A DNA stretch of 63,604 nucleotides, the filler included, from Collodictyon triciliatum (lineage: Eukaryota), in NCBI GenBank assembly GCA_043381765.1. It is 25 parts of 25 records of this genome, joined end to end, with 100 filler letters (N's around TTAATTAATTAA, not from the genome) between each part and the next. Parts side by side here need not be neighbours in the genome. Positions count along the whole stretch, not along the records: positions 20,584 to 23,050 come from JBHJMP010008829.1; 24 more parts are not named here. The stretch is one strand, 5' to 3'. The notes below the pieces were generated by a model. It worked only from the letters and a program-made list of their open reading frames with translations. It was not told where the DNA came from and searched no databases. This document shows, piece by piece, positions 1 through 63,604 of this stretch (its first letter is position 1; the number at the start of each line of letters is the position of its first letter). Made by a program: the position numbers and the translations under genes.

Positions 1-187
1 TTTCTTTCTTTTCTTTCTTTTCTTTCTTTTCTTTCTTTTCTTTCTTTTCTTTCTTTTCTTTCTTTTCTTTCTTTTCTTTCTTTTCTTTCTTTTCTTTCTT
101 TTCTTTTTTTCTTTTTTTCTTTTTTTCTTTTTTTCTTTTTTTCTTTTTTTCTTTTTTCTTTTTTTCTTTCTTTTAATTTGTTAGATA

Positions 188-2277
188 CCTTTATCAGAGC
201 AGAAATTCGATGATATATCAAGTTTCTTGAGTGTCGTGTTACAGTCAAGAATATCGACTACTGGTTGCAAATCCTGTATTGAAAAGATGTACCAGAGTAT
301 AATGAGATAAAATGGAAGTCATAAGTTTATTCAAGAAATATTCAAACTAGCCACACAGTACCTGTCTCCAAACCCCTCGGTGCGTCCCTCTCAAGATGAG
401 CGATCCAATATTGGATTCTTGAATATATCTGGCGAGCGCCTCTGCTGCTTTAGATGGTCTTGCGTTGGGTATAAAATTAAAGTAATAATCGGATTATTAT
501 TTTTTTTTAAAAAAAAGGAAAAATAAAAAAATTACATGAGCTGCACATAACCCTGAAATAAAGTGAATGAGACAAATTTATGCGTATCTTTACTTTCCAG
601 TTTGGCGATAGTTTCCAGATAGATTGAGTTCAAAAAGGATTTTATTCGGTATCAACGCAGTGACGAATGAGGACAACCCTTTGAAATTATTGTAGATAAG
701 AGTTAGACAAGGAAGCCTTATTTTTACTATTTAGATTCTCAAAATTATATCATGATAATAACAAGTGTGAAAAATACCCCCTTGGAGGAAAAAAAAATAA
801 TAAAATAGTATCTAAAAGGTAATTATGGATGAAATAATACCATCATCACCAAGGTTGCAATCACTAACATCAACAAAAGTAATGCAAGATGTGTTTGCGA
901 GAGTTTGACCAATGACGATAGAGCTGGCTCCTCCAAAATCGTTTCCACCTTTTGAGTGAAATGGATTTAATTTGATTTAATAGTTTGAAATGTTATATAA
1001 GTTTCTGTGATGCTTTTAAAAGGCCACTGGATTGATATTACAGAGACATTAGCAATTATAAATTATCTTTAAAATATATTTGGAAGAAACTCCGAGGTTT
1101 TGGGCATGAAATTAGATGCATTCATTTAACTTCTTGGCTTACTTATATTTAGTGTGATGTTAGTTAATGATTGGTTTGACTGCAATGCGGCAATAACTTC
1201 TGCAGCTGATTCAGCCGTTATCTCTGTTTCAGACAGATTCAGCTTCTTAAGAGATACAGCAATCTAAATATTAATGATGATGGACAAAATTAATGAGAGT
1301 AGCAAACCCCGAAATTCAGAAGACTGAAGATTTCAAAAAAAAAAACATAATGATTCATATTTCTTTATATCAACCTTCAGCAAAGAGCATAAGAGAGATA
1401 TCTCTTTTTTCCCGAGTTTGTTTCTGGACATATCTATGTTTTGCAGAGAAGAAAGACAGCCTTGACTAATTCCATTTGCAACATGTTCCATCTTGAACCC
1501 CTGATCGATTATATTAAATTAAAGTTTCTTACATTTAGATGTGATTGATAATGTACTTGAAATCAAATATATTTTGAATATGCCGGACAAAGTATCTTAC
1601 AGTCGAGCTCAAATCGAGTTCTTCAAGTGACGATGTTGATGATAAACAACCTCCAAGTGCGAGAGATGAGTCGGAGTTGAGTTTATTATAGGATATTGAA
1701 AATTTTTTGACAGTAGTAGACACGTTGTCAGATTTCTAGCAATTTAAAATATTTCAAAATGAAAAGGTTAATACATCAAGTCATGTGACAGCTATTTGAA
1801 TTTGATATAAACATATGATTATTCGTGTTGATGGTGTGGCCATTTAATTAAGTCATTCAACGACATTTATTATGATTGTCACCTTAATGGCTTGTAATAT
1901 AGGATTGATGCTAGAGCGGTCAAGACCACAGCCGTTCAAGATGAGCTCACTTATACCCAAAGGTAACGATTCAATGGTTTTGCTCAATCCGATGATTCCT
2001 TCCGCATTGAATCATTTTAACGTGAACGCGAAATAATTTTTCTCGAATTGAACGAAAGAAGAGGACTCATAAAGGATGTAATCGGTATGCATATATCAAC
2101 CTTGTACAGTACCCCTTCGAAACATATTGAATGTATTTGGAAGTTATTGAATATTTGGAATTGTGAAGAAACCTCGTTCATCCAAAATATTCCCAGGAAT
2201 ACGAATTTGTTGAATAGATGAGTTCTGATTTGCAGCTATTTTTTCGAAGAACTCCACATGTAACTCCTTTGGAACTA
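188..2277 (-). CDS. CARMIL/LRRC16-like leucine-rich-repeat protein, internal multi-exon fragment
   Basis: Spliced exons read PKELHVEFFEKIAANQNSSIQQIRIPGNILDERG|IIGLSKTIESLPLGISELILNGCGLDRSSINPILQAIK, SSTSSLEELDLSS, GNDFGGASSIVIGQTLANTSCITFVDVSDCNLGDD and LDCNTTLKKLDISSNFCSDK. These are RNI-like LRRs; the first two resemble the CARMIL LRR region. Confidence 0.6.
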
Positions 2278-2377
2278 TGTTTAAGAAAGAAAAATACAAT
2301 GTCGATGAATCCCAACTACTTGGTTGTTCATGTGATTTATTTTTGTTTGATTTGCTAACGATGAAATCCTCTATAAA

Positions 2378-2379
<2 letters not shown>

Positions 2380-2474
<95 letters not shown>
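2380..2474 (+). repeat. (GATA)n microsatellite at contig end
   Basis: Direct tandem GATA run. Confidence 0.95.
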
Positions 2475-2628
2475 NNNNNNNNNNNNNNNNNNNNNNNNNN
2501 NNNNNNNNNNNNNNNNNNTTAATTAATTAANNNNNNNNNNNNNNNNNNNNNNNNNNNNNNNNNNNNNNNNNNNNAATACATAAATACATAAATAAATAAA
2601 TAAATAAATAAATAAATACATAAATACA

Positions 2629-2671
<43 letters not shown>

Positions 2672-2808
2672 ATACATAAATAAATAAATAAATAAATAAA
2701 TAAATACATAAATACATAAATACATAAATACATAAATACATAAATAAATAAATAAATACATAAATAAAAACATAAATAAAAACATAAATAAAAACATAAA
2801 TAAAAACA

Positions 2809-2875
<67 letters not shown>

Positions 2876-2939
2876 ATACATAAATAAATACATAAATAAA
2901 TACATAAATAAATAAATACATCTATAGATAAATAAATAC

Positions 2940-3180
2940 CCGCGCTTGTAAAAAGTAGAGACGGATCTCTTTGTGGGATCAGCGGGGCAGATGAGACAAC
3001 GCGGTGGTTATGCTCCTTTGCAAAGTAGTCCAGAAACAGAGAGCGGATCTCCCGCGTTGTGCGAAACGGGACTTTGGAGTCGGAGGACAAAAACCGAACA
3101 GCTGTCTTTGCAGGGTCGACGCTTGAATGGCCTCGCGAAAGAACCGCAGTTCCAAGCCCTAAGCTTCGCAGAAGCCTCAT
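2940..3180 (-). CDS. AARS2: Alanyl-tRNA synthetase, probably mitochondrial, first exon
   Basis: An Arg/Ser/Leu-rich presequence-like start ([17 protein letters not shown]) precedes [39 protein letters not shown] (AlaRS N-terminal motif). GT donor at 2939-2938, then an (AAAT)n-rich intron. Confidence 0.88.
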
Positions 3181-4950
3181 GGCTAAAGACCTTCACAACA
3201 GAAATAGAGGCGATTCAGCCAGCATACGAGGAAGAGCGAGATTTTTTTTCTTACTAAGTGTTTACCTTTATTTCATTTCTTTTTTTCTTTCCTTTTCAAT
3301 CCATTTTTTTTTCTTTTTCAAACAACACAGTCTAATGTTTTCCGCAGCACACAAAACAACTTCCCGAGCGACTGAGAACTGTGATACTTTGGGCCCCACC
3401 CCTTCGCCAAAAAAACAAAAACAAAAAACAACCAAGTGAGGCTTCAGGCAGCAACCTTCTTCAGCTCTTTCCATCGCAAGAGTTCAGTTTTCGAAGTCCG
3501 GCTCATAATACCGAGAAAACGACTCTACACGATTAAAAAAAAAATAAACAATTAATTTCTATTCCAGTCTTGACGGCACCCCAAGCTGTTGGGTACTTGA
3601 ACAGAAGCATATTGCCGCCTGCGATGAAGGAACTCACAACCTGTGAAAAGTGAGCCTTTGAGACATGCACAAACAAGTACTGGTTTTTATTCTTCCACAT
3701 CTTGCGATTGCAGGCGAGAACCCCTGGGGAAAGAAAGGATAAAACTATGTGTTTGTATAACCGTGATGATGGCATAGACGAATCACTGGCGAGTTTTTTT
3801 TTCTCTCTCTCTCTCTCTCCTGTTGGTTCCGCAAAGTCAAGGTACATAATTTTTCTAGGGCATCAAGCTGCTTCCTCTTTTGAAGAATATCAGATTAACC
3901 CTGAAGCAAACCCCATTCCTAGCCGTAGGCCCCTCAAGGAAACTGCGTAAACTTGGAGCATGATTCAAGGATTCCGGTCTTTACGAAGCAGCCTTTGATA
4001 TCGTTTTCTTTTCCGAATGGTCTGTTGGAAGATGCTGCTCGCAGGCGGCACCATCGGGTGCTTGATGTTTGATAAAATATAAAAGAGACTGCAACACACC
4101 CCCAGCAACATCTGCCTTTTACCTGTGCCAGTGTCATGTATACATTTGCAGTTCATTTGAAAGCCCCCACAACTTAGGTGCATCGCCCTCGTCTCGTTGA
4201 ATATATCGCCTTTGTGGTTGTCGCTCACAGAGAACATAGTTGGATGAATTTTGGTGGCTGGGATTGAATTCAGAGAAATATTATATATTCCAGGTTTGCA
4301 TGGAAGTTTGAGATTGACAGATATCCAGATTAGTAAGTAGGGTAGCTGTCATCGCCACTCTTTATTTCTGCATTATTTCTGCATTGTTTCTTTGAATCTA
4401 GCATGTTCGTTACTCTCGCCGAAAAAGCCCACCAACGCGCAAGGAGAGTCGGGGCTTCCTTTAGAAACTTCAGAAAATCCATCTGCTATCGACAGCAAGT
4501 ATATTAGCTACTGTGGCATAAAAGAAAGAAAAACATAACGCGAGAAACCACTCGGGGCACCATGCGCACCTCCAACAATTGATATTATGGCAGTTTTTTT
4601 ATCGGGAGGAAGTCATGGTGCGACATACAGACAGAGAGTCTCAAGGAGAAGCAGACTCTTTCCTGTACAAGAAATGCACGCAAGACCAGGACGATAGAAT
4701 GTCTTTGTCGTCTACAATGACGAGCAACATGCTGGATGCTGCGGACCTTTCGTCTGTTTGGAACCGCAAGGAAAACATCGAGCAAGTAGATAAGAGGATT
4801 CATGACCAAGTCGCGCAGAGATATCGCATGGATGCGTGGCTTCGATTCCAGGTTCATAGTGTTTCATTTTTGTGAATATGATACAACCCTATCTTCCTCT
4901 TTTCTTTCTCTTTTCTTTTTTCTCTTTTTTTTCTTTTCTTTCTTTTCTTT

Positions 4951-4994
<44 letters not shown>

Positions 4995-5147
4995 TTCTTT
5001 TCTTTTCTTTTCTTTTCTTTTCTTTTCTTTTCTTTTCTTTTCTTTTCNNNNNNNNNNNNNNNNNNNNNNNNNNNNNNNNNNNNNNNNNNNNTTAATTAAT
5101 TAANNNNNNNNNNNNNNNNNNNNNNNNNNNNNNNNNNNNNNNNNNNN

Positions 5148-5246
<99 letters not shown>

Positions 5247-5290
5247 GTGCTGCTTCATTTAGTCTAGTCTATGCTGTTTTGATGCTTTAC

Positions 5291-7378
5291 CGATTCGCTC
5301 TCAAGTCCCATAGCTTCACATAATTATCTGTGGCCGCAGTTAAAAAAGAGTTCATAAGACTCCTGTGGATGTGATACACATTAAGAGTTTTCACACATTC
5401 TAGTACTGAAGATTAAAGTAATAATCAACGCTACAATTTTTTTTTTACAATAATGATTATAGATAAAAAGAGCAGAAAAGAAACAAGGAACCCGTGATTG
5501 CTGACTATTAGAAATCATGCGTATTATAAGATTGTCGGGACATAGGACGTTCTACGAGTATGCAAAGATATAATGATATGGAAACATATGTATGGGGCGA
5601 GCGTGTGCACCAGGTATTTTCCGTGCTATCAATTTTATGACCATATCGAATACGGTAAGACTCTCATCTGATGACGAACAAATAACAATATCTTGACGTA
5701 GAAAAAAATTATCGATCAGTTAATAAGATATGAATGTAAAAATAATATGATTAATCATGTCATACAATACCATGCAAGTACAGGGAATAATAAATAAGTT
5801 TTTTTTTTCCAGCGAAAGTGTCCTAGATGGAATTTTTTTTACGTGATGAAAAGGTATTTATGCATGCAAAGTCTGTGATACTTTGGGCCTCTGATGATAA
5901 TTTCACAGCTGATATGTACTTATTGTTATTCTCGAACCTGTTTTTATATGTTTTTATTACATTTATTTCATCTATTTGAGGGTGTGTTATACATACAAGG
6001 ATATTAGAGCAAAAACATCCTTTGAATGGTGTCATTTGAGATTGCAAGGCTTTCTTTCGCCATTACCGAAGGAGGCCGTCCTTAGGGGTTTCCTCAATCA
6101 CGTCTCTGTACCCAATCAACTGATTGCCACAACTAAGAACACATTTATCCATATAATAGAACTTTGATTGCCGAATTGGGCCTGAAAACTCTGGACTCTC
6201 CTTCATTTATTTTTTTAAAAAGTGTAAATAAGATTGATAATTAAAAAAAATATAATATTTATGACCATTCTTGGAGAGTCCGTTTATGTATATGAACATG
6301 AGCATTATGTTTTTAAAAGAAAAGACGGAGAATTCCAATACCCTTGCATCATCTTTTGTGTTTTTGGCAACGTATCGAAAAATGACAAATGTGGTAGGAT
6401 TTCCACTGCCCCAGAGCCGAACCGTTCTATCAGCAGAAAATGTCAACAAATAATCATTCTTGAGACTATACGCAACTGAAAGAACCGAGGCGCTGTGTCC
6501 TATCGATTAAGTTAACAGGTAGATTATGGACAAGTGGTATAATGAAGAACTTCGTCCGCAATCCAGTGCCACTATGTAGTGTTGGATACACAAGCAAAAC
6601 CTGATGAGCTGAATCTCACTTCATAAAATACCTCGATAATCTGTTCCTTCTCCTTTAAACTTTGTTAAAAAGAACTTTATTTCACGAGTGACTTTATCAG
6701 ACCCGCAGCTGGTTATTCTCTCTCAATTGCCTTGATTGATACAAATCGACAGTATTAAGGTTCGCTTTCTCTTCCTTTTCTTTTAAAAACCATCATCACA
6801 CAAAACATCCAAGTGAAAGGGAAATAGACAAGAAAGAAGGCAGTGATATTGGAAAATATTCACTTGAATGAATCAGGCGTAGAGCGGCGCCGGATTGTGG
6901 CAGAATAGCATATCCCCAGGTTGAGGGACATGAGGAGGCCCGCAATTTATGGGGTACTTTTTTTTCAGTAAGTTCCTAGAATGTCAGATGAAAGAATGCA
7001 ATATCAAAACACATCTCAAAAGTCTCATCTTTCCTAATACATACGCGTTTTTTCAATTTGGAAATCAGCTATTATTCATTCAGTCGTTGGCTTTCCTTTT
7101 AAAACAATTTAAAGAAAAAAGAAAAGGTGATTATTATGTATATAAGCCAGGTGTATGTATGTGTGATTGACTCTTTTTTAATCTTTTATGATATTTATTA
7201 TATATAATTAAGTGCTAGTTATAGATGCAAAACCCTGATGAGCCTAATCTCTTTAAAGTTGTCTTTGGTTTTGTTGAGTTGACTGGAGCAGCTCCTTATC
7301 CTGACGACTTTATCCTTGAGTGAAATGTGACTGGTTTGTTAACAATCTTTGGAATTTTTTCCTTCAAAGTTGAGGAGG
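5291..7378 (-). pseudogene. WDR27: WDR27-like WD40 gene carrying in-frame stops and a frameshift
   Basis: Exons give KPVTFHSRIKSSG*GAAP (TAA 7296-7298), TFSADRTVRLW, KFYYMDKCVL, ITDFACINTFSSHIVICSSSDESLTVFDM...GAHARPIH and CENS*CVSHPQESYELF(+1 fs in A6 5342-5347)LTAATDNYVKLWDLR. These match WDR27 motifs as recalled (FHSKVRSSGY, AQFYYID, AHSRPVH, LWDLR). Confidence 0.7.
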
Positions 7379-7889
7379 CTGAAGCCATACATGCAAAAAG
7401 AAGGGAAAACACGGTTGAGATTGGGTTATAACACATGCGACTTCTTTGTGTCAATCAGTCCAATATGTAAATAAATATTACACAATACCCTTATGAATTT
7501 ACCTCCATTTTAATCGTCTTGTAAACGAAATAGATGATGAGAAATGGGATGAAGAAAAACATAATAATAAGGTGACATTGAATAAAGTATACATGAGCTC
7601 CTCCCAATCTTACGAAGGGGNNNNNNNNNNNNNNNNNNNNNNNNNNNNNNNNNNNNNNNNNNNNTTAATTAATTAANNNNNNNNNNNNNNNNNNNNNNNN
7701 NNNNNNNNNNNNNNNNNNNNGGGCTTTTACCTCCAAGTATTATTTTATTTTAAGTGGATTTTAAATCAAGTAACTCACTGGGGTCACTTGAACCCCCCCC
7801 CCCCCCCCCCCCCCTCAAGTCATCCCTCCTCTCCTGGTTTGTTTGTAACCTGGGAAGTAAATTAGTTCGTGAAATCTGAGAGAAACTCA

Positions 7890-10000
7890 CAATGAGATCA
7901 TCGATCTGAGCTTCAGACGAACTATTAAGGAACAGATTGATGGCATATCCTCCTTCTCCGTAAGAATCCTGGAATCCATCATGAATATCTCGGTAAAACA
8001 CATATGATGGATATAACATCGGGTGACCATCTGACCATGTGTACTGACCATCCCTAACGAAGGTATTTCGAAATGAAGGGCTGGGGTCTTAATTTCATAT
8101 ATTTTTTTTAAAACAAAAATAAAAAGGAAAAACAAAAAACAAAAAACATATCGATTTTAAATCCCTCTGAATATGTGGCTAGAATGAGGATATGTCATTT
8201 TAATTGACATAAATATGGCGTGTGACTTTCGATCTATAAAAAGCTACCCAAATGGTGTTTTTTCTTCACTTTTTTGAGTAAAGAATCCATAACAATTGTC
8301 AAATTGACTGTCAATGAGCTCACATCTAGATGGTTTGACCCTGACTTGTCGCAATAATGGAAGTCCGATCAATCTTTGGCTGTAAGAAAGGGAATTCAAT
8401 CCTGAATTTGAATTCTCCTTCCCGTCTATTTTTAACCCAGGAATGACTGTGTTTTGAAGGAACTAATAAAACATGCCAGTTAGTGGCGCGCCAGAATTAT
8501 TATTTCATTTCGAAAAAATGCAATAAGAAGAAAAACCGAATACTGACTTGATAAATATCCCCCTGGTGACGTTTCACAAAGTTTATTAGACAGTTAGAAT
8601 TTGAGTATTTATTGTTTTCTTAAATATTAGATATAAGTGAATGAAATATGCTGTTATGAGAAAAGATATTTTAAGCATTTACTTTCGTTGTCACGGACGA
8701 AAAATCAATCCAGTTTTCATTTTGGGCTATGTTAAATCATTTTTTTGGTAAATATAATATGACATGCTTTATTATTTTGTTTGTTGTTTGTTTGTTTGTT
8801 TGTTTGTTTGTTTGTTTGTTTGTTTGTTTGTTTAGTTTAGTTTAGTTTAGTTTTTTGTTTTGAAGAAAAGATCGCATGTATCATTCATATATTGTTCACT
8901 AAAACGGTTATTTGAGAAAAAAATGAAGGATAGTTTTTCCTATGATTAGGAAACCTGGGCTGAAGTATGTTCCAATCAAATCGACCTTGACAGAAGATTG
9001 ACAAAGCGGGAAATATGGCGGTACGAGAAAAAAATCGAGACAGTTTAAATTATTAGCACCTTTTTAACACATAATTGGTAGTTCTTTAAATCGAATAAAG
9101 GAAAAAAAAAGCATATAATTGTTAGCTTTCAGCGGATGATATAATATAGCTGTGACAGTGTACAATTGAAGGTTAAATGACATTTTCTTGAGAAGATTAG
9201 GGAAAGCAAGATTCATGATGTTACTCATACCTGCTCGAACGAATGATGCACCGGAATAAACATGAAGCTTACGGCTAGAAAGAATGCTAGATGGATTAAA
9301 TATGTAGCCAACTGAACATCAAAGCTTACTCGCTTGCTCTCTCGTAGAAACTGAAGCGCTTCCTCAACGTTTAGTTGTTTCTTTTTGTAAAGATTGATTT
9401 TCTTTCTCATGGTACCTTCATCTGGAGGGAAAGAAAGAGAATTTGTAGTGTTCATATATATATTTAAGAAGAATGCAAACTAAACCGTCCTTCTTGAAAA
9501 AAAAAATCAAAGTATATATTTCGCGGTCTGCGAGCTATAAAACAGTCAGTCATATGACTAAAAAAAATAATAGAGGTATTGTCTTCGAACAACTTAGGTA
9601 TAAGTTGAATGGAAAAAAAAAACCAAATAGAAAATCAAGAGTAGATAATTAAGTCAAAAGAATACGTTGGTAAAATTCAAGGAGCTGCACAAAGCAATAG
9701 AGAGAAAAACTGAAATGACCCAGGGACCTCTTCAACAGATAAGAGGATATTACCTTTTTGGTTTTCAATGTTGATAATTGAACTAAGGCGGTTTCCGGCG
9801 CGAATGGCTTGGACTGCAACTTTGACAGAGCGACGACCGTTTTTTGTGATCGACTCATTACCGGCGTCGATACTTTCGCCAGGCAAGGGGAACAAGTTTT
9901 CGGGGATGGATGACAGGGACGGTTGTGTGGGCATTTGTATATCAGACAGAGTCTCCACCAAGGTTTCCTGTACAGCCCCTGACGGCCCTATAGTGCTCAT
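7890..10000 (-). CDS. Polycystin-2-like (PKD2/TRPP) cation channel, 5' part
   Basis: Exons include S1-like LATYLIHLAFFLAVSFMFIP and polycystin TOP-domain motifs RLIGLPLLRQVRVKPSRC, CYGFFTQKSEEKTPFG and SYGEGGYAINL. Confidence 0.72.
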
Positions 10001-10303
10001 CCCTGGTTGTGTATGTGAAACAGGGCCAGTCTTGCAAACGGCGAGACTTGCTGTATTGTTTCGAATAGCCTTGAATAAAGTGTCTCTGACAACAAATGCC
10101 TTATTATTTTAACAAAAACAAAAAAACAAACAAAAAAACAAACAAAAAACAAACAAAAAACAAACAAAAAACAAACAAAAAACAAACAAAAAACAAAAAA
10201 NNNNNNNNNNNNNNNNNNNNNNNNNNNNNNNNNNNNNNNNNNNNTTAATTAATTAANNNNNNNNNNNNNNNNNNNNNNNNNNNNNNNNNNNNNNNNNNNN
10301 TAG

Positions 10304-10397
10304 AATTGCTGAATTTGGCACGAGAAAGGAGATGATTGCTGTGGTTGACCAGCTGGATGACCGTGAACTAGACGGAAGGCGTATTCGAATTCGTGAG
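10304..10397 (+). CDS. SR splicing factor (SRSF4/5/6-like) RRM exon
   Basis: AG/GT-bounded exon IAEFGTRKEMIAVVDQLDDRELDGRRIRIRE resembles the end of the second RRM of SR proteins. Confidence 0.6.
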
Positions 10398-13300
10398 GTA
10401 TACATAGCCGATTATATTCCGAATGTCACCTTTACACCGCACTACGTTAATATTCACGAGCTTAACATATTCGACACCTTCAATACCTATACAACGACAT
10501 TTCTTATATCATATTTGTGCATGCTGATTGTATAACCAGCCTTCTTCGACTTATACAATTCTACAAAAACTATTTTGTATTATGCTGGCACAAATCTATG
10601 TCTAAGCGAGGGAATACTATATTAATATGTCGTGGTATCCTACTTGACCTTTTCCTTTGGCCTATAATATTTGATAAAATGTACCTTTGTCTAATGAAAC
10701 AACAGTTTTCTTTTTGAAGTCGTGGTACACCAACCTTGTTCGTCTAGAATTTTACACTATCAGACTGTGTCTAATATTTCCTATTGATAATCTTACTAAT
10801 TGGCATTCTCGTCTACATCGTTCTCTTCTTCTTTTTTCCATCGGTTGGCTTCTCCGTACTTTCTTTTCATCTTTATTTCAATAATTTAATTCACAAACAA
10901 GCTTTCCCACACCAATCATCAGAACCCCGACTGTTTTCTGACAGAGGGAAACCCCGATACCGAACCATGAATGCCTCTGACTGACTGTGTCCTTTCTCAT
11001 CTTGCCAACTTTCGTGTGTTTTCTGGCCCTGTGCGCCGCCCATTCCAATAGAGAAATCGAGTGGTCTGGTTCGCCACGTATCTTTGTTTGATTCATTATT
11101 TCATTCATTTCCCCCCATTTTTCTTTGTATCTATGCAAGAAGTAGTTCCTCCCACCCAAAGCGCCCCAATTCTTGATCTTTACAGCGGCTGGTCCCACTA
11201 ATGTTTCATACATCGCGTTCAACTCAGAGCTCCATCCCATCCAACTGAACGCCAACCTCTTCTTTTCTTCCTTTCTTTTAAGCTTTCCTTTGCAAAAAGC
11301 ATTCCACTCTTTACAACCCCTGCTTANNNNNNNNNNNNNNNNNNNNNNNNNNNNNNNNNNNNNNNNNNNNNNNNNNNNNNNNNNNNNNNNNNNNNNNNNN
11401 NNNNNNNNNNNNNNNNNNNNNNNNNNNNNNNNNNNNNNNNNNNNNNNNNNNNNNNNNNNNNNNNNNNNNNNNNNNNNNNNNNNNNNNNNNNNNNNNNNNN
11501 NNNNNNNNNNNNNNNNNNNNNNNNNNNNNNNNNNNNNNNNNNNNNNNNNNNNNNNNNNNNNNNNNNNNNNNNNNNNNNNNNNNNNNNNNNNNNNNNNNNN
11601 NNNNNNNNNNNNNNNNNNNNNNNNNNNNNNNNNNNNNNNNNNNNNNNNNNNNNNNNNNNNNNNNNNNNNNNNNNNNNNNNNNNNNNNNNNNNNNNNNNNN
11701 NNNNNNNNNNNNNNNNNNNNNNNNNNNNNNNNNNNNNNNNNNNNNNNNNNNNNNNNNNNNNNNNNNNNNNNNNNNNNNNNNNNNNNNNNNNNNNNNNNNN
11801 NNNNNNNNNNNNNNNNNNNNNNNNNNNNNNNNNNNNNNNNNNNNNNNNNNNNNNNNNNNNNNNNNNNNNNNNNNNNNNNNNNNNNNNNNNNNNNNNNNNN
11901 NNNNNNNNNNNNNNNNNNNNNNNNNNNNNNNNNNNNNNNAAAAAAAATACTTATTGTCGCGTCCAGACTATGTTTCTGCAATTATGTTTGAATTTCTTAA
12001 CACTTTTAATGCAACGTAGGAATGAAGAAGATGGCGCCAATGCCGCGCAAGATAAAGCAGAATAAGCTCGATGATACAGAAATAAACATGATTATCATCA
12101 TTCCCTTTCGAAGCTCCGTTTTTTATATAATTTTTTTTTTTTTTTATCTTTTTAAAGGCCTGCTCCCTCGCATTTTAAGTTCACTGCATGATATGTCATT
12201 CACGTTCATAGTTTTTTTTTTCTATCTACTTTGTTATCACTTATTGTTCCATCATTATTTTCATCTTCACAGACCGCACTATTTTATTAAGAGGCACTCA
12301 GGCCCTGTCAGCAAACAAACAAATGCACCAATGAATGAAACGATGGAGGACTGACTTTACTCTACTTGTGTTTTTCAAGTGTAAGCTCAAGTAAGGAGAG
12401 AAAGAAAAAGAAAAGGAAAAAATCAGCAACACCTGACATGCGTGCCCGTGTCTCCCCTTTCGCATTCATTAGCCTTTCCCCCCTCTCTGATGTCCATCAC
12501 CATCATCACGGTCATCAATACGGTATTCTACGGTGACAAGGAGAATATGATTTTTGTCCTGCGATTGTAAGGAAACTAATAATAGCAAATAAGCAGAAAT
12601 AAGCGAAAGTCGTGAGAGTTGCTGTTGTAAAAGGACAGGACAGCTTCTCTTGTTCCTCTCCTTCACTTTTCTTTTTCTTTTTCTTTTTCTTTTTCTTTTT
12701 CTTTTTCTTTTTCTTTTTCTTTTTCTTTTCTCTTCAATCGCTTTAACAAAAAAAAAAAAATAGCATCATAANNNNNNNNNNNNNNNNNNNNNNNNNNNNN
12801 NNNNNNNNNNNNNNNTTAATTAATTAANNNNNNNNNNNNNNNNNNNNNNNNNNNNNNNNNNNNNNNNNNNNAAAGAAAAATAAAAGAAAAAAAAGAAAAT
12901 AAAAGAAAAAATAAAAGAAAAAATAAAAGAAAAAATAAAAGAAAAAAATAAAAGAAAAAATAAAAGAAAAAAATAAAAGAAAAAATAAAAGAAAAAAATA
13001 AAAGAAAAAAATAAAAGAAAAAAATAAAAGAAAAAAATAAAAGAAAAAAATAAAAGAAAAAAATAAAAGAAAAAATAAAAGAAAAAATAAAAGAAAAAAT
13101 AAAATAAAAAATAAAAAGAAAAGGAAAGAAAAAGGAAAGAAAAGAAAGATGTTTCCTTCGACGCACCCATTACTCCTTTCTATATTTCTCACTTTTCACA
13201 TTCTAATATCAATATTCTTCAACAACAATTTGTACCTGTTAGAGCCCAGCTTCTATCTCCCCCTTTTTTTCTTCTTCTTCGAGAATTGAGCCATTCTGTA

Positions 13301-14753
13301 TGGTCATCTTCTTCGAATATTGGCAACCGACTTTATCATATCAGTACTTTTTTCTCTCCTTTTTTTTTTATTCCTGTTATAGTGAGCAAGAGGAGACAAA
13401 AAATAGAGTCTACATACTTACCAACAGCTGCTGAGAGTTCATCACAAACCGAATCTGCATCGCTTCAAGAAAAAACTGGCCATACGGATGCATGTCTCAC
13501 AATCTACTTTGAACCATCAAATTTAAAAATGTGTTTCTGTTTCACTTGCCGCAGCAGTTTGGTATTTTGTTCCTGGTACTAGCAACTCAAGGTTTGATTT
13601 ACTTGGAAAGGTTAGTGGTTCAGGGCTGCGATGTTGGCGCTGTCGGTAACTCTGAGTCTGAATCGGGCTGCCAAAATGAATCGGAAAATGAAGTTGTCCA
13701 ATCAGAAGAAGTTCTTTTTCTGTGTTATGAGGAGGCACTCTTCCTGCATTCAAATCTACACTGCTTAGAAATCTTTGAGAAGGAAGGCCACGTATGATTG
13801 CATTCAGATGTGCTTGTTTCATCATGTAATACTTTTATGGGCTCGAACAAAAAAAGATTAGTATCTCGGTGTCATTCTTTACTTTCCATACAAAACGGAT
13901 TCTCTTTGTCGAATACTACTTAAACAAAATAAAAAAAAAACACTTCAAATATAAGCCTATATCTTTTTCTCATACGAATTTAATCCATGAATTCAGTTAC
14001 GAAGTGAAAGAAATGTGTGATTATCTAACGCTTCTCTTTTCACTTAGCGGACACTCGATACTGAAGAGCTCTGGGGTATCTTCTGCTCAATCAAGCGCAC
14101 GTTTCCTCAAACTTACGTCACATATTTCAATCTCAGGAAATCTGGATGGATTGTTCGGTCAGGTTTGAAAGTAGGATGAAACTCATTCACTAAATTAATT
14201 CTCAAAAAGAAAAAAAAAGGAAGCATAAACAAACAAACAAACAAACAAACAAACAAACAAACAAACAAACAAACAAACAAACAAACAAACAAACAAACAA
14301 ACAAACAAACAAACAACGAATGGATGCGTTCTTTTTTTTTGGATCAACTATATGCTTCTTTCTATATGTGATTGCGGTATGATGCCATATGCAATATCAC
14401 ACGTATCTTTCTGTCTAAGCACACTTCCTTATCCTCTGCCAGTTTGGGGCTGACTTCTCGTTGTACGAAGATGACCCAGATGCGTGCCATTCAAAGTATT
14501 ATTCAATCACATCTTCCTGGATTCCTCACATTTCACGAACGAAAGAATGGGCATTTTTATCTCTCTGAGCAATACTTTCTTTTTCTTTTCCCTTATTCCT
14601 TTTTTTTTTTCATACCTTACATTCTCTCACAAAACAAACACACAAAATACGTTTGCATATAATACACGCATTTTTTAAAAAAATAATTGGCGCGCAAAAT
14701 GAAAAGAAAAAGAAGCAATATCATACCTTCAAATACGAAAAGCAATCCGACCC

Positions 14754-15158
14754 ATGGTACAAGAACAATCAACAAGCACACAATCGATTAGATACAGCAT
14801 CATCGTGAAGTCGAAGGATGAGATGGAGTCGTTCCGATGGTTCAGTGTTATATCGGCCATGCGAATCCAGGAAAAAGTGGCCAAAGTGAGTGCAGAACTC
14901 CACGCCATACAATCATCATTTCACAAGCAGATGTTCGTGGAAATAGCATCTCACAAGATACGAGCATTTCACATCCCCACATTGCTCATCAACTCGTTTG
15001 CGCCACAGAAACTGGCTCTTGCGGTTGTCGAGCTCTCGCCAGAATCTCTCCACAGCGCTTTTGCCACACTCCAGACTTCGTCCTTTTCCACAATCGAGCT
15101 CCACAGAACTCGCATTGACTCTGAGCGTGATGCAGAAGACGACGAAGCGCGATGGTGA
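14754..15158 (+). CDS. Hypothetical intronless 134-aa protein
   Basis: ATG-to-TGA ORF with coding-like composition between A-rich flanks; no family recognised. Confidence 0.45.
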   Translation: MVQEQSTSTQSIRYSIIVKSKDEMESFRWFSVISAMRIQEKVAKVSAELHAIQSSFHKQMFVEIASHKIRAFHIPTLLINSFAPQKLALAVVELSPESLHSAFATLQTSSFSTIELHRTRIDSERDAEDDEARW

Positions 15159-15444
15159 TGCGGCTGCCTTTGTATTCCCCTTTGCTTTCTTTCGTGGTGG
15201 GGCGATAAATTGAAATTGATCCACTAAATTTGTGTGAAAAGTCGCAAGTAAAGAGTGGGGTATGAAAAAAGAACAAAAAAAAACAAAAAACAAACCAAAA
15301 GACCAAAAAAGACCAACAACAAAAAAACAAAAAAAAAAAACAAANNNNNNNNNNNNNNNNNNNNNNNNNNNNNNNNNNNNNNNNNNNNTTAATTAATTAA
15401 NNNNNNNNNNNNNNNNNNNNNNNNNNNNNNNNNNNNNNNNNNNN

Positions 15445-17081
15445 ATAATAATATTGGAAACGTTTACAATAACCTTGGAAAGTATCTTTTATTTGATTAT
15501 ATATGTTTATCCCTTCATTAATTTATTGTTTAATAGGAATGATAAAGCCCTTGAATACTATCACAAATCACTGGAAATTCGACTGAAAGTGTTTGGAGAA
15601 GTCCACCCTGATGTTGCGATGTCATATAATAATATTGGACTGGTTTACAATAACCTTGGAAAGTATCTTTTATTTGATTATATATGTTTATCATTCATTA
15701 ACTTACTATTTAATAGACATGACAAAGCTCTGGAATATTATCACAAATCAGTGGAGATTAAGTTGAAGGTGTTTGGAGAAATTCACCCTGATGTCGCCAC
15801 TTCATATAATAATATTGGAGCCGTTTACAATAACCTTGGAAAGTATCTTTTATTTGATTATGTTTATGTGTATCCTTTCGTTAACTTATTATTTAATAGA
15901 AATGATAAAGCCCTTGAATACTATCACAAATCACTGGAAATCCGACTGAAAGTGTTTGGAGAAGTCCACCCTGATATTGCCAATTCATATAATAATATTG
16001 GAAACGTTTACAATAACCTTGGAAAGTATCTTTTATTTGATTATGTATATATGTTTATCCTTTCATTAACTTATTATTTGACAGGCATGACAAAGCTCTG
16101 GAGTACTGCCACAAATCATTGGAAATTCAGCTGAAAGTGTTTGGAGAGAACCACCCTAATGTTGCGATGTCATATAATAACATTGGAGCCGTTTACATGA
16201 ATCTTGGAAAGTATTTTTTATTTGATTATATTTATGTTTATCATTTCATTAACTTATTATTGAATAGACATGACAAGGCTCTGGAATACTATCACAAAGA
16301 CCTTGATATTATTCTGAAAGTGTTTGGAGAAATTCACCCTGATGTCGCCACATCATATAATAATATTGGGATGGTTTACTATAACCTTGGAAAGTATGTT
16401 TTATTTGATTATGTTTATGTGTATCCTTTCATTAACTTATTATTTAATAGATATGACAAAGCTCTGGAGTACCACCACAAATCACTGGAAATTAAGCTGA
16501 AGATGTTTGGAGAAGTCCACTCTGATGTTGCTAATTCATATAATAATATTGGGATGGTTTACTGTAACCTTGGAAAGTATCTTTTATTTGATTATGTTTA
16601 TGTGTATCCTTTCGTTAACTTATTATTTAATAGGAATGATAAAGCTCTGGAGTACCATCACAAATCACTGGAAATTAAGCTGAAAGTGTTTGGAGAAATT
16701 CACCCTGATGTCGCCACGTCATATAATAATATTGGGATGGTTTACTATAACCTTGGAAAGTATCTTTTATTTGACTATCTTTATGTGTATCCTTTCGTTA
16801 ACTTTTTATTTAATAGGTATGAGAAAGCTCTGGAGTACTACCAGAAATCACTTGAAATTCAACTGAAAGTATATGGAGAGACACACCCTAGTGTTGCGGT
16901 GTCATATGGGAATATTGGTAGCCTACTTCTGAACCAGAAGAAATACGAAGAGGCTGTGGACATGTACCAAAAAGCCAACACGATATTCAAGACTGTGTAT
17001 GGTGCAGACCATCCCCATACAAAGTTTTCAGAGGAGCTAATGATGAATGCACAGAAGAATTCAAGATGTTCAATCCAGTGA
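15445..17081 (+). CDS. TPR-repeat protein (42-aa kinesin-light-chain/NPHP3-type repeats), 3' part, ending in CaaX (CSIQ)
   Basis: Seven 126-nt exons (15537-15662, 15717-15842, 15900-16025, 16085-16210, 16268-16393, 16451-16576, 16634-16759) and a terminal exon from 16817. Each repeat exon encodes about KxDKALEYYHKSLEIxLKVFGExHPDVAxSYNNIGxVYxNLG. Eight GT-AG introns of 55, 54, 57, 59, 57, 57, 57 and 57 nt. Confidence 0.92.
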
Positions 17082-18055
17082 CTCGTCTGTTACCCACCCC
17101 ATCTAAACAACCCACTCATCCACCCACACACCACCCTTTCCACAAAAACAAGTACAAGTGAGTACTATCCCGATGACCGCCAAACCGAACGAGTGCAGAC
17201 GACTGCTACCTTGTTCGCAGAGGCTGGATGAAAAGAATAAAAAAAAAAAAAAGCCAACCTAACCTTTCCAGCAGTTGCCGATAAACGTGACACATCTCCT
17301 GTTTGCTTGACAATCGACCTTGGGTATGTGTCACAGGCGAAAAGAATGATTATGTGTTGGTTATCATTGCGTTACTGAGGCTGTTTGTTTTCATTTGATT
17401 CATTCACACTATATTTTTTTTCGCTTGGTTAAATCTCGCAATGTCAGCTTCATGGACACAATCTTTTCTTTTTCTTCTTGCGCCCATGATGATGGTGGGC
17501 TGTAACAATACATGCACTCGCTTTGTGTGCCTTTATTCTGTCTTATATTATATTCATCGACTTACTTGAAGGCTGTCGGTATCTTGACTGATTGCACTGT
17601 TGTCTGTTGGATTTGCATCTGCAGTTGTTTGGTTATTCGCCGGAGTGTTTTGTTGTTTGTTTTGGTTTATTGGCTCCACAGTGCGATTAGTCTCGGTTTT
17701 TTCTTTGACATTCACCTGCTCACTACATTTCTTTTCGTTTACTTTTCTGTTTTTTCTGTTTTTTTGTTTTCTTCTGTTTTCCTCTGTTTTCTTCTGTTTT
17801 CATCTTTTTCTTCTGTTTTCTTCTGTTTTCTTCTGTTTTCTTCTGTTTTCTTTTCTTTTCTTTTGTTTTCTTCTGTTTTCTTTTCTTTTTTTTTGTTTGT
17901 TTTTTTCTTTTTTCTNNNNNNNNNNNNNNNNNNNNNNNNNNNNNNNNNNNNNNNNNNNNTTAATTAATTAANNNNNNNNNNNNNNNNNNNNNNNNNNNNN
18001 NNNNNNNNNNNNNNNCCAATAGTCAATTTCTTATTTGATTAAACAGCCCACTCAC

Positions 18056-19117
18056 TTCTAGTTCAAACAATATTTTGAAGAACTTTTCATAAATATCCAT
18101 GCAATCAAGAAGCTTATCATTGCTAATAGGTCGAAGGTTAAATTTTCTCTCTCAAAAAATTAGATTCCATTCTGGTAATGAAATAGAAGAGGCATATATA
18201 TATATAAACATACATAATAGATTAAACCCAGTCCTTATCAATTCCAACAAAGAAAAGAAAATAAAAACCTCATATTCAACTTCCCTGATGCATAAAAACC
18301 AAGGTTGACATTCCAGTTACAATCTTGTGCAAAATAGACCTTCTCTGATATGAAGTTGGAGTATGAACGGATATACATGCTTCCAGAATGGCCTATTTGT
18401 TTGGGGGTGATTTCTTTTGAGCCGCAAATAATACAGTGTAGTATAAATAAAGTGAGAATTATTCGCACGTAAAATTGTATTTATTATATGAGCATCAAAA
18501 CCATATGACAAAGTAAAATCTTTATCCATAAAAAGCAAAGTAAATTCTTCACTTTAATATTTTTTTAGGATATACAAAAATCCAATAAAGATAAGACAAC
18601 GATGTATGTATATATTCGGAGTTTTTTTCTTTTTCAGCACATGGTAAAGATTTTCATAAATACCTCCTGGTGACTTGAGATCCATGAAACTAAACATATT
18701 GAAAATATGTGACGACTTGGCCAAATCCCTTAGGACCCGTTCATTACCGGTGTTGACCATGCGATGGATTACGATAAGACACTTGATAGTAGGCTGTCAG
18801 TGATATACAGTTAGCATGGAACTATACTAGGAATTTGCGATTTCGAAGCGAATTGGCATGTAAGTTATCATTTCTTTTCCTCTTCATATTTAACTCACAA
18901 GCCAATCTTTCTGCTCAGTTAGCCTTTTCTTAAGACAGCGTAAGGCGTCGGTGGATTCTCCGTATGAAGACTGATAGCCTGAACTGATCAGGGTTTGGAT
19001 GTGCTTCTCTTTTGGAGCCTTCTCTTTGTGACTGGTGGCCTTCAGAGTGGCTATTTCGATCGGATCATTGGAAATGCCAACACTGACTTTGTCTTTAATA
19101 GCTGCGATGCTGTTCAT
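18056..19117 (-). CDS. ANTH-domain clathrin assembly protein (AP180/PICALM family), 5' part
   Basis: IATLKATSHKEKAPKEKH, LKKRLTEQKDWL|PTIKCLIVIHRMVNTG and MYIRSYSNFISEK are ANTH motifs. Confidence 0.88.
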
Positions 19118-19780
19118 CCTTGAAGAAAAAGCTGAATGAATATAAATGAATATAGTAAGATTAAGTCAAAATGCTAAAGGAAAAAAATAAATGAATATAG
19201 TAAACGAAAAGAAAAAAGGCACTTCTTTCGTTTGATAGTATTGTCTTTGGTCAGCTGGCTCCAATTATTGGGTCTATTTGTTTACAGGAGGAAAGCTCCT
19301 CTCGCAAAAGTGATCGAATAGTCTGCCTCTGATGAAAGAAAAACCCTTGCTGAGCAGACTTCCTCGCAGAAAGTGATCCAAAGCGCTCGTAGCGTGGTTT
19401 TGTGAGATGCAGTTTCTTGGAAACACCAAAACAAACCAAATATTTCCGAATCGACATGTTAATTAAATGTATGACAATAAATTAAACTTTTTGTTATTAA
19501 AACATAGAATAAGTTGAAATATTCGTATATTAAATGATATAATTATAATTTCCATAATTGATGAACCAAATTTCAAAAATTCAACAATTCGTGTAATCCC
19601 GCTCTCGAACCCGCTCCACGCCTCGTCCTTGTCAGCAAAGGAAGCAAACATAGATCGCATCAGCGCGTAAAACTGCCATCGAGCCAAGCCGCCTCCAAAG
19701 AACGAATAACCTCGCACGCACGCTATAATATAATCCATGACTTTATCTAAGGAGAAAAGAATAGCCCAAAAGGAGACCAA

Positions 19781-20362
19781 ATGAATCCGCAAACTCCGCT
19801 GTCGCTCTCTGCGTCCACCACTTTTGCGCCCAGCTCTGTTACATGCAAGCTCAAAGCCACGCCAATGCCCGAGTCCCGCATGACGTATCCTCCCAGCACA
19901 AGGACAGGCCAGGCGAAAGACGATGCGCACTCTGCACCAAGAATCTCTCCACATTCACGACAATCATCCACACATAACCCGCTTGCTCAGCACCAAGAGC
20001 TTCTCCAACAACATCAGCTCCAACAGAAACGCCAACAAGCGTACCAAATCCAGTCCTCTCGTGGTGTGTCCTTAGACCCATCAAACCACAACCAAAATCC
20101 AAACGGAATCTATCACGCACGATTGAGTGCAAACCCTATAAATCGGACAGGGCAACTCAATCTGCCGAAGCAGAACCCCCGAAGGCCCGCGTCTGCCAAC
20201 CCGCTTGCTATGGTGCCCAAAGCCCCTGAACCGCAGCCTCATGGGGCCCAGAAAGGCATTCAGAACACGAACATACACCCAAAGGCAGCTGCAAGTGGTC
20301 CACACATGAAGAAGCTCCAGCAAAAGAAACCAAGGCTTGACGAGGAAGCGAAAAAGATTCAG
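19781..20362 (+). CDS. First exon of unknown protein with low-complexity Q/P/S-rich N-terminus
   Basis: GC-richer ORF of ~194 codons from ATG to a probable donor (CAG|GT 20362/3); basic KKLQQKKPR near its end. Confidence 0.5.
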
Positions 20363-20427
20363 GTCCGCTGTTCCCGATATTATTACGAAAACAAAAAACA
20401 AACAAAAAAACAAACAAAAAAAACAAA

Positions 20428-20483
<56 letters not shown>

Positions 20484-20583
20484 NNNNNNNNNNNNNNNNN
20501 NNNNNNNNNNNNNNNNNNNNNNNNNNNTTAATTAATTAANNNNNNNNNNNNNNNNNNNNNNNNNNNNNNNNNNNNNNNNNNNN

Positions 20584-22172
20584 ATATTGCCGTACTTGGC
20601 GAGGCAAGTGTTAACTGCTTATCATAATAACATTAAGGGGCATTTTGTAAAGAGGCTACTGCGCTTTATAAACCAAAAAGTACCTAAAGATGAGAATATT
20701 ACGGAAGCTATTAAAAAGCCAGAGTTACCAAAGTTAAAAAAAAAAAGCCATCTTCGAGAAACTCGAAATACCGAAATAATACAAAGAATGGGATATAATG
20801 CATTTGCATCATATCATTACAGCGATATTCTAAATGGTATCGAATATGTCGTCAAAGTCAATCCGAATAAGTACATACCATGTCTGATTTACATGAATCG
20901 TATTTTTGAGGACATTGGAACTAAACTGTTTCAACCAATCTCTATAAGAACTAATAATATACCATGCCATATTACTCTACATATTGCATGTTTGGTGGAT
21001 CTATTAGTATTATCTGGAAAGACATTATTGATGAAGAACATATCAGGATGCAAAGAGACCATATGGGATGAGTTCTTTGAAATGAAGAAGAGGGTCTTTC
21101 ATCAAAGAGACTAGAATTTTAAATATATGATACAAACAAACGGCTTGGCGGTGTCATTATTGTTTGAAAAGAAAGGTATTTCAAATTCAAAATCCAAATA
21201 TAACCAAAAAAAACCCAAGAATATGTACATATATAGATGAACTTTCCGAAGAGATGTTATCTTTCTTAGCGACAAAAAAAAATAGTTGTAGTGGACGCAG
21301 GCAAGTTTAATATGGTTTACATGGTGAACGAGACAGGTATGAAATTACGTTACACGGCACACCAAACAAGACATGATAGAAAATCTCTTAATAATCACAA
21401 AATACTCTTGCGCGAGAAGAAAGTAAAGCAAATGCTTCAGGGTATACATGCCAACATGTTTACAAAGTGCTATTTCTTTTGGTCAAATGAGTATTAAAGA
21501 GAATCAACTGTTTGAGACATCGAATGTATCTTTAATCGATTTAGAGACAGAACTTAGTAAACATAATTCATGCACGGTCGATTATGAAAAATTCGAAAAT
21601 ATGTACCTATGGAATCAAGATACCAGATAGAATTATCCAGAGTTTATGACCGAATAACTTTTCGAAAGATGAGAGGAAGACAGTGTGTTAATACAAAAAG
21701 AAGTGAACAGTTGTTTATGGACCAAATCAAAAAGGCATTTGGCAAGGATGTTGTACTGGCGTATGGATACTGGAGCAGAAAACCTCCAATGAAACATTTT
21801 AAGCCAGCAAATGGAAGAGGATTACGAAAAATACTATCCAAGCGTTCTGAAACAGTGAGCGTGATGAATTTAGAACCTCCAAGATGTGTTGTAACTCGAA
21901 AAAGAACTGGTTGTATGAAACCGAAATGAAATTCAAAAAAGGTGTATAGATGTATCATATGTAAAGAATGCAATCGCTCAGAAAGCAAACAAACTATATC
22001 CTTGACAAGGGAGTTTAACAGCGCTCAAAATATACACAAGAAGGTTCTTTTAATCATTCAAAATATGCGCGTACATTTTCATCTAAAAAACATAGGCAGT
22101 TGGGTCTTTCCTGGCAGCCTTCACCACTACACGGCCTCTGTGAAAAAAAAGTGGGGAGACCTTGCATACTAG
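20584..22172 (+). mobile_element. Degenerate Fanzor1 (TnpB-derived RuvC nuclease) of a transposon, 5'-truncated by contig end
   Basis: Across frames: YLARQVLTAYHNNIKGHFVKRLLRFIN; KLFQPISIRTNNIPCHI; MIQTNGLAVSLLF; RuvC-I VVVDAGK (Asp 21294-21296); AYGYWSR...GRGLRKIL; RuvC-II after a frameshift DEFRTSKMCCN (Glu 21866-21868); Zn ribbon CIICKEC; RuvC-III TREFNSAQNI (GAG 22011-22013 where Asp is expected). Stop at 21112-21114 and several frameshifts. Confidence 0.85.
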
Positions 22173-22260
22173 TGCGCTAAGTTTACCAATCGAAAGATGG
22201 TATTCTCCTTCTTGTATATGCATATGATGGAAAGGAAAGCGCAGTTCTGATCTGCCGGGC
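22095..22260 (+). ncRNA. Candidate Fanzor omegaRNA scaffold
   Basis: Lies at the 3' end of the Fanzor ORF. Hand-found complementarities: GGTCTTTCC 22103-22111/GGGGAGACC 22153-22161; TGCGCT 22173-22178/AGCGCA 22238-22243; GAAA-tetraloop hairpin TACC-A-ATC-GAAA-GAT-GGTA 22184-22202; CCTGGCAG 22110-22117/CTGCCGGG 22252-22259. Confidence 0.45.
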
Positions 22261-23200
22261 TTTTGACTGGAATACTAGGGTGGGGGCCGGGAGGTGGCGT
22301 GTTTGTCTGGAAATAGAACGACCCACCCAAGGGTTTCCCTCCAACAAACGAGATGAAGACAGAGCCTCAAGTTATGGACATTTGTGGAATATATTTATAT
22401 AATCAATTTATAGGCAAAAAATTAATATCGATGTTGCTGATATATTCTATTATGATTCAATATATGTATATTTTACATATTCTAAAGTTTTATTCATTAC
22501 ACCTATTTCTCCAAAAAAATGCTTGGCATCCCGCCCGGAGAACCTATGTCGTTAGGAATGTTTTTCGCGGTACTTGAGGCTCAGAAAACGAAGGAGAGGG
22601 AAAAAATCAAATTGGGCGTCTTGTTTTGGAAATGACAATTTCTGTTTCACTATTTTTAAAAATATATTGAAACAAAAAATTGTATAAAACGAATAGAGCC
22701 CTGGCTAAGCTGGAGTTAAATGCGCAAAGTAGTTGCTATACAATGAAAAGTTCTCATTTTAGGTTATTCACATTGAAAGTTTCTTGGGGCAGCCTTTGGG
22801 TATCCCCGATCAATTTTCCTGCGAGTGCGTTCGGGTGCGCGTTGTATTCAGTTAGAGAATAACATTTCATTGGGCGAATTGGCAGCCAGCGTCGTTCTCG
22901 CCGGCATTGATCGTGGGGGGTGCTCAAAGTCGGAACGAGGGGGCTCGCTTTACCGCGGTCACTGCAAGTCCCTGAAGCAGCGAAATACTGGCTCAGAAAA
23001 AACAAAAAACAAAAAACAAAAAACAAAAAACAAAAAACAAAAAACAAAAANNNNNNNNNNNNNNNNNNNNNNNNNNNNNNNNNNNNNNNNNNNNTTAATT
23101 AATTAANNNNNNNNNNNNNNNNNNNNNNNNNNNNNNNNNNNNNNNNNNNNTTCTTATTCTTATTCTTATTCTTATTCTTATTCTTATTCTTATTATTATT

Positions 23201-23284
<84 letters not shown>

Positions 23285-23285
23285 G

Positions 23286-23459
23286 GTCCAGAACATCGGA
23301 GCCCGTCGTCTTCACTCCATCATGGAACGCGTCACAGAAGACATCTCCTTCCGCTCGAGCGACTTCAAAGGACAGGCATTCACCATCGACAAAGCATACG
23401 TCCACGATCGCCTCAAAGACGCGCTTGTCCAGGTCGATCTATCAAAGTTTGTTCTATAA
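23286..23459 (+). CDS. hslU: HslU (ClpY) ATPase subunit of the HslUV protease, last exon
   Basis: VQNIGARRLHSIMERVTEDISF...IDKAYVHDRLKDALVQVDLSKFVL* carries the NIGARRL motif and DLS(R/K)F(I/V)L C-terminal tail. Preceded by an intron with (ATC)n. Confidence 0.92.
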   Translation, partial: VQNIGARRLHSIMERVTEDISFRSSDFKGQAFTIDKAYVHDRLKDALVQVDLSKFVL

Positions 23460-23598
23460 AGCGGAAACCAACCACCTGTTTAACCAAATAAAAAAAAAAA
23501 AGGAGGGAAAAGAAGACGAAAAAAATGAGTAGGAATGAATAATTAAAGAACGGTAAAAAAAATAAATAAAAAAAAGTTGAATAAGGAAGCACAGACAG

Positions 23599-24432
23599 AT
23601 GCGAAAAGGCGGATTCCAGTCAGGCCGAGACAGTCGCTCCGCCAACAGAGACGACGATGCCGACGAGATCGCGCCGCGTCCACGTTTCGGCCAAGGCCAA
23701 TTCCGCCGCGAAGAAGCGGGTCCGACCAAACACGATCCACGCGCGGCAGTTGCCGGCCGATCAAGCTTTGTTGAGAGGAGCAGCAACAACAACGACGAGC
23801 GAATGGGCCTGGGAAAGCAAGAGCAAAGCGGCCAAGGAGGCAGAGAGCCTGAGCCAAGCGCCTTCCAAGTCCGCCGCGGAGGGAATCTGTCTTATGTGAA
23901 GCAGGTGCCCAAGTTTCTGCAGCGCCTGACGCAAAAGACAGAGGCCGAGGAGGATGCGGAGCACGCGGCAAAGAGGAAGGAGCTGATGAGCAGACTGGAG
24001 GCCCAAGGCGTGGACGGAGACATGCCCGTGGTCGAGGATTACTACGGCCTGCTTCGCGATGATGAGCGGCAAGTGCAGATTCAAGCGGTGCAGAAGCAGC
24101 TGCTGAACGACGAGCGCTCAGAGCGTGGATTAGGCCCTGCTAAAACTCTGTCGCCCTCTGAGCAGGCAGGTGCGGTTGTAAGGACGCTCGATGTTATAGA
24201 GAAGGACAAGGACAAGGACAAGGACAAAGACGAGGACGAAGAAGACGAGAAAGAGCCACCGTTTGTCAATGGCAAGCCGGTTTATCGAAAGCAGAAGAGG
24301 AAAGAAGGTGATGCAGAGAAGGCTTCCACCTCGACAAAGAAGCACCTCGCGCAGATGCCGAAGAGAGAACCCTCCAAAGGGAAGCTGTCGTTCTCGCTTG
24401 ATGGAGGTGGGGACGATGATGGTGATGGATAA
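23599..24432 (+). CDS. KIAA1143/DUF4604-like intronless protein
   Basis: 277-aa GC-rich ORF with LSYVKQVPKFLQRL and C-terminal KLSFSLD plus acidic tail. Confidence 0.6.
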   Translation: MRKGGFQSGRDSRSANRDDDADEIAPRPRFGQGQFRREEAGPTKHDPRAAVAGRSSFVERSSNNNDERMGLGKQEQSGQGGREPEPSAFQVRRGGNLSYVKQVPKFLQRLTQKTEAEEDAEHAAKRKELMSRLEAQGVDGDMPVVEDYYGLLRDDERQVQIQAVQKQLLNDERSERGLGPAKTLSPSEQAGAVVRTLDVIEKDKDKDKDKDEDEEDEKEPPFVNGKPVYRKQKRKEGDAEKASTSTKKHLAQMPKREPSKGKLSFSLDGGGDDDGDG

Positions 24433-25730
24433 ATGCTGGGCTCAGACTTTTCGTGGTGGGTCCAGTAAAATGTACCGGCTAATAAACATTCTTCCTGCCT
24501 TAAGAACGCATATTGTTTAGCTCTGCTTCTATACTTGCCTCTATCTTTACTTCTGCATCTTTCGATTGTTCCGTCTTTATATTGGGTGGTAAAACGCGAT
24601 TATTGCTCTCATCACCCAGCCAATTCTAAAAACCTCTATCACGATGACTGAATTATTTCATGCTAAGCTGTTACTCTGGTTATAAAATGATATTACCTGA
24701 TAAATTCACCAGCAAATTACCTCAGACATGAATAGTATCGACAAATATATCATTTTTTATTATTTCCACAATTGCAGAAGTCTCGTTGCGCTGGATTAGG
24801 AAGCTCCGTTTTTACTCCTTTTTCTCTTCGATTTTTTCTTCGATAATATTCAAAATTAAAAAAAATGAGAAAGAAAACCTTCTTGTGCGGTATCAGGCAG
24901 CAAACATACCCAGACAGGCAGCTCTCCGTGGCCTTCTCCGCCTCTGTACTAAATTGCACATGAAGGAGGGTTTCCACGCTTCTTACTACTTACAAGCAAA
25001 TCCTGTCATAATCCAAATATCTAATATGTATATATAACTGATACACTTTATTCTAACTATATTGAATAAAATACTATCACAGAACAAAAAAAACTCGTTA
25101 TAATGATTAGTAAATAATTAAATAAAATATGCGCTTTGTGTTTTCTTTTAAAAGTTTTTTTTTGTCTCTTTGAAGATGTCCGTACCCCTTCAAAGTAAGA
25201 CTGAGAGGGCGGACAATACAACAGGGCAAAACAAATTGGCAGATGAGCCCAGAACAAAGTTGACAGATACATCTGTGCGAGCGAGCAGCGTTCTTGGCTT
25301 TGGTAAATTCATCTACGAAGCCCGACAATGGATTTTATTTGCATCATCTATTTTTTCTATTTACTTCATTTTAATAATATGAATGATTTATTTGTTTATT
25401 GTCATTTTTATTTATTTATTAATGAGTGTTCCTCAATTTTCTAACATTCTGGAATGCGAAATTAATCTCAGCTAAATATGAATTGAATGATCACAGCTCT
25501 GATCTTATTATTTTTTACAGGCTAAACAGTTCAATGAGACAATATCATTTCGCCATAATTATATGTATATCTAAAATGCGCCATATATCTGTGTAGCGGA
25601 GCAAGGTGGCCTTCGTNNNNNNNNNNNNNNNNNNNNNNNNNNNNNNNNNNNNNNNNNNNNTTAATTAATTAANNNNNNNNNNNNNNNNNNNNNNNNNNNN
25701 NNNNNNNNNNNNNNNNAAATGTAAAATAAC

Positions 25731-28228
25731 CTTTCCACGTAGTTGCTGAGATTGGTGCATCCAACAAAATGGAAAAATACATGCAGCCCAGGATGCTTCA
25801 GCCCTTCAAGGTCTCTCGCTGTAGCAGCCATCAGCGACGACTTTCCAATCCCAGACTCGGCAGCAAGAACGATGATTTTGGATTTCTCGGTGTTCAGCTG
25901 ATTCATGGCCTGATAAAAAAAATTATAGACAAGAAAAGAAAAATCAAAGGATATTGTGGACATTTTAATTAATTTCTGTTTATCTTCATCCTACTTGCTT
26001 CGTGATTGTCTTGAGAAGCTCCTTTCTTCCACCAAACCCAGCCAGTCGATGCATCTTGAACTGGTGCTGCGCTTGGTCTTCAGGGTCTCTCACCTAGGTT
26101 ATAGTTATGTCAACAAAATATAAATGAAATATATACCTTACCAATCATTACTGATATCCATAAATCCATAGAAATAAAAAATACAGTTTGATTCCCAAAG
26201 TCGCGCTCGATGGCGTAGGAGAGGTGGTAGGTCATAAAGTCCGAATACTCCCTCGCTCCTTTGTAGACAACATGCCCGAACTTGGCCTTAACTTTCCCTT
26301 TGAGCTCCTCCTGCCTCTTACGCTAGAAAAATACATTAAAATAAATGTCAAAAATTGAATCATTAAATAAACGTAAAATAATAACTTGAAAACGAAAACA
26401 TCAGAATTTCTATCAATTTTACCGCCTCTTCGCTTTCAGCTTGGAATAGCTTTCTTTCTTCCTCGCTCTTGGCATGTTGGACAGCATAGTGCTCATCGCG
26501 GAGGTAGAAGAAGGCGCGGCTGCATGCTGGTTTGTCAATCAGACAGGCGTACTGAATCTGAACATGAATAATGACTAAGAGAATGATTTGTTTATTTCTC
26601 AATTGTAATTACTCATAAAAAGATACAGAATAAAATGTATACATTCACCTCACCTCGTATTCAGTGACACTCAACCCAGGCATTCCGTCGATGAATGGGA
26701 ACCGGCTATTCGTTTCACTGCGCCATTCCACAGAGATATCCTTCATGGTGGCATCAGGCTTGGTATTCAGCAGCTCCTTAAGGCGGGCTTGTTTATTCAG
26801 CCCCGTTTTGTTCTGGTCAGGAATCCAGCCGTAGCGCGCACCGAGAGAGCACACAAAGTATGGGCACTTTCCGATAGAGTCCAAACAGCGAATCACAACC
26901 TTGAAAGCAACGAGAGAAAATTGAAGTTCATTATTTTATAAATTGCGGTATAAAAAAATTTCAAAAAATAATATTAATAATATAGTAATTACCCATCCCT
27001 CGCTACTGTCCACAGAAGTCAGTCCCCAGCGCAAGTCGATAAAGACAAGGTCCACTCCCAATGATTTCGCAAGTCTTTTCAACCTGACATTGAATTTATA
27101 TTGTAAGGAAAATAAAAACATCAAATTATCATTCCTTATCATAGATTTATTTATAAAAATGTTTGGATTAAACTAACTCAGGGGCTCCGTTCTTGAAAAA
27201 CTCGTCTCTTTCTTGCTGCATGTCACGGAAAGTCGAGGAAAGGAAAACACGGATGACACGCTCGTCAAAGACAATGAGCGGCAATGGTGTCGATGTCACG
27301 TATTTTTGTGGAGCCGGATTCCACTTCTTGTATTGTCTCTCCTTCAGGTCTTCACGAGCAAGCTTCATCTGGTTTGAAAAGGACATTATATACCACCAAA
27401 CGGAATGATTTTGGTCAAATTTTAATTATTTCATTTATTAAATTATTAATTGCCTTGTCAAGAAGAATGCAAGTGCGGATGAGCACGACAGAGCCTTTTT
27501 CTTCCAGACCAAGACCTGCATCAATATTTAAATTTAATTTAGTTAATATATTGAAATATTATCAAATAAAAATATCACAGAAAAAGATAAATATAAATCG
27601 GATTTCAACCATGAAACGGAAACGGGGCCTTCGCTCTTTCGTAGAGCCTTTTGGCAATATCGTACCTCTCATGACATTTTTTCTACAATTTTAACGATTG
27701 GATATTATATTTCGGCATGGTTCAAAAAAATATAAAAAAAAATCTTAAATATGAAAGATTAAAAGGAGGTGTATTTTGTTACCCCAAGACTTCCCAAATG
27801 GCCAACACTTTGCCCAATAAGGTAATGGAGCATTGCATTGAGCGAATCTGTAGGAATATTAACATGTCAATTACCCATACAAAATAAATGGATGATATGT
27901 GGAAAGTTCCAAAATTATGTCCCTCTAAAACAAATAAAGCAAACCAGCGTAATGGGCCTGAGAAGCAACAGCCTCATAACGCACATTCAATTTCAGAAAC
28001 CAATCAACAATGAGTTTTTGATTCTCGTCAACAAGAACGTCTTCCTCAATAGCTTTGTCACTAATATAAAAAAGGGATGAAATACCAATCCATGAAGAAA
28101 TAAACTATAAAAATTGTGAACTTAGTAAATAAATCATACGCAAACAAGCGGGAATGGTAGCTTCCCAAGGACTTTCCGGTAACCGCCTCAATCAGCATGG
28201 CCAAAAAAAACCCGTCCATAAAGTCATC
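25731..28228 (-). CDS. DUF4062 + NACHT (STAND NTPase; TEP1/NPHP3/TTC41-like) protein, internal fragment
   Basis: Spliced: RVIRVFLSSTFRDMQQERD...FIDLRWGLT...CLDSIGKCPYFVCSLGARYGWIP...SVTEYEIQYA...AFFYLRD, then Walker A VLAAESGIGKSSLMA and FFHFVG. Confidence 0.88.
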
Positions 28229-28328
28229 NNNNNNNNNNNNNNNNNNNNNNNNNNNNNNNNNNNNNNNNNNNNTTAATTAATTAANNNNNNNNNNNNNNNN
28301 NNNNNNNNNNNNNNNNNNNNNNNNNNNN

Positions 28329-29421
28329 ACTCTTCTAGGGTCGTTTCTTTGGTATTTTCAACGGGAAACTCCTTCCTTTGTTCTGTAAGCTGTATAATCC
28401 CTTTTTCATCAGTCTTTTCATCAGTCTTTTCTTCATTCTTTTCTTCATTCTTTTCTTCGGTCTTTTCTTCAGTCTTTTCTTCGGTCTTTTCTTCAGTCTT
28501 TTCTTCAGTCTTTTCTTCGGTCTTTTCAACGGGTAACTCCTTACTTTGTTCTGTAAGATGTATAAATCCTTTTTCATCAAATTCTCTTTCCTCTGCTTGC
28601 TCAAACGCTTCAAAATTATCCTGCTCGTAGCTTTCTTCAGCCTTTTCTTCAGTCTTTTCTTCAGTCTTTTCTTCTGTCCTTTCTTCAGTATTTTCTTCAG
28701 TCCTTTCTTCTGTCATTTCTTCTGTCTTTTCTTCTGTCTTTTCTTCTGTCTTTTCTTCAGTCTTTTCTTCAGTCTTTTCTTCAGTCTTTTCTTCAGTCTT
28801 TTCTTCAGTCTTTTCTTCAGTCTTTTCTTCAGTCTTTTCTTCAGTCTTTTCTTCAGTATTTTCTTCAGTCTTTTCTTCAGTTCGTTCTTCAACTCCCAGA
28901 TATATAATTTCGTCATTTTTGGTATCTTCTGGTTGTTTGAATGTCTCAGACTTCTGCTGTGGGTAGTTTTGATGGCTTTCTTGAGTTTTTCCCATTGGAT
29001 TATCCATAAACTGTTGCTCCAAAGATTGCTCTTCAGTGTAAATTGGATTGTTTGATCCGTCTTGCAACAGTTCGTGACTGACGTCTTTTGTCTTCCCGTG
29101 TAACTCATTTGGTACATCGTATTCATCCTGTTGGCTTACATGCATGTCTTCATCACGACCAAGAGATGGAGGCTCTATTTCATCACAGTATTCATCCGGC
29201 TCCTCTTGAATTTCATTTCTTCCCTGCTCTGAAATCTCGATCGGCTGCTCTTGAATCTCGAGTGCATTTTGGATGTAACTATGAGGCCATTGATTTAATT
29301 CGATTTGTTGTGTTGATGTTCCCAATGCTTCATTTGTATATGCTTCGTCTCCTCCGCTCTGATTGGCTAGTGAATCGAGTTTGTGTAAGTCCTTTGACTC
29401 ACTCTCATGTTCATTAGTCAT
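28329..29421 (-). CDS. Acidic low-complexity protein with (TEEK)n repeats, 5' part
   Basis: Open frame of ~364 codons from ATG; 12-nt coding repeat ACTGAAGAAAAG. Confidence 0.65.
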
Positions 29422-30894
29422 TTACGAGATAGAGGGAACGATTTAAAAGGAAATGTGAATATTAGGAGAGTCCTTTCTGTTTGTAGCCTCCTCCAATTTG
29501 ATAGGTGCGACCTAAGTAAATGAATTTATGATGTATTTTTGATATTCAATTATTATTATTATTATTATTTTCGTCTTATGGTACTTGCAATGATTATATA
29601 TTGCGATTCAAATAAAAAAAGAGGAAGGAACCGATGAAAAGCTTACAGCGTTTCATAAATTTACATCATACAATCGAACCATTTATTTTTTTTACGTTTG
29701 TCGGTACATACAAAGCTTAGGGAGGTGCATTCTACCCATAGATCCATAGGAAGGAGAAGAAAAGAAGAGAAGCGGGGATAGATAGAAAAATTTGTTTTGC
29801 CTCTGCTTTACTTTCTCAACTAGTTTTTTAACATATATTCAAAATTCTCTTTCACGTCATCCTTTTATTCTAAACTTATATCCTAATAAGAAATTCCCTT
29901 CCCTCACGAGCCACGAAGTAAATATAGTTGTGACACTATTTATGCAAACCGAGGCTAGAAAACCAAGGTCCGCCCCTTTAAAGTTGCATTAAGCGAGGGA
30001 AAAAGAAGAATATGGTATTTTACTATCTCATGACTCTCATATTCATTCTATCGGTATGGCAAAAGGATCGAGAATTTTTACAATCATTTGTGTAAAAAAA
30101 AAAAAAAAGTCAAAAAATAGAGATCAAGCTCTTGTCACCATCAACAACGCGAGGATCATCTGGGGCGGATCTAATGATGCAGCAACACACGGCTTTCCTT
30201 CCGCACTTCTGGTTGCTCACAGGCACAGGCTTTGACAGCCATTCCACTTTATTGCCACGCACATACACCTCCTGGCTATAGTGGATGCGAAAGTGTGTGG
30301 CAACCCGAACGATGATTGTTCATGTGCTCGTTTTGAAGGCGCGGTGGGTCTCTCCGTCTGCAAAAAACAGGTCTTTGTCTTCCACATATGGGTGAACGGC
30401 AGAAAATAGATTGCAACGGATGACGCTGACATCAACTGAAATTCTAAATGTGGGTAATACATTAAATCAGAAATAATTACTTGCCTGTGGCTTTAAAGAC
30501 ATGTATAATTGATGCATCTGTCACTGATATGGATATTAATACTTGAAATGTGAGTAGATCCAGTAACTGAATCGCAAATTGACTTCCCTGCTCCCTTTCT
30601 ATCTGAATGCCACGTCTACATTACATATTCCAGATTGGTAAATTATCAGAGACAATCAGCACATGATCGGCGCCTCTTGCGTCGCGTTTTGTAGGGCAAG
30701 TATGTTTAAACAAAAAAACAAAAAACCAAAAAACCAAAAAACCAAAAAACCAAAAAACCAAAAAACCAAAAAACCAAAAAACCAAAAAACCAANNNNNNN
30801 NNNNNNNNNNNNNNNNNNNNNNNNNNNNNNNNNNNNNTTAATTAATTAANNNNNNNNNNNNNNNNNNNNNNNNNNNNNNNNNNNNNNNNNNNNA

Positions 30895-30994
<100 letters not shown>

Positions 30995-31139
30995 GAAGGA
31001 TAAGAAAAAGGGTATTAGAAAAGTAAAGCCTAACAGCAGCTTTCCTGAGCATTGCAACTACGAATCTAATCCACAACTCCTGCCGCACCCAAAGAATTGT
31101 TACAAAACACAGCCAATCATATGATCCCTAGAAAGCATC

Positions 31140-31945
31140 AACCCTCGCAACCAACGCACTGCAACCATACAACTCCCAAGAAAGAGGAGGCCATCCAAGA
31201 AGCCCCTTTCCTTTTATAAGGTCTCGGCATAGCCCTTCTAGAAGACGAAGGTGTGGTTGATTGCAATGCTTTGGAAAACTAGCAGAAGCATTTTTCCATA
31301 GGCAATTCTTGTTTTCTTTTTTATTTTCAAAGTTTTTTTTGGGGATTTCGATCAGTTGACTCTCTCCATTTGGCTCTATTTTTTTTAAACCTTTCTCAAG
31401 GAACAACGAACATTTTTTCGTAGCTCTTGTTTCTACAAACAATCGATCATCCCTCGCAGCTTCCGCCATTTTTCCGAGACGCCCAATATATGCTGCCCCT
31501 TCCTTCACAAATTATTACGGATGCCAGAAATTTTCAGGAAGCTGTCGAGCGTGTTTCACACCCCTTCCGTCCTTCCTCGTCGCAAACCCCTACCCACAAA
31601 CGGCAAATGGATGACGCATTTGGAGTGTGCTCCAGCCCCTTCTAAGCGCCCACTGCACAATTTCTGGAAGGAATCTGAGCACCAGGGCATATCCTTTTGG
31701 AAATGAATGTCTCAGCTACTTTCCAATCGAGGATATCCAACTCTGGAAAAGGGTGCAGCGACTACACCTGTCGCCGGTGCATCAAGATACCAAAATATCG
31801 CCATATGTTTGATACGATACTTAGCAGTGCGTTGCATCAGATCCGAACGCCATCGGGCTGTTGTCTTTGTGGGGTACTTACACGCTCGTCCCTGCTTTCG
31901 TACACTTGCGCACTGGGCTCACCTGTGGTTGGGTGGGTACGCGGG
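31140..31945 (+). mobile_element. Possible highly degenerate non-LTR retrotransposon remnant
   Basis: Frame-broken pieces IQLPRK/RGG and LWKRVQRLHLSPVHQDTK/YRHMFDTIL...CCLCGV...YTC...GWV resemble the RT-thumb and zf-RVT regions of LINE ORF2. Weak similarity. Confidence 0.3.
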
Positions 31946-32201
31946 GCCTGCTCTTTGAATTTCCAAGAGCACACGCATTTAAAAGAAAAAAAGAAAAAAA
32001 GAAAAAAAGAAAAAAAGAAAAAAAGAAAAAAAGAAAAAAAGAAAAAAAGAAAAAAAGAAAAAAAAGAAAAAAAAGAAAAAAAGAAAAAAAGAAAAAAAGA
32101 AAAAAAAGAAAAAAAAGAAAAAAAGAAAAAAAGAAAAAAAAAAGCTAAATGATCACATCTTGCTTCCTCTAAAGTCACTACCCAAGGAAGTGTTCTCCAG
32201 C

Positions 32202-33040
32202 ATGAGTGTTGCTCCCCTTTGCCCTCGAGTTGTATACCAGATTCCTTTTTCGCATTATTGCGAGAAAGTGCGTTGGGCTCTACAGTTCAAAGGCCTGGAA
32301 TACCGCGTGGTAATTTATCATGGATGTTTTCTGTATTGGTCATACCGACTGTTCCAACCCGTCAACTATATGCATGTCTTAAGTTTCATTTCTCTTCATC
32401 AAGGTGGACATCAATCCCACTGGAAAGCAAAAACTTCCGCAGGGCGTTCGCAAACTCTATCCCATCTATGAAGATCAGGTTAGTCTGGTCTTTCAACAAA
32501 CGATTATGAAAAAAATAAAAGGAAAATGCAATTCCTATAATTTATGTATTATAAATATTATTCTGTCGGAAATATAATAATACTTTTTTTTTTAAAAAAT
32601 TATTTCCTTTGATTTATATTTCTTTGTGGAGTTATTTGAGTGTCAGAGGGGTTTGATGTTTCTCGCGATATTGTCATTTTTCATTGTCTTCTGGTCATTA
32701 TAAGTATTTTTTTTATGACATATGCTTTTCAATATGGGACTTTATTATGATGAAAGTAAAAAGTTCCTGAATGTATTCAGTAGTGAATGAGTATGAAATA
32801 ATTAACGATAGTTCAATTTTGAACTATATCATCTATTGGTAACAAGCAATTTTCGGTGATTCCAAACGCCATCTTTGATTTTTTTTTTAAATTTTATTTC
32901 GATTGACTACAGGAACTTGGAAAAGCTTTAAGTGATAGTACACCGATCATAAAGTTCTTAGATACTGAATATCCAAACACTCCTCGACTGTTCCCTCTCG
33001 ACCAAGAGCTGTCTACAGAGGTGGAATCTTGGTGTATTAA
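32202..33040 (+). CDS. Glutathione S-transferase family protein, 5' exons
   Basis: YQIPFSHYCEKVRWALQFKGLEYRV|VDINP...YPIYEDQ|ELGKALSDSTPIIKFLDTEYPNTPRLFP; exons 32202-32309, 32404-32478, 32913-33040. Confidence 0.88.
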
Positions 33041-33937
33041 GTAAATTCATGCACTTAATTAATTAGCATTCTTGATAAGAGAAGTGAAGAAATTTAAATA
33101 ATAATACAACAAAGAGATTCCAATGGAAGTTGTCTGGAAAGAAAAAAAAAATACCTGTCTCTTGAGTACCTCTCATTTGTGTCTTTAACAATTTTAAAGT
33201 ATTATCTACCACCAAACCTGAATTTAGTTTAAAAGAAAATCTTTTATTCTTCTTTAGTCCTTACTTAAACACGATTTAAATTTTATTATGAAAATAAATA
33301 AAAAATAAATAAAAAATAAATAAAAAATAAATAAAAAATAAATAAAAAATAAATAAANNNNNNNNNNNNNNNNNNNNNNNNNNNNNNNNNNNNNNNNNNN
33401 NTTAATTAATTAANNNNNNNNNNNNNNNNNNNNNNNNNNNNNNNNNNNNNNNNNNNNTTCTTCTTTTCTTCTTTTCTTCTTTTCTTCTTTTCTTCTTTTC
33501 TTCTTTTCTTCTTTTCTTCTTTTCTTCTTTTCTTCTTTTCTTCTTTTCTTCTTATCTGGCATTATCATCGTTTACCACACGGTATGGATGTTGGTGTTTT
33601 GGTCACGAGTTTTTAGGCCTTTGCGGGGTAATGCGCAAAGCAGGATGAATCAATACACCAGAACGGCTCCGTTGTTTGGGTGGGCTGAGTCGGTGCGTCG
33701 GTCACTCATTTGTGGGCATCATGCTTTAGTTTTCAACCGGAGTATCTGCCTGTGTAGGGATGTTGTTAAGCTGGCTTCTTTTTTTCAGTCCGATATTGGA
33801 GCGCTTTCTTTTCAGGGTATCATAGGAGATGGTGATATGCAAGCCCCCCATGAAAGATTAGATAGTATGGTGGAAGTGCATCACAGGGGCATTAAAGAGA
33901 AGAAAACTTTCGTGCAACCCAGAACTTTTGTGGGGAA

Positions 33938-35731
33938 TCATCCAACCTTAGACACCCATTCTGACCAGGCTCCATCGTAGAGGGATAAATCGAGGTTTGG
34001 ATTCGTTTTATACAAGGCAAAGTAGAGAGCAGCGGCTGTGACGCCTGTTGCACATGTAGTCGTTATCGGCTTTGCAGTAAAGAAACGGAGAGAGAGAATA
34101 TTAATAGCCATCAAGAAATCATCCCAAGAAGCACAGGTCACCAAAGCCCCATGCATATAAAGTAAGGCATAAATATATATAATCTTATGAAAGTGAACAA
34201 CAGTGCAGTTCATCGCTTCGTAGCGAATTATGGTCATTTACATTCAATGGAAAAAACACTTTAAACAAAGCTCTTATCGAAATATAGATCAGTGTTGCTT
34301 GTCATACCTTGTCGAAGGATAAACCAGCTTGTCTAAACTTATTGATTAGTTGGTCATCGGGGAGATATACTTTATATGCACCGTCTGCCTTCGCCTCCAG
34401 TAAGTCGTCGGATGGCAAGTTAAGAGAACCGGGAATGTGTCCGCCTCTTAAACCAGGACGCGTATCAGGAATAGGAGCAACAAACTTATCTCGTGGTCGT
34501 GCATCTACAACCTTGCATACGTTTTTATTCACAAAGGGCTGCAGCAAGCAGATGGGGGCTATGTTTTGCGAAAATGTATCTAAAGTGTCTGAATGAAAAT
34601 TCAAGCTTCATTTTTCTTTTTTTTCTTCTTCAGAGTTTATTCACCTGATTTGTTTTGATGGAAATGTTGTTTTTCATTTGCTCCATATTTCGAATCATAT
34701 TCCTTTGTATATTCGCCTGATAAGAGCATGGAGAGCGGGGACTTGTAAAAGGGCCATGTTCTAGTGGCCTCTCCTCAAGTTTCCATTTGGGAAGACCGCC
34801 CTCTAAAATCGATGCCTTCTGATGACCAAACACCTAAAGATGATTTTATTTTATTTTATTTTTTGAAGGATTATTGGCAACTATTGATTTTTCTATAAGA
34901 AAACAACTTATGTTAAAATAATGAAAGTAATAAATACTGACACTATTTTTAATACTAACTCTGATATTGATACTGATATTGATACTGATATTGATATTGA
35001 TACTGATATTGATACTGATATTGATACTGATATTGATACTGATATTGATATTGATACTGATATTGATATTGATACTTATACTAATACTTTTAAGAAGGAG
35101 AAAACACGATAAAATAGCAAAGCTAAATCTTCACCTTAAAAGTCCACCAGGATCTCTGTGCACTCCATCCATTCGTATCGTAGAAAACGACATGATCTTT
35201 ATCTGAAACACCCATGCCACCTTATTTTCCCAGACAAAGAAAGGGTCACATGTGTTAATGAATGGTTATATAAGAATCTATTCATTTTTTTCACGCAAAA
35301 CCATCTCCATATGCACTTTGAAAGACAATGATGATTTTTTAGTTAGTATGCATAGAAAAACTGTCATATTTTCTCATAGTAGTATTACCTATGGTCGATT
35401 CGAAGAGGTCTATTGATGGTATTTTAAGGAATGGGGATGAAGCACACTTGACGGAGCCGATGTTGAATCGACAAGCAGATGGTATTCTCTCGGCGATAAA
35501 CTCCTGAACAGAGTTTTGTTCTTTAAAAATACAACTAATATACTGATGATTCAGTCTTTTATTTCACCAACCTATATAATTTTGTTTCATTCGATGCATG
35601 AATCATTCGATTAACCCATTAAAAAGATGAAAGAGTTGCCTCATTTGCGTTCCTCTGCTGGATTGGTGGATACCACGAAGCATCAATTACCCTAACGCTA
35701 CTTAAGTTATCTGACAGCCAATCTGATGAAA
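33938..35731 (-). CDS. MPST: Two-domain rhodanese / 3-mercaptopyruvate sulfurtransferase
   Basis: VSSDWLSDNL...VIDASWY, VVFYD...SAQRSWWTFK|VFGH...LEGGLPKW, VVDARPRDKF...GGHIPGSLNLP, active-site CATGVTA and LYDGAWSEW. Confidence 0.9.
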
Positions 35732-35863
35732 CTGTGTGATACAATAAAAGCATATTTGAGATATCTAGAATTATTTATACATAGTTCGGCAAATTAAACA
35801 GAAAATGCATATGCAAAGCTTCCCATTATTTTATGTAACTCAACTAATGTGTTGCTATTCGAA

Positions 35864-35920
<57 letters not shown>

Positions 35921-36354
35921 NNNNNNNNNNNNNNNNNNNNNNNNNNNNNNNNNNNNNNNNNNNNTTAATTAATTAANNNNNNNNNNNNNNNNNNNNNNNN
36001 NNNNNNNNNNNNNNNNNNNNTACATACATACATACATACATACATACATACATACATACATACATACATACATACATACATACATACATACATACATACA
36101 TACATACATACATACATAAAGACTTTCAAGCCAGGATAGGTGGTTTTATTCTTTTCCGTTGAGAAGCCTTCATGAGAGGGCAAGTCTAAAGTTTGAACTG
36201 TGCTCGTAGTTCTTTTTTCCTTCTTTTTTCTTTTATCCTTTTTTTTGTTATATTGCTTATATCTTTTTTATGTTTTTTAATCTTTTCGTAAGTTCATCTG
36301 GCTGTTTTGTGTAAAATAAAGGCATCGGGAAAAGGAACCAAGGGAACGGTTACT

Positions 36355-51420: not shown

Positions 51421-52024
51421 CAAAAAAGAAAATGAAAAAATCTTTCCAATCCCATCGTTTGCCCAATTCCATAAATCATTACCCTAAATTTATTACAACA
51501 TAACCACAACATAATCACAACATAATCACAACATAATCACCGCATAATCACAATGCAATCACAACACAATCACAGCAAAAAAGAAAATGAAAAAATCTTT
51601 CCAATCCCATCGTTTGCCCAATTCCATAAATCATTACCCTAAATTTATTACAACATAACCACAACATAATCACAACATAATCACAACATAATCACAACAT
51701 AATCACAACATAATCACAACATAATCACAACATAATCACAGCATAATCACAACATAATCACAACATAATCACAACATAATCACAACATAATCACAACATA
51801 ATCACAACATAATCACAACATAATCACAACATAATCACAACATAATCACAACATAATCACAGCATAATCATAGCATAATCACAGCATAATCACAATGCAA
51901 TCACAGCATAATCACCGCATAATCACAATGCAATCACAACACAATCACAGCAAAAAAGAAAATGAAAAAATCTTTCCAATCCCATCGTTTGTCCAATTCC
52001 ATAAATCATTACCCTAAATTTATT
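51421..52024 (+). repeat. Higher-order repeat: three copies of a ~74-nt block separated by 11-nt (ACAACATAATC) arrays
   Basis: Block CAAAAAAGAAAATG...CCCTAAATTTATT at ~51421, ~51576 and ~51951; intervening minisatellites differ in copy number. Confidence 0.9.
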
Positions 52025-52445
52025 CTTAAGCATTTATCCATACAAACAATAGATAAGGAGTACGGGCCTTTCCCCAATCCATGTAATGTTGTTTGTGCCC
52101 AGGAGGCTTCTGTGAGTCCTTTTGTTGGACCTTTGCAATAATATGGTAGGGTTTCGGGAGAATTATCCTGAGAGTGGTAGGTTTGTATCTCAAAACCCTG
52201 ATTGCGGTATACCTTATGACTCATCACGCAATTCACCAGCACAGTGATATGGAGATAAATCTGTTCTTGTGTTGGTAAGAGTCCACACTGGGAATTAGGC
52301 AGCATCGAAAATAGTTTTTTTTGATTGAGCGCACAGAAAAAAAGAACAAATGTAGAAATGCAAACCAAAATCAACAAGGTGATATGTGCCATAATGTGCT
52401 AATTATGCCTCTACAGCGGTATGCACAAGGAGTCAGCAAGTATTC

Positions 52446-52594
<149 letters not shown>

Positions 52595-54029
52595 TTACTT
52601 TTTTGTCTTTCTCTAAAAATAAATGATTTCATTGGGCAATGCAGGAAACTAGATTTTGATACCTGGAAAAAAACCCGTCAAGAATAGATTTCATACACAA
52701 ATAGTCATGCAGACATCAACCATTCTCTTAAAATCCAAATAAAAGCAAACAAAAACGAAAAATAAAAAACCTGGCCTTCTCGCATTTATTACGTCTCCAT
52801 ACGTGCACTTACATCCAAAACATCATCCCAAGCAGAAAATTACCATGTCATTACAGAGTACCAAAATATTCTCAGACCAATACTACTTTGTGGCAAACTG
52901 GGGGTGTTGGTCGCATTCATATATTGATGTCAGGAAAATATTGCGATAATAATTGGTCACAGCCGAATTCCTTTTCATCCCTTCATTGTATGAATGATAG
53001 CTCAGTTCCCTTTTCAATCTACGAACAGGATTCATGTTAGATTTTGCCTCTTTATTATTCTATCTACTTCCCAAAGAAATTTATGCTCCGCTTTTTACGT
53101 ATTGCTTACACAAGAGCGGTATATTGGCTTAAATGTATTCATGCACCGCGCGGTGGATGGATTATTACATATGAACAAAAAAAATAATACCACCAAAGGA
53201 AATCAGAGATGGAAAAGAAATAACCTTATGAACCAGCTCGGAGTGGACGTCACGAAAGAGACGAAGTCGTAATTTTTTTAGGCACATTCTTGATTAGACT
53301 AATACCAACTTTGATTTGAGTGATAACTGGGGGGTTCAAGGCAATTATGAATGGCATATTCACATTTGAATATAAGCGCGATTTTAGGCATGGTCAAAAG
53401 CGGTTTACTTTTGATGGGGACAACGAAGGAGAATATCATCGGCGGATGGTGGACTGTGAAAAATAATCTAAAACCCCTCCCTTCACTTGAATCGGATAAA
53501 TGGAAAAAAAAAATTATCGGCGGATTACATCCATTACATCGCCATACTCTTATATACAGAGAACAAAAGTGACTTCTAACAACTCCGTTGGCATATAGAC
53601 CGAAAACTATTAATCTTATGTTCCAGAAATGATTGATGATTTTCTGGATCAAGCAGTTTGCATAGATCGTTCGCACATAGAGTCCAAAAACAAAAAACAA
53701 AAAACAAAAAACTAAAAAACTAAAAAACTAAAAAACTAAAAAACTAAAAAACTAAAAAAACTAAAAAAACTAAAAAACTAAAAAAACTAAAAAACTAAAA
53801 AACTAAAAAACTAAAAAACTAAAAAACTAAAAAACTAAAAAACTAAAAAACTAAAAAACTAAAAAACTAAAAAACTAAAAANNNNNNNNNNNNNNNNNNN
53901 NNNNNNNNNNNNNNNNNNNNNNNNNTTAATTAATTAANNNNNNNNNNNNNNNNNNNNNNNNNNNNNNNNNNNNNNNNNNNNAAAAAAAAAAGAAAGGAAG
54001 AGAAAAAAAAAGGAAAGAGAAGGGACATA

Positions 54030-54107
<78 letters not shown>

Positions 54108-54193
54108 CAAATGGGCATACGTGATCAAAGTAAAAAAAGCACGTGAATACAGAAAAACATTTTTGTTTGATTTATAATTGAATACAAGATAAC

Positions 54194-56269
54194 CTCAAAA
54201 TTTTGGCTAAGAGCTAATTCCAGACTTTGTGAAGCCTGTTTGAATCTATCTTGTTGCAGATGAACTTGAGACATCAATAAATGAACCTAAAAAGTAAATC
54301 ATAGAATGATTAGACCTACTAACTGATTGCCTTAGACAGAGCTGACACATACAGAAAGTTGAGAGGATTTTGTTCCAGTCCAAGAAAAATTCAAATCGTT
54401 TGTCTCAAAGAAAAAAATGTATGAAAACTAACGCTATATGAGGATGGGTCAATCTTGAGTGCTTGTTGAAGGTATCTTTGAGCAGCATCAAAATCTCCAA
54501 GGACATACCTTGCTCGGCCTAAGAACAAGTATACCTCCACAATGCCTGGGGTATACTTGCTTAGAATATCCAGCGTTTTGGAAACTTGCATGATGAGGGG
54601 TTTTTGAAGTTCGGCTGCCGGAAGAAAAATAATTTGGTTTGTTGAATAAATTACGATGACTTGCGGATAACATCATTTCCGGCAAAGGCAATTTCCTCGG
54701 CTTTGTTTTCTCTCAATAAATTGTTGAGATGAAATAAAAAAATAAACATTAATCAAATGATAGTGACCAACCATTTTCTAAAGGTTCATTCCCAATTTGC
54801 GAAAAAAGTTCCCTATGAAAGCAAATATTTTAAAAAAACTATGTGCTAAATTTTACCTTAAGTACGCGATGAACGGTCTAATGTCATAGTATTACAAAAT
54901 TATTCGCTCACCTTGCACATTCAAAAAGGAACTCTGGGTTAAAGATGGAATAGAACTTCAACCTATTTATGGTTTATGATTTATCTTAAAAACTGTAAGA
55001 GTGTGTAAATTTAGACGGAATGCACAACTGATATCCATTTATTTTTTGAATTATATATAAACAAACATACCCTATGGGTACAGATTTAAGAGATTTTAGA
55101 TGTAAATCTACCGCAGTGTCTAGATTTTGTACAGATAAATGAATATTTTCGTTCTTTTTCAATGAGAGTAGAGCGCGTAGATAAGTCGTCTCTGGTGATT
55201 TTCCTGACACATTCAGTGAGTACTATACTACTTTTAAAGATGATTTTTTGGAAAGTATAACATATGGATATCTTCCATTAACATATAAGGTAATCTAACC
55301 AATTGAAACTTCTAACTCTGCCAGAAATTGGAGTTGTTCTTCAGCATCTTCTAGTTTGTTCTCCAGAATCTGGCACTTGATGAGACCTATACATAATTTT
55401 TTTTACAGTACTTTAATATAATACATATTCTGAATACTATTCAATAAATAATTATGCTCATAAACCAGGAAAAGCATCTATAAATGATAATTTTCAATAA
55501 CAAGCTCTATTTGTCAACCGTCTAAAAAAAAAAAAGAAGATAAGAAAAGTGTGACTGTTTTGCACAATATCATCATACCGTGAAGCGCTTGAATATTACT
55601 ATCGTCTAGCTTTAATGCTTTTTGATAGTTCTTGACCGACTCTGGCAAATTGCCTGCGATGTGAGATAACGTACAATATACATATTAAGTCGAATGTTCA
55701 CCCTTTTCTTATCAAAACACAATAACGAATTTTTGAAAGAATTCATTATAATCGAGGATGTTTACCAATCAATATCTGTTGAAAAGCAAGTTCAGCATGA
55801 AATTTAGCGTCTTCAGGTGAAAGAATAATGGCTTTTTCAATCATGGAGACGGAGTGTTTCAAGATACTGTCGACATATTGATTGTGAGTTTGCAAATAAA
55901 ACTTCAATAATAGAAAATCGACTTTTATACATAATAGGAATGATATGTAAATTAAAAATATAAACGAAGTAGAATGAAATGGCTGTATTGGTTACTGATA
56001 GTTTCTATTCGACAATCTGGCAAATGGAAGAGAACTACTGTAGTATAGAAACCCATTCTTGGGTTCAAATCTGTCAATAGCCTACATATCCAGATGAAAA
56101 CTTAGACTCGATACTGTTTGCTTGTGCTCTTGATGTCATACGTGTAATATAATGAGAAATGTCATACTGCCATAATGTCGCTCAAAAGCATAGCAGCCGT
56201 GCTCGGTTTCCCTTCTCGAACCATTTCCTTTAAGGTGGACAATCTCAGTGCCTCGATATTTGTCGGTTC
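54194..56269 (-). CDS. TTC21B: IFT139/TTC21B intraflagellar transport A subunit, internal fragment
   Basis: Ten exons giving REGKPSTAA...AIDRFEPKNG...AELAFQQILIG...ALKLDDSNIQALHG|LIKCQILENKLEDAEEQLQFL...FNPEFLFECA...ARYVLGDFDAAQRYLQQAL...VHLLMSQVHLQQ...ASQSLELALAKNFE. Confidence 0.88.
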
Positions 56270-56763
56270 CTGCGTGTGATGATCAATCGAGAAAATGATA
56301 AAAAAAAATTATCAAAGATACCAGAGATACCAGAGATATCAAAGACACAAAAGACACAAAAGACACAAAAGACACAAAAGACACAAAAGACACAAAAGAC
56401 ACAAAAGACACAAAAGACACAAAAGACACAAAAGACACAAANNNNNNNNNNNNNNNNNNNNNNNNNNNNNNNNNNNNNNNNNNNNTTAATTAATTAANNN
56501 NNNNNNNNNNNNNNNNNNNNNNNNNNNNNNNNNNNNNNNNNTTTTTTCTTTTTTTCTTTTTTTCTTTTTTTCTTTTTTTCTTTTTTTCTTTTTTTCTTTT
56601 TTTCTTTCTTTTTTTCTTTTTTATGATATAACACCGAGTGAGAATGACCTCATCAAATGAAGACGAGGACAGAGCTGAATAGAAAATGCGCCTCGGAAAA
56701 CAAAAGACCGCTTGTAAAACACACATATGCATGCACATACATATATCAGCTTGCCACGCGAAG

Positions 56764-58827
56764 ATGGAGAGCAAGTTTCCTCCAAACGCCATTCTTGCTG
56801 CATTTCATCGCACGAAGGCTGAGCTTAAAGAGTCTGCCATTCAACCTGCTGTTCCCCTTCCTTTCATAGACAAAGGTCGGTCTTTGTATGCTTTTCTTTC
56901 CTTTTTTTTATTTGGCTTTTTTTGCTTGTTTTGTTTGCTCTTTTCTAGAATACTCGTGTCCTTGAACTCTGTGAATCGTATACAGTCGGATTCAGTGTCC
57001 ACCAGGCGGCTGCCTCGGGCTCATTGCCGAATGTTCTCACCCTCTCTCTGCTGAGTGAATCGCCACTCGACTGCGACGATGAGAAATCCACTTCACTTCA
57101 TTATGCAGCCAGTGCAGGATCCGTGGAAATCATTGCGTTCTTGCTGAACATTGGCTTTCAGGTGGGCTTTTTTCTGCATTTCCTTTTTTTCTTCTTCCTT
57201 TTATCTCTTTTTTGTTGGAAAAATAATGCTTCTCTGTTTTTTTAAAAAAAAAAACAAAAAAAAAACAAATTGTACAAGCAAAAATAGAAGCAAAAATATG
57301 ATGCGATGAACAAATATGAGTCTTTATTAACTTATTGGACCTTTTGAACTATATCTCTTTTTATTTTATTTTTTTTAAAAAAAAACTCTACTATGTCGAA
57401 GGTCGATGTCAGGAATACCAATAAACAAACACCTCTGATTTGGGCTGCAAATAAAGGGAAAATACACGCCGTGCGTTTTCTACTTCACAAAGGCGCAGAC
57501 TTACATGCATCTGACGTGCATGGCAACACAGTGCTGATTAATGCTGTTCAAAATGGACACATTGATGTGGTTCATTATCTCATCAAGAAAGGCGCCAATC
57601 TTCAAGTAATTATTATAATAATTCAATACAACAACGAAAAAATGAGCAACTCTTCAATGTTTTGAGCGATCATTCGTTACCTTTGTTTATATCTACTTTG
57701 ATTTAATGTTTATTTGTAAATTAATGGAAGCCTATTTTTCTCTAAATTTTTAAGATTTCAATCCCTTTTCTTTTTTCTTTTTTTTTGTTTTGTTTTGTTT
57801 TGTTCATTTTATGCAAATCAAGACTCTGGATTCGGATGGTCACAATTGTCTTCATTGGGCGGCATTTTATGGCCACTACACAATCTGCAAATACCTTGTC
57901 GACTTATCCTGCTACGATATTAATACAGTGGATAATACCAATCGTACCGCGCTTCACTGGGTAACAATCAATTAATAGATTTTCTTTTCTTTTCTTTTTC
58001 TTTTCTTTTCTTTTCTTTTCTTTTCTTTTCTTTTCTTTTCTTTTCTTTTCTTTTCTTTTCTTTTCTTTTCTTTTCTTTTCTTTTCTTTTCTTTTCTTTTC
58101 TTATTATGCGACTAAATTCGTTACTCATCATTTAGCTGAATACACCGTAATTACGAAGAGTAAACCATATTTTCTCCATAAACACACTTTAGGCAGCACG
58201 GAAGGGACACGTTAAAGTATCTGAATTCCTATTAAAATGTGGTATCAACCGCAATATGTCAGATAGGGATAATCACACAGCGCTGCAATACGCCATGGAG
58301 AATAACAACAAGGAATTGATTGACTTGCTATGGTTACACAAACCGTCTCAAAAAACAAAAATACGGGTTTGTACTCCATAAACTCTGTAAAATGACATAG
58401 TCAGAGGTATTTTGACCAGCTTGATTATGTTTGCATACGCCATTTAACATATTTATATGTTCATTACCAGGAATTGTCTTTGTTGTTAAAAGATAATATT
58501 ACTATACTATTAATCATATCTAGTACTCTTCAATTCCGGAATTTACGCGTGCGTCGATAATCGCCTTTTCGACACCTATTATTATATGCATCGCTTGCTC
58601 GTTCATCCACGGGAAAGCTCTTTGCTTCTTCGCCTTTTTGGCGCTCGTATTGACCAATATGTTCGGGTTCAAGCATTGGCCACCAAAGCGCATCGACCCT
58701 GCAAAGGCGAAGAATGTTTCAAAAGATGTTTTAGAGTTGATGAAGTACGACGGCAATGCACTTATGGCATGGTGGTGGGGCTCTGCCACAATTTATTTTG
58801 CTCTCTTCTTCTCCACTGTTGGCCCAG
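56764..58827 (+). CDS. Ankyrin-repeat membrane protein, Akr1/ZDHHC17-like palmitoyltransferase, 5' part
   Basis: About six ankyrin repeats (SLHYAASAG, TPLIWAANKG, CLHWAAFYGH, TALHW|AARKG) followed by hydrophobic segments. The DHHC motif is not in the contig. Confidence 0.75.
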
Positions 58828-58903
58828 GTTTTGAAGACTTGCGATGGATTATAATTTATTTAATTATTTCGTCTATTTCCATACTTGTTTCATTATTTAA
58901 AAC

Positions 58904-58999
<96 letters not shown>

Positions 59000-59246
59000 N
59001 NNNNNNNNNNNNNNNNNNNNNNNNNNNNNNNNNNNNNNNNNNNTTAATTAATTAANNNNNNNNNNNNNNNNNNNNNNNNNNNNNNNNNNNNNNNNNNNNG
59101 CGGGAAGTGTATATTCAACTTGCAATTGGTCTGCGGCTGTGGTGTACGATAAGTCTCTGTCTTGCTTTAGGTTAGTGTTAACGAAGCAGAGCTTTTCCTT
59201 CATTATTCGGACGACCTGAATGGATAAAAGACAAGAAATGAATATC

Positions 59247-59348
<102 letters not shown>

Positions 59349-59489
59349 ACGAATGTCTACTAAATTAAGATATGTTAATAGAATATAACACATTCGTGGT
59401 GGCATAAATACAAACTACGGTGAAAGGCTTATCATATGTGCCCACAGCGCAGAAAAAAGGAGGATGAAAGAAAGCCAGAGCGCGGTTAC

Positions 59490-61350
<1,861 letters not shown>

Positions 61351-61375
61351 TTCTTGACGGGTAGTCGCGATTAAC

Positions 61376-61471
<96 letters not shown>

Positions 61472-62731
61472 TTGTGGTTTACAGACACCACGATTGCAAC
61501 TAAGAAAAGAAAAAGAAAAAAAGAGAAAAAAGAAAAAGAGAAAAAGAGAAAAAAGAANNNNNNNNNNNNNNNNNNNNNNNNNNNNNNNNNNNNNNNNNNN
61601 NTTAATTAATTAANNNNNNNNNNNNNNNNNNNNNNNNNNNNNNNNNNNNNNNNNNNNAATTAAATTTTAAATTTTCCCAAGCCCAAAACCAAAAACAAAA
61701 AAAAAAAAAAAAAAAAATGAAAAGACATGGCGCATAGACTAGGATATCTACGAGCCCATGTACGGACGATGTGTGTGACACAAGGTAAGCGGCTGAGAGC
61801 TCAACGCATAGAGTAGTCTTTACCGCTCGAACATCTGGCCTTTGAGGGGATGGACCAGGACGGGGTTCGAGTCTTTAGTGGGTTTGCCATGGGATGAATG
61901 TGGGGAAGACGCGGGATTATTGAAGGCACGACCAGAGTTGAGTGCAAGCTCTGCAAAACGGGTTGGCATGCGCACCTTTGAGGCAAACAGGAAAAGAAGG
62001 GGGAAAAAGCAGAAAAAAAACAAGCTGGTTGCGTCAGGTGTCCTGTTGTTTGTTTAAACTGAGCCACGGCAGAAAGAACATCTGTGACAATTTTGCGGCT
62101 GCTCTTTTGTTGGGTTTATGGTCCGTTCACATCACGCTCTCACACACAATATAATAATGATGATAATCTTAAAATGAAAGAATAAAATAAAAAAAATCAA
62201 GATGTGCGCTCACCAAAACAGCAGCAAAGAAAAAAAATGAAGAAAAGAAAAATGAATGATGAACTCTTCGTTGTTACGTAATCCAGCCATAGCAAGTGTG
62301 ATGGGCAGGAGCAAATGGGAATTAAAAAAAAAAGGAATAATCAAAGAGGCGAAAAAATCAGGGGAATCGTAAGAAAAAAAATTAGGAAAGAACCAGAAAT
62401 GATTAAAATGTCGAGGAAGATACGCAACGATAAGGAGACTGTAGCAAGAGTTCAGAAAAATAAAGGAAAGAAAAATAAAAGATAGAAAAGACCGTGATAT
62501 TTAAGAACCATTTGGCTGCCAGGAGACCTCTTTCCATCATCAATTTTAATATGCATGCGTGATAATTGGATAAGCCTGTAATCTTATGGAGATTTGTTTC
62601 TTGTTCATTCTCCGAATATATAAGGGGAAAGGTGGTAGGGAGTGTTTGTACGGGAGGATTCAAGAACACACTAGTTGCAAAGCAACGTTTTCGTATCTAA
62701 ATGAATATCTGCCTGGTTCCAAACACCCCAA

Positions 62732-63529
62732 CTACATCACCATGCATCCTCCTTTCTTGTAGCCCTCCAGGAACTTCAGCTGCTTGGCATTGATGGCCCC
62801 ACGTCGTCTCTGGCGAATGTACTCCACAGCATCCATTGGGTCCATTCCCCTTTCAATCATCGCTACGGCAACTAGGACTGGGGCTCTATGGTACATTTTA
62901 TGTTTAGTAAATCAATTGAAAGGAAAGACTGGGCAACTTAGAAAGTGCCAAACAACCATATTTTACATGATTGATTGAATAGATTGGACGTATTCATATG
63001 TAAGTGGAAAGATGAAGAAACATACCGGCCAAGGCCTGCGACACAGTGGACGGCGATTCTCTCCTTCACTTCCTTGTTGGAGACAAAAATGGAGTTCACC
63101 AATCCCAGCCAGTTGTTGAGAACAGATGAAGGTGGGGCATCACCATCCGGGAAAGACCAGTCCTAATGTTGGTGGAATTCAAAATTTTACATATTAGTAC
63201 CCCGCGATTGAAGGGCATTTTATGCTGTGAATATTATGCGCACTTTAAGATTCCAAACTACAATTACAATTCCAGTTTCATCCAATATGATTCATTACAG
63301 TGTGATCATATCAGTGTTTTTTCTTTTTCTTGTTTATTTCAAATGTACAATCGATATATATAATGTTTCAGTATGTCAACCAGGGACATCATTATTGCGC
63401 ATGGTGGATTTTTTTTCTCGAGAAGATTAATATTACGTGGACTTTGATGCCGGCCTTGTTGAAGGTGTCGGTGGAGTAGGTGGGATCGCAGACGCGGACG
63501 ACGTTGCGCACGTTCTGAGACCGCATCTC
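62732..63529 (-). CDS. PTP4A: PRL/PTP4A prenylated protein tyrosine phosphatase, 5'-truncated
   Basis: VVRVCDPTY...[16 protein letters not shown]...[22 protein letters not shown]...[14 protein letters not shown]...GGCMVM* (CaaX). Confidence 0.95.
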
Positions 63530-63604
63530 CTGTCGCATGAGAGGGGAATGGAAAGAAGCCAGTCACGAGATGTGGTTATTCGATGGTCATGACGATCTAC
63601 ATGA

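Follow-up and report, generated by a model that had tools for sequence, protein, structure and literature searches.

Fanzor1 proteins are eukaryotic RNA-guided RuvC endonucleases derived from TnpB. A gene copy of this family, judged from its sequence to be decayed, lies within the window, by which we mean the whole stretch of DNA that was analysed (positions 1-63604; 63,604 nucleotides). The copy is carried by an unplaced contig at 20584-23050, which has a length of 2,467 bp and a G+C content of 36.5%, and it starts at the first base of this contig. The following features were assigned by translation, alignment and comparison with sequencing runs:

20584-22172, + strand: Fanzor1 pseudogene, corresponding to approximately residues 130 to 640 of the 648-aa relative P0003 (alignment, tblastn and seven profile matches)
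20584-21237, + strand: REC/WED-like N-terminal part, mostly in one frame; profile positions 129-338, phmmer matches to PpFz1, GtFz1 and SpuFz1
21294-21296, + strand: catalytic Asp codon of RuvC-I (VVVDAGK), kept; compare VGVDPGK of P0003 and, via the profile, the Asp of IDPNK in SpuFz1
21762-21776, + strand: YGYWS, from forward-frame translation
21863-21883, + strand: RuvC-II DEFRTSK with the Glu at 21866-21868 kept, in a frame that differs from its neighbours
21887-21892, + strand: CC, start of the first zinc knuckle
21887-21898, + strand: first zinc knuckle, C-C-N-S (C-C-N-C or C-C-x-C in relatives), one Cys gone
21951-21962, + strand: second zinc knuckle CIIC, kept (motif reading and alignment to P0003)
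22005-22034, + strand: RuvC-III TREFNSAQNI, with Glu at 22011-22013 where relatives carry the catalytic Asp
22173-22240, + strand: 3′ non-coding tail of the repeated unit (coverage by contigs of run X1 to about 22240, none on 22244-23050)
22241-23050, no strand: unique flank of the insertion, without cover by the multi-copy X1 contigs
22997-23045, no strand: (A3-8[C/G])n microsatellite at the end of the unique flank

The contig edge cuts the gene at approximately residue 130, and the first ~130 codons, together with any partner transposase, lie outside the contig. In a loose end from run X3 the reading frame carries on upstream of 20584, and the 5′ truncation is therefore an edge of the assembly. 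The first-pass annotation had placed a gene at 20584-22172, and a gene copy is present there; position 20584, taken as its beginning, is a contig edge and not a biological start.

The window as a whole is a chain of 25 unplaced contigs of descending size (2,512 to 2,458 bp, the last cut by the end of the window), which are joined by N44-TTAATTAATTAA-N44 linkers. No feature should be read across the joins. Other contigs contain eukaryote-like repeat-protein genes. At 15397-17081 (+) there are open reading frames (ORFs) of TPR-type repeats, each repeat broken by a regular, hydrophobic, LLFDYVYVYPFINLLFN-like insert of ~17 residues, and these inserts resemble short introns translated in frame. 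At 36509-38527 (-) an open frame of 672 aa encodes WD40-like repeats followed by an FG-GAP-like region; in the ESM Atlas its best score was 0.87, under the threshold of 0.9, with sub-threshold FG-GAP_2 leads only.

Reading frame and active site

As a reference for a frameshift-aware alignment we used P0003, an intact relative of 648 aa that contains all motifs. Its residues 130-642 align with 20584-22131 at 296 identical columns out of 513, and the alignment places three in-frame stops (TAA at 20777, TAG at 21112 and TGA at 21927) and about eight well-placed frameshifts (near 20749, 20823, 21235, 21284, 21450, 21596, 21865 and 21917) in the window copy, next to two further doubtful frameshifts in its poorly conserved tail. 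The TAA at 20777 sits in a short excursion between two frameshifts at about 20749-20823. With three stops and about eight frameshifts, the window copy is no longer able to make a protein. The first-pass annotation had called it dead on account of a stop, frameshifts and an Asp-to-Glu change; the alignment to P0003 demonstrates this decay and adds a Cys-to-Ser change, and the earlier count of stops and frameshifts was too low.

Two of the frameshifts fall within A11 and A10 runs and are possible sequencing errors, and the contig is small and unplaced. Both points would suit a gene that is really intact and active, with breaks that are errors of sequencing or assembly in a low-quality contig. 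We regard this as very improbable, given that at least six frameshifts lie outside homopolymers, that three different stop codons are present, and that the Asp-to-Glu and Cys-to-Ser changes are found in the same copy. Moreover, an independent lake-metagenome contig (X4) aligns to 20658-20916 with 5 differences and 0 gaps and has the same frames across two frameshift sites; two of the window's frameshifts are therefore seen in independent data. An alternative genetic code as the cause of the stops was considered as well and was rejected, since all three stop codons are present and a code cannot alter frameshifts; long ORFs elsewhere in the window that are open under the standard code also speak against it.

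The motifs listed in the first-pass annotation were all recovered, in the order given there and across shifted frames (three forward frames were read), which is far beyond chance. The CC that it had reported is present and forms the start of a knuckle that reads C-C-N-C in relatives and C-C-N-S in the window copy. At RuvC-III, the window copy has Arg-Glu (22008-22013), in contrast to Arg-Asp in all relatives. Fanzor1 and its motif were defined by Bao and Jurka 2013 (PMC3627910); according to that paper, the motif follows the order D ... [TS][TS]-x-x-C4 zinc finger ... RD, and its elements are colinear in the window copy, with R-E for RD. The relatives P0003-P0005 carry the intact Fanzor1 motif. 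Of the properties of a functional nuclease, namely an open frame, an intact D-E-D triad and four zinc-binding Cys, the window copy has none.

Assignment to Fanzor1

Single pieces of the window copy were compared with domain, structure and sequence collections. Pfam assigned 0 families to seven single-frame pieces, and the best score for the Fanzor piece in the ESM Atlas was 0.78, under 0.9 and without a family lead. In phmmer searches against the PDB, a 176-aa N-terminal piece matched PpFz1 (E 2.9e-5), GtFz1 (8e-5) and SpuFz1 (0.079), and the piece before and through YGYWS matched PpFz1 (E 2.9e-5) about 400 residues further along and colinear with the N-terminal match; the four short pieces (RuvC-I, linker, RuvC-II and Zn/RuvC-III) gave no Fanzor match in this search and are placed later by the family profile described below. 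A homology search with the N-terminal piece returned four full-length or partial relatives, P0003 among them, at 33-53% identity (BLASTP). Among proteins of similar length the homology search found four fragments, 49-77% identical, and no sister protein that is nearly identical, and a word-seeded search among longer proteins with the C-terminal read-through, P0001, produced 268 candidates, none of which scored.

The family profile, built from five relatives, was run with hmmsearch over the complete six-frame translation of the window (2,472 pieces). It matches seven pieces, which are strictly colinear from profile position 129 to 593 with E values from 6e-60 to 0.013, and no other piece among the 2,472 gave a significant match. 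A tblastn search of P0003 against the window gave E values of 3.6e-69 and 2.9e-65 in two frames. Searched against the PDB at E≤1, the profile matches only SpuFz1 (3.9e-46, spanning profile positions 4-605), PpFz1 (7.2e-46) and GtFz1 (2.4e-42), and it finds no Fanzor2, TnpB or Cas12 chain. These results demonstrate the homology, and we judge from them that 20584-22172 holds a real Fanzor1 gene in a decayed state, which adds one more member to a known family. The identity proposed in the first-pass annotation is borne out both by single pieces that match PpFz1 and GtFz1 and by the profile, and the profile check of the coding pieces that it had suggested returned a significant Fanzor match.

The empty Pfam result on single pieces, together with a Cas12f1-like_TNB signal in the relatives that stays below threshold (13-23 bits against a cut-off of 26.3), might be read as a set of motifs assembled by chance, or as another TnpB-like family such as Fanzor2, TnpB or Cas12. 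Chance is refuted by E values down to 1e-69 and by the strict colinearity of the matches, and against another family stand the PDB matches at E≤1, which are the three Fanzor1 structures only; we give either possibility next to no weight. Relatives of the window copy have the precomputed Pfam annotation PF26935, for which the Pfam scan of these relatives gave no match. The family is large: an exhaustive HMMER search finds 5,943 representative clusters at E≤1e-3, of which 1,167 reach E≤1e-30.

Repeat family, viral relatives and transposon ends

Four sequencing runs were aligned to the contig at 20584-23050, one of which, X1, comes from a coded organism that may differ from the species of the window; depth of contigs in this comparison does not equal copy number. 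The comparison of sequencing runs with the whole contig returned six rows with shares of at most 0.10 each, none of them listed as RNA, and no run covers the whole contig. In X1, 229 contigs lie on 20584 to about 22240, with 12, 48, 89 and 80 of them at ≥99, 95-99, 90-95 and <90% likeness, respectively, and none on 22244-23050. One X1 copy diverges after 22191 and a close copy ends at 22219. As the copies stop sharing sequence at 22191, 22219 and about 22240, the repeated unit ends ~20-70 bp past the gene (~22190-22240). The window copy is one decayed member of a multi-copy element. A search for other family copies inside the window by tblastn and profile found none; a weak tblastn match at 13435-13485 (E 0.002) is noise, and the profile does not recover it at E≤10.

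At the site of the TAA (20777) all 17 covering X1 contigs carry C, at the site of the TGA (21927) all four carry G, and at 22013 all three carry C, which gives an Asp codon at RuvC-III; the X1 copies therefore encode an amino acid at two of the three stop positions and have the RuvC-III Asp. Several X1 contigs also show extra letters at or near the frameshift sites 21591 and 21896. The suggestion of the first-pass annotation that intact members may exist elsewhere in the genome is borne out in part by sister copies in X1 that are less damaged at three sites. Some of the X1 sister contigs have internal deletions, with joints that skip 100, 171 or 231 bases, e.g., from 21903 to 22075, and the family therefore includes deletion derivatives.

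In a viral sequence collection, 294 stretches fit the search patterns and 223 of them encode a relative; 80 viral relatives were kept, which are full-length and 38-47% identical to P0003 (tblastn). A metagenome collection yielded 311 relatives among 500 pattern matches, and the two counts are not independent, as several contigs are common to both. Many of the viral contigs have 'GVMAG' in their names, which we take to stand for giant-virus metagenome-assembled genomes. At 160 of 160 viral and metagenome loci examined, the gene is an ORF of 555-637 aa, and an internal stop was found in one of the 160. The flanks of L004 and L001 encode a 1,018-aa fusion of capping enzyme and cap methyltransferase, HSP70, a 2-cysteine adaptor domain and SNF2-type helicases (three loci were examined), and these flanking genes fit giant viruses, as judged from the encoded proteins; for two ORFs tried in the flank of L015 there was no Pfam match.

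The read-through of the window copy, with X at the breaks, has an identity of 57% with P0003 and of about 40% with the best viral copies, and P0002 (331 aa) is 55% identical to it. These closest proteins, P0002 and P0003 (55-58% identical), are absent from the viral collection, though the search patterns fit them. A FastTree phylogeny was computed from 151 rows, obtained from 299 sequences by dereplication at 75% identity, and sequences shorter than 450 aa were excluded, apart from P0002 and P0006. In this tree the window copy, P0002 and P0003 form one group (support 100), which joins L001, L003 and P0034 (support 98), and all six viral clusters fall inside a clade of 28 rows (support 91). As the tree is unrooted and most of its rows are unlabelled, it does not show in which direction a transfer would have gone. 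The first-pass annotation had likened the wording of the motifs to that of giant-virus proteins. This association is, as far as sequences tell, one of kinship: relatives are encoded on 223 of 294 viral stretches, the flanks are of giant-virus type, and the sister group includes viral sequences with support 98. Exchange of the Fanzor1 lineage between virus and host is plausible and hypothetical.

It has to be considered whether the contig is host DNA at all, or a fragment of a giant virus, an integrated viral element or a contaminant that owns the Fanzor copy. Among the labelled relatives, the nearest lie on viral contigs, the contig is just 2,467 bp long and unplaced, and Bao and Jurka (PMC3627910) reported a Fanzor1-mariner element in a Hydra contig that they judged to be of viral origin. 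Against such an origin, the window copy is heavily decayed in comparison with viral and metagenome copies, 159 of 160 of which have no internal stop in the match, and many diverged sister copies in one run are more readily explained by a repeat family than by a gene of a virus. P0002 and P0003 are also not among the viral collection. Moreover, the composition check called for in the first-pass annotation places the 3-mer make-up of the flank at 22241-23050 within the range of the window's other contigs (0.037; other contigs, 0.052 ± 0.020), with viral flanks more distant (0.059). The type of microsatellite at the end of the contig is found in 17 of the 25 contigs. We therefore consider a non-host origin unlikely and prefer to read the contig as host DNA with a dead copy of a multi-copy element.

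The architecture of the relatives was demonstrated by comparing copies in different flanks. In 11,564 of 20,258 pairs the homology ends 80-99 bp past the stop codon, and a terminal motif ending in GGTGTAA is present at 142 of the 160 loci, 105 of which also have an inverted left copy of this terminus. The left copy lies 400-499 bp before the ATG in 48 loci, which are short units without transposase, and 1300-1399 bp before it in 5 loci, a class to which L001, L003 and L004 belong, with the transposase located between terminal inverted repeat (TIR) and gene. The transposase in these three viral relatives is of DDE_3 type; in L001 and L004 it is a DDE_3 and HTH protein of 343-346 aa, encoded divergently upstream of Fanzor1. 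Both genes are bounded by inverted repeats (32 nt and perfect in L001, 33 nt and 97% in L004), and L001 and L004 are alike only over this 3.3-kb unit. Relatives of the DDE_3 transposase (~50% identical) were also observed 2-4 kb from the Fanzor gene in L035, L047 and many others, sometimes twice per locus; these viral genomes hold several mariner-type elements.

In TnpB and Fanzor systems, the guide RNA is known to come from the 3′ end of the gene and to run over the end of the element. In an alignment of 60 3′ ends of the relatives, a covarying hairpin lies inside the end of the coding region, and all four of its outer pairs change on both sides; double changes were counted in 57 cells, a value reached by 0 of 500 shuffles; the shuffles gave 16.5, and slid controls gave 24 at most. 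RNAalifold kept just four pairs in the gappy 3′ alignment, and a fourth proposed hairpin was dropped, as it is paired in 53% of cells only. The conserved 3′ end and right repeat of the relatives would fit a putative guide-RNA scaffold. A second small hairpin (GTAGG...CCTAC) is cleanly missing from L010, L020, L029, L032 and other viral loci, and L028 and L033 have extra GC-rich inserts in the 3′ region; the 3′ RNA segment of the viral copies is therefore modular.

The same searches were applied to the ends of the window copy. A tblastn search for a transposase in the window found none (best E 2.7), and the 5′ side of the element lies beyond the contig edge. A likeness of its 3′ end to the viral right TIR, proposed by eye, was rejected by a shuffle test, in which it scored no better than 1602-1806 of 2000 shuffles. 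A covariance model of the viral 3′ end gave 24 matches in the window, all at E≥1.6 and none at 22050-22240, Rfam gave 0 matches for the 3′ end of the copy, and the fold of the last 181 nt has a z score of -1.02, with 38 of 200 shuffles as good or better. Either the window lineage has different ends and a different scaffold, or its ends have decayed.

Taken together, we read the locus as a dead Fanzor1 copy of a multi-copy host DNA element, the working relatives of which ride a Tc1/mariner transposon, with a probability of about 0.92. In working relatives, Fanzor1 is the passenger of a Tc1/mariner-type (DDE_3) transposon with inverted repeats of ~32 bp; the 3′ end of the gene and the right repeat form a conserved, partly base-paired segment, the presumed guide-RNA scaffold, and sequence read through the end of the transposon would guide the nuclease. 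The window copy has lost the ability to make protein as well as one catalytic Asp and one zinc ligand. Its lineage may once have had the same mariner architecture and RNA-guided activity and may be linked to exchange between virus and host. The mariner architecture is here carried over from relatives that are ~40% identical in protein, because the window copy itself shows no TIR, transposase or guide-RNA-like structure.

Known systems and significance

The occurrence of Fanzor1 in Tc/mariner elements of viruses and eukaryotes, with and without transposase and with TA duplications, is described by Bao and Jurka (PMC3627910), who include a Phaeocystis globosa virus among the carriers and propose a spread by viruses. 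Jiang et al. 2023 reported that Fanzors cleave in an RNA-guided manner and that Fanzor1c is linked with Mariner/Tc1 (PMC10530073). The general picture, in which large DNA viruses spread mariner elements that carry Fanzor1, was already published in 2013. A dead Fanzor1 copy alone matters little, and the window copy is a fairly ordinary member of its family. It points to a host genome in which a diverged Fanzor1 family is present in multiple copies, and as the best protein relatives (55-58%) are found outside the viral collection, intact members with new guide-RNA scaffolds may exist in the host. A further-reaching scenario, which we put forward as tentative and rather doubtful, is that a Fanzor1-mariner lineage passed between giant viruses and a freshwater eukaryote, in which it later multiplied; the window copy would be a fossil of the burst, and better-preserved sisters, with the two repaired stop positions and the RuvC-III Asp, would encode an active RNA-guided nuclease, its 3′ scaffold and ends differing from those of the viral clade. 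On the viral side, giant-virus contigs contain a very large Fanzor1 clade in which nearly all copies are intact, the mariner-type ends are clear and a 3′ hairpin covaries; this clade provides a natural data set on how Fanzor1, guide RNA and the end of a DDE transposon interlock.

In bacterial TnpB (IS200/IS605, IS607) and in Fanzor2, the RuvC triad is split by a zinc ribbon and the guide RNA lies at the 3′ end of the gene. The split triad is a likeness shared with the Fanzor1 family described here, and the Cas12f1-like_TNB signal of the relatives is weak; Fanzor1 in the relatives is paired with a DDE_3 transposase and not with a Y1 or serine TnpA. As described by Bao and Jurka 2013, the elements PGv-1, PUl-1 and PUl-4 have the design of the viral relatives, which contain a mariner-type DDE transposase and Fanzor1 between TIRs and also have a Fanzor1-only unit with the same TIRs. 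PGv-1 has three genes and the viral relatives have two (transposase and Fanzor1), and in the window copy, the 5′ end of which lies outside the contig, no TIR, TA duplication or transposase is visible. Compared with the solved Fanzor1 structures (SpuFz1, 8gkh; PpFz1, 9cf0; GtFz1, 9cer), the window copy is a pseudogene minus the first ~130 codons, with Glu at RuvC-III and one zinc Cys fewer, whereas its family shares full-length, colinear homology with them and the same order of REC/WED-like N-terminus, RuvC-I Asp, RuvC-II Glu, C4 zinc finger and RuvC-III.
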